Positions 1 to 64,000 of a DNA stretch of 64,000 nucleotides are shown here, one piece after another. The notes beneath the pieces are model-generated. The model searched no databases and was not told the DNA's origin. It was given only the letters and a program-made list of their open reading frames with translations. The DNA is taken from NCBI GenBank assembly GCA_016201865.1, contig JACQCA010000081.1:9546-73545 (forward strand). The letters run 5' to 3'. The position numbers and the translations under genes were made by a program. Positions within the stretch are counted from its first letter, which is position 1, and each line of letters starts with the position of its first letter. The DNA is from Nitrospirota bacterium (GTDB lineage: Bacteria; Nitrospirota; Nitrospiria; JACQBZ01).

Positions 1-908
1 TCAAAGAAAGAACCGATCGGCACCGTCTCATTCAAATCCCTTTTTCGTGCCGATTGCAAATGGGCCGCGATGGAGGCCAAATCGGAAGCGATTCGTGAAG
101 TCGGCTCCAAAAAGGTCAGAGGAATCTTGGCGCCCAAGGAACGCTCGATGAGCGGATCCTCCGGGATCGTCCCGCACCCTTCCAACGATTTTCCGAGAAA
201 GCGAGCCGCCGCATCGCGTAATTTCTTCATCCCGGCCGCGCCATCGTCCCGCTCTCGATTCCCAAACGCGACCAGGCCGATGTGCATATCCGAACGGGCG
301 TGGTACAGGTATTTACAAACCTGATACGTCGGCAGAACGTTTTCCGGTCTGAGATCCGCGGCCAGGATGACACCCTGTCCGACCCTCGCCCATTCCCGGA
401 ATAAGGAATGATCTTGACCGTCCACATCGACCACCATCAGATCCGAGGCCTCCTCCTCTTTTCGGAGGATCTGGAGAAGAATTTCCTGCTCCTCGGGAGA
501 AAACGTCCGGAGTTCTTCCGGACGCAATCGGAAACTTAAGATCTTGATCCCGAGGGGACCCTCAATCGTGAGCTGCTTTTGCGGCTGTTCCAGCAAATCG
601 CATAACGACGGCCGGATCGGGACGGTTCCAAAGACCTCGTCCAGCGACGGTGGCGGCGCCGTCTCGATCGTCAAGACCCGCCGTCCGCCGCGCGCCCACT
701 CCACGGAAAGGTTGGCCGCCAAAAAGGCCGACGGCAGTTTGGGCACAAGGCTCACGGTCAGCCAAATCTTGGTCTGCGGGAGCGCGGAATGTTCAGGCTG
801 CCGATCCGACGGTTTTACGACCTTCGACGACGGCAATGGAGCGGAACGGGACAGAAAGAAATGCGAAATGTCATCGAGGCTCTTCCCCAACCTTTTCTTA
901 GAACTCAT
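1..908 (-). CDS. ParA/MinD-fold protein with degenerate Walker A. Partial: the 3' end runs off the left edge.
   Basis: Minus-strand ORF found by manual translation. It is absent from the ORF track because no stop falls inside the window. Its ATG overlaps the parA stop (ATGA at 905-908). The N-terminus reads MSSKKRLGKSLDD. The central region aligns to ParA, but the P-loop KGGxGKT is replaced by VPKLPSAF (KIWLTVSLVPKLPSAFLAANL...RRVLTIE). Confidence 0.45.
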   Translation of the reverse strand, partial: MSSKKRLGKSLDDISHFFLSRSAPLPSSKVVKPSDRQPEHSALPQTKIWLTVSLVPKLPSAFLAANLSVEWARGGRRVLTIETAPPPSLDEVFGTVPIRPSLCDLLEQPQKQLTIEGPLGIKILSFRLRPEELRTFSPEEQEILLQILRKEEEASDLMVVDVDGQDHSLFREWARVGQGVILAADLRPENVLPTYQVCKYLYHARSDMHIGLVAFGNRERDDGAAGMKKLRDAAARFLGKSLEGCGTIPEDPLIERSLGAKIPLTFLEPTSRIASDLASIAAHLQSARKRDLNETVPIGSFF

Positions 909-1807
909 CCTTGGGCCCCTGATTTGAAGACGGATCGATCGGGCAGATCGGTCAGTATTTCCTCAATGAGAATCGGTCCCAAAAATTTCCCGGCCTCGAA
1001 CGCATGGCGATCCGATGCGGCTTGGACCGTCGTCGCGCCGGCCGAAAACGTCGCCTCCAGCGCAACGACTTCCTGGGCCAGGGACAGGTAATCCAAGGTC
1101 CCGTTTGCGCCGGGATCGTACTCGGTGATCGGCGAACCGTGGCTGGCGGCCTCCCGCAGCTTGACGTTGTTGCGGATCGTCGTCTTGAAGGTGCGGTCCT
1201 CAAAATGCCTCTGGATTTCGTTCAACACCTCCTGAGTAAAACGCATCCGCGGATTGACCATCGTCGCCAAGGCCCGCACCGTCACTTCATGACCGGTATG
1301 CCGGTGGAGGAGATCGACGATCTCGATCAGTTTGGCCAAACCGTGGAGCGAAAAGAAACCCATCTCGATCGGGACGATGGCCTCGTCGCTGGCGCGCAAG
1401 GCATTGAAGGTCAAGAGGCTCAGGCTGGGCGGCGAATCGATGAGGACGTAATGATAGGAACGTTTGGAAGAACGGATGGCCGAAAGCAATCGCTGTTCCT
1501 TCTGCAGGACCGTCGCCAGAAGCTGCTCAGCCGAACTGAGCGTCACATTGGCGGGCGCCACATCCAGGTTCGGGACGACCGATTCGCAGATCACATCGTC
1601 CAGGTAGGTCCCTTGCGTTAAAACCTCCGTCATTCCTTTTAAAAGATTTTCCGGTTTGAGATTGAGTCCGAGCGAGGCGTGGCCCTGGGGATCCAGATCG
1701 ATCAGAAGCACACGCCTCTCGAGTCGCGCAAGGCATGCCGCGAGATTGATGGCCGTTGTCGTCTTGCCGCAGCCCCCTTTTTGATTGATAATCGCAATCG
1801 TGCGCAT
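905..1807 (-). CDS. parA: Chromosome partitioning ATPase ParA/Soj
   Basis: Deviant Walker A IAIINQKGGCGKTTTAINLAACLA is followed by DLDPQGHAS. Length is 300 aa. Confidence 0.9.
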   Translation of the reverse strand: MRTIAIINQKGGCGKTTTAINLAACLARLERRVLLIDLDPQGHASLGLNLKPENLLKGMTEVLTQGTYLDDVICESVVPNLDVAPANVTLSSAEQLLATVLQKEQRLLSAIRSSKRSYHYVLIDSPPSLSLLTFNALRASDEAIVPIEMGFFSLHGLAKLIEIVDLLHRHTGHEVTVRALATMVNPRMRFTQEVLNEIQRHFEDRTFKTTIRNNVKLREAASHGSPITEYDPGANGTLDYLSLAQEVVALEATFSAGATTVQAASDRHAFEAGKFLGPILIEEILTDLPDRSVFKSGAQG

Positions 1808-1867
1808 ACGTTCCTCCTCTCAGTATCGGTAAACTCCCCGACGCCCGACGGGCCCGGGATCCCCATC

Positions 1868-1896
1868 GGATGATTTCATCATCCGATAACCGTTTT
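1868..1896. terminator. Perfect 10-bp inverted repeat ATCGGATGAT-TTC-ATCATCCGAT between merR-like and parA
   Basis: Palindrome read directly from the sequence. It is a terminator for the MerR-like gene or a parA operator. Confidence 0.4.
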
Positions 1897-1907
1897 ACGG
1901 AAAGGTC

Positions 1908-2393
1908 CTATGACGCCTGATCCATATCAACCGCTTGTTCGGGAGCGTGAATCTGGTGGATCTTCCGATATTTCTTGAGCTCCTCAACGCGCCTGTGCCA
2001 CTTATCCACGGCCTGTTGGACCTCGGCCACCTCAACGATCCATTCCTGGCCGGAAACCGCCTCAAAAACGGTTCCTTCGTAAAACACCAAGACCATTTCG
2101 CCCGTCGCGACGAGCGTCAATTCGGCCAGCGGCCGTTTGATCGTCGGAAGAAGCCGTTGAAGCTCCCCGATGCTTCGACGGATGCGCTGAAGCGAAATAC
2201 CGGCGTCCAATAATTTTTTGGCGGTCTTAAAAGAAACGAGGTCCTGGAAGGTGTAACGGGCGTGTCCCCCAGGCGTCCGCAAGCTGGGTTTGATCAAACC
2301 GGTCTGATCCCAGTGTTGTATTTGCCGCCGGGTCAGGCCGATGACCTCGCTCACCTCATGGGAAGTGAAGAACGATTTTTCACCTTGACTCAT
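1908..2393 (-). CDS. MerR-family HTH transcriptional regulator
   Basis: N-terminal HTH FTSHEVSEVIGLTRRQIQHWDQTGLIKPSLRTPGGHARYTFQDL. Length 161 aa with a C-terminal coiled region. Confidence 0.8.
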   Translation of the reverse strand: MSQGEKSFFTSHEVSEVIGLTRRQIQHWDQTGLIKPSLRTPGGHARYTFQDLVSFKTAKKLLDAGISLQRIRRSIGELQRLLPTIKRPLAELTLVATGEMVLVFYEGTVFEAVSGQEWIVEVAEVQQAVDKWHRRVEELKKYRKIHQIHAPEQAVDMDQAS

Positions 2394-2576
2394 TACTCGC
2401 TCATTGTTTCATTTTGGGTAGTTATAATATGCCGGGGCCCAAAAGTCAAGAAAAAAGCACATATTGTGGATAAGATGTGTAGTTTTTATGATAATGTAAT
2501 ACAACTATTTGATTTCTTTTAAGTTAAATTTAAAAAAGATATGCACAGCTCTGTGTGAATTTGATGAGAATCAATG
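2394..2576. promoter_or_regulatory. AT-rich (~30% GC) intergenic region upstream of the MerR-like gene
   Basis: A 180-bp AT-rich tract sits inside a 62% GC genome. It contains the imperfect inverted repeat CACATATTGTGGATAAGATGTG. Confidence 0.4.
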
Positions 2577-3296
2577 TTAGAGCGGTTTAACCGAGGAAAC
2601 AATCTCGGTCAGTCTCCCAATTGAGAGAACCCCCGCAGGTGCGTCGGGGGCCTGATCCCGATTCAGATAGATCGGGATTAACCCGGCCGATCGCGCGCCC
2701 GTCACGTCATCTTTTAAACTATCGCCGACATGAACCGCCTCGCCGGGGGCAAGCCGGTGTTGCTGAAGGGCCTTCTGAAAGATCTGGGCGTCCGGTTTTG
2801 CCGCGCCTTCTCCGCTGGAGATCTGGATGGAATCGAGATATTGAAAGATCTCAAGATCGGTGCAGACCGTCAAGATTCTGGAATCAAAATTGGAAATGAT
2901 GCCAAGAATAAATCCGGCCTTCTTAAGCTCCCGAAGCGCCTCCCGCGTTTCGGGATAGAGCTCCCATCCCCGGAGACCGGAAAAGGCTCTGAACACCTCT
3001 TCAAAATAGGCATTGAAGTTTCGGATCATTCCGACCCGTCGGAAGACTTCAAGCACAATGCGGCGCCACCACTCCCTTTCGGATCGCCTCAGAAGACCGG
3101 ACTGGATCCGCGAGAAGGCCAGCGGCGGCGCGCCGGAGAAGACCTCCTGAAACGTCCGCTCGATGGCCTCCGGCGTGGCCCTCACCCCGTACGGTCTGGC
3201 GATCTCCCAGTACACCTGCCCGACGCCGCCCCGGACCCGGAACAACGTTCCGACCGCGTCAAAAAAGATCGCCTTGGCATAGATCAACGGTGGCAT
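2577..3296 (-). CDS. HAD-superfamily hydrolase (subfamily IA-like)
   Basis: Motif I IFFDAVGTLF, motif GIISNFDSR and C-terminal GDSLKDDVTGA. Confidence 0.8.
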   Translation of the reverse strand: MPPLIYAKAIFFDAVGTLFRVRGGVGQVYWEIARPYGVRATPEAIERTFQEVFSGAPPLAFSRIQSGLLRRSEREWWRRIVLEVFRRVGMIRNFNAYFEEVFRAFSGLRGWELYPETREALRELKKAGFILGIISNFDSRILTVCTDLEIFQYLDSIQISSGEGAAKPDAQIFQKALQQHRLAPGEAVHVGDSLKDDVTGARSAGLIPIYLNRDQAPDAPAGVLSIGRLTEIVSSVKPL

Positions 3297-3299
3297 TTG

Positions 3300-3848
3300 T
3301 TATAAACGCGCCAGAACGCCGCGATTGACTTCCTCCGCCTTGGAACGTCCTTCCATCAACTCCACCAGTTTGATCGCAAACTCCATTGCGGTACCGGGAA
3401 ACCGACTGGTGACGATGAAGCCGTCGACGACAACACGATCCTCGCAATAGGTCGCTTCCGAGAGAACCGCCTTGACGGACGGATGGCTGGTCACCTTCTT
3501 GCCGCGGAGAAGCCCGGCCGCCGACAGCACCGTCGGCGCAGCACAGATCGCCGCGATATAATTTCCTTTGGCCGCCGTCTCTTGAAGGATTCGTTTGACG
3601 CGCGCATCGCTTTTCAGATGTTCCGCTCCGGCCGATCCGCCCGGCAGGACGACCATATCAAAGGCCTGATCAGCGACGGAATCCAGCAAGACATCCGGTT
3701 TGAGCTTGATCTTATTCCGACCCGCGATCTCTCCTTGGACCGTTCCGGCCACCGTCACCTCGATTCCGGCCCGACGAAGGATGTCGATCACCGTAACGGC
3801 TTCGATCTCCTCGAAACCCGGCGCCAACGGAACTAAAACCTTTTTCAT
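3300..3848 (-). CDS. DJ-1/PfpI (ThiJ) family protein
   Basis: KVLVPLAPGFEEIEAVTVIDILRRAG plus the nucleophile-elbow region IAAICAAPTVL. Length 182 aa. Confidence 0.85.
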   Translation of the reverse strand: MKKVLVPLAPGFEEIEAVTVIDILRRAGIEVTVAGTVQGEIAGRNKIKLKPDVLLDSVADQAFDMVVLPGGSAGAEHLKSDARVKRILQETAAKGNYIAAICAAPTVLSAAGLLRGKKVTSHPSVKAVLSEATYCEDRVVVDGFIVTSRFPGTAMEFAIKLVELMEGRSKAEEVNRGVLARL

Positions 3849-3936
3849 GGCTCACCTCCCTGTCATGAATCTATTGTAGGGAGCGGAAGGCATGGATGTC
3901 AATTTCATCCGGAGACCCGTGCGATGCGCACAAACG

Positions 3937-3975
3937 AAAGGCCCGCATTCTCTTCAGAGAATGCGGGCCTTATCT
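3937..3975 (-). terminator. Intrinsic terminator downstream of the rhodanese gene
   Basis: Perfect 16-bp arms AAGGCCCGCATTCTCT-TCAG-AGAGAATGCGGGCCTT, followed on the minus strand by a U-rich tract (TTTCGTTTG). Confidence 0.6.
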
Positions 3976-4007
3976 TGACCCGGCCGGCAAGCGCCTCTTC
4001 CAATCGA

Positions 4008-4397
4008 CTACCGGTAGCGGGGAATCTTGGGGTCAACCTGCAGCGACCAGGCATCGATTCCACCGGCCAGGTTCTTGACATTCTTAAACTGCTGTTCCTT
4101 CAGAAAACGGGTCGCCTTCAGGCTCCGGACTCCCATGTGGCAATAAACGACGATCTCGGCGGCCGGGTTGAGTTCGGTATAACGCCGGGTCAGCTCACCC
4201 AGTGGGACATGCACCGCCCCGTCCAAGCGGTTGATCGCAACTTCCCACGGTTCCCGAACATCCAGGAAGACGATCTTTTCACCCTGGTCCAGTTTCGTCT
4301 TGACATCCTGCGGGGACGCGTTCAAGGCCGAGTCAGATTGAAACAGATTGAAAAGCATGGTTTCATCATATAAGCGACCGATCCGCTTGGTCAACAC
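4008..4397 (-). CDS. Rhodanese-domain sulfurtransferase
   Basis: Rhodanese signature VVYCHMGVRSLKATRFL with catalytic Cys, and GGIDAW. Confidence 0.85.
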   Translation of the reverse strand: MLTKRIGRLYDETMLFNLFQSDSALNASPQDVKTKLDQGEKIVFLDVREPWEVAINRLDGAVHVPLGELTRRYTELNPAAEIVVYCHMGVRSLKATRFLKEQQFKNVKNLAGGIDAWSLQVDPKIPRYR

Positions 4398-4468
4398 CTT
4401 TTTTAAACAAAAGGCTCACCCGACCAAGCGTGAGCCTCTCTTGAAACAACACGGGACTGTCTCAATGC

Positions 4469-4834
4469 CTATGACTTCTTCAATCGGATCAGACGGGCCT
4501 GTTTCTTTCCATCGCGATCCCAATAGGTCACCGTCACCTCCGATTCCACTTTCAATCCGTCCAGTCGCAGGTGCTCACGACCCCTCTTGAGTTGCGTCTC
4601 GGGAGTGATTACGAAACTCTGTTCCCCGCGCCGGTTCTTAATGCTTAGGGTATGGGCCGTCAGGTCGACTGCCTTAACCGTCCCGCTGATCTGGTGCACG
4701 GCAGCCGTCTTCAGACGCCCGTCGATAACAGGCTTGACCTCCAATGAACTGGATGTTAGTTGTTGAGCCGCCACCGGACCGACCAAAAGAAAACTGAAAA
4801 GACCCGAAGCAAAAAACGCCAAGATACGATACAT
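4469..4834 (-). CDS. Secreted small beta-rich protein of unknown function
   Basis: Signal peptide MYRILAFFASGLFSFLLVGPVAAQQ. Length 121 aa. Confidence 0.5.
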   Translation of the reverse strand: MYRILAFFASGLFSFLLVGPVAAQQLTSSSLEVKPVIDGRLKTAAVHQISGTVKAVDLTAHTLSIKNRRGEQSFVITPETQLKRGREHLRLDGLKVESEVTVTYWDRDGKKQARLIRLKKS

Positions 4835-5094
4835 ACGTCACCTCCTATGGTTGTTGGACTCCGTTCTGAATTTGTCCCGTGCGCTGAGAGCAGATTGCAG
4901 GGTCTGTGCCAGGCCTTACCGCGGAGGACGGCTTGGAATGTAATGTGATAAAATCCGGAGGGTTACTCTAAAATGGAGAGTTTGAATGGGTCGATGTCAG
5001 GAAGGGTTGATGTGACTGATCATTCAGGTCGGAAGTCAGAATAGGTCACCCGCGTTCACACCGATGGGTGGACTGAGAATTCGGACCGAGCAAC

Positions 5095-5277
5095 CTAATA
5101 GTCGGTCCCGCGGCGGCGATTCTCTTCTTCTTTCAGGTCCTGCATCCCCTTTTCGGAATCCTGTTTGATCCTCTCGCGATCGGGACGCTCGGGCGGTGTC
5201 GAGGCGCAGCCGCCGATCAAAACCGTCAAGAGGACTCCGACGAGCACGACTCCCGTTCTAATCTGGCGTGGTCTCAT
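5095..5277 (-). CDS. Small lipoprotein
   Basis: Lipobox LIGGCAS. Length 60 aa. Its ATG overlaps the upstream gene's stop. Confidence 0.45.
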   Translation of the reverse strand: MRPRQIRTGVVLVGVLLTVLIGGCASTPPERPDRERIKQDSEKGMQDLKEEENRRRGTDY

Positions 5278-6395
5278 TTTTCTTCCTTTCCATAGATGAA
5301 CTCGGCGATCTGACGGCCGACCTCGTCCGCCACCTCTTGCTCAGCCGTCCGCAATGCGCGGGCCTCGGCCTCCGAGGCCGTCAGGTGTCCCTCGCGCCCC
5401 CGCCGCGCGACACTGCCGATCACTTGCCGTGATGCCTCATCGGTCAGATCAAACGCCGCCGACCACCGGACAAAGTGCGTCGGCTGCGGTCCGCTCGCGG
5501 GCATCTCCACTGACTCAAATGTCACCGCGCCTTTCACCACCAAATCGGGATGCAGATCGGGGGCGGCGACGCCGGCCGAAGCGACCGGCAACCCCTGCCG
5601 GTTCAACCCTTCCACGATCGCGGCACGAATCCGGTCATTGTGCGGACCGTCCACCTCCACCATGATCTTGAAATTCTTCGCCAAGAATTGGCGAAGGTCC
5701 TGACTGATCACGGCCAGGCTGACCACCGCCTCGGAACCCCTGCCCGTCGGATTGACGACGCGGAGCTCCGTGTTATAGGCGTCGCGCAGCAGAAGATTCT
5801 CGACCGCCGAATGAAGGGCCCGAACCGTCTGAAGTTTGTTTTCGGACTGCCGGGTCTGTTTTAAAAGCTCTTCCACCTTGAGATCCAGCGAGGTGATCCG
5901 ATCCCGCAAGGCCGATGCGGCATGCTGCCGGTCCATGACGGCCAGCGCATAATAGACCGCCTTGGACTCATCCAGCCAGGTCTCTGCGATCGTCACGTTC
6001 TCCAGCACCTTCTTGGTCGAGACCTCCGTCGCCTGCTCGATATTGATCTGCCGGCTGTCCTCCGTCCGTCCTTTGGCGTCCGACTGGAGATATTTTTCCC
6101 ATTCCTGCGTCTTGGAATTGATCTCGGCCGCAAAGATCTTTGAGATCGCAGCATAGGCCCGGTCTTCCGCCGCCTGACGGGTATCCGCATAGCCGACGCC
6201 GGTCAGGTACATGGCGGCGGGATATTTTTTGCTCGATCCGTTGACCCAATCCGGCGGGCTTGCGGCGCCAACGAGGTCGGCCCAGCCGAGAAACACGGAT
6301 AGTCCGGCGACCCCAATACCCAAAGCGCGCAAACCGCGACGTGAACCATGCCGACTGATCCTATCGATATCCATAACGTCTTCCTCTCGTCTCAT
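5274..6395 (-). CDS. LPP20-domain lipoprotein, long form with a C-terminal extension
   Basis: LPP20-like segment YLTGVGYADTRQAAEDRAYAAISKIFAAEI. It is paralogous to the ORF at 8515..9114. Confidence 0.6.
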   Translation of the reverse strand: MRREEDVMDIDRISRHGSRRGLRALGIGVAGLSVFLGWADLVGAASPPDWVNGSSKKYPAAMYLTGVGYADTRQAAEDRAYAAISKIFAAEINSKTQEWEKYLQSDAKGRTEDSRQINIEQATEVSTKKVLENVTIAETWLDESKAVYYALAVMDRQHAASALRDRITSLDLKVEELLKQTRQSENKLQTVRALHSAVENLLLRDAYNTELRVVNPTGRGSEAVVSLAVISQDLRQFLAKNFKIMVEVDGPHNDRIRAAIVEGLNRQGLPVASAGVAAPDLHPDLVVKGAVTFESVEMPASGPQPTHFVRWSAAFDLTDEASRQVIGSVARRGREGHLTASEAEARALRTAEQEVADEVGRQIAEFIYGKEEK

Positions 6396-7796
6396 TTAAC
6401 GTCCGAGCACGCGGTATCCCAAGAACCGTTTCCCACCGGCTTTCAACGTCACCGGCGGAAAGGTCTTGCGCTCGATGAATCCGCCGCTCGGTTCGTAATA
6501 TTCCACCGAAACGGTATATGTCCCCGGTGGGGCGACCAGCCGGGCCAATTGGATCTCACCCGGCAGCGTACGCCAACTGCGTTTGTCCGACTGTTCCGAG
6601 GCAATCGAATAGATATTCGTTCCCACATCCGCAAGGAAACCGGCGAGCGGATTATCGTCCGTTTTTTTGGCCACCTCTTTCCGGAGGGCCCGGGACGCCA
6701 GGTATTTCGCCGTGGCGCGGGCAATCGCCTTGGCCGTAATCCGACCGATGCGGTCCTCTAAATTCTTTTTGGCGATGGCCGTGACATCCTCGGCCAGGAA
6801 GGACCGCTGAGAGACGGCGCCGCCCGATCCGGTTCCGCCGCCGTCGCCCGGAATAAGATGGACCTCGGCCGTTTTGACGCGGTTCGGAAGCGGCACAAAT
6901 TTCGGGAGGGCCACGCGAAGGAGATAGGTTCCCCGTTTTCCGTCCGGTATCGGGGCATCGATGAAGAAATCCTCCTTGACCGGAGACCGTCCGGTGTAGC
7001 TGACGAAGACCAGCTCGCTTTGACCTTTTAACTCTTTTTCGGTCATCCAGCGCGTATCCGGAAACTGTTTGAGATAGTCCTGATGCTCTTCCGAGAAATG
7101 AAGGGCCTCGGTGACTCTCAGGAGGTCGGCCGGAAGCATCGGCGGCATCGGCGTGGCGTAGTTCTTTCGGTAATCGCCGTAGGCCTCATACGCCTTGCGG
7201 TACGAGATGAAGGCATCGTTCAGTTCCCCCTTTGCCTCATAGAGAATGCCGCTCAGATACTGGGCCAGCGCATCCTGCTTGTAGACATTTTTCTTTTCAT
7301 ACTTGTCGTTGAAGAGGTTGAGCTTGTGGTCCACCTTCCGGGCCTCGACCAGCGCCTCGTCCCACTGTCCCCAATAGACATAATTGAGCGCTGCAATCAC
7401 ATTGATCATGACCTTCTCGAAATCCTCGCCTTCGTAAGGCAGGGTGTTGTCGTTGGTCAACATGGCGCCGGCCTCGGCCGAGACGCTCTTGGTGTAGAGC
7501 TCGTCGATCCGGTTCTCGGCCTGGGCAAGGACTTGATTGCTCTCGGCGTATCGGCCGGCCAGATGCAGCATCATGCCCCGATCGAAATCGTACAGGACGG
7601 CGTTGCGCTCACCGTAGTCGGCCTTGTGTTTTACGATCACGGCATCGGCCTCGGCAAACTGCTGCCGGGACTGCATGGCGTCCACCTGGACGTAATGTTG
7701 GACGGCCGGTCCGCAACCCGAGAGGATCGGCAGAGCGACGAGGACAAGGACCGACATCGGCGACGGCGCAACGCGCCGGCAAATCAGCGTGAACAT
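6396..7796 (-). CDS. Lipoprotein with a TPR-like N-terminal domain; member of the LPP20/LpoB envelope cluster
   Basis: Signal peptide with lipobox ILSGCG. Length 466 aa with Tyr/Lys-rich helical repeats. Confidence 0.55.
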   Translation of the reverse strand: MFTLICRRVAPSPMSVLVLVALPILSGCGPAVQHYVQVDAMQSRQQFAEADAVIVKHKADYGERNAVLYDFDRGMMLHLAGRYAESNQVLAQAENRIDELYTKSVSAEAGAMLTNDNTLPYEGEDFEKVMINVIAALNYVYWGQWDEALVEARKVDHKLNLFNDKYEKKNVYKQDALAQYLSGILYEAKGELNDAFISYRKAYEAYGDYRKNYATPMPPMLPADLLRVTEALHFSEEHQDYLKQFPDTRWMTEKELKGQSELVFVSYTGRSPVKEDFFIDAPIPDGKRGTYLLRVALPKFVPLPNRVKTAEVHLIPGDGGGTGSGGAVSQRSFLAEDVTAIAKKNLEDRIGRITAKAIARATAKYLASRALRKEVAKKTDDNPLAGFLADVGTNIYSIASEQSDKRSWRTLPGEIQLARLVAPPGTYTVSVEYYEPSGGFIERKTFPPVTLKAGGKRFLGYRVLGR

Positions 7797-7802
7797 GGAT
7801 GC

Positions 7803-7833
7803 GGCTCTTTAGGGGGAACAGATTTCAAATCTG
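7803..7833. repeat. Family A palindromic element (imperfect copy) filling the intercistronic spacer
   Basis: GGGGGAACAGATTTCAAATCTGTCCTCTCCC. The whole 47-bp gap between the LpoB-like stop (7844) and the next gene's start (7796) is this hairpin. Confidence 0.7.
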
Positions 7834-7843
7834 TCCTCTCCCA

Positions 7844-8485
7844 TTAGAATCCGAGACGGCTTTTTTCGATGATCTTTTTAATTTTTTTCTGCCCGGACCA
7901 GACCTTCAGGTTTTTCTCGACATCAAAGAGTTCCAGGTCCACCTGGTAGAAAACAACCTTGGTTCCTTTCTCTTCATCCAAAATCGAATTGATCGTGCCC
8001 TTGAGCATGTAGTCGGCGCCGATCTCCTTTCCCAAGCCTTTGGCCGTCTCCTCAGAAGACTGGGATTGCTGCTCCTGACGCTCCTCACGAATCTCCTCGC
8101 GCTCGGATTTGGACGCGACGAACTGAACACGGCCGTCGTTCGTCAATTCGCGTTCCAGGTCTTTGGTAAAGGTCTGGACGCTGATGTGTTCGTTGCTCCG
8201 GTTCGTCACGGTTCCCACGATCACGGTCGGTGCTTTGGCGCCATGCTGCTTGGAAAACCGATCGAGCCACGGCCGGGACAACACGTCCTTGATCATCTCC
8301 TCGGCCACGAGGCGGGAATCGGTGTCGTTCCATCGGCCGGACAGATCGGTCGCCTTCTCGACCCCGACCCGTTCGACCTTCGTCGTCGCGCAGCCGATCA
8401 GGCCCGTAAGCGTCAGAACCGTCAAAAGGCCGATCCATCGCATCGAACGTATTCCGAAAACGGTTTTCAAAGAGATCCTTTCCAT
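7844..8485 (-). CDS. LpoB-like (COG3417) lipoprotein
   Basis: Lipobox LTGLIGCATT. PTVIVGTVTNRSNEHIS...ADYMLKGTI parallels E. coli LpoB GSVLLVDSVNNRTNGSL...AHYVLYSS. Confidence 0.65.
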   Translation of the reverse strand: MERISLKTVFGIRSMRWIGLLTVLTLTGLIGCATTKVERVGVEKATDLSGRWNDTDSRLVAEEMIKDVLSRPWLDRFSKQHGAKAPTVIVGTVTNRSNEHISVQTFTKDLERELTNDGRVQFVASKSEREEIREERQEQQSQSSEETAKGLGKEIGADYMLKGTINSILDEEKGTKVVFYQVDLELFDVEKNLKVWSGQKKIKKIIEKSRLGF

Positions 8486-8514
8486 TTTCCCCTCCTTCTA
8501 AATCATCGTCGTGG

Positions 8515-9114
8515 CTACCGAGCCCGCTTCTCCTCTTCGGCCGCAAGGCCCTCGAAAGACTTTTCCGCGTTCTTCTTCACATAATCCCGCACGGCGGAGT
8601 TCAGCTCTTTGATCTTATCCAGGCTGTTCTTGAAGTTCTCCAGATCCAGACGGGCCAGAGAGTAGAGCGTCCCGTCCGAAGGATCGGTCCAGTGGTCGAT
8701 GATCATCACCCCGTTCAAGGTCGCCGACGAGAAGGTCTTGATCGCCTGCTCGACATACTGTTCCTCGCTCGTCGCCGAGGCGCCGGTCACGGCCCCTCCG
8801 CCCGTCGTGGAGGCGGCGTAATCTTTCATCAACGACGCGGTGTAGGTTTCGAAAATCTTGGCGATCTGGGCGCGGGCCCGGTCCTCCGAAGCGGTCTGGG
8901 CCAGCGGTTTGTTCCGGACTCCGGTAATCGCCCCGACCCCATAGAATACCTTATTGCCTGCATCTTTGAAGGCCCCGCTTCCTTTAGTCACCCATTCCGG
9001 CGGCTGGGCGGCGGACGGCGCGGCCTGCTTACCGGCGCAACCCGTCATGGAAATCGGCAACAGGACCGATAGAACAATACCGAGCATAATGACGCTGGGA
9101 TTCTTTCGCTTCAT
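8515..9114 (-). CDS. LPP20-family lipoprotein
   Basis: Lipobox SMTGCAG. LPP20 segment FYGVGAITGVRNKPLAQTASEDRARAQIAKIF. Confidence 0.7.
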   Translation of the reverse strand: MKRKNPSVIMLGIVLSVLLPISMTGCAGKQAAPSAAQPPEWVTKGSGAFKDAGNKVFYGVGAITGVRNKPLAQTASEDRARAQIAKIFETYTASLMKDYAASTTGGGAVTGASATSEEQYVEQAIKTFSSATLNGVMIIDHWTDPSDGTLYSLARLDLENFKNSLDKIKELNSAVRDYVKKNAEKSFEGLAAEEEKRAR

Positions 9115-9175
9115 GGCTTCCTCCTTTTGACATCGTTGTTTAATGCAATCGACCCTGGGTCTATATGAAGTCTAT

Positions 9176-9844
9176 TTAAAAGGTATAGTTGGCCGCGACC
9201 GTCGGCCCGGCAAAGACATCCCGGTATCGCAAGCAAGACGATCCACAGGATTCCCCGCCCGAGGGATAATCGATCCGCCGGTACGCATACCCCACGACGC
9301 CCACGACGGGCCAACGGATACCGGCATAGCTGATCCCCCCTTCCAGAGAGAATCCCTGGATCAAGGCCGTATTCAGGTAGACGGCCGAGCGCGAATTCGG
9401 AAGAGGATAATCGATCAACAGGCCGATCCCGGCCGCGGCGAACTCGACCCGCCCGATGCAGCCCGCCACGCAGCCCCGGTCGGTTCGTTGAAGATGCCGC
9501 ACATAACCGATGTACGGGCTCGCCCATGTCTCGACGGAATATCCGACCGCCAGTTCCATCTCCGAAACGTCCACCTTCACTCCTTTAACAAAGACGGTGC
9601 TGCCGACGGCCGATTCTCCCGAGTCGACGAAGGTTCCCGCGGCGTAGCTTGCGCCGAGAAACAGGTGGCCGGATGCCGCATGGACGGTCAGACTCCGCAG
9701 CCATGCGGCATCCGTCGAGGGAGTCTCCGTGCGACGGCCGTTGATCTTCAAGGTCCGCGTCAATCCGGCATACTCCCCTTTAATCCCCAGCGCAAAATGG
9801 ATTTCATCGGCCGACGCCGGAACGGGAAGAAGACCCATGACCAT
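9176..9844 (-). CDS. Outer-membrane beta-barrel protein
   Basis: Signal peptide [12 protein letters not shown], alternating amphipathic strands and an aromatic C-terminus NYTF. The track ORF is extended at the 5' end. The start was chosen at MVMG. Confidence 0.6.
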
Positions 9845-10076
9845 CGGAAGGATCGAGATCCATCCGGTCCTGCGGCATCTCCCCATCGTCAGGCATCGCT
9901 CCGGTTCATACGCAAGACTCCGTCCCATTCGTCATAACAAAGGCAGAGTTCTGCAATGTGGAATTTCTTCGAACTATAAGGGATTCCCCAATGATTGTCA
10001 AAGCAATTTTGACCCGAAAAAGACCTTGCCAAGTTCCGAGAAGTTCTGCCATAATGGGGCGGCGCAGGAGAGACGT

Positions 10077-10796
10077 ATGGCCCGATTGGGCGTCAACATC
10101 GATCACATCGCCACGTTGCGTCAGGCCCGGGGCGGCGTCGAGCCGGATCCGGTCGCGGCCGCCGTGTTAGTGGAATTGGCCGGCGCGGATGGCATCGTGG
10201 TCCATCTCCGCGAAGACCGTCGGCACATCAAGGACCGCGACCTGCACCTTCTCCGCGAGACGGTCCGGACCAAACTGGACCTGGAGATGGCCCCGGCGGA
10301 AGAGATCGTCAAGATCGCGTTGGACGTCAAGCCCCACATGGTCACGTTGGTTCCGGAACGGCGAGAGGAGCTGACGACGGAGGGCGGCCTGGAGGTCGCC
10401 GGGAATCGGGAATCGCTCCACGGCACGATCGCCCTCCTTCACGACGCCGGCATCGCGGTCAGCCTCTTCATCGCGCCCGACCTGAACCAGGTGAAGGCCG
10501 CCCACCGGGTCAGCGCCGACTATGTCGAGATCCATACCGGACGATACGTGAATGCCAAGCGCCTCATTGAACAGGACGCCGAATTCGAGGCGATCCGGCA
10601 ATCCGCCAAGCTGGCCTACAAACTGGGGATGGGCGTCAATGCCGGTCACGGCCTCAACTACCGAAACATCAAACGCCTCCTCCCGATCCAGGAGATCGTC
10701 GAGTACAACATCGGCCACAGCATCGTCTCACGGGCCGTGATGACGGGACTTCAACAGGCCGTGCGCGAAATGAAAGACCTGCTGAACAAAGGCTGA
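10077..10796 (+). CDS. pdxJ: Pyridoxine 5'-phosphate synthase
   Basis: [20 protein letters not shown]...[10 protein letters not shown]. The track ORF is extended at the 5' end; the start was set at MARLG. Confidence 0.9.
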
Positions 10797-10816
10797 CCCC
10801 CGCGAAAAGATTTCCG

Positions 10817-10846
10817 TGCAGAGACAGGCCATGGCCTGTTTCTACT
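10817..10846 (+). terminator. Perfect palindrome ACAGGCCATGGCCTGT (followed by TTCT) between pdxJ and acpS
   Basis: Palindrome read directly from the sequence. It is a possible attenuator or terminator. Confidence 0.35.
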
Positions 10847-10876
10847 GTAAACAAACCCCGTAGCGCAAAAAATATT

Positions 10877-11290
10877 GTGGCGGACAAAATCATCATCGGC
10901 ATCGGAATCGATCTTGTGAAGAGCGACCGCATCAAGAAAGCCGTCCGGAAATGGGACAAGCGGTTCTTGAACCGAATCTTCACCCCCCTCGAACAGGAAT
11001 ACGCCTTCGCACACAAGGTTCCCTATCTTCATCTGGCCGGGCGGTTCGCCGTTAAAGAGGCCGTCATGAAGGCCCTCGGCACCGGCTGGAGCGGCGGCGT
11101 TCGTTGGAACGAGATCGGCGTGATCAACGAACCCGCCGATGGACCCGACCGATCCCGAACCGGAAAACCCCGTGTGGAGGTGGCCGGAAAGGTCAAGGCC
11201 CTCATGGACGAACGCGGCGTGAAAGAAATCCAGGTCAGCATCAGTCACGACACCGACTACTCGATCGCGCAGGTGGTCTTGATCGGATGA
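10877..11290 (+). CDS. acpS: Holo-ACP synthase
   Basis: IGIGIDLVKSDRIKKA...FAVKEAVMKALGTG. GTG start. Confidence 0.85.
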   Translation: MADKIIIGIGIDLVKSDRIKKAVRKWDKRFLNRIFTPLEQEYAFAHKVPYLHLAGRFAVKEAVMKALGTGWSGGVRWNEIGVINEPADGPDRSRTGKPRVEVAGKVKALMDERGVKEIQVSISHDTDYSIAQVVLIG

Positions 11291-11309
11291 TGAAGAGGAA
11301 ACGACTCGA

Positions 11310-12863
11310 GTGATTGCGGTCACCGCCCAGGAAATGAAGCTTTTGGATCGCCGGACGATCGAGGAGTTTCATATCCCGGCCGGCGTCCTGATGGAAAACG
11401 CCGGGCGCCGCGTCGTGGAAGAGATCGAGAACACGCAGGGACCCGTGAAAGGAAAGACCGTCGTCGTCGCGGCCGGAAAGGGAAACAACGGCGGCGACGG
11501 GCTGGTCGCCGCGCGATACCTTCACGAGCGATCGGCTCATGTCTTCGTCTTTCTGATCGCCCCGCCGGAGGCCATGACCGGCGAGGCCCGGGCCAACCTT
11601 GAGCGGTTTCAGAAACTATCGGGCCGATTCCATCTCTTAAAGGAAGAGACGCTCGGCGATCTGACCGAAGCGTTGTCCCACAGCGATTGGGTCGTGGACG
11701 CTCTTTTTGGAACCGGACTCGCATCGCCGGTCCAAGGCCTCGCGGCTAAGGTGATCGCCGCGATCAATGCCTCCGGAAAACCGGTCATGGCCGTGGACCT
11801 CCCCTCCGGAATCCATACCGACACCGGGCAGGTGATGGGGATCGCCGTCAAGGCCGCGGTGACCGTCACCTTTGCGCTTCCCAAACGCGGCCTGCTGCTG
11901 TATCCTGGTTCAGATTATACCGGTCGTTTGAAGATCGCGGATATCGGCATCCCGGAGGCCCTGATCCGCCGGCTCCCGGCCGCCGTCCAGTGGATGACCC
12001 CGTCCGAGGCGGCCGACTCGCTCAAGCGACGACCAATGAACGCGCACAAAGGAACCTTCGGCCATGTCCTCGTGATCGCGGGCTCTGTTGGAAAGGGCGG
12101 GGCGGCCGTCATGACCAGCCTGGCCGCGCTTCGGGTCGGGGCCGGCCTGGTCACGCTCGCGCTTCCGTCCGGTCTGGAAGCATCACTGCCCGACCGTCCG
12201 CTTGAGATCATGACGCTGCCGCTGCCCCAAACGGCCGACCGGTCGATCGGACGGGCCGCGCTCGAACCCCTGTTGAAGTTCGCACAGGACAAGACGGTCG
12301 CGGCCATCGGACCGGGGCTCTCGACTCATCCCGAAACGGTCAATGTCGTTCATGACCTGGTGACGCGGCTGACGATTCCGATGGTGATCGACGCCGACGG
12401 CCTGAACGCGCTGGTCGGCCGTCTCGATCTATTAAAACAGGCCCGCGCACCGGTCGTGTTGACGCCTCACCCCGGCGAGATGGCCCGGCTAATCGGGGTT
12501 CGTGTTCCGGAAATCCAGGCAGACCGGCTTGAGGTTTCGGCCGATTTTGTACGGCGCCATCCGGTGACGCTCGTTCTAAAAGGCGCGCAGACGATCATCG
12601 CCGCGCGATCCGGCCTCCTCACGATCAATCCGACCGGGAATCCCGGAATGGCCACGGCCGGGACGGGAGACGTCTTAACCGGTATGATCGCCGGTCTGAT
12701 CGCGCAGGGTTATGAGCCCGATCTTGCGGCCCGTTTGGGAGTCTATCTTCACGGCCGGGCCGGCGATCTGGCCGCTTCTGAAGTCGGCGAGGTCGGTTTT
12801 CTTGCGGGAGACCTGATCCAACGTATACCGGCCGTGATCTCAAAGGCGCTGGGTCCTGCATGA
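11310..12863 (+). CDS. nnr: Bifunctional NAD(P)H-hydrate epimerase/dehydratase
   Basis: YjeF N-terminal domain (GKGNNGGDGLVAARYL) plus a C-terminal dehydratase domain (GTGDVLTGMIAGLIAQG). Confidence 0.9.
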   Translation: MIAVTAQEMKLLDRRTIEEFHIPAGVLMENAGRRVVEEIENTQGPVKGKTVVVAAGKGNNGGDGLVAARYLHERSAHVFVFLIAPPEAMTGEARANLERFQKLSGRFHLLKEETLGDLTEALSHSDWVVDALFGTGLASPVQGLAAKVIAAINASGKPVMAVDLPSGIHTDTGQVMGIAVKAAVTVTFALPKRGLLLYPGSDYTGRLKIADIGIPEALIRRLPAAVQWMTPSEAADSLKRRPMNAHKGTFGHVLVIAGSVGKGGAAVMTSLAALRVGAGLVTLALPSGLEASLPDRPLEIMTLPLPQTADRSIGRAALEPLLKFAQDKTVAAIGPGLSTHPETVNVVHDLVTRLTIPMVIDADGLNALVGRLDLLKQARAPVVLTPHPGEMARLIGVRVPEIQADRLEVSADFVRRHPVTLVLKGAQTIIAARSGLLTINPTGNPGMATAGTGDVLTGMIAGLIAQGYEPDLAARLGVYLHGRAGDLAASEVGEVGFLAGDLIQRIPAVISKALGPA

Positions 12864-13369
12864 ATAAAACGAAGACGCGTCGCGCTCACCGTGAAGGAAC
12901 CGCCGACCAGGTCTTCATCAGCCGTTCACCGGAGGAGACGCGCGCGCACGGGGAAGCGATCGGGCGACTCCTGACCGGCGGCGAGCTGATCGCTCTGGAG
13001 GGCCCTCTCGGAACCGGGAAGACCCATCTGGTGCAGGGGCTGGCCCGCGGCCTCGGAATCACGGATCTTCCGATCACCAGTCCCACCTTCGTGTTCGTGC
13101 ATGAATTCCGAGGCCGCCGACCGCTCGCCCATGTGGACCTGTTTCGGATCGAGCGCGCGGAAGATCTGCCGGAACTCGGCATATTGGAATATCTTGACAG
13201 CCCATGGGTGGTTGCGATTGAATGGGCCGACAAGGCCGGACAGCTTCTGCCGGCCGAACGTCTGACGGTCCGGTTGGCCAACCAAGGCGAGACGATTCGG
13301 AGGATAGAGATCGAGGCAAGCGGCCCGCGGTATCAAACCTTATTAGAGGCTCTTGTAAAAAAGAAATGA
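12860..13369 (+). CDS. tsaE: tRNA t6A37 biosynthesis ATPase TsaE
   Basis: LEGPLGTGKTHLVQGLARGLG and PTFVFVHEF. 4-nt overlap with nnr. Confidence 0.85.
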   Translation: MNKTKTRRAHREGTADQVFISRSPEETRAHGEAIGRLLTGGELIALEGPLGTGKTHLVQGLARGLGITDLPITSPTFVFVHEFRGRRPLAHVDLFRIERAEDLPELGILEYLDSPWVVAIEWADKAGQLLPAERLTVRLANQGETIRRIEIEASGPRYQTLLEALVKKK

Positions 13370-14124
13370 GCGCCGCGAAGGAATCCGCAAAAATTATTCT
13401 GGACAACCTTCGAGCCTATATCCAGATGTACCGGGAATGGGGATTCGAAGGAGTGTCGGTGAAATGGCCAGTTCAGGACGACGTAGGGGCACGGCGCGCC
13501 GTGCCCCTACCAACAACCGTGCAGCCCACCGTACATTCGAATGCTGACGACCTGACCGCCCTTCGCGATGAGATCGGCGACTGCATGCGATGCAAGCTTT
13601 CTTCCGGTCGGACCCATCTCGTGTTCGGGACGGGCGATTCGGAGGCCGATCTGATGTTCATCGGTGAAGCGCCGGGCGAGGATGAAGACCGTCAGGGAAA
13701 ACCCTTTGTAGGCAAGGCCGGGCAGCTCCTCACCCGCATCATCGAGGCGATGGGACTCAAACGCGAGGAGGTCTATATCGCCAATATCATCAAATGCCGC
13801 CCGCCCGGAAACCGGAATCCGGAGCCGGATGAGATCGCAACCTGTTCCCCTTTCATCCAACGGCAAATCGAGATCCTGCGGCCCAAAGTGATCTGTGCGC
13901 TCGGAACCTTCGCGGCCCAGACCCTTCTGGGCACGGGACAGAAAATCTCCCAGCTCCGCGGACGATTTCATAATCTGCCGATCCTATTCTCCGACGGCTC
14001 ACCGGCCGGGATCAAAGTCATGCCGACCTTCCATCCGGCTTATCTTCTGAGAAACCCGGACGACAAAAAACGGGTCTGGGGCGATATGCAATTGATTATG
14101 CGTGAATTACGGAGTGACCGATGA
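13366..14124 (+). CDS. udg: Uracil-DNA glycosylase, family 4
   Basis: GEAPGEDEDRQGKPFVGKAGQLL and CMRCKL. ATGA overlap with tsaE. The track ORF at 13222 is an in-frame artefactual extension. Confidence 0.85.
   Translation: MSAAKESAKIILDNLRAYIQMYREWGFEGVSVKWPVQDDVGARRAVPLPTTVQPTVHSNADDLTALRDEIGDCMRCKLSSGRTHLVFGTGDSEADLMFIGEAPGEDEDRQGKPFVGKAGQLLTRIIEAMGLKREEVYIANIIKCRPPGNRNPEPDEIATCSPFIQRQIEILRPKVICALGTFAAQTLLGTGQKISQLRGRFHNLPILFSDGSPAGIKVMPTFHPAYLLRNPDDKKRVWGDMQLIMRELRSDR
13483..13508. repeat. Family B palindromic element inserted in-frame in the udg N-terminal region
   Basis: TAGGGGCACGGCGCGCCGTGCCCCTA. It is translated as DVGARRAVPLP and is a near-copy of the intergenic element at 23563. 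Confidence 0.6.
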
Positions 14125-14660
14125 AACAACTGTGGGCACCCTGGCGTATGCCCTATCTGAAGAACGATCAACCGAAGGGCTGCATCTTCTGCACAAAGAC
14201 CCGCCAGAACCATGACCGGTCCAACCTGATCCTGTACCGCGGTCGGCGGACTTTTGTGATGATGAATCTCTACCCCTACAGTAACGGGCATCTCCTCGTC
14301 TCGCCGTACCGCCACGTCGGTTCCATCGAGGAGCTCGACCCGACGACGCTCACCGACCTGATGCGGACCGCGCAACGGGCGCTCCGGGCGGTCCGGCTCG
14401 TCTTCAAGCCGGACGCCTTCAACCTCGGCATCAATCAGGGCCGCCAGGCCGGCGCCGGCATCGAGTCGCACGTCCATCTCCATATCGTTCCCCGCTGGAA
14501 CGGCGACACCAACTTCATGCCGGTCCTGACCGATACGCGCGTCATCCCGGAACATCTCGAATCCAGTTACGACAAACTACTCCCACTGTTTCAGGGCGCC
14601 CGACGAAAGACCAAGGCCCGCGGCCGGGCAAAAGCCGCAAAGAACAAGGTGAAAAGATGA
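14121..14660 (+). CDS. HIT-family nucleotide hydrolase/transferase
   Basis: Histidine triad HVHLHIVPR. ATGA overlap with udg. Confidence 0.85.
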   Translation: MKQLWAPWRMPYLKNDQPKGCIFCTKTRQNHDRSNLILYRGRRTFVMMNLYPYSNGHLLVSPYRHVGSIEELDPTTLTDLMRTAQRALRAVRLVFKPDAFNLGINQGRQAGAGIESHVHLHIVPRWNGDTNFMPVLTDTRVIPEHLESSYDKLLPLFQGARRKTKARGRAKAAKNKVKR

Positions 14661-14986
14661 TTCGTGTTCTGATTTTCACACTGATCCTGCTTCTGGGTTT
14701 TACCGTTGTCGTCAGGAACACCGAGCAGACGGTGGTGCTCCAGTATTTCTTCGGCCTGGCCACCCCGCCGCTTCCGGTCTACCAACTCGTCTCCGGCGCA
14801 TTCATCGCCGGGATGCTCCTGGCCGGTCTGCTCATTTTCCCGGAATGGATCCGGATGCGGCTGGAAATCCGGCGCCAGCGGAAGTCCCTGCAGCGCATCG
14901 AGGACGAAATGGCCCGCCTGCGTCCCCCGAGCCCCGCGATGAGTTCCAAACACCGAGAGTCCGCGACCGAAGGAGAAGAGTCTTAG
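14657..14986 (+). CDS. lapA: LapA-like (DUF1049) inner-membrane protein
   Basis: Two TM helices and a C-terminal coiled tail RRQRKSLQRIEDEMARL. ATGA overlap with HIT. Confidence 0.7.
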   Translation: MIRVLIFTLILLLGFTVVVRNTEQTVVLQYFFGLATPPLPVYQLVSGAFIAGMLLAGLLIFPEWIRMRLEIRRQRKSLQRIEDEMARLRPPSPAMSSKHRESATEGEES

Positions 14987-15067
14987 CGAGCGAGTTCTAC
15001 AGTCGCACATAAAGCTTGACGGATTCATACCATATAGTAGAAAATCCTGCCAAAGAGAAATGAGCAC

Positions 15068-15412
15068 TTGGGGAAAACCATGCAGGGCAATGATACAGCC
15101 AAAAGTGTCATCAGACGCATCGTTGACCGGATCGGCAAAGAATATCGGCCTGAACGGATTATTCTCTTCGGATCGTATGCATACGGAGAACCCGACCGGG
15201 ACAGCGACATTGATCTATTGATCATCAAGAGCACACCGGACCGGCCGATTGATCGCCGCGTCAAGGTAAGGCAGATTGTGTCGGATCCCCAGCGACTGAT
15301 CCCATTTGAGCCGCTGGTCCTCACGCCGAAAGAATTGAAGCGACGGTTGGATATCGGCGACCAATTCATACAGGAAATTTTGAATAAGGGCGAAGTTCTC
15401 TATGCCGCGTGA
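15068..15412 (+). CDS. Minimal nucleotidyltransferase (MNT-type antitoxin, Pol-beta superfamily)
   Basis: RIILFGSYAYGEPDRDSDIDLLII. Lower GC than the flanks. Confidence 0.85.
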   Translation: MGKTMQGNDTAKSVIRRIVDRIGKEYRPERIILFGSYAYGEPDRDSDIDLLIIKSTPDRPIDRRVKVRQIVSDPQRLIPFEPLVLTPKELKRRLDIGDQFIQEILNKGEVLYAA

Positions 15413-15475
15413 GGAATCCCGTTATCCAGACGATTGGTTCAGGGTTGGCCGGAAAGAACTCAGAGGATAAACAAC

Positions 15476-16915
15476 ATGCAACTTGACCCATTGCCGCTGC
15501 CAGCAGTGCAAGACAGTCCGGCGGCTTCGTCCGCGCTTCGAAAAGTCGACAAGCTGAATCGCGCAGCGGAGCGACGTTGGAAAGACAAGCTGATTATTGA
15601 AACTGCGCTTTCTCGATCGCTGGTGAGTTTCCAAGCCAACAAAGGCAGAGCAGTCTATCGCTGGTTCAAATATAAGGAAGCATTCTCCGCCGAAATGGTG
15701 GAGTATTTCCTGAACCGCTACAAGATTTCTAAAGGTGTCCTGATCGATCCATTCGCCGGAAGCGGCACGGCGCTTTTTGCGGCCGGTGCTTTCGGAATGA
15801 AGGCCGAGGGCATTGAGTTGTTGCCCATCGGGCAGACGGTCATTGCAACCAAGCAGCTTATTGATTGGGAAATTCGGCAGCAAGATGTAGAGCGTGTGGC
15901 TTTGTGGCTACAAGAGCAGCCTTGGAAGAATCATGCCGTTGTGAAACCGATCAACGAACTCCGGATTACTCGCGGCGCATATCCAAAAGAAACGGTTGTG
16001 GCAATGGGCAGATTTCTCGGTGCTTCCGAGCAAGAAAGCCAACATGTCAAGACCGTTCTACTTTTCGCGCTTCTCTGCGTCCTCGAATCCATCAGCTACA
16101 CCAGAAAAGATGGGCAGTACCTCCGTTGGGACTATCGCTCCGGTAGGCGGATAGGAAAGAAAGTTTTCGACAAGGGCGAGATTCTATCGTTCGATAAAGC
16201 CATTACCATGAAATTGCAGGAGATCGTTACTGACCTTCGTTCCGCAGAAATGCCTGAAGACTTGTTTAAACCGCTTCGAGCGCGCACTGAAATTGCCCTG
16301 CATTCAGGTTCATGTCTCAACATTTTGCCGCAACTTGCGGCTGGCACCTACGATTGTCTAATTACTTCACCGCCCTATTGTAATCGCTATGACTACACGC
16401 GGACTTACGCGCTTGAGCTTGCATTGCTCGGAGTAGATGAAGAAGGCCTGCTTAAACTCAGGCAGGAAATGCTCAGTTGCACCGTTGAAAACAGAGCCAA
16501 GGACCTCTTGGCAATGAATCCGAATTGGAAATCTGCGATTGAGTCGGCTGACCGACATAAGCTGCTTCAATCCATTCTTGAATATCTTGAATCAGAGAAG
16601 GAACTCGACCTCTTAAATAACGACGGCATCCCACGAATGGTTCGGGGATACTTCTATGAGATGGCCTGTGTCATTGCTGAGTGTGCTCGCATTTTGAAGC
16701 CTGGAGCCCCGCTTATTATGGTGAATGACAATGTCCGATACCAAGGCGCAAGTGTATCGGTGGACATCATTCTCACAGAGATTGCGGAGCGCCTGGGCTT
16801 TACCGCAGAACAGATTCTCGTCTTGCCGAACGGAAAGGGAAACAGCAGCCAACAAATGGGCGCGCACGGCCGGGAGCCGCTAAGGAAATGTGTCTATGTC
16901 TGGCGGAAGGCCTGA
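15476..16915 (+). CDS. SAM-dependent amino-methyltransferase, probably a DNA N4-cytosine or N6-adenine methyltransferase; paralogue 1
   Basis: Motif I LIDPFAGSGTALFAA sits ~200 aa before motif IV LITSPPYCNRYDYTRTY, which is alpha-class order. RBS GAGGA precedes ATG 15476. ~52% GC. Confidence 0.6.
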   Translation: MQLDPLPLPAVQDSPAASSALRKVDKLNRAAERRWKDKLIIETALSRSLVSFQANKGRAVYRWFKYKEAFSAEMVEYFLNRYKISKGVLIDPFAGSGTALFAAGAFGMKAEGIELLPIGQTVIATKQLIDWEIRQQDVERVALWLQEQPWKNHAVVKPINELRITRGAYPKETVVAMGRFLGASEQESQHVKTVLLFALLCVLESISYTRKDGQYLRWDYRSGRRIGKKVFDKGEILSFDKAITMKLQEIVTDLRSAEMPEDLFKPLRARTEIALHSGSCLNILPQLAAGTYDCLITSPPYCNRYDYTRTYALELALLGVDEEGLLKLRQEMLSCTVENRAKDLLAMNPNWKSAIESADRHKLLQSILEYLESEKELDLLNNDGIPRMVRGYFYEMACVIAECARILKPGAPLIMVNDNVRYQGASVSVDIILTEIAERLGFTAEQILVLPNGKGNSSQQMGAHGREPLRKCVYVWRKA

Positions 16916-17162
16916 GCGAATGGCGAAGCCCTATCGTCAGCATCTGAAGTCCGGCAAGGATTTAGAAACCACCTATGAAGCTATTCGAGCGGGGTTTGTT
17001 ACGGGGTGTATTTTGATTGGGGACCGGATTCGAAAACTTATCACTCGCATGTGGACGTATACTCAATTCCAGATTTGCCAGAGCACATCTAACTCGCGCT
17101 GGAGCGACCGCATTTAGCAGGCGGCTTAGCTTAGCGGTTGGTTCTAATGATGAGAGAATGAA

Positions 17163-18458
17163 ATGAAGACGCAATTAACCTTCTTTAGTGAGGCAGAAGC
17201 TCCCACCGCGAACTTGAAAGCCTCGCGCTCCGGAACCTTCCTCGATAATATGTCTCTCCCCATTCATCGTTGGTTCCGATACTCCGCGGGTTTTTCAGCG
17301 CAATGGGTTGAGCGGGTTCTTGATGATTGGCAAATTGATTCTCGTCACATTGTGCTTGATCCCTTTGCTGGATCGGGCACCGTGTCCGTTGTGTGCGACA
17401 CACGAGGGATAAGAAGCATCGGCATTGAAGCCCATCCTGTTGTTGCCCGGGCATGCAAAGCAAAACTGAGTTGGGCAACCTTAATTGAGCGATTTTCCGC
17501 TTTTGCGGAACAGACCGTTAAGTCGGCTAAGCTCTCCCCGGCGGCTTTGTCACAATACCCCAGCCTGATACAGCGCAGCTTTGATCCGGATTCGCTCGCC
17601 GTCTTGGACTCGCTCAAAACCGCTTGGTTCTCCCTTAATGATGAATCACACGAATCCGAACTCGTCTGGCTCGCAATAACGGCCGTTTTGCGCGCCTGCT
17701 CGAAAGCAGGCACTGCCCAATGGCAATATATTCTGCCTAATAAATCAAAAGCGAACGTCGCTTTCCCCGACATAGCATTTCGCCGGCAGATTGAAATGAT
17801 GAAACTAGATATGCGATGGATGCAGAACCGGGTCAAAGAATCACTTGGAGAAGTGATTTCAACCGATGCAAGGCATTGTTCAGACTCCATCACCCACAAA
17901 GTCGACGCAGTCATCACCTCTCCTCCCTATGCAAACAACTATGATTATGCCGATGCGTTGCGCTTTGAAATGACCTTCTGGGGTGAGGTTAACGGATGGG
18001 GTGATATTCACGACAAAGTAAGGAAGTACCTCATGGTATCGTCATCCCAACATTCATCCCATGACAAGCTTGATGCGGAATCCTTGCTTTCACTGTCTAT
18101 GGTCGAGCCGATTCGGAAGGAACTGACGTCCGTCGTTCATGAGTTGTCGCGCGTCCGAGAAATGCATGGAGGCAAGAAAAATTACCATACGATGGTGGCG
18201 GCATACTGCCGGGATATTTCATTGGTGTTGCATCAACTCCGTCGGGTTTGCAGGAAAGGTGCGAAGATGTGCTGGGTCATTGGTGATTCAGCCCCTTATG
18301 GAGTGTATTGCCCGATTGAAAAATGGATCGGCGAACTCGCCCTTGCCGCCGGCTTTGACAGCTATACTTTCAAGAAGCTCAGAGATAGAAATATCAAATG
18401 GAAAAACAGAAAACATCGAGTTCCACTGAAGGAAGGACTCCTTTGGATTGAGGGTTAA
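17163..18458 (+). CDS. SAM-dependent amino-methyltransferase, paralogue 2
   Basis: VLDPFAGSGTVSVV ... VITSPPYANNYDYADA. It shares the N-terminal box HRWFRYSAGFS with paralogue 1 (YRWFKYKEAFS). Confidence 0.6.
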   Translation: MKTQLTFFSEAEAPTANLKASRSGTFLDNMSLPIHRWFRYSAGFSAQWVERVLDDWQIDSRHIVLDPFAGSGTVSVVCDTRGIRSIGIEAHPVVARACKAKLSWATLIERFSAFAEQTVKSAKLSPAALSQYPSLIQRSFDPDSLAVLDSLKTAWFSLNDESHESELVWLAITAVLRACSKAGTAQWQYILPNKSKANVAFPDIAFRRQIEMMKLDMRWMQNRVKESLGEVISTDARHCSDSITHKVDAVITSPPYANNYDYADALRFEMTFWGEVNGWGDIHDKVRKYLMVSSSQHSSHDKLDAESLLSLSMVEPIRKELTSVVHELSRVREMHGGKKNYHTMVAAYCRDISLVLHQLRRVCRKGAKMCWVIGDSAPYGVYCPIEKWIGELALAAGFDSYTFKKLRDRNIKWKNRKHRVPLKEGLLWIEG

Positions 18459-18460
18459 TC

Positions 18461-19321
18461 ATGGCGGAATCACTGGCGCATACGTTTGGGCAGATTATCG
18501 GCAACGTTCTTGAAGAGGCTGTCGAACCGGCACTCAGGAAGTTCGCCGGTGATCACGGCTTACTCTTGGACAAAAAGGGACACAGGAATGCGCGAAAAGG
18601 AAAGAAAGTCACATGGACAGACATCTATGGTAATTCTCACGACTTGGATTTCGTCCTTGAGCGTGGCGGCACGGAAAAGACCATCGGGACACCTGTTGCG
18701 TTTATTGAAACAGCATGGAGAAGATACACGAAGCACTCCCGAAACAAAGCACAGGAGATACAGGGCGCAATTCAAGCGCTGGCGCTTACGCACAAATACA
18801 GTCATCCGTTTATAGGCACCATTTTGGCCGGGGTCTTCACTGATGGCGCATTGACGCAGTTGAAGTCCTTGGGATTCCACGTTTTGTACTTTCCTTACAA
18901 ATCCATCCTCACGGCTTTCAAATCGGTGGGCGTTGATGCAGACTTCAACGAGAACACACCGGAAAAAGAGTTCCGCCGCAAACTCAGACAATGGAAATCA
19001 ATAAGCAAGAAAATAAAACGTAGTATTGCGAAATGCCTCATTGATTTGCACAAGGCCGACATTCAAGCCTTTTTTGACGCACTCGAAAAGAGCATCGCAC
19101 GGAAGATAGCCAAGATCACCATCATTCCATTGCATGGCCGGGAATCTGAACACCGGACGGTTGAAACAGCCATTGAATTCCTGACATCATATAAAGCAAC
19201 CAATATGGAAGCAGGCGTTTATAAGTTCGAGATTTACATCCGCTACTCAAATGGTGATCGAATTACCGCTGAGTTCACTGATAAAAACGCCGCTGTGGAG
19301 TTCCTGAACAAATACATGTGA
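18461..19321 (+). CDS. Hypothetical protein, candidate PD-(D/E)xK restriction endonuclease
   Basis: Its ATG lies 2 nt after the methyltransferase-2 stop. Length 286 aa. Possible nuclease core HDLDFVLE...AFIETAW. AT-rich codon usage. Confidence 0.35.
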   Translation: MAESLAHTFGQIIGNVLEEAVEPALRKFAGDHGLLLDKKGHRNARKGKKVTWTDIYGNSHDLDFVLERGGTEKTIGTPVAFIETAWRRYTKHSRNKAQEIQGAIQALALTHKYSHPFIGTILAGVFTDGALTQLKSLGFHVLYFPYKSILTAFKSVGVDADFNENTPEKEFRRKLRQWKSISKKIKRSIAKCLIDLHKADIQAFFDALEKSIARKIAKITIIPLHGRESEHRTVETAIEFLTSYKATNMEAGVYKFEIYIRYSNGDRITAEFTDKNAAVEFLNKYM

Positions 19322-19399
19322 GCTAACGATAGAATCGGCGGACGGAGAACCCGCTACGAGGCTTTGCCGCCATTCATTTTAAGGAAACCGCAAGATAGA

Positions 19400-22156
19400 A
19401 TGTCCGATCTCACCCCCCTCATGAAACAGTATACGGAGATCAAACAGCGTCATAAGGACGCGATTCTGTTTTTCCGCGTGGGCGATTTCTATGAGATGTT
19501 CTTCGAGGACGCCGTGATCGCCTCGAAGATTCTCGAGATCGCGCTGACCTCGCGCGACAAATCGAAGGAAGACGCGGTGCCGCTCTGCGGCATCCCCTAT
19601 CACGCCGCCTCGACCTACATCGCCAAACTGATTCGGGCCGGGAAGAGCGTCGCGATCTGCGATCAGGTCGAGGATCCCGCCTTGGCCAAGGGTCTTGTCC
19701 GCCGCGAAGTCGTCCGGGTCATCACGCCGGGCACGCTGATCGAACCGGAGCTTCTTTCCGCCGACCAAAACAACTACCTTGCCTCGGTGGCCCTCTCCAA
19801 GGCAGGCTGCGGGCTGGCGTTTGTTGATCTGTCGACGGGAGAGTTCAACCTGACCCAGTTCGACGGCGCCGCGGCCCAAGAAGAACTTCTATCCGAACTG
19901 TCCCGATTGGATCCCAAAGAGATCCTTCTGGCCGAATCTGAGCTGGCGCGCTTTGAGACTTCGCTGAACGATCAGACAACCGCGCAGATATCTTCAATGC
20001 GACTCTGCCGGTTTACGGACACCGCCTTTGATCCCGGATTGGCTCGTCAAGCGCTGCTGGATCATTTTCAACTTCAGTCCCTGGCCGGTTTCGGTTGCGA
20101 AGAGATCCCGATGGCCGTCGCGGCCGCCGGCGCATTGTTGCGCTATCTCCAAGAGACCCAGCTCACGGCCCTGGGACATTTAAACCGAATCAAACCATAC
20201 CGGCGCGCGGACCATCTCATACTGGATTCGATCACGCAACGGAATCTGGAGTTGACCCGGCGTCTGATGGACGGCCGTCCGGAAGGCTCGTTGCTCTGGA
20301 CGCTGGACCGGACCCTCACGCCGATGGGCGCGCGGCTCCTCCGGAACTGGCTGCTTCAGCCGCTGCTGGACATCCCGGCCATTCGGGCGCGGCAGTCCGC
20401 GATCGAAGCCTTCTGGGTCGAGACGATGCATCGGACGCGTCTTCGTTCAATCTTCAAGGGCATCGCAGACCTGGAACGGCTCATCGGACGGATCTCGCTC
20501 GGCACGGCCAACGCCCGCGACCTCATTCAACTCAAAAATTCGATCGCGCAGCTTCCGTCCGTCTACAAATGTCTGGCGGAACAGCCGGACAGAATTTACA
20601 TCGGGGGGGGACAGATTTCAAATCTGTCCCCAGCCACTCCCCAGCCAGTACTGGAATCCATCCGCGCCGGATGGGACGATCTCACCGATATCCAGTCCCG
20701 AATCCAACAGACTCTGGTGGACGATCCGCCGCCGGGGCTGCGCGACGGCGGACTGATCCGGGACGGTATTGACCCGACGCTGGACGAGCTGAAAGACATC
20801 GCCCGCGATGGAAAACGCTGGCTCTCAGCCCTGGAAGCGAAAGAGCGGGAACGGACCGGGATCGAATCGCTCAAGGTGCGTTACAACCAGGTGTTTGGAT
20901 ACTACATCGAGGTGACGAAGACCCATCTCTCGCGCGTGCCGACGGATTACCACCGCAAACAGACGCTTGTGAATGCCGAGCGGTTCATCACGCCCGAGTT
21001 AAAAGAACTGGAAACCAAGGTGCTCGGCGCGGAAGAACACCGCCGGGGGCTTGAGTACGAAATCTTCGAACGGCTTCGTAAGGAGGTCGCGGATTCCACT
21101 CCCCGGGTTCAGGCGATGGCGCGGTCGGTCGCTCTCTTAGATGTCTTATCCACGCTGGCCGAGGTTGCGGCGACGGAGCATTATGTCAGGCCCGAGGTCC
21201 ATGACGGCGATGAGATCCGGATCGTCGACGGCCGCCATCCGATGTTGGAGCGAATGCTGCCGAGAGGGGCCCGGTTCATCCCGAACGATGCCATCATAGA
21301 TCGGCAAGACAACCGATTGCTGATCATCACCGGACCCAACATGGCCGGCAAGTCCACCTATATGCGACAGGTCGCGTTGATCGTGATTCTGGCCCAGATC
21401 GGCGGCTTCGTGCCGGCCGCCGAAGCCCGAATCGGGATGGTGGACCGGATCTTCACGCGGATCGGGGCCTCGGATGATCTGATGGGCGGGCAGAGCACCT
21501 TCATGGTCGAGATGACCGAAACGGCCGCCCTCCTTCATCAGGCCACCGGCCGGAGTCTGATCCTGTTGGACGAGATCGGACGCGGGACGAGCACCTTCGA
21601 CGGCGTCAGCATCGCCTGGGCCGTGGCCGAATACCTTCACGACACGACCCGATCCGGCGCGCGGACGCTCTTCGCCACCCATTATCATCAGCTCACCGAA
21701 TTGGCTTTGACTTTTCCCGGAATAAAGAATTACAATATCGCCGTTCGCGAATGGAACGACGAGATCATCTTTCTTCGGAAGATCGTGGCGGGCGGGACCG
21801 ATCGGAGTTACGGCATCCAGGTGGCCCGACTGGCCGGTCTGCCTCATGAGGTCATCGGCCGAGCGAAGGAAATCTTGGCCAACCTGGAAAGCGGAGAACT
21901 CAACGAGTTCGGCCAACCCCGGTTGGCTTCGAGTCCCGATTCACCGTCGGCCGCTACGGATGCCGCGCAGCTCGATCTCTTAACCGGGAGGGGACCGATT
22001 TCCAATCCGTCCCCGGCCGACAGGCATCCCGTCATCAAAGAAATTTTGCAGGAACTCCGGGAAATGGATCTTGACCGTCTCACGCCGCTGGAGGCGATCA
22101 ACCGCCTCCATGAACTGAGGAAGAAGGCCGAGGGGGCGTCCGAAGGGGCCTCCTAA
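19400..22156 (+). CDS. mutS: DNA mismatch repair protein MutS
   Basis: MSDLTPLMKQYTEIKQRH, the Walker A motif GPNMAGKSTYMRQ and DEIGRGTSTFDG. The start was set at MSDL (RBS AAGGAA). Confidence 0.95.
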   Translation: MSDLTPLMKQYTEIKQRHKDAILFFRVGDFYEMFFEDAVIASKILEIALTSRDKSKEDAVPLCGIPYHAASTYIAKLIRAGKSVAICDQVEDPALAKGLVRREVVRVITPGTLIEPELLSADQNNYLASVALSKAGCGLAFVDLSTGEFNLTQFDGAAAQEELLSELSRLDPKEILLAESELARFETSLNDQTTAQISSMRLCRFTDTAFDPGLARQALLDHFQLQSLAGFGCEEIPMAVAAAGALLRYLQETQLTALGHLNRIKPYRRADHLILDSITQRNLELTRRLMDGRPEGSLLWTLDRTLTPMGARLLRNWLLQPLLDIPAIRARQSAIEAFWVETMHRTRLRSIFKGIADLERLIGRISLGTANARDLIQLKNSIAQLPSVYKCLAEQPDRIYIGGGQISNLSPATPQPVLESIRAGWDDLTDIQSRIQQTLVDDPPPGLRDGGLIRDGIDPTLDELKDIARDGKRWLSALEAKERERTGIESLKVRYNQVFGYYIEVTKTHLSRVPTDYHRKQTLVNAERFITPELKELETKVLGAEEHRRGLEYEIFERLRKEVADSTPRVQAMARSVALLDVLSTLAEVAATEHYVRPEVHDGDEIRIVDGRHPMLERMLPRGARFIPNDAIIDRQDNRLLIITGPNMAGKSTYMRQVALIVILAQIGGFVPAAEARIGMVDRIFTRIGASDDLMGGQSTFMVEMTETAALLHQATGRSLILLDEIGRGTSTFDGVSIAWAVAEYLHDTTRSGARTLFATHYHQLTELALTFPGIKNYNIAVREWNDEIIFLRKIVAGGTDRSYGIQVARLAGLPHEVIGRAKEILANLESGELNEFGQPRLASSPDSPSAATDAAQLDLLTGRGPISNPSPADRHPVIKEILQELREMDLDRLTPLEAINRLHELRKKAEGASEGAS
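20603..20631. repeat. Family A palindromic element, a perfect copy inserted in-frame in mutS
   Basis: GGGGGGGGACAGATTTCAAATCTGTCCCC. A 12-bp stem with a 1-nt loop. It is translated as GGGQISNLSP. Confidence 0.75.
21990..22014. repeat. Family A palindromic element, a diverged copy in-frame in the mutS C-terminal linker
   Basis: GGGGACCGATTTCCAATCCGTCCCC. Three substitutions relative to the perfect copy. It is translated as RGPISNPSP. Confidence 0.65.
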
Positions 22157-22173
22157 GCCGGAAGAAAACAGGC

Positions 22174-23550
22174 ATGCCGTTGAAAAAACATACCGTTAAA
22201 CTGGCCATTATCGGCGGGGGACACGGAGGACGAGCGCTCCTGGACCTGTTGTACGATGACCCCACCGTCGAGATCGTCGGCATCGCCGATCTCAATCCCA
22301 AGGCCCCGGGCATGACGCTGGCAAGACGATTGAAGATCCCGCGCACCACCGACTACCGAAAGCTTTTGCAATCGAACGACATTGAACTCATCATGGACGT
22401 GACCGGCAATCTAAAAGTCCGAAGGGAGCTGGCCCAGACCGCCCCTAAGGCCGAGGTCATCGGGGGGCACAGCGCCCGCTTCATGTGGGAAATGATCGAG
22501 GCCCGGATCAAAAGCCGAAATGAGATCGAACGGCTGTTGCTGGAATACCAATCCCTCTATGATCTCGGGTTAAAACTCACGGCCAGCGAGAATCCGGAAA
22601 AACTCTACAACACGATCGTGGACTACGCCACCAGTCTCACGAATACGCCGGCCGGCAGCCTTACCATTTTTGAGGAAAAAAAGGGCGAGATGTTCCTCGC
22701 CGCCGTCAAGGGAGTTTCCCTGCAGTTTTCAAAGCAGACGCGATGGAAGGTCCGACAGGGCGGGCTCACCAGCCACATCCTCAATCAGGATGAACCGCTG
22801 GCGATCCAGGACGTCCGACACTACGAGAGATTCGACAACCCGATCATGCTGCGCGAAGGCATTCGTTCCCTGATCGCCTCGCCGCTGAAGACCGAAGGGA
22901 GGATCGTGGGCATCCTGTATGTCGACGACTTCAGGCCGCGTCCGTATACCGCCCGCGAGATCTCTCTTCTGTCGCTCCTGTCCACCTTCGCCGCCATGGC
23001 GATCGAAAAGACCAAGCTGCTCGAAAGCACCCGGATCCTGGCGATCACGGATGAGCTGACCGGTCTGTACAACCACCGCCACTTCCGGCAACAATTGAAT
23101 CTGGAGATCAGCCGGGCGGAGCGATACCGTCGGTCGCTCTCCCTCATGATGATCGATATCGACTATTTCAAACAGTACAACGACACCAACGGCCACCTGA
23201 AGGGCAACGAGGTGTTGAAGGATGTGGGACGGCTCTTAAGAACGATGAGCCGGGAGGTGGACATCGTCGCCCGCTACGGCGGCGAAGAATTCGCGATCAT
23301 CATGCCGGAGACGGAGCGTCGCAAGGCGCGGGCCTTTTCCGAACGACTGCGGAAGAAAATCGCCGACCACCCCTTCGAGAATGCCCGCAAGCAGCCGAAC
23401 AAAAAACTCACCGTCAGCATCGGCGCGGCCGCCTATCCCGAAAACGCGTCCACGGCCTTTGATCTCATCGAACAGGCCGATCGGGCGCTCTATGAGGCCA
23501 AGCGGTCTGGCCGAAACCTCGTTTGCGTTTCCAACCGGAAAGTAAAATAA
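22174..23550 (+). CDS. Diguanylate cyclase (GGDEF) with an N-terminal Rossmann-like domain and a GAF domain
   Basis: N-terminal LAIIGGGHGG, and RYGGEEFAIIMPET. Confidence 0.85.
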   Translation: MPLKKHTVKLAIIGGGHGGRALLDLLYDDPTVEIVGIADLNPKAPGMTLARRLKIPRTTDYRKLLQSNDIELIMDVTGNLKVRRELAQTAPKAEVIGGHSARFMWEMIEARIKSRNEIERLLLEYQSLYDLGLKLTASENPEKLYNTIVDYATSLTNTPAGSLTIFEEKKGEMFLAAVKGVSLQFSKQTRWKVRQGGLTSHILNQDEPLAIQDVRHYERFDNPIMLREGIRSLIASPLKTEGRIVGILYVDDFRPRPYTAREISLLSLLSTFAAMAIEKTKLLESTRILAITDELTGLYNHRHFRQQLNLEISRAERYRRSLSLMMIDIDYFKQYNDTNGHLKGNEVLKDVGRLLRTMSREVDIVARYGGEEFAIIMPETERRKARAFSERLRKKIADHPFENARKQPNKKLTVSIGAAAYPENASTAFDLIEQADRALYEAKRSGRNLVCVSNRKVK

Positions 23551-23562
23551 CCCAACGCACAT

Positions 23563-23590
23563 AGGGGCGCGGCGCGCCGCGCCCCTATGG
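23563..23590. terminator. Family B palindrome acting as a bidirectional terminator between convergent genes
   Basis: ATAGGGGCGCGGCGCGCCGCGCCCCTAT. A perfect palindrome. Confidence 0.6.
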
Positions 23591-23619
23591 AAATCGTGCC
23601 ATGCGCGTTCAGTTCAGAT

Positions 23620-24846
23620 TCAATTCAAGAGGCGTTCAAATCGCGCGGCCTCCGAACCCACCGGACCGAGAATAGTCAGGGAAAGGTTTCTCGCATCGAG
23701 GAGCTGCTCGCTCAACCGCCGGACCTGCCGTTCTGAAACCTTGTTGATCTCGCTGAGCGTCTCCTCCAGCGTGAAGAACCGCCCGAAATAGATCTCGTCC
23801 CGTGCAAGCCGGCTCATCCGGCTGTTCGTGCTCTCCAGACCGAGCAGGATGCCGCCTTTCATCTGATTCACGGCCCGTCTCAATTCATCGGTCCGGATCC
23901 CGCGGTTGCGCAGTTTTCGAAGCTCCATGAGCGTCAGGTCAAGAACCTGCCGGACGGCTCTTGGAGCGGAAGCGGCATACACCGTCAGCATCCCGGCGTC
24001 TTTGAAGCCGGCGAAATGAGAATAGATCGAATAGACCAGTCCCCGTTTCTCGCGGACCTCCTGAAACAGCCGCGAGCTCATCCCCCCGCCCAGCAGCGTG
24101 TTCAAGGCATACATGCCATACCGGTCGCGATGGGTCAGCGGGAGTCCCGGAAGCCCCAGACAGAGATGCGCCTGTTCGAGTTTTTTGCGACGGATCACGA
24201 GACGACCGTCGGCCACCGGCGATGGAGGACGCCCGTACGATTCCCGCTCGGCGGTGCGGCCGAACGTGCGGAACGCCCGATTCAACTGCCGGATCAGCGC
24301 AGACCGATTAAATCGTCCGGCCACCGAAATGACGATGCGATCGGGAAGGTATTTTCGATTCAAATAGTCCAGAATTTTTCGTTGGGAAATCGCCCGGATG
24401 ATCTTGACTTCGCCCAGGATCGGTCGGCCGATCGGGTTCCCGCGCCAGACATTTGCGGTATGGAGGTCGTGGACCAGGTCTTCGGGATCGTCCTCGACCA
24501 TCTTGATCTCTTCCAGGACGACCTTCTTTTCACGCTCGATCTCGACGGGGCTGAAGCGGGAATGGCGGAAGAGGTCCGACAGGAGATCCACCGCCTGAGG
24601 AAGATGTTCGTCAACCACCTTGGCGTAGAAGGCCGTGGTCTCGCGCGAGGTGAAGGCGTTGAGCTCGCCGCCCAGGCCGTCCATCTCCTGCGCGATCTGT
24701 TGGGCCGACCGGCGGGCCGTGCCCTTGAAGAACATATGCTCGACAAAGTGGGAAAGCCCGGCCTCGGCATCCGTCTCGTCGCGCGACCCGACCTCGACCC
24801 AGATCCCAAGCGAGGCCGACTTCACGAACGGGATCTCTTCCATCAC
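23620..24846 (-). CDS. M16-family zinc peptidase (insulinase-like)
   Basis: HxxEH zinc motif SHFVEHMFFKGT. The conserved N-terminal residues LDNGIRVV are encoded in-frame upstream of the first canonical start. The true 5' end may lie near 24903. Confidence 0.8.
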   Translation of the reverse strand: MMEEIPFVKSASLGIWVEVGSRDETDAEAGLSHFVEHMFFKGTARRSAQQIAQEMDGLGGELNAFTSRETTAFYAKVVDEHLPQAVDLLSDLFRHSRFSPVEIEREKKVVLEEIKMVEDDPEDLVHDLHTANVWRGNPIGRPILGEVKIIRAISQRKILDYLNRKYLPDRIVISVAGRFNRSALIRQLNRAFRTFGRTAERESYGRPPSPVADGRLVIRRKKLEQAHLCLGLPGLPLTHRDRYGMYALNTLLGGGMSSRLFQEVREKRGLVYSIYSHFAGFKDAGMLTVYAASAPRAVRQVLDLTLMELRKLRNRGIRTDELRRAVNQMKGGILLGLESTNSRMSRLARDEIYFGRFFTLEETLSEINKVSERQVRRLSEQLLDARNLSLTILGPVGSEAARFERLLN

Positions 24847-24903
24847 GACCCGAATCCCGTTGTCTAAAACCTCTTTGTGAAACGGCCGCTTGTCCGTGGA
24901 CTT

Positions 24904-27020
24904 CTACCCTTTCTTGCCTTCCGCCTCGGACTTTCCGCCCAAGGCGGACTTCAGAACATCTTTCCGGCTGAGGCGGATCTTTCCCTGCTTGTCCACCTCT
25001 AAAACCTTCACCAGGATCTCATCGCCCTCTTTCACCTCGTCCTGGACCCGGTTCACGCGATGCTCCGCCAGTTGGGAGATATGGACCAAACCGTCCGTCC
25101 CCGGCAGGATCTCGACAAAGGCGCCGAAATCCATGATCTTGACCACCTTGCCTTTGTAGATCTTTCCGACCTCGACCTCCTCGGTGATTTTGCCGATCAT
25201 TTCCATCGCCAGCTTGGCCGCCTCGGCGTCGGCGGAGGCGATCAGGATCGTTCCGTCGTCCTCGATGTCGATCTTCACGCCGGTCTTCTCGACGATGCCG
25301 CGAACAACCTTGCCGCCCGGGCCGATCACCGCGCCGATCATATCCTTTTTCACATGCATCGTGAAGATGCGCGGCGCGAGGGGAGACAGGTCAGGCCGCG
25401 GCGCTGCGAGGGCCTCGGCCATCCGGTCCAGGATATGAAGCCGGCCGATGCGGGCCTGCTCCAGCGCCTCGCGGAAAAGTGACTCCGTAATCCCCGGTAT
25501 TTTCATATCCATCTGAAGGGCCGTCACCCCCTGACGGGTTCCGGTCACCTTGAAATCCATATCGCCCAGATGATCCTCCAGTCCCAGGATGTCCGAGAGG
25601 ATCACGGTCTGCGGTCCTTCCTTGATCAGACCCATCGCGATGCCGGCCACAGGGGCCTTGATCTGAACGCCCGCGTCCATCAGGGCCAGCGTCCCGCCGC
25701 AGACCGTCGCCATCGAGGAAGAACCGTTCGATTCCAGAATGTCCGACACGATCCGGAGCGTGTACGGAAAGGCTTCCCGGCTCGGGATGACCGGCCTCAA
25801 GGCCCGCTCGGCCAGTGCCCCGTGCCCGATTTCCCGTCGTCCCGGTCCCCGCATCGGCCGGGCCTCGCCCACCGAAAACGGCGGGAAGTTATAATGCAGC
25901 ATGAACGTCTTTGTGGACTCGCCTTCCAGCGCGTCGATCCGCTGTTCATCTTCGGCCGTTCCGAGCGTCACCACGGCCAAGCTCTGCGTCTCACCCCGCG
26001 TGAAGAGAGCCGAGCCGTGCGTTCGGGGGAGAATCCCGACCTCGCAGGTAATCGGCCGGATCGCGGAGCAGCCGCGCCCGTCCGCTCGAACGCCCTTGGT
26101 CAGGATCATCTGGCGGACGGCGTTCCGCTCCAGTTCGTGAAAGATCTCGGTGATCTCCTGGGTGCGATCCGCCTCCGGTGTGTTGATCTGATCCGCAACC
26201 CCTTTGAGAACGGCCTCCAACCGCTCCTGTCGGGCCGTCTTGTTTGGAATCAGAACGGCCTCTTCGATCTGTTTTAGGCTCTTGGACTTGACCGACTCGA
26301 CCAGCGAAGGATCCGCCGTTTTCTGGACCGGCTCGCGTTTCGGTTTTCCGACCAGCTCCCGCAGTTTTAAAACGATCTGTATGATTTTTTTGATCTCGGC
26401 ATGCGCCAGCGAGATTGCATCAATCATTGTCTGTTCCGAAAGCTCATGGGCGCCGCCTTCCACCATCATCACGGCGTCCTGCGTTCCGGCCACAACCAGA
26501 TTTAGATCACTGGCCTCGATCTCGGCAAATGACGGATTGGTGACGAAACGGCCTTCGATTCGGCCGATCCGGACCGAGGCGACCGGGTCTTTAAGCGGGA
26601 TGTCCGAAATGGTCAATGCCGCGGACGCCGCGATGATTGCAAGCAGATCGGAAACATTCCCCTGATCGGCCGACAGGACCGAGGCGATCACCTGTATATC
26701 GAAATAAAACCCTTTCGGAAAGAGCGGCCGCAACGGCCGGTCAATCAGGCGACTGGCCAGAATCTCGCGTTCGGATGGACGCCCTTCCCGTTTGAAGAAG
26801 CCGCCGGGGATCTTCCCGGCCGCATAGGCCTTCTCCTGAAAATCCACGGTGAGCGGAAGAAAATCCACACCCGCCCTTGCGACCTTCGAGGCCACGGCCG
26901 TGGCCAGCACCACCGTATCGCCGTACCGGGCCGTCACCGCGCCGTCGGCCAGCTTGGCCATGCGGCCGGTCTCCAATACCAACTGTTTTCCCCCGATTTC
27001 CAAATCGACTTGATGCGTCA
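24904..27020 (-). CDS. pnp: Polyribonucleotide nucleotidyltransferase (PNPase)
   Basis: MTHQVDLEIGGKQLV..., KH and S1 domains. The track ORF is extended at the 5' end through the leader hairpin. The start was set at MTHQ, preceded by SD AAAAAGGGGG. Confidence 0.95.
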
Positions 27021-27042
27021 TAATGCCCCCTTTTTTCTGGAG

Positions 27043-27090
27043 GGGACAGATTTGAAATCCGTCCCCCGTTCGTAGATTTGAAATTTCAAA
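27043..27090. repeat. Family A palindromic element plus an adjacent half-copy in the rpsO-pnp leader
   Basis: GGGGACAGATTTGAAATCCGTCCCC, then AGATTTGAAATTTCAAA. On the minus (coding) strand the hairpin sits immediately 5' of the pnp SD. Confidence 0.7.
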
Positions 27091-27209
27091 CCAGGCATGC
27101 GGTGACTCGGGGGCAGGAAGTAGGGAGGCATGCGCCCTTCCCATGGAAACGGCGCATCCCGTCCTATCTCCTTTCCCCAAGATTCGGATGCCGACTCGCT
27201 GACGACCGA

Positions 27210-27476
27210 CTACTTGCGAATGCCGAGCTTGTCGATGATCTGTTTATACCGGTCGATATCTTCCCGCTGGAGATAATTCAACAACTTCCGGCGCTGGCTG
27301 ACCATCCGGAGAAGACCGTGACGGGAATGGTGATCTTTCTTGTGGAGCTTGAAATGATCCGTCAACGAATTGATCTGGCTGCTGAGCAGCGCGATCTGGA
27401 CCTCCGGCGAACCGGTATCCTTTGGATGGCTGCCGAACTTCTTCATGACCTCCAGTTTCTGTTGCTTCTCCAGCAT
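27210..27476 (-). CDS. rpsO: 30S ribosomal protein S15
   Basis: [15 protein letters not shown]...[25 protein letters not shown]. The start was set at MLEK. Confidence 0.95.
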
Positions 27477-27498
27477 AACCCTGCCTCTCCTTTCTATC

Positions 27499-28473
27499 CT
27501 AGAACGCGGCCACCCCGTCCCGGTTGGGACGGCTTCTCTCATCGATCGACACCAATAATTTATCCAACTTGAACAAATTCCTTTTAGGGTCCGCCTGCCG
27601 CTCGGACCCTCCGATCAAGGCTTCCGCCAGGGCGATCAGATCACCGGAAGCATTATACACCAAAACCGGCTGTCCTGTCTTGAATTCTTTGGGCAACCGC
27701 CCCACCGCCGCAAGCCCGATCGGCGCGCCGTTCAGCAACTGCCGGGCGCCGTGATGCGTCACGCGGATGCTGGGAAAATCCTTCAAGACTAGGGCGGCCG
27801 ACAGCAGCCGTTCCCGGATCCGGCCTTCCCGCGCGGCCGTCTCGACCTCCGAAAGCGTCATCGCCTCCTCGATACGGAACGGACCCGAACGGGTCCGCTC
27901 AAGGCGAAGGAGATGGGCCCCGACACCCAAGCGCTCGCCGATATCCTCGCAGAGCGTCCGGACATAGGTTCCCTTGGAACAGGTCACCTCGAACGTCGCG
28001 TCGTTCCCCTCGATCCGAACGAGTTCCAGCCGATGAATGACGACCGTCCTCGGCGCGCGGGCCACCTCGCGACCGGCCCGGGCGGCTTTGTACAGCGGCT
28101 GGCCGTTAACCTTGACGGCGGAATACATCGGCGGAATCTGCCGGATTTCTCCAAGAAACGAGACAAGAACGTCACGAATGCGACCTTCCGTCAAACCCTC
28201 CGCCGCGCGTCGGACGAGGACCTTTCCCGTAGCGTCCTGCGTGTCCGTTGTTTCCCCGAGGCGCATGACGGCGTGGTACTCTTTTTCGGTTTCGGTCAGG
28301 AGCCGCGCCAGTTTGGTGGCCTTGCCCAGGCAGATCGGCAAAACGCCGGTGGCCGCCGGATCCAGTGTTCCGGTATGCCCGACCTTTTTGACCTTCAGGA
28401 GAGAACGCAGACGGGCCACGACATCATGAGAAGTCCATCCCGCCGGCTTATTGATGTTTAAGAATCCGTCCAT
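27499..28473 (-). CDS. truB: tRNA pseudouridine(55) synthase
   Basis: [17 protein letters not shown]...[14 protein letters not shown]. Confidence 0.9.
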
Positions 28474-28562
28474 AATATGGGCTCACGTCGCCCCCTCCAA
28501 AGGCAAAGCCTCTGGAGCCTCCCCCTCTCGCTCGCCTTGCTCGCTGGGGATCAACGGAACCG

Positions 28563-29561
28563 TTACCCCGTCAAGGCTCGTTTCAACCGGTCGGCCAGAA
28601 AATTCTGAAGATAGCCCTGCGCTTCCGGCAGTTCAAAACCGGCCGCGGCCGGATGTCCGCCGCCGCCGAACCGCCCGGATAGCCTCGCGAGATCCACCTC
28701 GCAGTCCGGCGTTTTGCGAAGACTGATCCGCTGGTCTTCCAGATTGTACAGAAGAAAAATTACGCGCGCCGTGTTCCGGTCGGAATTTTTCATCATCGCT
28801 TGACGGAGGGCCTCGGCCACCTCACTGGTGTATCCTTTGCATAACGCCGCCACAATCGTCAGACCGTCATCCGCCGTCTTTTCCAGACGGGTTCGGTTCG
28901 CCAGCGCGATGCTGTCCGAAAGTTCCCGGCTGGCCCGGCGATAGGCCTCCTGCATCCGAGGAGAATAACGGAGATCGGCATTCGTATGAAGGAGCTCCCG
29001 GTACGCAACCGTTCCTCCAAGCGCTGCGACCGTCAAGGCCAACTCTCTGGAACCCCGGCGCTGGTGCAACCATCGGTCGTTATCATCCGCCAGCAGGACC
29101 ACCTTTTCAAACCGCTTCAAACTCGACGGCGCCTTGCCCAGAAGCGCCTCGGCCGAAATTAAATAATCATACAAAAGTCTCGCAGCCGAGAATCGATTGC
29201 TGGCGACCCATCCGGTCAGACCGAGCGCTTGGATCTCCTCGTTATCTTTCTCAAGGGCGATGGTGTGGTGGTCGACCCAAAAGATTCTCCAGCCTTGACG
29301 GATCAGATCCTTAAAAAGCTTCCCGGTCTTTGGATCCTTCCAGGTGATGTCCGCAATCCAGAGATCCTGCGGCTCTTTCGAAGCCCGCGTCGCCTCTTCG
29401 ATCGCCCGATCCACATCGGAGGGATGGGTGAAAACGGGAGTAACCCTGGCTTCCCCGTAGAATCGCCCCACGCAGGCCGCAGCCGTGACCCCATCCAGGC
29501 AGAAGGGGCCGTGTGAGACGACGAGGGCCGATTTCTTTTTCCTCTCGGGCTGACGCTTCAC
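28563..29561 (-). CDS. DHH/DHHA1 phosphoesterase (NrnA-like nanoRNase/pAp phosphatase)
   Basis: DHH motif FWVDHHTIA and DHHA1 GGGH. Sits between rbfA and truB. Confidence 0.8.
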   Translation of the reverse strand: MKRQPERKKKSALVVSHGPFCLDGVTAAACVGRFYGEARVTPVFTHPSDVDRAIEEATRASKEPQDLWIADITWKDPKTGKLFKDLIRQGWRIFWVDHHTIALEKDNEEIQALGLTGWVASNRFSAARLLYDYLISAEALLGKAPSSLKRFEKVVLLADDNDRWLHQRRGSRELALTVAALGGTVAYRELLHTNADLRYSPRMQEAYRRASRELSDSIALANRTRLEKTADDGLTIVAALCKGYTSEVAEALRQAMMKNSDRNTARVIFLLYNLEDQRISLRKTPDCEVDLARLSGRFGGGGHPAAAGFELPEAQGYLQNFLADRLKRALTG

Positions 29562-29902
29562 GAGCGGGGCTCTTTCATTTCCTCCATGAGTTTATAGATC
29601 CGGGCCGCCTCCTCCGCCGTATGGTCTTCATGAAAACTCAACTCCGGAACAAACCGGAGCTTCAGCCTCCGCCCCAATTCAGTCCGTATAAACGGTCGGG
29701 CCGCATCAAGACCTTCAAAGGTCCGTCCGGCATCCGGTCCGAAGGCGCTGATGAAGACCTTGGCATTCCGCAAGTCGTCCGACACCTCGACCGCGGTGAC
29801 GGTGACAAACCCGATGCGGGGGTCCTTGACCTTCGTCATCAGGATATCGGCGATCTCCATTCGGATCTGATCGCCCACGCGCTCCGAGCGTTTATATTCG
29901 GC
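29558..29902 (-). CDS. rbfA: Ribosome-binding factor A
   Basis: MAEYKRSERVGDQIRMEIADIL. The track ORF is extended at the 5' end; the start was set at MAEY. Confidence 0.9.
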   Translation of the reverse strand, partial: AEYKRSERVGDQIRMEIADILMTKVKDPRIGFVTVTAVEVSDDLRNAKVFISAFGPDAGRTFEGLDAARPFIRTELGRRLKLRFVPELSFHEDHTAEEAARIYKLMEEMKEPRS

Positions 29903-29924
29903 CATGGAAGTCACCATCCTGTTC

Positions 29925-30206
29925 TCATAGCAATTCCAACCGGTAGTTGATGATCTCGACCCGCGGCGTCCCGCGGACGGCGCCGACCACCTTGTCCAGG
30001 ACCGAATGGATGTGGTCCTTCCGATTCCCGACGCACGCGATCCCCAAAACCGTTTTCTGCCAGAGGTCCTGACCATCCACCTCGGCGATCGAGACATTGA
30101 ATCGCTGCTTCACGCGGTCCTTGAGGCTTTTGAGAACCTGTCGTTTGTCTTTGAGTGATCCGTTGTCCGGAAGATACAATTCCATCATGCAAATGCCGAC
30201 GATCAT
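29925..30206 (-). CDS. DUF503 (YlxP-like) protein
   Basis: MIVGICMMELYLPDNGSLKDKRQVLKSLKDRV. The start was set at MIVG. Confidence 0.75.
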   Translation of the reverse strand: MIVGICMMELYLPDNGSLKDKRQVLKSLKDRVKQRFNVSIAEVDGQDLWQKTVLGIACVGNRKDHIHSVLDKVVGAVRGTPRVEIINYRLELL

Positions 30207-30223
30207 GTGAATTGCGGATGAGG

Positions 30224-32794
30224 TTAGAGTTTGGCGGCGATCTTGTCCACCACGAAGGCCTCGATCACATCTCCCACTTTGATGTCGTTGAAATTCTCGA
30301 CGCCGAGGCCGCATTCATATCCGGCCTGGACTTCGCGTGCATCGTCCTTAAAGCGCTTCAAGGAAGACAGCTTGCCCGTATAGATCACCACGTTGTCGCG
30401 CAGGACACGGACGCCCGTGCTGGCCCGCGAGATCGTTCCGTCGACGACGTAGGCGCCGGCAATGGCGCCCACCTTCGTGATGTTGAAGACCTGGCGCACC
30501 TCACACCGACCCGTCACTCGTTCCTTCAGCGTCGGTTCCAACAGCCCTTCCATCGCGGCGCGGACGTCGCCGATCGCATCGTAGATGACGTTGTAGGACC
30601 GAATATCCACCTTCTCCCGCTCCGCCAGGGCGGCCGCTTTGGCTTCCGGCCGAATGTTGAATCCGATAATGATGGCATTGGAGGCGCTGGCCAGGAGAAC
30701 ATCCGTCTCGGTGATCCCGCCGACCCCTCTGTGGATCACATTCAACTTGACCGACGGCGTGCTCAACTTGTTCAACGACTCGTTTAAGGCCTCGACCGAC
30801 CCCTGGACGTCCGCTCTTAAAACGAGATTCAATTCCTTCACCGTGCCTTCTTTGATCTGGTTGTAGAGATCCTCCAGCGTGATGCGCCGTTGTTGCGCGA
30901 GCCGGGCGGTGCGTTGTTTCTGCAGACGGTCGGTCGCGATCTCACGGGCCACCCGTTCCTCTCGAACCACCACAAACAAATCGCCGGCCTCCGGCACCCC
31001 CGGCAGACCGATCACCTCGACCGGATGCGACGGCCCGGCCGACGGAGCCTTCCGGCCTTCATCATCGATGAGGGCCCGGACGCGGCCGAAGAAGGTTCCC
31101 GCCACGAAGGCGTCTCCGACATGAAGGGTCCCGGACTGCACCAGCACCGTGGCCACCGGGCCGCGGCCTTTGTCCATCTTGGCCTCGATTACAATCCCCT
31201 TCGCCAACCGTTTCGGATCGGCCTTCAGCTCCAACACATCGGCCTGGAGCAGAATCATCTCGAGCAACGCATCCAGATTCAGTTTTTTCTTGGCTGATAC
31301 CTCCACGAAGATGGACTGGCCGCCCCAGGCCTCCGATAAAAGATTATGCTCGGCCAGAGAATTCTTCACCCGCTCCGGATTCGCCTCAGGCTTGTCGATC
31401 TTGTTGATCGCAACGATGATGGGGACGTTCGCCGCGCGGGCATGGTTGATCGCCTCGATCGTCTGGGGCATCACCCCGTCATCGGCCGCGACCACCAGGA
31501 CCACGATATCGGTCACCTTGGCTCCGCGCGCCCGCATGGCCGTGAAGGCCTCGTGCCCCGGGGTATCGAGAAAGACCACGGTCCGGTCGCCGACCTTCAA
31601 GGTATAGGCGCCGATGTGCTGCGTGATTCCGCCCGCCTCGCCGGCCGCGACCTTGGTCGACCGGATCGCATCCAAGAGCGAGGTTTTCCCATGATCCACA
31701 TGCCCCATAATCGTGACGACCGGAGGACGAGGTTTTCGCTCTTCTCCCTCCGAAGAGGCCTCCTCCGATAACAATTCCTCTTCCGTCTGTCCGTGAACAA
31801 TCTCGGCCTTGAGCCCGCAGCTTTCGGCGATCAGAACGCCGGCCGACAGATCCATCGGTTGATTGATCGTCGCCATGGTCCCCGTCTCGACCAGTTTGCG
31901 AATCACATCGGTCGTCTTCTGTCCGATCAGTTCCGCGAAATCCTTGACCGTCAGCCCTTCCGAGAGCTTGATCACCTTTTTACGGGGCTTGGTGATCTCG
32001 GCCACGCCGGCCGGCGCGGCCATCCTTCTTTGTTTTTCTTCACGACGTCCCGACGGACGGATATCCCGCCAACTGCTTAATTCATACTGATATTCCTGCA
32101 GGGGGTTTCCCTTGGTCTTTTTCGACTTCCGGATCTTCTTCCCGCGCTGCTTCAGCCGATCGGACAGCTCCTGCTTGGCCAATTCAAAAAGATCGGTCCT
32201 CAGAAGTTTCGGCTTCGAGGTCGGCGTTGCCATCGGAGGCGAAGGAGCGGCGGTCTCTTTCGCAGCAACGGCGGGCGCTGCCCTTTCTCGCACGGGCGGG
32301 TGCGCCGGCTCAACAGGATGGACGGCAACGGGGGGCGGCTCGGAGGCCGTCCGCGTATCGGAGATGGGCGGAGTTTCTCGAACCTCAGCGACCGACGGCG
32401 TTACGGTAACAGGCTCCAGAACCGGCTCGGCCTTTTTCTTGATCAGAATCCGGGTCTTTTTCTCCGGCTCCGGCGGAGGCGGCGGTTCGATTTTCTTCAG
32501 TCTCGCGACTTTCGGAACCGGCTTGACCGCTTTCTTCACCAGAGCGGAAGTTTTTGAGGCCTTGGCGGCCGTCGGCGCGGTTTTCGACGCCTTGGCCTTG
32601 CCCAAGCCTTCGACCGGTTTCTTGGTCTCCTTTGCAGGCGTCGCCGGTTTTTTGTGTTTTTCAAGAATCTGCTTGACGGCCGTTTCTTCCACCGTCGAGG
32701 ACACGCCGGAGGCGCGGCTGCCGAGGCGTTTCAGCTCGGCCAGCAGGTCCTTGGTACCGATATTAATCTTCTTGGCAAGTTCTGAAACTTTCAT
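30224..32794 (-). CDS. infB: Translation initiation factor IF-2
   Basis: G-domain [12 protein letters not shown]. Low-complexity Ala/Pro/Lys-rich N-terminus. Confidence 0.95.
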
Positions 32795-32830
32795 CGTTTC
32801 CCTATCGCGGATAGACCATACGGCGTTCGA

Positions 32831-34288
32831 TCATACATCCGATGTTTTGTCCGTATCCGCCGCCGACGGTCGGTCCGGTTCTTGTCCGCCCGAATTCGAT
32901 CCCGAATCGTTCGGTCGTCCCTGCAACCGTTCTTGGGCCGCCGACAGAATCTTCTCGGCCGTTTTTTCGCCGATCTTGGGCACCTCCATCAGTTGCTCCC
33001 GGGTCGCCCCGGCGAGCTTTTCGATCGAGTCAAACCCGGCCGCCGTTAAAGCCTCCAGCAACTTTTTCCCGATCCCCGGAAGATCGATCGGCAAATCGCT
33101 TTTCTCCTCGCCCGCGCCCTCTTGAACGACGGCCGCATCAGCCGCAGCCCGCTCGGCATCCCGCGCCTTCTGTTTGGCCTCGGCCTCGGCCTGCACCCGG
33201 TGTTCGTGGGCAATCGCCTCTTCGATCTCCTCGGCGCGCTCCTGGGCGCGCTCTTTCTCATACTCGCTCTCACCCATGATGTCGATCTTCCAACCGGTCA
33301 GCTTGGCCGCCAGACGAACATTCTGGCCGTTCTTCCCGATCGCCAGCGAGAGCTGGTGATCCGAGACGACCACGAGCGCGGTCTTCTTTTCCTCATCGAT
33401 CCCGACCTTCTCGACCGCGGCCGGGTTTAAGGCCTCCCCGATGAAAACGCGCGGATCCGAGTTCCACGCAATGATGTCGATCTTTTCTCCGCGAAGCTCG
33501 CGCACCACGGCCTGAACGCGGGAGCCTTTGACTCCCACGCAGGCCCCGACCGGATCTACGGCCTGATCCTTCGAGAAGACGGCGATCTTCGTCCGGTCGC
33601 CGGGTTCCCGCACGATGCCCCTGATCTCGACGATCTTCTCGGCCACCTCCGGCACCTCCAGACGAAACAGCTCGGCCACAAAATTAGGATGGGTCCTGGA
33701 CAGAATGATCTGCGGCCCTTTGGCCGATTTTTTGACTTCCAGAAGCAGCGCCCGGATCCGGTCGCCTCGGCGGTAGTTCTCGCGCGGGGCTTGCTCCGAG
33801 ACCGGGAGAAGCGCCTCGGTCTTGCCGACTTCGACGATGTAATTCCGCCGCTCCTGTCCCAGCACGATGCCGTTGACCATTTCACCCTCGCGACCCGAGT
33901 ACTCTTTGTAAACGGCCTCCCACTCGGCCTCGCGGACGCGTTGGAAGATGATCTGTTTCGCCGTCTGCGCCGCGATCCGCCCGAAGTCTCCCGTCTCCAA
34001 AACAAGGCCGATCTCATCGCCCAGTTCGGCGCCGCTGTCCACGTTCTTTGCCTCGTCCAACGAGATCTCCTGCTTGGAATCGGTCACCGTCTCGACCACC
34101 TTTCGCAGGGCGACCACCTCGATCTCTCCGGTCTGGCGATCAAGCCGCACCTGGACGTTCTCATTGGCCCCGTACCGCTTTTTAGCGGCGGTCTGCACCG
34201 CCATCTCGACCGCGCTGACGATTTTCTGGCTCTCGATTCCTTTTTCCCGGCCGATCTGCTCGATCACGGCCAGCAATTCCCGATTCAT
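32831..34288 (-). CDS. nusA: Transcription termination/antitermination factor NusA
   Basis: S1 and KH domains, with a long acidic C-terminal extension. Confidence 0.95.
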   Translation of the reverse strand: MNRELLAVIEQIGREKGIESQKIVSAVEMAVQTAAKKRYGANENVQVRLDRQTGEIEVVALRKVVETVTDSKQEISLDEAKNVDSGAELGDEIGLVLETGDFGRIAAQTAKQIIFQRVREAEWEAVYKEYSGREGEMVNGIVLGQERRNYIVEVGKTEALLPVSEQAPRENYRRGDRIRALLLEVKKSAKGPQIILSRTHPNFVAELFRLEVPEVAEKIVEIRGIVREPGDRTKIAVFSKDQAVDPVGACVGVKGSRVQAVVRELRGEKIDIIAWNSDPRVFIGEALNPAAVEKVGIDEEKKTALVVVSDHQLSLAIGKNGQNVRLAAKLTGWKIDIMGESEYEKERAQERAEEIEEAIAHEHRVQAEAEAKQKARDAERAAADAAVVQEGAGEEKSDLPIDLPGIGKKLLEALTAAGFDSIEKLAGATREQLMEVPKIGEKTAEKILSAAQERLQGRPNDSGSNSGGQEPDRPSAADTDKTSDV

Positions 34289-34301
34289 GAATGCCTTCTC
34301 C

Positions 34302-34796
34302 TTATTTGCCCTGCCACTCGATTTCCAACCGTGCCTGTGCGATATCCGCCAGCGCGATTTGAACCGGATCGCGGTCGTCCGGTTTCAGTTCCACGCGATC
34401 CGCCTCAAGGCCCAGCAACCGGCCGACGATCACCCATTCCCCATTCAACGGTCGGACCAGCTTCAGCCGGATCAATTTTCCGGTAGACCGCCGGTAATCC
34501 TCAACCTTGCGCAACAGCCGATCCAATCCGGGAGACGACACCTCCAGCGTATACGAACTCGGAATGGGGTCCGCCGCATCCAGCGCATAACCGACATACC
34601 GGCTGACCTGTTCACAGTCATCCACATTCACGCCGCCGGCCTTGTCGATGAAAATCCGGAGATGGCTTCCCTTCCCGCGACCGGACAGTTCCAGATCAAC
34701 CAGTTCCAGACTCATGGAACTGAGTATGGGGACCACAACCTCCCGAATCCGGTCAACGATTGCTTGAGCTTCTTGAGCCATCCCAAATCGCGTCAA
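34302..34796 (-). CDS. rimP: Ribosome maturation factor RimP
   Basis: MAQEAQAIVDRIREVVVPILSSMSLELVDLEL. The true start may be the internal M at ~34781. Confidence 0.85.
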   Translation of the reverse strand: MTRFGMAQEAQAIVDRIREVVVPILSSMSLELVDLELSGRGKGSHLRIFIDKAGGVNVDDCEQVSRYVGYALDAADPIPSSYTLEVSSPGLDRLLRKVEDYRRSTGKLIRLKLVRPLNGEWVIVGRLLGLEADRVELKPDDRDPVQIALADIAQARLEIEWQGK

Positions 34797-34802
34797 ATGA
34801 AA

Positions 34803-34840
34803 AAAGTGGGCGGAACCTCACCCACTTTTACGACCTTTTT
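34803..34840 (-). terminator. Hairpin plus U-tract (minus strand) between the aminotransferase gene and rimP
   Basis: Minus strand reads AAGTGGG-tgaggttccg-CCCACTTTTTCATT. Confidence 0.45.
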
Positions 34841-34932
34841 TATATCACATCATAAATGAAAAAGCAAGGGCAAACTCGATAACGCCCCGACCCAGCCGTC
34901 GGCATGGACCCGGAAACGGTAAAAAGGTTGGC

Positions 34933-35775
34933 TTAAGGGCGAGTGGTCTGAAGAAACTGCTGATAGAGTCGTAGGGTCGTCTTGCCGGGTCGGCCGTTGC
35001 TGATGGTTTTTCCGTCCACCTTCACGACCGGCAGTATCTCCACGGTTGTCCCGGTGAGGAAAACCTCTTCGGCCCCGTAAAGCTCCTCCAGGGGGATTCC
35101 TTTTTCAACGAACGCATCGCGGGCCCCGCAGGCCAAATCGATCACCAAGTCGCGCGTGATGCCAGGCAGGATGGCCGGTCCTTTCGGCGGCGTCATGATC
35201 TGTCCTCGGATCACGGCAAAGAGATTGGAGCCGGCCCCTTCCATGACCAGCCCGTCCCGGATGAAGAGCGCCTCGAACGCGCCGGCCGATCTCGCTTTCT
35301 GGCGGGCCATCACATTGGGAAGCAGGTTGACCGATTTGATGTCGCACCGTCCCCACCGCAGGTCGGCCGCCGTAATGACCGACGCCCCTTTCTCACGGAG
35401 TTCGGACGGCAGCGGGACCAACTTCCGGACCGTCACAATCACGCTCATGCGGGATTTTTTCGGGAACGAATGATCCCGAGGGGCTGCCCCCCGCGTGATC
35501 TGGATATAAAGTTTGGCCTCCGGATAGCCGCTCTGCGCATGGGCCTTTTCCAAAATTTCTTTCCATCGAGATCTTGAATAGACGATCGAGAGGCCGATCG
35601 CCTTGGCGCTGTGATCCAGCCGTTCAAGATGCTCTTGAAGATGAAAGATCCGCCCCCCATAGGTCCGGGCCAGTTCGTAGATGCCGTCGCCGAACTGAAA
35701 GCCGCGGTCTTCGACCGAGACCTTGGCCCGGGCCAGCGGCATGAAACGTCCATTCACAAACGCGATGTTCGGCAT
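34933..35775 (-). CDS. Class IV aminotransferase (branched-chain/D-amino-acid aminotransferase family)
   Basis: MPNIAFVNGRFMPL...EDRGFQFGDGIYE. The start was set at MPNI with SD GGAGA. Confidence 0.8.
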   Translation of the reverse strand: MPNIAFVNGRFMPLARAKVSVEDRGFQFGDGIYELARTYGGRIFHLQEHLERLDHSAKAIGLSIVYSRSRWKEILEKAHAQSGYPEAKLYIQITRGAAPRDHSFPKKSRMSVIVTVRKLVPLPSELREKGASVITAADLRWGRCDIKSVNLLPNVMARQKARSAGAFEALFIRDGLVMEGAGSNLFAVIRGQIMTPPKGPAILPGITRDLVIDLACGARDAFVEKGIPLEELYGAEEVFLTGTTVEILPVVKVDGKTISNGRPGKTTLRLYQQFLQTTRP

Positions 35776-35791
35776 GATTTCTCCGATCTGA

Positions 35792-35816
35792 AATCTCAAA
35801 TTTCAAATTTGAGATT
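35792..35816. repeat. Intercistronic perfect palindrome AATCTCAAATTT-C-AAATTTGAGATT
   Basis: It overlaps the stop codon of the 35815..36543 gene and ends 11 nt before the downstream SD. It shares the ATTTCAAAT core with family A. Confidence 0.6.
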
Positions 35817-36543
35817 ACTTCTTCCTCATCAGCAGATGCCAGAAGACGTACAGTCCGTCGGCTTTTTCTTCCGCCTTCAAAATTTCAAACTGTTTTCCGA
35901 AAAGCGCCCTGAAATCCCGTTTCCGGAAGAACCGGTCATAGTGACCCTTGTGGACCAGCCAGTGACGACGGCGTTTCTCACCCGGATGGTGTTTAAAACG
36001 GGTCGAAAAGCACGAGAGGATGAAATAGCCGCCCGGCTTCAAACACGGGATCACGCTTTCGAGATAGCGCCGCGTATCGCCGATCTTCACGTGATGCAGG
36101 CAACCGTAATCGATGATGCCGTCGAACGAGTTGGGAGGGAACGGCAGTCGAAACGCATCGCCCACCCTGAACCGGAAACGGCCGCTGATTTTTTGCCGTT
36201 TCGCAAAGGATCGGGCCCGTCGGATCGCCAGCGGCTCGTAATCGAGGCCCACGGCATCGAAGCCTTCCCGAGCGCTTGCCAGCGTATGCCGACCCTCGCC
36301 GCAGCCCAAATCCAGAATCCGGCCGCGGCCTGAAGCGGCTGCCGTTTTGATCCGAGTCAAGGCCCGAAGGACAAACGGCGTCGGACCGACGGTCGGCCAT
36401 CCATGCACGCCGGTTTCATAGGCCTTCTCGAAATATTTTTTCTGCTTCTGATACAGTCCCACAACTCGGCTCCCGCGAGCATCCCAAACCTCGCCCAGTG
36501 TACAGCGCCGAACCGGCCGCGTCAAGGGGTGTTCGGTTGACAT
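35815..36543 (-). CDS. Class I SAM-dependent methyltransferase
   Basis: ILDLGCGEGRHT...DGIIDYGCLHH. Confidence 0.8.
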   Translation of the reverse strand: MSTEHPLTRPVRRCTLGEVWDARGSRVVGLYQKQKKYFEKAYETGVHGWPTVGPTPFVLRALTRIKTAAASGRGRILDLGCGEGRHTLASAREGFDAVGLDYEPLAIRRARSFAKRQKISGRFRFRVGDAFRLPFPPNSFDGIIDYGCLHHVKIGDTRRYLESVIPCLKPGGYFILSCFSTRFKHHPGEKRRRHWLVHKGHYDRFFRKRDFRALFGKQFEILKAEEKADGLYVFWHLLMRKK

Positions 36544-36571
36544 TTTATGGACGGTATCGCATACTCCGCGT

Positions 36572-37003
36572 ATGCGAAAAACGGCTTTGCTGATCTTCTT
36601 CCTCCTGATCGCCGTTTCCGGCCGGGGACAAGAACCCGCCCCGACGACCTCGCTGGCCCTTCCGGACGGAAAGACCCTTCGAGTCGAGATCGCCCGGACG
36701 CCGGTGGAACAGGCCCGCGGATTGATGTTCCGCGCGACCCTCCCGGAGGATCACGGAATGCTGTTTATCTTCGACCGGACGGAGGCGCATCGGTTCTGGA
36801 TGAAGAATACCTTGATCCCACTGGACATCGTCTGGATGGATCAGCGGAAGCGGATCATCCATATCGAATACCAGGTTCCGCCCTGCAAGCGTGATCCCTG
36901 CCCGGTCTACGGGCCGTCGGCCGAAAGCCTCTATGTGCTGGAGGTCAATGCGGGCGTTGCTCAAAAGGGGGGGCTGCGGATCGGGACAGCGCTTCCGTTT
37001 TAG
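36572..37003 (+). CDS. DUF192 secreted protein
   Basis: Signal peptide, then IFDRTEAHRFWMKNTLIPLDIVWMD. Confidence 0.8.
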   Translation: MRKTALLIFFLLIAVSGRGQEPAPTTSLALPDGKTLRVEIARTPVEQARGLMFRATLPEDHGMLFIFDRTEAHRFWMKNTLIPLDIVWMDQRKRIIHIEYQVPPCKRDPCPVYGPSAESLYVLEVNAGVAQKGGLRIGTALPF

Positions 37004-37020
37004 ACCTATCCTGTCGTCGG

Positions 37021-39186
37021 TTAACCTTGTCGCACCCGCTTGGCCTGGACGACACCGTCCACCGTCCGGATGCTCTTCAAGACCTTCTCCAACTGGCCGA
37101 CATTCACGATCTCCACAACGAAGTTCAAGACGGCCTTCTTGTCCTCGGTGGTGGTGATATCGGCATGGCTGATATTGGCCTTGGCCGCGGTGATCGCGGC
37201 GGAGACCAAGGCCAGCATGCCCTGCCGGTCTACGGTCAAGACCGAGATTTTGACGGAATAGGCCGTTGTGTCCTTCGTATCCCAATGGACCTCGACGATG
37301 CGGTCCTTATCGTAGTCCAGCTCGTCGATGTTGGGACAGTCCACGGTATGGACCGAGAGTCCCCTTCCGCGCGTGACGAAACCGATGATCCGGTCCCCCG
37401 GCACCGGGTTGCAACATTTGGAGAGATGGACCAGCAGGTCGCCGAGGCCTTTGATCTTGACCCCGGCGGGGTGAATGCCGATCTTCCGGATGAACTTGTC
37501 GGCCAGGCCTTCCTTCAGAGCGGCCGCCGGCTGCAGGTGCCGGATCACCTGCTCGGTCGTGATTCGTCCGTAGCCGATCGCGATCAGCAGGTCGTCCGGC
37601 GTCGCAATCCCGAATTCCTTGGAAAGCGCCGTCAGATGCTCCGGCTTAAACGCCTCGGTCGGGCTCAGGTTGTGGCGGTGAAGCGCCCGATCGAGCAGTT
37701 TCTTGCCCATGTCCAGGCTCCGGATGCGTTCCTCGGTCTTGATCCAATGTTTGATCTTGGCCTTGGCGCGCGCCGTCCGAACCCACTTCAGCCAATCCTT
37801 GGTGGGCGTCTGATTGGGCGAGGTCGTAATCTCGACGGAATCGCCGCTCTGGAGGTGATACCGCAACGGGACCAGTTTTCCGTTCACCTTCGCGCCCGTG
37901 CAGCGGTTTCCGACCTCGGTATGAACGCTGTAGGCGAAATCAATCGGACACGACCCCTTGGCCAGCTCCTTGACATCCCCCCTCGGTGTGAAGACATAGA
38001 TGACGTCCGGGAAAAGATCCATCTTGACCGAATCCATAAACTGGCGGTTGTCGGCCAGGTCGTGTTGCCATTCGACCAACTGCCGCAGCCATCCGAAGAC
38101 CCGGTCCGTCTTCTGATCGATCTGGCCCTTTTCCTTGTATTTCCAGTGCGCCGCGATTCCCTCCTCCGCCACCCGGTGCATCTCCTCGGTGCGGATCTGG
38201 ATCTCGACGTGATGCCCCTGGGGACCGACCACCGTCGTATGGAGGGATTGGTAGCCGTTCGATTTCGGCACGCCGATGTAGTCCTTGAAGCGGCCCGGGA
38301 CCGGCCGCCAGAGGGAATGGGCCATGCCGAGGATGGCGTAACAGTTCATCTTGGTATCCGTGATGATCCGGACCGCCGCCAGGTCGTAAACCTCTTCAAA
38401 GGGAATTCCCTGCCGTTCCATCTTCTGGTAAATCCCGAACAGGTGTTTGGACCGGCCCACCACATGGCCCGTAAAACCGTATTCGGCGAGATTCTTCTGG
38501 ACGATCTTGCTGAACTCCTGGATATACTTCTCGCGCATCTCCTGCCGCTGGGCCACCTTCTTGACCAGGTTGTTGTGCACCTCGGGCTTGAGGTAGCATA
38601 AACAGAGATCTTCCAACTCGGTCCGCATCCATCCGATCCCCAGCCGATTGGCCAGCGGGGCATAGATATCCAGCGTCTCCTGCGCAATGCGTTTCTGTTT
38701 ATCCTCGGGCAGGTAGTGAAGGGTTCGCATGTTGTGGAGACGGTCGGCGAGTTTGATCAGAATCACGCGGATGTCTTCCGACATCGACAGGAGCATCTTG
38801 CGGAAGTTCTCGGCCTGTTTTTCTTCGTGCGTCCTGAACTCGATCTTGCCGATCTTGGTGACACCGTCCACGAGATGGGCCACATCCGGTCCGAACCGCT
38901 GTTCGATCTCGGCCCTGGAGACCTCCGAATCCTCCATGGTGTCGTGGAGCAATCCGGCCACGATCGAAGGAACGTCCAGCTTAAGCTCGACGATGATCCG
39001 GGCCGTCTGGAGCGGGTGCTGAAGAAACGGCTCGCCCGACTCGCGCTTCTGTCCGGCATGGGCCTTGGCCGAGAAGTCGTACGCCTCTGTGATCGGTTGG
39101 GCATCGGCCTGGGCATTGTAGCCGCGAAGCGCCTGAATGATCGATTCCACCGAAATGGGCTGCATAACTCGAAGCTTCAAGGCCAT
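37021..39186 (-). CDS. rel: Bifunctional (p)ppGpp synthetase/hydrolase RelA/SpoT
   Basis: HD domain, synthetase domain, TGS and ACT. Length 721 aa. Confidence 0.95.
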   Translation of the reverse strand: MALKLRVMQPISVESIIQALRGYNAQADAQPITEAYDFSAKAHAGQKRESGEPFLQHPLQTARIIVELKLDVPSIVAGLLHDTMEDSEVSRAEIEQRFGPDVAHLVDGVTKIGKIEFRTHEEKQAENFRKMLLSMSEDIRVILIKLADRLHNMRTLHYLPEDKQKRIAQETLDIYAPLANRLGIGWMRTELEDLCLCYLKPEVHNNLVKKVAQRQEMREKYIQEFSKIVQKNLAEYGFTGHVVGRSKHLFGIYQKMERQGIPFEEVYDLAAVRIITDTKMNCYAILGMAHSLWRPVPGRFKDYIGVPKSNGYQSLHTTVVGPQGHHVEIQIRTEEMHRVAEEGIAAHWKYKEKGQIDQKTDRVFGWLRQLVEWQHDLADNRQFMDSVKMDLFPDVIYVFTPRGDVKELAKGSCPIDFAYSVHTEVGNRCTGAKVNGKLVPLRYHLQSGDSVEITTSPNQTPTKDWLKWVRTARAKAKIKHWIKTEERIRSLDMGKKLLDRALHRHNLSPTEAFKPEHLTALSKEFGIATPDDLLIAIGYGRITTEQVIRHLQPAAALKEGLADKFIRKIGIHPAGVKIKGLGDLLVHLSKCCNPVPGDRIIGFVTRGRGLSVHTVDCPNIDELDYDKDRIVEVHWDTKDTTAYSVKISVLTVDRQGMLALVSAAITAAKANISHADITTTEDKKAVLNFVVEIVNVGQLEKVLKSIRTVDGVVQAKRVRQG

Positions 39187-39187
39187 C

Positions 39188-40912
39188 TCAGTCTTCTACT
39201 GAACGTCGAATGTCCTTTAGGCGGAGTTGAATGCGCTCGCGCCCCTGCCAGATGTTTCGTTCGGGAACAAACGCGAGGTCCATGCCGGCGCCTTCCCGAA
39301 GGGCCGCCATCCGATCACCCATCCGAAAACCGATCACGTCCAGAACCCCGTCCCCGACGGGGCCGGACGGGCCGCTCGGCCTTCTCACGGAAAGCTTCAG
39401 GTGGTTGTCGCCGACGATTCGAGGGTTGACCGGGGTTATCGCCCGAAGAAGCAGCGTCGGCTCCGGATTGGCCGGACCGAAAGGCGCCAGGCCGTCCAAC
39501 TCGCTCACCAAGCGCAGCGTCAACTCCTCCCACTCCACCGATGCGTCGATCATCTGCCGAGGGCAAAACGCCTCGCGGCTCAGCGCCTCCAAGGCCGCGG
39601 ACGAGAAGCGTTCGCGAAAGGTCGGGATCCGCCTCTCGAGGAGGGTTAACCCCGCAGCGGCATAGTGGCCGCCGTAGCGGATCAAGAGATCCTCGCACCG
39701 TTTCAGCCCCTCGCACAGATGAAACCCGGCGATGCTCCGGGCCGACCCCTGGGCCAGACCGTCCGATCCGATCGCCAGCAGCACGGTGGGTCGGTAATAC
39801 CGTTCGACCAGCCGCGCCGCCACGATTCCGACCACGCCCATGTGCCAGTCGCGCGAGGCCAGCACGATGCAGCCGTCTTTCTCGGGATCATGCTCCGATT
39901 CGACGCGGGCGCAGGCCTCTTTCAGCATTTTTTCCTCGATCGCTTGTCGTTGGCGGTTCTGAAGGTTCAGCGACCGGGCGATCTGCTGGGCCTCATCCCA
40001 AGACGGGGTCGTCAGTAGGCGCACCCCCTCCCGCGCATCCGTCAGGCGACCCGCCGCATTGATCCGAGGCGCCAACGCGAACCCCACCGTGCCGGTCTTC
40101 ACCGTCGTATCTTTTAGTCCCGCCGTCTCCTTGAGCGCGCGGATCCCGATCCGCCGACCCTCCGTCAGGTGTTTTAAGCCTTCCTTGACAAGGAACCGAT
40201 TCTCCCCCGTCAGCGGAGAGACATCCGCAATCGTTCCAAGCGCAACCAGATCCAGACCGTCGGATTCGAGCCGTCCCGTTGCTGCACAGATCACTTTAAA
40301 CGCCAGCCCGGCCGTGCAGAGGCCTTTTTCCGGATAACCGGAATCGGCCCGCTTCGGGTTTAAAAGCGCCGTGGCCGGCGGAAGCTCGGCCGTCGGCTCG
40401 TGGTGATCCGTCACGATCACGTCCATTCCCAAGGAACGGACGAGGCGAATTTCGTTCACCGAAGTCGTGCCGCAATCGGCCGTGATCAGCAGCGTCGTTC
40501 CCCGTCCGTGCAGCTCGCGGATCGCCGCCTCGTTTAAACCATACCCTTCCCTCTGGCGATGGGGAATGTAGAAATCGGCCTCAAGCCCCTGATGCTTGAA
40601 AAAATTTAAGTAGAGGGCCGTGGCCGTCATGCCGTCCACATCGTAATCGCCGTAAATCACGACGCGCTCCGATCGGCGGACGGCCTCTCGGATCCGCGAA
40701 ACGGCGCGGTCCATCTCATTTAATTGAAACGGATCCAAAAGATCCGATGCCGACGGAGACAGAAAGGATCGGGCGGCCTCCGGCGTGCGAATGCCGCGGT
40801 TCATCAAGACCGAAACGGTCACGGCCTGGAGGCCGAGCTCGGAAGCCAGTTGCCGATGCGTCTCGGCGTCGCAAGGAGGTTGGACCCATCGTTTGGAATA
40901 CACCGTCGCCAT
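39188..40912 (-). CDS. recJ: Single-stranded-DNA-specific exonuclease RecJ
   Basis: DHH IYGDYDVDGMTA and DHHA1. Length 574 aa. Confidence 0.95.
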   Translation of the reverse strand: MATVYSKRWVQPPCDAETHRQLASELGLQAVTVSVLMNRGIRTPEAARSFLSPSASDLLDPFQLNEMDRAVSRIREAVRRSERVVIYGDYDVDGMTATALYLNFFKHQGLEADFYIPHRQREGYGLNEAAIRELHGRGTTLLITADCGTTSVNEIRLVRSLGMDVIVTDHHEPTAELPPATALLNPKRADSGYPEKGLCTAGLAFKVICAATGRLESDGLDLVALGTIADVSPLTGENRFLVKEGLKHLTEGRRIGIRALKETAGLKDTTVKTGTVGFALAPRINAAGRLTDAREGVRLLTTPSWDEAQQIARSLNLQNRQRQAIEEKMLKEACARVESEHDPEKDGCIVLASRDWHMGVVGIVAARLVERYYRPTVLLAIGSDGLAQGSARSIAGFHLCEGLKRCEDLLIRYGGHYAAAGLTLLERRIPTFRERFSSAALEALSREAFCPRQMIDASVEWEELTLRLVSELDGLAPFGPANPEPTLLLRAITPVNPRIVGDNHLKLSVRRPSGPSGPVGDGVLDVIGFRMGDRMAALREGAGMDLAFVPERNIWQGRERIQLRLKDIRRSVED

Positions 40913-41018
40913 AACAAAATATGATAGGCCAACGGACGGTGTTTGTCAAACCAACAGCGACGTGAAAAATGAGCAAAGAATGGACGTCAGGAGGGAGGTT
41001 GCGAAAAGCGGCGTGGTT

Positions 41019-41339
41019 TTACCGAATTCGCCTGAGTGACTTGGTCTGTTCAAGTTTTTCTTTCCAATAGCCCGGCCGGCGATTGAGATGGGTTACCGCG
41101 ATGATGCGAAGAAGATGAGACTTGATCTGGTAGATCACTCCGTATGGGAATCTACTGACTAAGCAACGACGAGAGTTTTTGGACAGTGCAGACCAGGCAT
41201 CGGGATACTGAATGATACGAGCAATGGTGGCATAGACTTCCTCAGCAAACTCAAGACCGAGCCCGGATTGGCATTGCTCGTAATACTCTACGGCCCTGTC
41301 GAATTCAGCCTCAGCTTCCGGATGGAAATAAAACTTCAT
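41019..41339 (-). CDS. RelE/ParE-family toxin
   Basis: FHPEAEAEFDRAVEYY...GVIYQIKSHLLRIIAVTH. Confidence 0.8.
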   Translation of the reverse strand: MKFYFHPEAEAEFDRAVEYYEQCQSGLGLEFAEEVYATIARIIQYPDAWSALSKNSRRCLVSRFPYGVIYQIKSHLLRIIAVTHLNRRPGYWKEKLEQTKSLRRIR

Positions 41340-41569
41340 CCCCTGTACTTTTTCCGGATATTCGCGAAAACCTTCTTGCCGGGCACCAGCTTTACCCCGC
41401 CTTTGTCTATTTGGGCAATGCGTCGTTCAGCCTCCTCCGCCCACAGCCGGTCGATTTCCGCCCGTGTGGGCAGGTTGAGACTGGCGAGCAGCTTCTCTAC
41501 AAGATTCACTCGGGTCTCCGCCGGGAGCGATAAGGCATCATCAAACACTTTCTTGGCAACGATGGGCAT
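41336..41569 (-). CDS. Antitoxin (addiction-module component, TIGR02574-like)
   Basis: MPIVAKKVFDDALSLPAETRVNLVEKLLASL. ATGA overlap with the toxin. Confidence 0.75.
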   Translation of the reverse strand: MPIVAKKVFDDALSLPAETRVNLVEKLLASLNLPTRAEIDRLWAEEAERRIAQIDKGGVKLVPGKKVFANIRKKYRG

Positions 41570-41799
41570 ATTGATACCCTCCTTATTATGGATATTCAAG
41601 CACAATTTGCAGCGACAAGCAAATCTTTCTCACCGCCCGCCTCTGCCATCCGCCGTCGCGAAATTTAAAAGGCATGCTAAACCTTATTATATTTGGTTTT
41701 GTCATCGCTGTCAGCATTTTATTGTTTTTCCTTGATTTTGAGGCTTGGTTCTGATAAAGAACAGAAACTGTATTATCATTTGCCGTACAGTGAGCGATT

Positions 41800-42219
41800 A
41801 TGGAGCGTAAAGAGCCGAACCAAGCCAGCGATCGTTTACCATCCGGTCGCGATCAGGCCGCCGTTAGTCTTGGGGACGTGATCGACACTCTGGGTCGGAG
41901 CTTCGCGAGCCACCCGGGTTTCATGTGGACTGGCTCCAGGTTCGAGATTCTCCATGCTGACTGGCCTGCCTACCCGCGGGGACACGGCATCACGATCACC
42001 TTGCGCGTCTTGGCGGAGTACCCACGAGACACCGAGTTCTTTTCAATCGACAGCATCGATCAATGCACGTTGTTTGCGGTCGGCGAGAAGCCCAAGCAGG
42101 ATCCGTATGGCCTACAACACCTTCACGTTGCTGTTTGGGACGATGATCTCCGCGCCTGTGCGTCAGCCGGATACGCGGTGATCCAAGCAGTAGATCAAGG
42201 ACGCAGACATGACGGCTAA
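41800..42219 (+). CDS. Hypothetical protein
   Basis: 139-aa ORF downstream of an AT-rich promoter region (41640-41800). No recognisable motif. Confidence 0.4.
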   Translation: MERKEPNQASDRLPSGRDQAAVSLGDVIDTLGRSFASHPGFMWTGSRFEILHADWPAYPRGHGITITLRVLAEYPRDTEFFSIDSIDQCTLFAVGEKPKQDPYGLQHLHVAVWDDDLRACASAGYAVIQAVDQGRRHDG

Positions 42220-42351
42220 CCCACCGCTGCAGCGGACGCGTCGCCAGTGGCGCGCTTTCAGAGAGGTCCATGGAATTGCAACCCATCAAAGCGGATCGAG
42301 ACAGATGCCCCTTCAGGGCACCGCTCATCCGCCGCATTAGCTGGCAGGAAT

Positions 42352-43134
42352 ATGGAACGCCATCGTCAAGCGTGGGGCGTCATTCGTTCCGTCCTTCACG
42401 AGAAGTTCACGTTCGGGACGATAAAGGCAATCACGGGTCGCGCTGGACTTGATCCTACGCGAATGGCCCACCTTGAACAGACCTCTGGTACCGCGAGCGC
42501 CTCGAAGTCGCAGCTCTTGAGCGCGGTCGATCGTCAAGTGGGTGAGATGGATCAGCAGCGGGCCGGTCAGTTCTTGCGGATCGTTACCGAGGAGATGCTA
42601 CGGCGCCAACCAGCGGTTAAGCCCGATCTCCGCGAATCCCTTGAGAGACTCGGATGGGCGCTCCATGAAGGCCACCTCGTGGAAGTAGCCGTGTTGGATA
42701 TTTCCGAGCTGCCTGAACTTCCCGGTGACTCTCACGGTGACTTGGTCAAGGCCGCCACTCGCCTGCGTGATGGGGATCTTAGCGGATCGGTCTCCGCAGC
42801 ATGTGCCGCTGTTGACGCCGTCACATCCAAGATTTACCGGGTAAAGAATCTGGGCGACCCGGGGGATGCCTCGTTTCAGGAAAAGGTCAGCCGATCGCTT
42901 GATGCCGTGAACACCCTTCCCGGAATCGAACGGGAGCTCATCGGACTGGGCTGGGAGCCAGGGACCGCCAACGTTCTCGCCAAGAATGTCCGCGGATCGC
43001 TGAACCAGGCAGCGTTTGTTTTGCAGACCTTGCGCTCCAAGATGGGGGACGTCCACGGGACCAAGCCCATCCTGAAGCCACTGGTCTTTGACTCCATCAA
43101 ATGGGCAACGCTGATCGTGCGGCTCCTGGCATGA
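42352..43134 (+). CDS. Hypothetical protein with a C-terminal Rx6H (HEPN/Abi_C-like) motif
   Basis: LRSKMGDVHG near the C-terminus. The start was chosen at MERHRQ; the track ORF begins at 42247. Confidence 0.4.
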   Translation: MERHRQAWGVIRSVLHEKFTFGTIKAITGRAGLDPTRMAHLEQTSGTASASKSQLLSAVDRQVGEMDQQRAGQFLRIVTEEMLRRQPAVKPDLRESLERLGWALHEGHLVEVAVLDISELPELPGDSHGDLVKAATRLRDGDLSGSVSAACAAVDAVTSKIYRVKNLGDPGDASFQEKVSRSLDAVNTLPGIERELIGLGWEPGTANVLAKNVRGSLNQAAFVLQTLRSKMGDVHGTKPILKPLVFDSIKWATLIVRLLA

Positions 43135-43179
43135 CACTGACGTGGCTGCCAGCTAAACAATGTTGGGAGGCAATGCCAA

Positions 43180-43695
43180 ATGAAGCGAATCATTGCATTT
43201 GTCGTCAGTCTCTTTCTCATTGGCTGTGCCACTCCGACAATCAAGGCAACGAAGAAATTGAACGTTGATCCGTTGGGCGTTGTGGCTGTCTTACCCTTCG
43301 ATGGACACCATGGCGATCAGTTTGCTGATTCTGTTGCGCAAGAACTGATGCTCCGAGGAGCAAGAATAGTTGAGCGATCGCGCATAACCTCAGTTTTAGT
43401 CGAGCAGGGCCTGAGTGTTGCTGACATAACTAGCGGGCGAGTTAACTACGAGAAGATCGGTGGGTTGCTCGGTGTTGACACTATCGTCCTAGGTTCTGTC
43501 AGTCCAATCGTGGTATACCTTTCTGGTGCTCCTTCAGGCAAAGTTTCGACAGCAGCGATGAGGATCGTTTCGGTCAAGACAGGCACGGTTGTTGGTTCTG
43601 CAACCTATGCTGCCAACACCGAGCTTCTTGCGGGTTCCGTGCTCTATCCTGAAGCAGCTGAAAGATTAGTCCGTGCTCTATTTCAAGGAGAATAA
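43180..43695 (+). CDS. Lipoprotein (CsgG/LpoB-like fold)
   Basis: Lipobox LFLIGCATP, and GVVAVLPFDG. Confidence 0.5.
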   Translation: MKRIIAFVVSLFLIGCATPTIKATKKLNVDPLGVVAVLPFDGHHGDQFADSVAQELMLRGARIVERSRITSVLVEQGLSVADITSGRVNYEKIGGLLGVDTIVLGSVSPIVVYLSGAPSGKVSTAAMRIVSVKTGTVVGSATYAANTELLAGSVLYPEAAERLVRALFQGE

Positions 43696-43820
43696 GCCTC
43701 CCAACAAGGCGCTCCACCTGACCGCAATCCCGCTGCGCTTTATTGCGGCAGGTGAGCTTTAGACACCCCTGCTTAGGACTCTACTTCCGTCCGCGTCAAT
43801 CCTGACTGACAAGGGATCAA

Positions 43821-45350
43821 TCAAGACTCCTTTAGCTTCTTCAGTTCTTCCTTGGCCGTCTTGTTGTCCGGATCCCAGATCAGCGCTTCTTCAAACTGCC
43901 GCTGGGCCCGTTGGGTCATGCCGCCTTTGATGTACAGCAACCCGAGCCCGATGTAGTAACTGACGGCGGCCGGTTCAAGTTCGATGGCCCGCTTATAGTG
44001 GGTCTCGGCATCGCGCTGGCGACCCGGGACCTGCGTCAAGGCCTTGGCCAGAAGGGCGTGATACTCTCCCTTGTCCGGCTCGGCCTTGACCGCGACCTCA
44101 AAATGGTAGGCCGCCGTCTTCAGATCGCCTTTTTGAAGGGCCTGCTGTCCTCGTTGCGCCTGAGCCGCAGGCGATGGGGCGGACGGCTCCTCGCGACGAC
44201 CCTTGGATTTCCTCATGGCGCGTTCGGTATCGTACTCTTTTCGTTTTCGCTCCATGAGGAGCGTATCGTAGGCCTCCGTAATCCGTCGAAAGAGCGCCTC
44301 CAGATTGGGGGTGAGATCCTCCAGACCGGACTGGAAATGCCGGTCGGGATGATACTCCTTAGCAAGACGGAAATAGGCCCGTTTAATCTCATCCCGCGTC
44401 GCCTCGGTGCGTAGCCCCAACACCTCGTAGTAGTCCTGATGCTGCAGGGCTTCGTAGGCCTCCCGAATTTTCTGTTTCGTGGTTTGGACCGACGCTTCAT
44501 CTTTCTGAAAAATCGCCTCGTGATCCCCGGCCACCGCCTCTCGGATCGCCTCTTGCTGCTCCCGCTTGACCTCTTTGACCAGTTCTTCCGTCGCCGCCGC
44601 CTCTTGAAAAGACGGTTCCGGTCGCCGTTCGGCGACGGCCGCCTCGACCAGCCCGATCGAAAGGAAAAAATAGAGGAGCTTCAGCGTTTCAAACGCCGGA
44701 AGCCCGGATACGGCGAAGATTTCGGAAAGGGTCTTGCGCCCGTCGATCTGCGTCAAGGCCTTCCGCTCATTTTCGGTCAACCGGATGTCCTGAAAGAGGA
44801 TCATCGGATCGGTCGTCATCCGGAGGATCGTGTTCATCGGGGGAAGCTCGTTCCGGAGACGGGTGAAGTCGTTGATCCGTCGGACGCCGTCTAAGATGAG
44901 ATTGGCCGTGCTCATCTTCAGCGTAATCACTTCCTGGGCCGGAAGCGGGCCTTCTTCAAACCGGTATTCGCCGTCCAGCCATGTGAAAAGACTTAAGATT
45001 ATTTCCTTGACCTGATGCGTGACGGCCCAGAAGAGATCTTTGGCCGTGAGCGCTCCTTGTTCAACCAGGACCGTGCCAAACCGCTTACGGGTGGTTTGGA
45101 TCACCTCCGAAGCGGCTTCGTACTCTTGAAAGGTAATCTTGCCGAGCTTGAGAAGCACCTCCCCCAACCAATCGTCCTGGTACTTGGACGCCGCAAAGAT
45201 GATGTCGCCGTCTTTTATGAAGATGGATTTGTGCTGATCGTTTCGCCAGATGACAAGCACCCCCGTTTTTTTCTGCCGTTGGAGGTGGGTCAGTATGTTC
45301 GGGAGCCGTTCATCCCGAAACTTTCCGGACAACGGGAGTTCACGGACCAT
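43821..45350 (-). CDS. J-domain (DnaJ) protein with an N-terminal DUF4388-like domain and C-terminal TPR repeats
   Basis: DYYEVLGLRTEATRDEIKRAYFRLAKEYHPDRH. Confidence 0.8.
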   Translation of the reverse strand: MVRELPLSGKFRDERLPNILTHLQRQKKTGVLVIWRNDQHKSIFIKDGDIIFAASKYQDDWLGEVLLKLGKITFQEYEAASEVIQTTRKRFGTVLVEQGALTAKDLFWAVTHQVKEIILSLFTWLDGEYRFEEGPLPAQEVITLKMSTANLILDGVRRINDFTRLRNELPPMNTILRMTTDPMILFQDIRLTENERKALTQIDGRKTLSEIFAVSGLPAFETLKLLYFFLSIGLVEAAVAERRPEPSFQEAAATEELVKEVKREQQEAIREAVAGDHEAIFQKDEASVQTTKQKIREAYEALQHQDYYEVLGLRTEATRDEIKRAYFRLAKEYHPDRHFQSGLEDLTPNLEALFRRITEAYDTLLMERKRKEYDTERAMRKSKGRREEPSAPSPAAQAQRGQQALQKGDLKTAAYHFEVAVKAEPDKGEYHALLAKALTQVPGRQRDAETHYKRAIELEPAAVSYYIGLGLLYIKGGMTQRAQRQFEEALIWDPDNKTAKEELKKLKES

Positions 45351-45377
45351 GAGGGGGCCTTTCTACTGTAAGCTCTG

Positions 45378-46295
45378 TTATGCGCGCCTGAGCAGCCTGC
45401 CCCGACTTCCTTTCCAAACGATCAGGATCGGACTGGCGACAAAGATCGACGAGTAGGTTCCCACGATGACGCCCGCCAGCAAGGTAAAGGAAAAATCATG
45501 GATGACTTCTCCGCCGAAGAAAAACAGCGCGATCAAGACCAGAACGACGGTCAGCGACACCACGATCGTCCGGCTCAAGACCTGATTGATGCCGCCGTTG
45601 ATCACCTGCTCCAGGGACTCCCGCCGGCGATACTTCAGGTTCTCACGGATCCGGTCGAAAACTACGACGGTATCCGTCAGGGAGTAACCGGCCAGCGTCA
45701 ACAGGGCCGTCACGATCAGCAGCGTGATCTCCTTATCCAAGAGATAGAGGATCCCCAGGACCGCCAGGACGTCATGAAACGTCGCGACGGCGGCCGCAAT
45801 GCCGAAACGGAACTCAAACCGGACCGCGATGTAAAGGATGATCCCGATCATCGAAAAAACGATGGCGATGACGGCCTTCTTCTGAAGTTCCTGGCCGATC
45901 GTGGGACCGATCGCGGTGCTGCTGTCCACCACGAACCGATTCTCGGCAAACTCCTTCTCAAAGATCCGGACCAGCCGATTGGCCACGTCTTCCTGGATCG
46001 TGTTCTGCTTCTTCACGCGGATCAGGAGCTTGTTCCCGGCGGTAAACTCCTGCAGCTCGGCGTCCGGGAAGCCGTTCGACGACAGGATCCGGCGGGCCTC
46101 ATCGATTTGAACCGGCCGGTCGAATTTCAACTGGACGGCCGTTCCGCCCGCGAAATCAATCCCGAGATTGGCCTGTCCGCGCCCGATCTGGACCAGGGTC
46201 AGGATACCGATGAGAACCAAGATGCCGGAGAAGATAAAAGCATAGTTCCACTTGCCGATAAAATCAATGTTCGTTTTGCCTAAGATCTCGATCAT
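45378..46295 (-). CDS. secF: Protein translocase subunit SecF
   Basis: Six-TM SecF pattern. Length 305 aa. Confidence 0.9.
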   Translation of the reverse strand: MIEILGKTNIDFIGKWNYAFIFSGILVLIGILTLVQIGRGQANLGIDFAGGTAVQLKFDRPVQIDEARRILSSNGFPDAELQEFTAGNKLLIRVKKQNTIQEDVANRLVRIFEKEFAENRFVVDSSTAIGPTIGQELQKKAVIAIVFSMIGIILYIAVRFEFRFGIAAAVATFHDVLAVLGILYLLDKEITLLIVTALLTLAGYSLTDTVVVFDRIRENLKYRRRESLEQVINGGINQVLSRTIVVSLTVVLVLIALFFFGGEVIHDFSFTLLAGVIVGTYSSIFVASPILIVWKGSRGRLLRRA

Positions 46296-46308
46296 AAAAC
46301 TCCTGCTG

Positions 46309-48009
46309 TTAAATGCTCAACCGCTGCAGTTTCCAGCGACTGTTGATGAAGTCAAAGACCACCTTCGTGCCCACGAGCGCCGTAAACAGATTGATGGCGA
46401 TCCCCAGACTCAAGCTGACGGCAAATCCCTTGATCGGGCCGGTGCCGAACAGAAAAAGCACCAGGGCCGTAATGAGCGTGGTGACGTGGGAATCCACAAT
46501 CGTGAGGAAGGCCTTGTCGTAACCGCCGTCCACGGCGAGTCGGACCGGTTTGCCCTGCCGAATCTCTTCGCGAATCCGTTCGAAGATCAGGACGTTGGAA
46601 TCCACGCCCATTCCGATCGTCAGAATAATACCGGCAATGCCCGGGAGAGTCAAGGTGGCGTTGAGAGCCGCCAGGGCCCCGATCAGAACGATCAGATTCA
46701 GGATCAGGGCCGCGTCCGCAACGACGCCGGCCATCCGATAATAAACCACCATAAATAGAATCACCAAGAGACCGGCCAAGATCGTCGCTCGGATTCCCAT
46801 CCGGATCGAATCCTGCCCCAACGAAGGGCCGACCGTGAGATCCTGAATGGCATGAACGGGTGCCGGCAAGGCCCCGGCCCTCAAGACGATGGAAAGATCA
46901 TTGGCCTCCTGCGTGGTGAAGCTTCCGGTAATCTGCGCGTTCCCTCCCGCGATGCGATCCTGGATGACCGGCGCCGAATAGACGTTGTTGTCCAGGATGA
47001 TGGCCAGACGCTTCTTCACGTTCTCGGCCGTGATCCGTTCAAACACCTGAGCGCCGGTGCCGTCCATGCGAATCGAAACATACGGCTCATTGAACTGCCC
47101 GATGTTCACGCGGGCATCCGTCAAGACATCCCCCGTCATCATGGTCCGTTTCTTGACGAGATAGGGGCGCCTCCTCACCTCGCCGCTTTCCTTGTCCACG
47201 GCCCGCTCAAACATGATCTCGTCGCCTTCCGGAACCTTGCTTCCGTATTCGGCCATAAAGGTCTCTTCATTCTGCGGCGTGATCGAAACAGGAAGGCTGC
47301 GGCCCAGCGGGTTTTCCTCATCGAGGAGTTTAAACTCCAAAAGCGCCGTCTTTCCGATCAGCTCCTTCGCCCGCTTGGAGTCCTTCACACCGGGAAGCTG
47401 GATCACGATCTGTCGCGGGCCCTGACGCTGGATCAACGGCTCGGCCACGCCGAACTGGTCGATTCGGTTGCGGATCGTCTCGAGCGCCTGGGTCGTCGCG
47501 GACTCCTTGATCCGAATCGCTTCGCCTTCCCGGAGATGATAAATCAGCTCGTTACCCGGAGACTCCTTCGGAATAAAGTTCGGATAGTTCGCCTCAATTT
47601 TTTTTGCGACATCGGTTTTTTTGTCCGGCCCGGGCAACGTCGCGGTCAACTCCGAAGGCCCCGTCCGTTTCACCGACGTCACCGGAAGCTTCTCCGCGTC
47701 CAGAAGATCTTTGAGGGACGAAGCGGTCCGCTCCACCAAGTTTTCAATGGCCTTCTCTTCCTCCACCTCCAGGACCATATGGATCCCGCCCTGGAGATCC
47801 AGGCCGAGCGTGACCCCGCGACTCGGCAGATATTTTTTCCACCAGCCCGGGAAGGTTTGATACACCGGCATGGACGGCAAGAAGAAAATGATCGAAATCA
47901 GTACAGTCGCACTCAACAACAACAGTCGTCCTCGTATTCCTCGTTTCACGTCGTCGTTCCTCCGATATGAATTAGGCGCCTTCTTCCGGTTCGGTTTGGA
48001 ATTCCGCAA
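46309..48009 (-). CDS. secD: Protein translocase subunit SecD
   Basis: Length 566 aa. The annotated 5' end overlaps yajC by 38 nt, so the true start may lie downstream. Confidence 0.9.
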   Translation of the reverse strand: MRNSKPNRKKAPNSYRRNDDVKRGIRGRLLLLSATVLISIIFFLPSMPVYQTFPGWWKKYLPSRGVTLGLDLQGGIHMVLEVEEEKAIENLVERTASSLKDLLDAEKLPVTSVKRTGPSELTATLPGPDKKTDVAKKIEANYPNFIPKESPGNELIYHLREGEAIRIKESATTQALETIRNRIDQFGVAEPLIQRQGPRQIVIQLPGVKDSKRAKELIGKTALLEFKLLDEENPLGRSLPVSITPQNEETFMAEYGSKVPEGDEIMFERAVDKESGEVRRRPYLVKKRTMMTGDVLTDARVNIGQFNEPYVSIRMDGTGAQVFERITAENVKKRLAIILDNNVYSAPVIQDRIAGGNAQITGSFTTQEANDLSIVLRAGALPAPVHAIQDLTVGPSLGQDSIRMGIRATILAGLLVILFMVVYYRMAGVVADAALILNLIVLIGALAALNATLTLPGIAGIILTIGMGVDSNVLIFERIREEIRQGKPVRLAVDGGYDKAFLTIVDSHVTTLITALVLFLFGTGPIKGFAVSLSLGIAINLFTALVGTKVVFDFINSRWKLQRLSI

Positions 48010-48322
48010 TATACTCGCGCCGGACCTTGATCCGGACGTTATCGGCCACCTGGACCGTCACCACATCTTTGTTCAGGGCCGCCACGGTACCCATGATTCC
48101 CCCGGTCGTCAAGATCCGGTCGCCTTTCTTCAGCGCCTCCAACATGGCGCGGTGCTTCTTCTGCTTCCGTTGCTGGGGAAGGATCAAAAGAAAGTAGAAG
48201 ATCACAAAGATCAAGGCAAACGGCAAGAACGAGACCAGCATCCCGCCCGGTCCGGCGGACGGCGCGGCCGCGGGCCCTCCCCCGGCGTCCTGAGCCCACG
48301 CCATCGTCAAGAATGACTGCAT
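47972..48322 (-). CDS. yajC: Preprotein translocase subunit YajC
   Basis: FLLILPQQRKQKKHRAMLEALKKGDRILTTGGIMGTV. Confidence 0.85.
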   Translation of the reverse strand: MQSFLTMAWAQDAGGGPAAAPSAGPGGMLVSFLPFALIFVIFYFLLILPQQRKQKKHRAMLEALKKGDRILTTGGIMGTVAALNKDVVTVQVADNVRIKVRREYIAEFQTEPEEGA

Positions 48323-48340
48323 TCGAAATACCTCCTTCGT

Positions 48341-51137
<2,797 letters not shown>

Positions 51138-51153
<16 letters not shown>

Positions 51154-52421
51154 TCCCGCTTTGCTAAATATCCCGTAAAGGTCTTATCCGAAAGATTTTT
51201 ACCCAACAACTGAACCTGGACGGTCCGGCCTTTCTCGATTTCACCGGATTCCGACGGAAAAATCAGGAGGCCGTTGGCCTTGACCATGGACGTCAAAACG
51301 CCGGAGCTCTGGCTCCCTGTCGTCCAGACCTCGTATCGGTCTGCCGTCTTTTTCACCACCGCTCTCAGGAAATGCGTTTTCCCTGTTTTTTTGGTGATCC
51401 GCTCCATCAAAACCGCCTCGATCACCGGACGGAAGAGCAGGGCATGGCCTTGCATCTTTCGCAACGCGGGTCGAACGAACTGTTCAAAGGTGACCATCGT
51501 CGAAACCGGATTCCCCGGAAGTCCGAAAGCGGGTTTCGTTTTCAACATTCCGAAGGCCAACGGCTCGCCCGGTTTCATCGCGACCTTCCAGAAGGCCATG
51601 GTCGCGCCCAGTTCGTCAAGCACATCCTTCACAAAATCATATTCCCCCACCGAAACGCCGCCGGAGATGAGAATCAGGTCGGCCGACAATCCCTGGGCCA
51701 GACGATCCGAAAGCTCCTCCCGCGTATCCTTCGCAACACCCAGGAGCACCGGAACGCCCCCGGCTTCGATCACCTGAGCCGCGACCGCATAGCCGTTGCT
51801 GTTCATAATCTTGTTCGGGCCCAACGCTTCACCCAGGTCGGCCAGTTCATTGCCCGTGGCCAGAATCGCGACACGGGGCCGCTGGTAGACAAGAACATGC
51901 GATCGCCCCACCGAGGCCAGCAGGCCCACCTCCGCCGGACCGATCACGCTGTTTTGTTCCAGAACGACATTCCCAGATTGGATATCCTCACCGCGAAGAC
52001 GGACGTTTTCACCCGCCTCGACCGGTTGGATGACACGGACGCGGTTTCCCTCGGTCCGTGTATCCTCGACACGGATCACCGCATCCGCGCCTTCCGGCAC
52101 GGGCGCCCCCGTCATGATTCGGCTGGCTTGGCCCGGTTGAATCGCCTTTTGGGGAAGAACACCCGCCGCAATCTCTTCAATCACCTCCAGAAGGACGGAG
52201 CGTTGCTCCGATGCCTGAGAAAGCTCGCCATGACAAACGGCATATCCATCCATCGCGGAACTATTCCAGGGCGGATGATCGCGCACGGATGCCACCGGCT
52301 CGGCCAGCACGCGTCCCAATGAATGAAGGAGATCCATCTTTTCCGTCCCCATCCGCTGAACCTGATCAAGAATCGCTTCCAGTGCCTTTTTGACCGGAAT
52401 CATTCCCATTTTCAAACCCAT
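51138..52421 (-). CDS. moeA: Molybdopterin molybdotransferase MoeA
   Basis: Length 427 aa with the MoeA domain order; GNELADLGE and PGNPVS. Confidence 0.85.
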
Positions 52422-52561
52422 TAGAGCGGTTTATTATAACGCAAGGTTTTCTATCTGTAAAGGCAGGAAACCTTCTCTACAAATCATGGTGACAGTCGCC
52501 TAAATACAAAAGGGGGTGACGTCTGTCACCCCCTTTGCTGTTGAAGATTGGACGGTGTTGC

Positions 52562-54280
52562 TTACTTACGCTGTTGCTTGGCCGCATTCGCCTTGCGAAT
52601 AATCCAGCCCTCAAGCCCAAAGGCCAAGATCAGGGCCACGAAGGGATAGACATAGGCTTTTGTCGGAATCGGCGGCTCCAGGATCGTATAGTACCAGGTT
52701 GAAATGGATGATTTCAAACCATGGTCGCCGTTGTTGCCGTCCCATGCGAAGAAAACGGTCGGGATGTATTTGCCCATCTCAAACTGGACGTCGTTTTCTT
52801 TGTCGTTGGTGGTCATGGCCCTTGTCAGGATGACGCGCCACCGGCCGTCTTTATACTCGGAAAAAACGGCTTTTACGTCTTGATTTTGATGGGCCTCCAG
52901 TTTCAGATCACCCCCCATGGCACCATGACCGGTATATGCCTTAACCGTCCCGTCCGACTCCCACTTCCAAAGGTCAATGGCGCGTTTGGCATCGCCGAAG
53001 ACGAATCGCGGTTTTTCTGGCGGCGTTAACTCTTGCCACTTGGCCGGGAACTGAACACCGACGGCATCATTGAACATCGGATATTCCCTCGAAGCAATCG
53101 GCTTTCCGGCCGGCGGAGTTTCCTCAAAACTGGCCGCCTGCGCTAACGCTTCTGGAGAGGACGCACTCTTTATCCGATCGTCCCATTCAAAGGACCAGGC
53201 GATTTCTTTGCCGTTGAAAATGGATTTCACCCAAACCTCATCCACGAGACGGACAAAGTTCCTCGGTTTGTGAATGATCTGTCCGGCCAGCCCGATATAT
53301 TGAGAATCAATCTTCTGCCAAACCGCGTCATCAGGGTTGTTGGGAATATTCCCTTCAACGAAGTGTGCCTTCACCACGAACTGCAGAGCCGGATGAGCCG
53401 TCAGAGGATCGATCTTCCGCTTGGGACAAAGCGAGATCACAAAGTTGGCCACGTCCCAACGCTGTTCGGGCGTCAGCACATCGGCAAATGACGGCATCGG
53501 TGTGCCGTTCAGTCCCGTGGAAACCTCGCGAAAAACATTTTTGGGGTTGTAAGGATCTTCGCGGTTGCCGCGGAAGTTCCAGCATTTATGCAAGTCGGCC
53601 GGAAAGATCGGGAAACCCCATTCGTCTTTCTGTGTTTTGTTTCCATCCCCTCGTCCTTCATTGCCGTGGCATTCGACGCATTTCCCTTTATTCATAAAAA
53701 CTTCTTTTCCTCGTTTAATGCTTTCTTCAGAGGAAGCGACTTGTTTCCCGAAATCAATGACATGGAATTCTTCATTTTCCATGTCTTGGAAATTCCGCTC
53801 TTTTACAAGATTGGTCATGACAAACGAGACCACTTGGTGCCGTTGCTGATCGTTCAGAACTCCGTCCCAAGGCGGCATCGCAGATCCCGGCAAACCATGC
53901 GTCACCGTCAAAAAGAGATCGTTCTCCGTCGGAAGCTCTCCGCTGCCGGTGTGACGAATCTTGAATGTCCCCTGGTTAAAATTCCTGGGGCGAGGCCAGA
54001 GGCGATCCGCACCCGGGCCGTCTCCTGCACCTTCGGGGCCGTGACACCAAACGCATTTCTTAAAGTAAATCTGCTTTCCGGCATCGATGTCGGCGGGGGA
54101 AGGCTTTGCGGGCCGGCCGGCCGATGCAGCTGCAGCCGGCTTTTCCTCTTTCTTCGTTTCGGCCATGGTCAAGACCACAGTCCCGGTTGCAATGAATGCA
54201 AACGTGACGACACCCGTCATAACCGCTCTCGTCTTGCTAAAGCCTGATAAAAGCTTGTTCATCGCTTGCGCCCCTTTCAC
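52562..54280 (-). CDS. Membrane-anchored di-haem cytochrome c with a ~270-aa C-terminal domain and a C-terminal TM helix
   Basis: N-terminal TM, two CxxCH motifs (CVWCHG, CVECHG) and a C-terminal TM. Confidence 0.7.
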   Translation of the reverse strand: MKGAQAMNKLLSGFSKTRAVMTGVVTFAFIATGTVVLTMAETKKEEKPAAAASAGRPAKPSPADIDAGKQIYFKKCVWCHGPEGAGDGPGADRLWPRPRNFNQGTFKIRHTGSGELPTENDLFLTVTHGLPGSAMPPWDGVLNDQQRHQVVSFVMTNLVKERNFQDMENEEFHVIDFGKQVASSEESIKRGKEVFMNKGKCVECHGNEGRGDGNKTQKDEWGFPIFPADLHKCWNFRGNREDPYNPKNVFREVSTGLNGTPMPSFADVLTPEQRWDVANFVISLCPKRKIDPLTAHPALQFVVKAHFVEGNIPNNPDDAVWQKIDSQYIGLAGQIIHKPRNFVRLVDEVWVKSIFNGKEIAWSFEWDDRIKSASSPEALAQAASFEETPPAGKPIASREYPMFNDAVGVQFPAKWQELTPPEKPRFVFGDAKRAIDLWKWESDGTVKAYTGHGAMGGDLKLEAHQNQDVKAVFSEYKDGRWRVILTRAMTTNDKENDVQFEMGKYIPTVFFAWDGNNGDHGLKSSISTWYYTILEPPIPTKAYVYPFVALILAFGLEGWIIRKANAAKQQRK

Positions 54281-54292
54281 GTAAACGGATGA

Positions 54293-55207
54293 TTAATCCC
54301 ATGTCCTCGGGAAGAATTCGGTATGCCAGTATTCAAACATATTAACTTTCCAGATTTCGTCCGTGGTCAGATGCTCTTCCCACGGCGGCATCGCGGACGC
54401 CCATGGAAAACCTTCCCGTGGAAGCCCCGGCCCCCCCTTTGCAATTCTCCAGAAAACGAATGTCTCCTGGAGCTGGGCAATGGTTCCCGGATCGGAGAAG
54501 TTGGCCGGAATCGGGTTGAAGGCGAATGCAAACATACCGCGGCCGTTCAGGTTGTCGCCGTGGCAGAAGTGACAGTTCTGGAAGAAAATGGAACCGCCCT
54601 CCTTCACATACAGAAGGTACCCCTTCGCATCCGGCGCAAAGGGATTCTGCTTAAAATATTTATCCTCTTTGCCCACCGGCAGGTATTCACCCTTGTCGTC
54701 CACACGATAAGGGTTTCGAGCGGTCTGCAATGTAAAGTTCTGACCCCGCACCGTGGTGGATGCCGGCGGCGCCGGATGAACCGTCCTTAACTCGATCGGC
54801 TCGTCAAACTTGGGGACATTAAAATCATACGTCCCGTACCCAATTAGCAACGGGAGAACCACGAAGGAAACGCTCCGGACGCTTTTATAGACAGGGGTGA
54901 CGGCCATGACGGTATTTAGAATCGGCCGCTTAAATTCGGACCATCCCTTCTCCGTCGAAGAAATAAACAGGAAGATCACCAAGGTGACCAGTCCCATGTA
55001 GGTGTAGAGAAGCGCGGAGGGGATCGGCGGAGTCAGCACATACTTGAAGATCGACCAAGCTCCCAGCCAGATCAGGAGGGCCTGAGGAAAGGCAGGAATC
55101 CGCTTTCCTATTTTCTGTAAAACATAGTTGATGCCGATGTAAATAAACGTCGCGATCGTCAGGATAAGCAACAGTTCAATTGGCTTATAACCTTCAATCC
55201 ACATCAT
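54293..55207 (-). CDS. Polytopic membrane protein with a C-terminal mono-haem cytochrome c domain
   Basis: Four predicted TM helices, then CHFCHG. Confidence 0.7.
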   Translation of the reverse strand: MMWIEGYKPIELLLILTIATFIYIGINYVLQKIGKRIPAFPQALLIWLGAWSIFKYVLTPPIPSALLYTYMGLVTLVIFLFISSTEKGWSEFKRPILNTVMAVTPVYKSVRSVSFVVLPLLIGYGTYDFNVPKFDEPIELRTVHPAPPASTTVRGQNFTLQTARNPYRVDDKGEYLPVGKEDKYFKQNPFAPDAKGYLLYVKEGGSIFFQNCHFCHGDNLNGRGMFAFAFNPIPANFSDPGTIAQLQETFVFWRIAKGGPGLPREGFPWASAMPPWEEHLTTDEIWKVNMFEYWHTEFFPRTWD

Positions 55208-55281
55208 TCACCTCCAGAATAATCGAGATATTGAATCTCCGGTGATATTCCTTTAACTGATGGAACTTTCTTCAGCCAGGC

Positions 55282-56499
55282 TTACGGAGCCGAAACCGCC
55301 TTGGCAGCCCCGCCGCAAACCGTGGCAAAGTTCTCTTGAGGCGGGCCAGGCAGGTTGTCTTTCTTCGCCGTATCACAATTCTGCTGAAGCAGATAGTCGG
55401 CTATCTTCTCCAAACCTCCATAGGTAAACTTCGTGGCAAAATCCTGGATCATCGGAGAAATTAGAGGATTCGACTTCTGCGCGAATTGATGCACAATAAA
55501 CGCATTGGGATCCACGATGGATTCCATAACGTATTCTTTGGGTGTCTTGGCATGGGCCTTCCCGGCCTTCACACGCGCCTGATATTCCGCAGAAGCAATG
55601 CGCCTTGGAGCATTATAGCCCTCGATGAGCATTGGACCGATCGCGCCGAATTTTGCTAAGGCAATCCCTGGAATCTGATGGCATGCAAAGCAACCCATCT
55701 TTGCGACAATCTGATCCGGAGTGTCGGAGGCCAAGACGATCGGAGGACCGGGAGGAGCGGCGGCTTGAGTGCCAGGTACGGCGGCCTTTGGACGATCCGC
55801 TTCAGGAATAAACTTCTCATAGGCCGCACGGATCTCTTTTGGAGAAGGCGGCGTCTCCCCTTCCCGATACCACAGCCAAGTATCCACGGCAATCAGTTCT
55901 TCGATGCTTAAAGCAATCGGGGGTTTGTGAATGACCGGCATCGGGCTATCACGATCATTGGTCCCCTTAGTACCGAATCCTTCCACCACAAAACAGGCAG
56001 GACAAGCATGGGATTCGGCGATATATTCCTCAGCCGTCGTCGCACGACCGCTTCCCTTAAAAGATTCGGTCGAAACAAAATCCGCTTTGATATACTTGGG
56101 GTCTTTAATTCGCTCTGCCGCCCTTTTGCCAAGCCCAATCAGGTTCGGAGCGCGATCTCCGATATCACCTTTCTTGAAGGTATGGCAAAGAGGGCATTGA
56201 CCTTTTCCGATTCCGCGTTCCGCGAATCCACCGACCTTTCCGAAGATGATGGTTTCGCCCATCTCGGACAATTTATCTGTTGGCATCGTATCGATTGCAC
56301 CGATATCCATCTTGATAACAGGCGGCACTTCACCCCGGGTCTGAGGCAGCCAGTTTGAGTAACTGGCAAATATCCCGGTCATGACCATGTAGAAGCCGAT
56401 GGCCGTCAGGAGCCCTCGGACTCTGGGGAGATTGTACCCCAAGATGAAAAGCGCAATTGCAGAGAACAGAATGGTGACGGCTAAATACCCTTGAGTCAC
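55282..56499 (-). CDS. Membrane-anchored di-haem cytochrome c
   Basis: CPLCH and CFACH motifs. N-terminal TM pair. Confidence 0.7.
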   Translation of the reverse strand: MTQGYLAVTILFSAIALFILGYNLPRVRGLLTAIGFYMVMTGIFASYSNWLPQTRGEVPPVIKMDIGAIDTMPTDKLSEMGETIIFGKVGGFAERGIGKGQCPLCHTFKKGDIGDRAPNLIGLGKRAAERIKDPKYIKADFVSTESFKGSGRATTAEEYIAESHACPACFVVEGFGTKGTNDRDSPMPVIHKPPIALSIEELIAVDTWLWYREGETPPSPKEIRAAYEKFIPEADRPKAAVPGTQAAAPPGPPIVLASDTPDQIVAKMGCFACHQIPGIALAKFGAIGPMLIEGYNAPRRIASAEYQARVKAGKAHAKTPKEYVMESIVDPNAFIVHQFAQKSNPLISPMIQDFATKFTYGGLEKIADYLLQQNCDTAKKDNLPGPPQENFATVCGGAAKAVSAP

Positions 56500-56573
56500 G
56501 TTAGATCTCCTGTGGGCAAGATTTGGGGGCCGGGTTTAAAACCGGCCCCCAGGATTTGTAATGAGGTTGGCGA

Positions 56574-58496
56574 TTACTCCGAGCCGCCGGCCATAACGGG
56601 CCGCGCGGCCTCTTTCCTTGCCTCGGCTACTGCATGCTTGGAGGTCAATTCGCCTAACCAGAAAACAAACAACACGAACAACCAGAAGGCCATCACGTTC
56701 ATGGACATCACGTTCGCCGCAAAACCGATCGTATGCGTGAATGCCCACGGCGAGTTATCCCGGAAGACCTCCATCACGTGCCAGAACAGCCGCACGGAAG
56801 ACCGGATGTATCCCATTAGAGCCATCAACCACGTGAAAGAGACCGCGAGCGCGAACAGCGCATATTGCGAGCGCACCGATATTTTCCCCCACTCGATCAG
56901 ACCGGTCAGCTTGGAACCCCTCATCATCGCGATGTTGATGGCACTGCCAATGAACAATGTCGTCAGCGTCCCAACGACCTGGGGCACGGACAATCCCACA
57001 CGCACGTTGGCTGGGATGAAATATCCATAGATGGCCAGCCACCAGTTGTTCACCAGGGCCACGGCAAACATGGCCATCAAGGCCGCGTTGCCCCACGCCT
57101 CCCATTTCACCGTAATGATTTTGTTGCTGCGCTGATACAAAAGGAAGGAAATAATCGTGGTCATGATCATGGTGTTAACGGCCCCGTTCTTGGCCGACAT
57201 CACGCCGAAGTTTCCGATCACCGGATGCTGCTGCCCACCGATCGCTTTCAACTCCGCAGGACGCATCACCAAGGTATGCGGAGTCAACCAGACGAGGAAA
57301 GCGGCCGTAGTCAGGAAGAGGATATATTTAATGTATTTCTGATACTTCTCCGCTCCTCTCATTCTTTCCATCCCATTGAACAGATAGTAATTGGTCGAGA
57401 AGAAAAGCGCGCCGATCAGCACGGCCTGGATGATGAACAACCAGGCCAACAGACCGCCCATCAGGGTAATACCCATCTGCTGTCGGAAACCGTACACTTC
57501 ACGCATCAACCAGTAACCGGCAAATGGCAATGGAATTAACGAGCCCACCGCCATGAACATCGCGATGTACCCCATCCAGTCGTAGTACGCTTTTTCTTCC
57601 ATATTCCTGGCCGCAAGGAACTTATAGGCAGCATACGCCGCCACAATCCCGCCGCCGAAGACCATGTTTCCGATAATCCGATGGACGTTTAACGGATTCC
57701 ATAAAGCATTATGAAGAACCGCCCAGATGTTTCCCAAATACCGCCCCTTTTCATCCACACCGGCCGGAGACATCATGAAGCTGGCCCATGAATTGGCGAG
57801 CATCATCAAGACGGATCCGAAGACATTCAAAAGCACCCCCATGCAGGCATGCACCCATTTCGCAAAACCATGGGCCATGCGATCCCATCCGTAATAATAA
57901 AGATAGAGCGTTCCGCTCTCTGCCAAGAAGAGCAGAGCATAGATATGCATCACCGGCCTAAAAAGGGAGGAGATGTATTTAAAGAAATCGGGGTAGAGGG
58001 TGATAAACGAGAAAAGGAGCAACCCGCCCAGGATTGCGGTGACGGAATAGGCCGTAAGACTGATCTTGACCAAGAGATGTGCAAGATCATCGTACTTCTT
58101 GGACATCACCGGATCCTTGGTCAACAAACCGACCAACTCGATGATCATGCAAAAGATCGGAACGGCCAAGACAAAACTTCCAAAATAGAGATGCTGCTGC
58201 GCGATCGACCAGATCAGGATTCGGTTTTCACTTAATGGGTAAGGAAGGTTATAGCTGGGATAATCAGTGGCTTTCAGCTCAGGAACCGGCTGGCCGGAGA
58301 CGGGGCCCTCTGTCTTAAAGTAAATATCCTTCGCCATTTCGACTTTAGGCGCAGCCTCGGTTGCGGCCTTTGTCGCCTCATCGGCCATCACGGGGGATGA
58401 GAAGAACGGCATGACCAGCGACAGCAACAACGCCGTCGCCACAGCCCCTAATGAAAGCAGGGACCATACCCGCATCCTTTTACTTATCGCCTTCAT
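56574..58496 (-). CDS. Cytochrome bd-like (CydA-homologous) putative terminal oxidase subunit
   Basis: Polytopic, 640 aa. A conserved His in TM1 (QQHLYFGSFVLAVP) matches CydA His19. No cydB is adjacent. Confidence 0.7.
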   Translation of the reverse strand: MKAISKRMRVWSLLSLGAVATALLLSLVMPFFSSPVMADEATKAATEAAPKVEMAKDIYFKTEGPVSGQPVPELKATDYPSYNLPYPLSENRILIWSIAQQHLYFGSFVLAVPIFCMIIELVGLLTKDPVMSKKYDDLAHLLVKISLTAYSVTAILGGLLLFSFITLYPDFFKYISSLFRPVMHIYALLFLAESGTLYLYYYGWDRMAHGFAKWVHACMGVLLNVFGSVLMMLANSWASFMMSPAGVDEKGRYLGNIWAVLHNALWNPLNVHRIIGNMVFGGGIVAAYAAYKFLAARNMEEKAYYDWMGYIAMFMAVGSLIPLPFAGYWLMREVYGFRQQMGITLMGGLLAWLFIIQAVLIGALFFSTNYYLFNGMERMRGAEKYQKYIKYILFLTTAAFLVWLTPHTLVMRPAELKAIGGQQHPVIGNFGVMSAKNGAVNTMIMTTIISFLLYQRSNKIITVKWEAWGNAALMAMFAVALVNNWWLAIYGYFIPANVRVGLSVPQVVGTLTTLFIGSAINIAMMRGSKLTGLIEWGKISVRSQYALFALAVSFTWLMALMGYIRSSVRLFWHVMEVFRDNSPWAFTHTIGFAANVMSMNVMAFWLFVLFVFWLGELTSKHAVAEARKEAARPVMAGGSE

Positions 58497-58599
58497 GGCT
58501 TATCTCCCTATATTTTTAAAAAATTAAAAAACTTTACCCCGGCCACCTCTTTTAGAATCAAACCTAACAGCCCTGGCCCTATTAAAAGTGCCAGTATTA

Positions 58600-58650
58600 T
58601 CGAGTCCTATGTAGCACCATAGGATGCCTTTGTCAAGCAAAAAATAAAAA
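58600..58650 (-). promoter_or_regulatory. Sigma70-like promoter (copy 1) for the bd-like oxidase gene
   Basis: Minus strand reads ATTTTTTGCTTGACAAA (-35 TTGACA), a 17-nt spacer containing the inverted repeat CCTATGgtgctaCATAGG, then TACATA. Confidence 0.45.
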
Positions 58651-58667
58651 CCGCGCTTCACAAACCT

Positions 58668-58783
58668 TAATGAAACAGGAAAAAGTAATCAAGCCCCTGT
58701 ATTTTCATAAACAACCAATCCATAGTTTGAAAATAAAACACCCAAACCACGAGCATCACCACAAAAGCAATCACCGTTTTCAT
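58668..58783 (-). CDS. 38-aa single-TM peptide
   Basis: MKTVIAFVVMLVVWVFYFQTMDWLFMKIQGLDYFFLFH. SD AAGGTGG lies 6 nt upstream. Found manually; it is below the ORF-track size cutoff. Confidence 0.4.
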
Positions 58784-58856
58784 GACCCCCACCTTTCCCA
58801 ATGAGTGGCATGGACGCTTACCATTTCACCCGGTCGATGATAACCCGGTTTATCGA

Positions 58857-58955
58857 TCAGTGATAAAGCGCCCCGAACCAATAGAAGAACCAGATCGAAA
58901 CGACGCAGACGATGACATACAAAATCGGACCGACATTCTGACGGATTTTATCCAT
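58857..58955 (-). CDS. 32-aa single-TM peptide
   Basis: MDKIRQNVGPILYVIVCVVSIWFFYWFGALYH. A perfect SD AAGGAG lies 8 nt upstream, behind a strong promoter. Confidence 0.45.
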   Translation of the reverse strand: MDKIRQNVGPILYVIVCVVSIWFFYWFGALYH

Positions 58956-58984
58956 TGCCCTCTCCTTGTAACAGCCCCCGCCCA

Positions 58985-59035
58985 ACAAGTGGTGTGATTT
59001 TAGTGAATCAGAAAAAATTTGTCAAGCAAAAAATC
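58985..59035 (-). promoter_or_regulatory. Sigma70 promoter (copy 2), TTGACA-N17-TAAAAT
   Basis: Contains the same 17-mer ATTTTTTGCTTGACAAA as copy 1, then the -10 box TAAAAT. It drives the 32-aa peptide gene. Confidence 0.55.
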
Positions 59036-59100
59036 CGGGTTCCGATTCAACGGAATTTAAGCGCTGGATTCCCCTATTTTTACCCATTTTTCTATCGCCG

Positions 59101-60012
59101 TTACACGGGCTTCGCGCAGCGAAACCCAATAGTTACATCGCGATACTCAGGATACATTTTAAAACGGATCGACGTCTGGGCGCGCTTGATCGAATCGTTC
59201 CAGGAGGCTCCCCGAATCACCCGGCTCTCTCCATCCGGAACCCCAGCAGGATTGCTCGCCGGCAACAACCGGTAGGAATCCTGGTTATACCAATCCGCAA
59301 CCCATTCCATCACATTGCCGGCGAGATCATGAACTCCATAAGGACTGACGTCCCGCGCAAATTGCCCCACCGACGCTGTATAACGCGCGCCGTCGTCGCC
59401 CAATAGATTGGCATATTCAGATCGCTCCTCATTTCCCCATGGCCATTTCCGCCGGTCCGTTCCCCGGGCGGCCTTCTCCCATTCCGCCTCGGTCGGAAGC
59501 CGTTTTCCCTTCCATTGACAATAGTCAACCGCATCGTCCCAGGACACCCCGACAATCGGATTCAAAGGCTTGATGAAGAGCGGCAGGTCTTCCGTCACGC
59601 TGCTCGAGAGATATCCCGCCAGCCGAGGTTTCCGGTGTCCGGTCAAGCCGATGAAGGCATAGAACTGCGCAAATGTAACCTCATACTTATCGATATAAAA
59701 TCCGCCTAGGGAGACCCGGCGAACCGGCTTTTGATCATGCGACCCTTCGGGGCTTCCCATGGTAAATTCGCCCGCAGGGATAAAGACCATCGCTTCGAAT
59801 TCGTCATCCACCTTGACCTGTCGCACTTCCGCCTCGGCTTTCTTGGACTCTTCCGCGACCCTCTCCAGCTTTTTGGCCAAGGGGGTGTATCCCTTATCCG
59901 AGGTCTGCACCTCCACCGCGGGAGGTCCCGGTTCCTGGCGGATACCGACTTGGATGATGGCCAGAATGATGAAAACCAGCGACAGGTAAATGGCAATCAG
60001 ATATTTGCTCAT
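59101..60012 (-). CDS. Formylglycine-generating-enzyme (FGE-sulfatase) family protein, membrane-anchored
   Basis: N-terminal TM. WKGKRLPTEAEWEKAARG...WPWGNE...RGASWND. Confidence 0.8.
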   Translation of the reverse strand: MSKYLIAIYLSLVFIILAIIQVGIRQEPGPPAVEVQTSDKGYTPLAKKLERVAEESKKAEAEVRQVKVDDEFEAMVFIPAGEFTMGSPEGSHDQKPVRRVSLGGFYIDKYEVTFAQFYAFIGLTGHRKPRLAGYLSSSVTEDLPLFIKPLNPIVGVSWDDAVDYCQWKGKRLPTEAEWEKAARGTDRRKWPWGNEERSEYANLLGDDGARYTASVGQFARDVSPYGVHDLAGNVMEWVADWYNQDSYRLLPASNPAGVPDGESRVIRGASWNDSIKRAQTSIRFKMYPEYRDVTIGFRCAKPV

Positions 60013-60238
60013 GATGCGCCTTCGGTTCCAACGGCTTCACAAACCGAGCAGGGACTTGTATCCTTAGGACAACGACAGCGGCAAACGGTCTGCTGGGCCG
60101 AGAGAGAAGAAGCGTCGGGCACCCATAGAGACGGCCGGACGTTTCATGTTGACATGCACGCGGTATACGCAAACGGCTTCGAGAGTCGCAAGCCGCGCGC
60201 AAGGAAAGGGGCGGGTATTTGAACGACGCGGATTTCTC

Positions 60239-60445
60239 TCACCGTCGTCGGCCCGTCACCGCCGGTTTCGGCTCGCCGATACCGACCTCGCCGTTCGAAC
60301 CTGTGCGGGACGGCCATGCCGCCATCTCGGATTGTTTTTGACGGCTGACTCTTGACCGGTACAACATCTGACCGATAAAGAGACCGGCCATGAACACGGC
60401 CCCCGTATAGAACAGGATATAGACGGCGTAGAAAAAATGTTTCAA
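60239..60445 (-). CDS. Small membrane protein with a YTGAVF motif
   Basis: MKHFFYAVYILFYTGAVFMAGLFIGQ plus a basic tail. Confidence 0.5.
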   Translation of the reverse strand: MKHFFYAVYILFYTGAVFMAGLFIGQMLYRSRVSRQKQSEMAAWPSRTGSNGEVGIGEPKPAVTGRRR

Positions 60446-60509
60446 CGGTTCACCTCCTCAACGCCCACAGCCCCACTCCTTGCCGCTCTGAACAGGGAGC
60501 GGGACGGGA

Positions 60510-60797
60510 TCAACCTTTTCTCAAGGTTAGTTCATCCGATTCACGGAATTCCGTTATTTCACCGGACGCGACCGGGGGATCTCCATCGTCCGCAGAGCGG
60601 GATGCAAGACGCCTTTCCATCCTTTCCCCAAGGTACACACCGAGCATAAAAACCGCACCGGTATAGACCAAAACATAGAGGGCGTACAACTGCACGACCA
60701 GCATGCCGGCCAGAAAAACGGCCCCCGTATAGAGGGCGATGGAGAGCAGTGAAAAAGCACGACGCATCGTCAAACAACCTTTCTCGGCGCGTTGCAT
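60510..60797 (-). CDS. Small membrane protein with two YTGAVF repeats
   Basis: SIALYTGAVFLAGMLVVQLYALYVLVYTGAVFMLGVYLGE. Confidence 0.5.
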   Translation of the reverse strand: MQRAEKGCLTMRRAFSLLSIALYTGAVFLAGMLVVQLYALYVLVYTGAVFMLGVYLGERMERRLASRSADDGDPPVASGEITEFRESDELTLRKG

Positions 60798-60815
60798 GAA
60801 TCGTTCACCGGGTGA

Positions 60816-60935
60816 TTAAGCCCCTCGACGTTCCTCCCACGCGCGTTCGAGCTTCTCTCCAACATACATCCCTGCCGCAAACACAGCGGCGGTGTAGATA
60901 GAAACGGAAAGGGCGTAAAAAAAGAAATGGACCAT
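60816..60935 (-). CDS. 39-aa membrane peptide, YTAAVF variant
   Basis: MVHFFFYALSVSIYTAAVFAAGMYVGEKLERAWEERRGA. Found manually. Confidence 0.4.
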   Translation of the reverse strand: MVHFFFYALSVSIYTAAVFAAGMYVGEKLERAWEERRGA

Positions 60936-61273
60936 CTAAGACACCCCTGCCAGGCGGATTTATTATATAAAGTTCATCACGGACGTGTCAAGCCTAACAG
61001 CCGGACCGGGTTTTCGACCGTAGGAATCACGCAACAAAAACCGCTTGACTTCTTCAACGTTTTTGTTAGAATGGCGGACACGAAGGCGAAGCCATGGACA
61101 GCCCGGAACAGAGAAAGCGAAACACGCCCACCTTTGATTTCATCGTGCTGCTCGGCATGGTGGCCAATCTGATCCTGGCCGTCTTCCTGATTCTTTATTA
61201 TTTCGGTCTTTTCTAATCGACAGATCTTCACGCATTCTCCATCACGATTCCGCCATGTCTCCGCTGAACAACC

Positions 61274-62191
61274 CTAATCGGATTTCGTCTCCGGTTCGGT
61301 GGAATCATCCTTGGCGCAGCGAAACCCGATCACCGCACTGGTCTGATGCCGGGCGGCCGCAAATCGTTTGGCCGCTCTCGCATTAACCGAAGATTCGTTC
61401 CAGGATCCTCCGCGGTAGATCCGAAATTTTCCCGTCTCGGGTCCCTTTGGAATTTTAAAAGGCGCGTTTTTATAATAATCCGGATCATACCAATCGGCGA
61501 CCCACTCCGCCGCATTCCCCGCCATGTCATATAATCCATAGGGGCTCCGTCCCGACTCAAATTGCCCCGGCGGAGCTAAAAATTTATAGCCGTCCTCTTC
61601 ACCTCTTAAATTGGCCGCCTTTGCGAGGAAATCGTTCCCCCAGGGCCAGCGGTAGCCCTGCTCTCCTCCGGCCGCTTTCTCCCATTCGGCTTCGGTCGGC
61701 AGCCGCTTCCCGGCCCATTGACAATACTCCCTCGCCGCATCCCATGATACCCCGACGACCGGCAAATCGGGTTTGGTGATCAGGGATAGCTCTTCTTGAA
61801 AGACGGGGACCACGGGCATCGGATACCTCGTCGCCGCCGAAAATTGAGAAAATTGGGCCTGGGTCGCCTCTTTAAGATCGATATAAAAAGCCGGCAGGTA
61901 GACCGCATGCTGAGGCATCTCATCCAAATCCCCGGCGCTGGGCAGGCTGCCCATCTGAAAAGGTCCCTCCGGGATCAATACCATCTCTCCGCCGTCTTCG
62001 TCCTTGATCGTTTTGAAGCGGCTGAAATCGCGCTTGCGGCTCTGTCCCTCTTGAATCGGCTCTCCTTTCATGCTCCGGGCCTTGGAGGCCAGTCGGCTGG
62101 ATTTCCAGGCATCATAAATAAAAAAGACGATCATGAGAAAAAAGGCGATGAATGTGATGAGCGTGCCGTAGTACAGCGTATCTTTCTTCAT
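61274..62191 (-). CDS. Formylglycine-generating-enzyme (FGE-sulfatase) family protein, membrane-anchored; paralogue
   Basis: WAGKRLPTEAEWEKAAGG...WPWGND...RGGSWNES. Confidence 0.8.
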   Translation of the reverse strand: MKKDTLYYGTLITFIAFFLMIVFFIYDAWKSSRLASKARSMKGEPIQEGQSRKRDFSRFKTIKDEDGGEMVLIPEGPFQMGSLPSAGDLDEMPQHAVYLPAFYIDLKEATQAQFSQFSAATRYPMPVVPVFQEELSLITKPDLPVVGVSWDAAREYCQWAGKRLPTEAEWEKAAGGEQGYRWPWGNDFLAKAANLRGEEDGYKFLAPPGQFESGRSPYGLYDMAGNAAEWVADWYDPDYYKNAPFKIPKGPETGKFRIYRGGSWNESSVNARAAKRFAAARHQTSAVIGFRCAKDDSTEPETKSD

Positions 62192-62313
62192 GCCGTATCC
62201 TTTCTCAACGACAAGCTTTCCTAACCCTTGGATGGCGGATGCATCGAAACGCGAGCACTATAACCGACCATCCCTGAAAATGCAAGGCCTGCCCGAATCA
62301 AAGCTGCCGCAGT

Positions 62314-62341
62314 TGCATAAGAGCTCCCGGCGACCTATAAT
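62314..62341 (+). promoter_or_regulatory. Sigma70 promoter TTGCAT-N16-TATAAT for the Mo oxidoreductase gene
   Basis: The hexamers are visible in the sequence. The -10 box lies 24 nt upstream of ATG 62365. Confidence 0.5.
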
Positions 62342-62364
62342 GAAAATCGTTACCGGTGTAATCA

Positions 62365-63384
62365 ATGCGCTCCTGGGATCGGCGAAAGTTTCTGAAGATT
62401 TCCGGACTCGGCGTTCTCATGACCCTGGCGACGAGCCGGGTCCAAGGAGCGATGTATTTCCTGAAGACATTCTTATCGCTCCCGTCCCGCCAAACCGCTC
62501 CGATAACACCCAACCCCGAATTCTATGTTTATGACATGGGCCGCATGTCAAAAATGATCCGGGATCTGGATTATTCCCGATGGACGTTGAATCTCACAGG
62601 CCTCGTGAAGAATCCCCTCGCTTTAACGCATGACGCACTGAAGCGACGGCCTTCCCGCGAAGCCGCCGTGACATTGGAATGCATCGAAAATCCGGTGGGC
62701 GGCGATACGATCAGCAATGCGATCTGGCGAGGGGTTTCGCTCAACGATCTTCTCGTCGAAGCCGGAGCGGACCCGTCGGCAAAGAAAGCGGTTCTCAAAG
62801 CAGCGGACGGATACAGCGATAGTATTCCGCTCAAGCGGGCGATGGACGGCGATGTTCTGCTGGCCTATGAAATGAACGGGGTTCCCCTCCCGCGAGAACA
62901 CGGGTATCCCTTGAGGGCCGTCGTCCCCGGAATTTACGGAATGAAGAATGTGAAATGGATCATGGAGATCGAAGTGACGACGGCCGACTATCGAGGGTAT
63001 TGGCAACAGCGCGGGTGGTCCGATGAGGCCGTGATTGGAATCATGTCCCGGATCGACAGCCCCGGGGCCTATCAGGAATTGATCGGTTTGCACCAACCGA
63101 TTCGCGGAATTGCCTTTGCCGGATCGTCCGGCATCCGACAGGTCGAGGTCAGCACCGATGGCGGGCGCACGTGGAGTCCATCTCAAATAGATTCCCCTTT
63201 ATCCCCTTACACGTGGGTATTCTGGCGATTGGACTGGCAGGTTCCCCGGGCCGGGGTCTATCGTATCGTTGTCCGCGCCACCGATCGCTCCGGCCGTCTC
63301 CAGACGGCGGAATACACCCGAGGATTCCCGAACGGGGCAACCGGACTTCATACCGTCATGGTTGAGGTGGTCTCGGCAAAATGA
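62365..63384 (+). CDS. Sulfite-oxidase-family molybdopterin oxidoreductase, TAT-exported
   Basis: Twin-arginine signal DRRKFLKISGLGVLMTLATS. Moco-binding domain plus a dimerisation domain. Length 339 aa. Confidence 0.8.
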   Translation: MRSWDRRKFLKISGLGVLMTLATSRVQGAMYFLKTFLSLPSRQTAPITPNPEFYVYDMGRMSKMIRDLDYSRWTLNLTGLVKNPLALTHDALKRRPSREAAVTLECIENPVGGDTISNAIWRGVSLNDLLVEAGADPSAKKAVLKAADGYSDSIPLKRAMDGDVLLAYEMNGVPLPREHGYPLRAVVPGIYGMKNVKWIMEIEVTTADYRGYWQQRGWSDEAVIGIMSRIDSPGAYQELIGLHQPIRGIAFAGSSGIRQVEVSTDGGRTWSPSQIDSPLSPYTWVFWRLDWQVPRAGVYRIVVRATDRSGRLQTAEYTRGFPNGATGLHTVMVEVVSAK

Positions 63385-63386
63385 AT

Positions 63387-63464
63387 TGGTGTCCCCAAGG
63401 GGATTCGAACCCCTGTTACCGCCGTGAAAGGGCGATGTCCTAGGCCGGGCTAGACGATGGGGAC
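63387..63464 (-). tRNA. tRNA-Glu (UUC)
   Basis: Anticodon arm CGCCCUUUCACGGCG matches E. coli tRNA-Glu. T-arm GGGGUUCGAAUCCCC. Ends in CCA. Confidence 0.85.
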
Positions 63465-63474
63465 GCAAAATAAA

Positions 63475-63550
63475 TGGTGAGCCGCCCGGGATTCGAACCC
63501 GGGACACCCGCCTTAAAAGGGCGGTGCTCTACCAGCTGAGCTAGCGGCTC
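63475..63550 (-). tRNA. tRNA-Lys (UUU)
   Basis: GAGCCGCUAGCUCAGCUGGUAGAGC...CCGCC-CUUUUAA-GGCGG...GGUUCGAAUCC...CCA. Confidence 0.85.
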
Positions 63551-63703
63551 TTAATTATGTCTGGGGGCCCGTGCGGCATGGAACGAAATAGGTCCTCCGA
63601 TGCCCCCAGACCCCGCGGCAGCCCCAGGCAAAGCCTGTTGGCTGCCTTTCTCTCTAATAAGCAAGCAGAAATCTTAACAAACGACCGGCGCCGTGTCAAT
63701 CAA

Positions 63704-64000
63704 TCAGCCCCGAAGGGTGTAGGGATCATCCAGTACGATGGCCTCTTCTCTTCTCGTACCGGTCGAGACCAAAAAGATTCGACACCCCATCAGTTCTTCA
63801 AGCCGTGACAGATAGGCCTTGGCATGGATCGGCAACTGATCATAGCTTTTCATTCCGGTCGTTGAACAGCGCCAGCCGGCCATGGTTTCGTAAATCGGTT
63901 CACACGCTTCCAGAGCGGTCAGACTAGAGGGCATCTCGTTCAACGTCGTTCCGAGGTACCGATAGCCGATACAAATCTTGATCTCATCGCAGGCGTCCAA
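63704..64000 (-). CDS. purA: Adenylosuccinate synthetase, C-terminal part (truncated at the 5' end by the window edge)
   Basis: C-terminal region ...GWRCSTTGMKSYDQLPIHAKAYLSRLEELMGCRIFLVSTGTRREEAIV. Confidence 0.8.
   Translation of the reverse strand: MDACDEIKICIGYRYLGTTLNEMPSSLTALEACEPIYETMAGWRCSTTGMKSYDQLPIHAKAYLSRLEELMGCRIFLVSTGTRREEAIVLDDPYTLRG

Follow-up and report, generated by a model that had tools for sequence, protein, structure and literature searches.

The locus analysed here raises the question of what a row of very small membrane proteins, encoded between two paralogous genes with a formylglycine-generating enzyme (FGE) fold, contributes to a Nitrospirota bacterium. The first-pass annotation of the window, that is, the whole 64,000-nucleotide stretch of DNA that was analysed, described two FGE-domain paralogues, each with an N-terminal transmembrane (TM) helix, bracketing three small minus-strand open reading frames (ORFs), and the ORFs, Pfam matches and hydropathy profiles agree with this description. 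FGE_A (61274..62191, minus strand, 305 aa) and FGE_B (59101..60012, minus strand, 303 aa) match the Pfam family FGE-sulfatase (PF03781) with E values of 4e-57 and 1e-58, respectively, share 45.6% identity over 250 aa, and have one N-terminal hydrophobic helix each, at residues 7-25 and 6-24 in the two proteins. Between them, all on the minus strand, lie SP1 (60816..60935, 39 aa, MVHFFFYALSVSIYTAAVFAAGMYVGEKLERAW) and SP3 (60239..60445, 68 aa, MKHFFYAVYILFYTGAVFMAG, TTG start), both single-pass membrane proteins, and SP2 (60510..60767, 85 aa), which has two hydrophobic units of the YTGAVF type and whose ORF runs to 60797 (95 aa). Three further conserved micro-protein genes, absent from the first-pass annotation, were found in or beside the interval. 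SP0 (61094..61216, plus strand, 40 aa) lies on the strand opposite to its neighbours and encodes a micro-membrane protein with a basic N-terminus and a C-terminal TM helix (FDFIVLLGMVANLILAVFLILYYF), while SP4 (58857..58955, minus strand, 32 aa, MDKIRQNVGPILYVIVCVVSIWFFYWFGALYH, Shine-Dalgarno sequence AAGGAGA) and SP5 (58667..58783, minus strand, 38 aa, MKTVIAFVVMLVVWVFYFQTMDWLFMKIQGLDYFFLFH) encode micro-membrane proteins on the far side of FGE_B.

Across all six reading frames, the translated window contains the motif YT[GA]AVF.[AGL]G four times, every copy lying in SP1-SP3 and two of them in SP2. The motif was absent from all of 100 first-order Markov simulations, and even a more permissive pattern turned up at a mean of just 0.06 per simulation. 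The repeated motif Y-T-[GA]-A-V-F-x-[AG]-G noticed earlier, twice in the 95-aa ORF, thus holds in the form x-[AGL]-G, as does the common start of the first and third small ORFs, M-x-H-F-F-(F)-Y-A. Every YTGAVF unit is itself a hydrophobic stretch of 20-25 residues. The charge distribution indicates an N-out/C-in orientation for SP1 and SP3, the basic tail of SP3 being predicted to be cytoplasmic, and a location of both ends of SP2 inside. The tail of SP2 is disordered and acidic, with ESDELTLRKG as its last residues. Polar or Pro insertions between both halves of SP2 in its orthologues support a hairpin; the AF2 model of SP2 is one long 59-residue helix with no hairpin. The start of SP2 is most likely the second ATG, which gives 85 aa and not 95 aa, because every orthologue opens with MRR and this second ATG follows a Shine-Dalgarno sequence (GAAAGG). 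The TTG start of SP3 is preceded by GAGGAGGTG, its position is backed by ATG or GTG in orthologues, and the M-[KR]-H N-terminus of the protein is invariant.

Homologues of SP2 formed 38 clusters with 49-70% identity, and its profile found only 42 matches among 1.84 billion representatives, 41 of them 40-115 aa long; the sole long match was a 2040-aa protein (E 5.8e-4). The suggestion that the peptides might belong to PLD_nuc_N found no backing, as SP1-SP3 had no PLD_nuc_N/PLDc_N match in Pfam even at E≤10. Searches of Pfam and NCBIfam with all SPs (E≤1 to 10) returned only chance-level matches to unrelated membrane families, and the anti-phage defence models of PADLOC had no match to FGE_A, FGE_B or SP1-SP3 at E≤0.01.

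Orthologues of SP1-SP3 occur in identical order at 17 loci of uncultured Nitrospiria (L001-L016 and L019), SP3 being present at all of these triad loci and SP1 at all of those covered at its position. Against the four closest loci, where measurable, dN/dS was 0.12-0.22 for SP1, 0.11-0.17 for SP2, 0.06-0.13 for SP3, 0.02-0.05 for SP0, 0.03-0.10 for SP4 and 0.05 for SP5, at dS values of about 0.4-2.5, which are near saturation. The Shine-Dalgarno sequences and start positions of the micro-protein genes are conserved as well. Judged from these comparisons, SP1-SP3 are real, translated genes for paralogous small membrane proteins under purifying selection, as the first-pass annotation had supposed in part: a conserved family of small membrane proteins it is, and the motif, whose loss in homologous loci had been named as a ground for refutation, is kept there. 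The array is not a diversifying one, as had also been proposed, since its genes, with dN/dS of 0.06-0.22, are under strong purifying selection and fall into the same three groups of orthologues throughout. The notion that the small ORFs arose by chance in a spacer between two paralogous genes draws on their shortness, an annotation as 'hypothetical' at most and one TTG start; it is refuted by reading frames kept in 17 loci, dN/dS far under 1 at near-saturated dS, conserved Shine-Dalgarno sequences together with a perfect promoter, and a chance expectation of zero for the motif, and its probability is next to nil.

FGE_B directly follows SP3 in all 17 triad loci, with a gap of just 18 nt in L019. 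The FGE pair is also found without the peptides: Nitrospira sp. Kam-Ns4a and one metagenome contig have the FGE pair, SP0, SP4, SP5 and the oxidase cluster described below, and lack SP1-SP3. This distribution implies that the triad is a lineage-specific addition and that it is dispensable for the role of the core. SP0 is kept at 17 loci and shares 66-70% identity with its counterparts at the Nitrospira loci L017 and L018, and SP4 and SP5 are present at every locus covering their position, Nitrospira included. FGE_A orthologues with 52-84% identity were found at 15 loci, again including Nitrospira, and are missing at L006, L012 and L015. Among the loci, FGE_B is rearranged relative to SP0.

The two larger proteins had been taken for FGE-type enzymes. 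The aerobic, copper-dependent enzyme FGE/SUMF1 relies on two active-site cysteines, C336 and C341 in the human protein, both for Cu(I) binding and for catalysis. The AF2 model of FGE_B (mean pLDDT 88) comprises a TM helix (3-26), a linker, a helix (45-65) and an FGE domain (70-303), and its best Foldseek matches are genuine FGEs from S. coelicolor, T. curvata and human, with 30-34% identity and TM scores of 0.68-0.75. In the alignment of FGE_B with human FGE, however, a gap stands opposite C336 and an Ile opposite C341. All 42 aligned relatives, FGE_A included, have exactly two Cys (C165 and C299), neither of them catalytic, and the only two Cys of FGE_A (157 and 292) are both off the catalytic positions. 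The fold is thus present, and the copper-binding catalytic Cys pair is gone across the whole orthologue group, so that FGE_A and FGE_B were rejected as formylglycine-generating enzymes. No sulfatase domain was detected among the 18 neighbouring proteins scanned. In place of the catalytic loop stands a segment, IRGASWNDS...RFKM.PEYRDVTIGFRCA, that shows almost no variation, which suggests that a binding site has been kept. Membership in named inactive families was likewise rejected, as the scores of the two proteins were well below the curated NCBIfam cut-offs for GldK/PorK (GldK, 111 and 102 bits vs 350), PvdO (91 and 84 bits vs 500) and the EgtB C-domain (88 and 79 bits vs 360). By charge counts, the domain of FGE_B lies outside the cell membrane and that of FGE_A possibly inside, which a simple model of a common ectodomain fails to explain.

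These results bear on the proposal that the small proteins are substrates, either RiPP-like precursors or client peptides, modified by the flanking proteins. Genuine FGEs do bind extended peptides, small ORFs beside a modifying-enzyme fold recall RiPP loci, and there is a weak, sub-threshold NCBIfam match to a cittilin precursor (E 0.023, 15 bits vs a cut-off of 34). Nevertheless, the catalytic Cys pair is missing in 42 of 42 relatives, Nitrospira keeps the FGE pair without the peptides, and the conserved motif, itself free of Cys or Ser-x-Pro-x-Arg, lies within a TM helix, so that the substrate role put forward in the first-pass annotation finds no footing and is very improbable. A pairing of RiPP precursor and modifying enzyme was rejected on the same lines, the peptides being TM helices with basic tails and no leader/core architecture, next to a tailoring fold without its catalytic residues.

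The main clue to the function of the block comes from its bd-like/cytochrome c/NxrC-like context. At every locus that is long enough, FGE_A, FGE_B, SP0, SP4 and SP5 lie directly 5' of a bd-like oxidase cluster, and all of them except SP0 are co-oriented with it. In the window, this cluster consists of minus-strand genes for a bd-like (CydA-like) membrane protein (56574..58496, 640 aa), a membrane-anchored dihaem cytochrome c (55282..56499, 405 aa; CPLCH, CFACH), a membrane-anchored monohaem cytochrome c (54293..55207, 304 aa) and an NxrC-like subunit (52562..54280, 572 aa). The Pfam family Cyt_bd_oxida_I covers only the N-terminal part of the bd-like protein (E 2e-15, profile positions 9-238 of 418). 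By a rough hydropathy count the bd-like protein has 11 or more hydrophobic segments, and its orthologues are 64-96% identical, that of Kam-Ns4a being 64%. The NxrC-like subunit has two haem c motifs (CxxCH) and an EB_dh haem b domain, with Pfam matches to Cytochrome_CBB3, Cytochrom_C and EB_dh. Both cytochrome c genes are syntenic in all loci, and the Kam-Ns4a locus is fully syntenic in the same gene order, extending to the ArgRS-TGT neighbours. SP4 and SP5 directly precede the bd-like gene in all loci, Nitrospira included; FGE_B alone intervenes between SP1-SP3 and this side, placing the triad one gene further from the bd-like gene. Other neighbours vary between loci and include a CarboxypepD_reg-like protein, a giant Cu-oxidase-like ORF and a Mo enzyme. 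The window encodes a Tat-signal sulfite-oxidase-family molybdoenzyme (62365..63384, plus strand, 339 aa; Pfam Oxidored_molyb and Mo-co_dimer) divergently from FGE_A; this gene has the same position at L004 and L007-L010 and is a common, though not universal, neighbour.

By gene content, the downstream genes fit an OR-N type bd-like cluster ('bd-like_3/alt-NxrC', 'TO_1'), with an N-terminal CydA core, cytochromes c and an NxrC-like subunit, and the interval makes up the upstream half of a respiratory gene cluster that is conserved in Nitrospiria. OR-N is one of the families within the cytochrome bd superfamily (bioRxiv 10.1101/2021.01.16.426971), and the NxrC-like subunit matches the description of 'alt_NxrC' (PMC6606698). 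Published work reports high transcription, with the composition given as unknown, for both the bd-like_3/alt_NxrC_2 cluster of N. moscoviensis (PMC6606698) and the TO_1 cluster of Ca. Manganitrophus (PMC9040806). A single-TM hypothetical protein of Ca. Manganitrophus encoded two genes from the bd-like gene, a putative SP counterpart, ranks at the 88th expression percentile in the Manganitrophus table. The passages and terms looked up in PMC6606698, PMC9040806 and bioRxiv 10.1101/2021.01.16.426971 gave no mention of the FGE-fold pair and the upstream micro-protein genes. A full-text search for literature joining bd-like, Nitrospira and formylglycine found none, and one for FGE-sulfatase and Nitrospira gave only unrelated papers.

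SP1 is preceded by a promoter (60962..60991, minus strand, TTGACA-18-TATAAT) that matches the sigma-70 consensus at 12 of 12 positions. A 12/12 match recurs at the same place in nine of 11 loci and an 11/12 match in one more, with a spacer of 17 or 18, and this promoter persists although synonymous sites are near saturation. A promoter-like site before SP4 (58997..59025, minus strand, TTGACA-17-TAAAAT, 11/12) scores 10-11/12 in 10 of 10 loci tested (TTGACA, 17 nt, TAxxxT; TTGACT in L014), and the hexamers of a TG-extended site before SP0 (61045..61072, plus strand, TTGACT-16-TAGAAT, 10/12) recur at eight of 11 loci. No promoter-like site was found before SP2, SP3 or SP5, nor elsewhere between the SP1 promoter and FGE_B. 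As the block has its own promoters, its co-regulation with the oxidase genes is hypothetical. The conservation of these promoters, the differing neighbours and the many non-respiratory roles of FGE-fold domains (PorK, PvdO and kinase-linked proteins among the PDB and NCBIfam matches) are in line with an independent membrane module, for example for envelope sensing or periplasmic binding, that is merely syntenic with the oxidase cluster. We nevertheless consider such independence unlikely, as the block stays beside the bd-like cluster and in the same orientation at all loci, those of the window's clade as well as those of Nitrospira, in spite of saturated synonymous sites and the rearrangement of FGE_B relative to SP0, and SP4 and SP5 immediately precede the bd-like gene.

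We propose instead, with a probability of roughly 0.55, that the micro-proteins and the Cys-less FGE domains serve the neighbouring bd-like/cytochrome c/NxrC-like complex, either as accessory subunits in the membrane or in its assembly. The four YTGAVF helices would pack via their small-residue face (G-A-x-x-x-A-G) and, together with the TM anchor of FGE_B, would make up a small bundle of helices. At the membrane surface, the FGE domains, devoid of the Cys pair, would bind partners or provide a scaffold, with no part in catalysis. SP0, SP4 and SP5 would share this accessory or assembly role at the oxidase complex with the FGE domains and the triad, SP1-SP3 being a lineage-specific extra in the accessory set, outside its core. 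Gene adjacency is what ties the block to the oxidase in this proposal. The points that speak against it are the block's own promoters, the persistence of the remaining genes without SP1-SP3 in Nitrospira, the lack of FGE_A at L006, L012 and L015, the single-helix model of SP2, the differing predicted sides of the two FGE domains and the missing sequence similarity to known small oxidase subunits.

It is quite unlikely, by contrast, that the conserved N-terminal His residues of SP1 and SP3, perhaps joined by SP2, hold a cofactor at the periplasmic face of the membrane, whether a haem b between two single-pass helices, in the manner of cytochrome b559, or Cu(II). The His of SP3 is invariant at position 3, giving an ATCUN-like X-X-His, and SP1 keeps a His where its helix begins, also in members with a longer N-terminus (..GH in L014, L016 and L019); Tyr residues follow at i+3 and i+6 in SP3 and at i+4 in SP1, the second helix of SP2 has the same Y-x2-Y-x3-Y ladder, the predicted topology is N-out from charges, and many haem and copper proteins are encoded nearby. 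Against this, most members have the His as close as 1-2 residues to the N-terminus, with scant protein left for a haem pocket, its position at 8-9 in some SP1 lineages does not keep the ATCUN geometry, SP2 has no His, and copper-binding cysteines are absent from the FGE proteins. A long shot, too, is the fuller model of a Nitrospirota bd-like/alt-NxrC complex with an accessory layer of two Cys-less FGE proteins and up to six micro-subunits, in which a periplasmic His/Tyr cluster of SP1/SP3 would bind a redox cofactor. If this were true, the FGE proteins of the layer might lie on opposite membrane faces, and the cofactor, a b559-like bis-His haem or copper in triad-bearing lineages, would take part in electron entry into the complex.

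Among known systems, the Nitrospira bd-like_3/alt_NxrC_2 cluster is the closest in gene order through the orthologous locus of Kam-Ns4a, from which SP1-SP3 are absent. Cytochrome b559 is built from a pair of small single-pass membrane proteins that differ in length (PsbE/PsbF, about 39 and 68-83 aa), with one conserved His per protein near the same helix end. SP1 and SP3 are alike in size and His, which makes b559 a working analogy, with haem binding by SP1 and SP3 entirely hypothetical and their His almost at the N-terminus. An FGE/C-type-lectin-like fold without the Cys pair is shared with pFGE/SUMF2 (1y4j), PvdO (5hha) and PorK/GldK (9mzu, 9ots), all among the sequence and fold matches of the FGE proteins, and in these systems the FGE-fold domain binds partners or forms scaffolds. 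FGE_A and FGE_B, however, have more in common with genuine FGEs (30-34% identity) than with these inactive proteins, which are soluble or lipoproteins, whereas FGE_A and FGE_B have a single N-terminal TM anchor. Small subunits of terminal oxidases, such as CydX, CydS and CydH of cytochrome bd and CcoQ of cbb3, are 30-90 aa long with one or two TM helices, are encoded in or beside the oxidase operon and are often missed by annotation. No SP matches any Pfam or NCBIfam small-subunit family, and SP1-SP3 differ from these subunits in having their own promoter and in being parted from the oxidase gene by FGE_B. SP4 and SP5, in contrast, resemble CydX, CydS and CydH in being small, single-pass and encoded directly 5' of a CydA-like gene.

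Two FGE-fold paralogues, FGE_A (61274-62191, minus strand, 305 aa) and FGE_B (59101-60012, minus strand, 303 aa), bracket three minus-strand micro-proteins, SP1 (60816-60935, 39 aa), SP2 (ORF 60510-60797, 95 aa, or 85 aa if read from the second ATG, at which all orthologues start) and SP3 (60239-60445, 68 aa, TTG start). Both paralogues match the whole Pfam FGE-sulfatase domain (E 4e-57 for FGE_A and E 1e-58 for FGE_B), share 45.6% identity over 250 residues and have one hydrophobic N-terminal helix each. In the six-frame translation of the 64-kb window, the motif YT[GA]AVF.[AGL]G occurred four times, always within SP1-SP3 and twice in SP2, and it occurred in none of 100 first-order Markov simulations. 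The arrangement described in the first-pass annotation is thus confirmed, because the ORF list agrees, all four motif copies lie in the three ORFs and none was simulated. Scans of all small proteins of the block, including the further micro-membrane proteins SP0, SP4 and SP5, against Pfam, NCBIfam and PADLOC returned no family, and the PLDc_N identity for which a Pfam check had been proposed was rejected. SP0-SP5 represent new small-protein families, the names of which are absent from current databases and gene callers.

A search with SP2 retrieved 38 homologue clusters with 49-70% identity, and the sources, where an organism was given, were all uncultured 'Nitrospiria' or 'Nitrospirae' bacteria. 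The profile of these clusters had only 42 matches among 1.84 billion representative proteins, 40-115 aa long except for one of 2040 aa (E 5.8e-4), and several of them were SP3 and SP1 paralogues. Furthermore, 30 distant members of the family all came from MAGs named 'Nitrospiria/Nitrospirae/Nitrospirota bacterium', with no cultured organism named. Among the 19 related loci compared, from MAGs and metagenomes, 17 bear the triad, and in all 17 the order SP1, SP2, SP3 is kept as far as the contigs extend, with an FGE_B orthologue, down to 50% identical among these loci, directly downstream. Among the triad loci, L019 (71% identity of the bd-like protein) diverges most; its triad is complete but the motif is degenerate, as in MKHLLYVLYVSLYAAAVFLAG of SP3. 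Between the window and its four closest loci, for which dS is about 0.4-2.5 and near saturation, dN/dS was 0.12-0.22 for SP1, 0.11-0.17 for SP2 and 0.06-0.13 for SP3. The Shine-Dalgarno sequences and start positions of the small ORFs are also conserved among orthologues, SP3 starting with TTG in the window and with ATG or GTG in the other loci. The motif family is thus conserved in homologous loci with dN/dS in the purifying range, and these comparative data refute chance ORFs, an explanation to which we give practically no weight. They show that SP1-SP3 are genuine genes for predicted membrane-embedded proteins and are paralogous to one another, as FGE_A is to FGE_B. Within the window, the units share no more than 67-75% DNA identity over 51 nt, which rules out recent duplication or gene conversion and indicates that the paralogy is old. 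SP1, SP2 and SP3 are, judging from these alignments, old paralogues in separate orthologue groups that form a fixed triad, and 'diversifying array' was thus a wrong description of them.

SP0 (61094-61216, plus strand) is a 40-aa membrane protein encoded between FGE_A and SP1 on the opposite strand, and SP4 (58857-58955, minus strand, 32 aa) and SP5 (58667-58783, minus strand, 38 aa) lie between FGE_B and the bd-like oxidase gene, directly upstream of the latter. The dN/dS of these three genes was 0.02-0.10, and that of SP0 alone 0.02-0.05; L009 was left out of the SP5 statistics because a masked N run at about 12014-12116 breaks its SP5 orthologue and bd-like start. One bd-like homologue, with 67% BLASTP identity, is encoded in the completely sequenced genome of Nitrospira sp. 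Kam-Ns4a. This locus (L017) and the related metagenome locus L018 share one arrangement: a second bd-like gene, DUF3047, a glycine-rich membrane protein of 118 aa, FGE_A, FGE_B, SP0 on the opposite strand, SP4, SP5, bd-like, two cytochromes c and NxrC-like, followed further on by ArgRS and TGT. Identities at the two loci were 52-53% for FGE_A, 41-50% for FGE_B, 66-70% for SP0, which is better conserved than any other micro-protein of the block, and 64% for bd-like (tblastn), and no significant match to SP1, SP2 or SP3 was found there. The second bd-like gene, DUF3047 and the 118-aa protein, which is glycine-zipper-like (L017 2383-5340), have no counterparts at the window locus. ArgRS and TGT (tRNA-guanine transglycosylase) follow the oxidase cluster both in the window (48341-51153, minus strand) and in Kam-Ns4a, which implies very old synteny in this region.

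The FGE pair, SP0, SP4, SP5 and the oxidase cluster are common to the clade of the window and Nitrospira, since the Kam-Ns4a and L018 loci carry all of them, and the YTGAVF triad is confined to one non-Nitrospira clade. Throughout the 19 loci of Nitrospira and uncultured Nitrospiria, the FGE-fold pair and SP0, SP4 and SP5 track the cluster, with FGE_A absent from three triad loci (L006, L012 and L015). FGE_B follows the triad in the triad clade and follows FGE_A in L017 and L018. The suggested co-occurrence of the FGE pair and the peptides therefore holds for the triad upstream of FGE_B in 17 loci but not at L017 and L018, where the pair occurs without the peptides.

A consensus sigma-70 promoter, TTGACA-18-TATAAT (60991-60962, minus strand), lies 26 nt upstream of SP1, and the site at the same place matches at 12/12 positions in 9 of 11 loci and at 11/12 in one more. 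That it persists although divergence is saturated argues for high expression. SP0 and SP4 are likewise preceded by conserved promoter-like sites (61045-61072, plus strand, for SP0; TTGACA-17-TAAAAT, 59025-58997, minus strand, for SP4). The locus comparison revealed no conserved promoter-like site before SP2, SP3 or SP5, and the window scan revealed none on the minus strand between SP3 and FGE_B. Three transcription units are thus likely: SP0; SP1-SP2-SP3, probably continuing into FGE_B; and SP4-SP5, possibly continuing into the oxidase genes. The spacer between SP3 and FGE_B is 226 nt in the window, where no conserved element or terminator was found (column identity 49%), and 18 nt in L019. 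Matches resembling intrinsic terminators occurred within coding sequence only and at close to the chance level (7 vs 4.4 expected), and the Rfam scan of 52-64 kb detected nothing except two tRNAs. tRNA-Glu(TTC) and tRNA-Lys(TTT) stand in tandem at 63387-63550 (minus strand), and the window edge beyond the tRNAs holds the end of a putative adenylosuccinate-synthetase-like ORF, identified by synteny with L001.

The confident AF2 model of FGE_B (mean pLDDT 88) has a TM helix (3-26) joined by a disordered linker to a charged helix (45-65), with the FGE domain after it, and the structures that match it best are those of genuine FGEs with 30-34% identity. However, in the alignment with human FGE, the catalytic C336 stands opposite a gap and C341 opposite Ile, and each of the 42 aligned relatives, FGE_A among them, has two cysteines and no more, both of which occupy other, invariant positions. 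The alignment shows FGE_A and FGE_B to be catalytically dead and not FGEs, so that of the earlier term 'FGE-type enzymes' the fold stands but the chemistry does not. Scores for membership in PvdO, GldK/PorK or EgtB were far under the model cut-offs. The segment replacing the catalytic loop is nearly invariant, so this site is constrained, and its chemistry must differ from that of FGE; ligand or partner binding would be the simplest reading. On the C-terminal side of the N-terminal helix, the flank of FGE_A is positively charged in 11 of 13 lineages (net +2 to +5), and that of FGE_B is net negative. These counts suggest that the FGE_B domain is outside the membrane and that the FGE_A domain is possibly cytoplasmic (11/13 lineages), and the two domains may thus face opposite sides of the membrane. 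A CarboxypepD_reg-like protein is often encoded immediately upstream of FGE_A.

The YTGAVF units are hydrophobic helices, each 20-25 residues long. According to charge counts among orthologues, the N-terminus of SP1 and SP3, 1-3 residues long, is outside and their basic C-terminus is inside, both termini of SP2 are inside, and SP0, SP4 and SP5 are N-in/C-out. Single-chain AF2 modelled SP2 of the window as one continuous long helix, which was not counted against a hairpin because the SP2 orthologues L012, P0166 and P0170 carry polar or Pro-containing insertions between the two halves; these insertions support SP2 being a helical hairpin. The small residues of the motif, G-A-x-x-x-A-G, share one helical face, which is a typical helix-packing surface. 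Toward the periplasm, the M-[KR]-H start of SP3 is invariant and Tyr residues come after it at +3 and +6, SP1 keeps a His at the helix start, also in orthologues with a longer N-terminus, and the second helix of SP2 has the same Y-x2-Y-x3-Y ladder. Binding of a cofactor, either b559-like haem or copper, by this His/Tyr cluster is conceivable, though we consider it improbable.

Downstream of the block on the same strand, the first gene encodes a CydA-like 'bd-like' membrane protein of 640 aa, which matches Pfam Cyt_bd_oxida_I in its N-terminal part alone. Genes follow for two membrane cytochromes c, one dihaem (405 aa) and one monohaem (304 aa), and for a protein of 572 aa that combines two haem c motifs with an EB_dh domain for haem b. 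This bd-like respiratory cluster directly follows the FGE/SP block in every sufficiently long locus compared, and the block thus invariably adjoins it. MoeA (51138-52421) lies after the oxidase cluster. A sulfite-oxidase-family molybdoenzyme with the twin-arginine signal RRKFLK (62365-63384, plus strand), divergent from FGE_A and also present in L004 and L007-L010, may donate electrons to the complex. In L006 (1-4858), L012 (1-4641) and L013 (1-4167), the block adjoins a giant ORF (1634-1666 aa) whose matches to multicopper-oxidase domains are weak.

Considering these results, we propose, with a probability of about 0.55, that the products of the FGE/SP block are accessory subunits or assembly factors of the bd-like complex. 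The YTGAVF helices would pack into one bundle that also includes the FGE_B anchor, the FGE domains would serve as binding or scaffold modules, and SP1-SP3 would be an addition specific to one lineage. The block may instead be an independent membrane module that is only syntenic with the cluster, which we judge unlikely; if the proteins have nothing to do with the complex, what remains is a small-membrane-protein family of an ordinary, lineage-specific kind. That the small proteins are substrates of the FGE proteins, or are related to them as in a RiPP system, is very improbable, because the catalytic residues are missing, the motif sits within the membrane and the FGE pair persists without the peptides. 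As accessory components, the FGE-fold pair and the micro-proteins, of which a large uncultured clade has three extra paralogous ones beneath a consensus promoter, would provide candidates for a respiratory complex of nitrite- and manganese-oxidising Nitrospirota, testable by proteomics, complexome profiling and cryo-EM.

The subunit make-up and role of the bd-like/alt-NxrC complex are presented as a standing question (PMC6606698, PMC9040806). In the full-text literature, no link was found between FGE-fold proteins and bd-like clusters. The rows listed around bd-like_3 in the N. moscoviensis transcriptome supplement include a 915-bp 'hypothetical protein', NITMOv2_3647, and the genes listed upstream of TO_1 of Manganitrophus include one small TM hypothetical, Ga0306812_102734. 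The window cluster has the same composition as bd-like_3, two cytochromes c and alt_NxrC_2 of N. moscoviensis, reported to be among the 40 most transcribed genes of that organism and to rank with the loci of highest transcription in nitrite-oxidising Nitrospira (PMC6606698). It also matches 'TO_1', the terminal oxidase proposed for the manganese-oxidising Ca. Manganitrophus (PMC9040806), and within the cytochrome bd superfamily both known clusters fall in the OR-N branch. Inactive enzyme-fold paralogues that act as binders are familiar already, and so are micro-subunits encoded close to oxidase genes.
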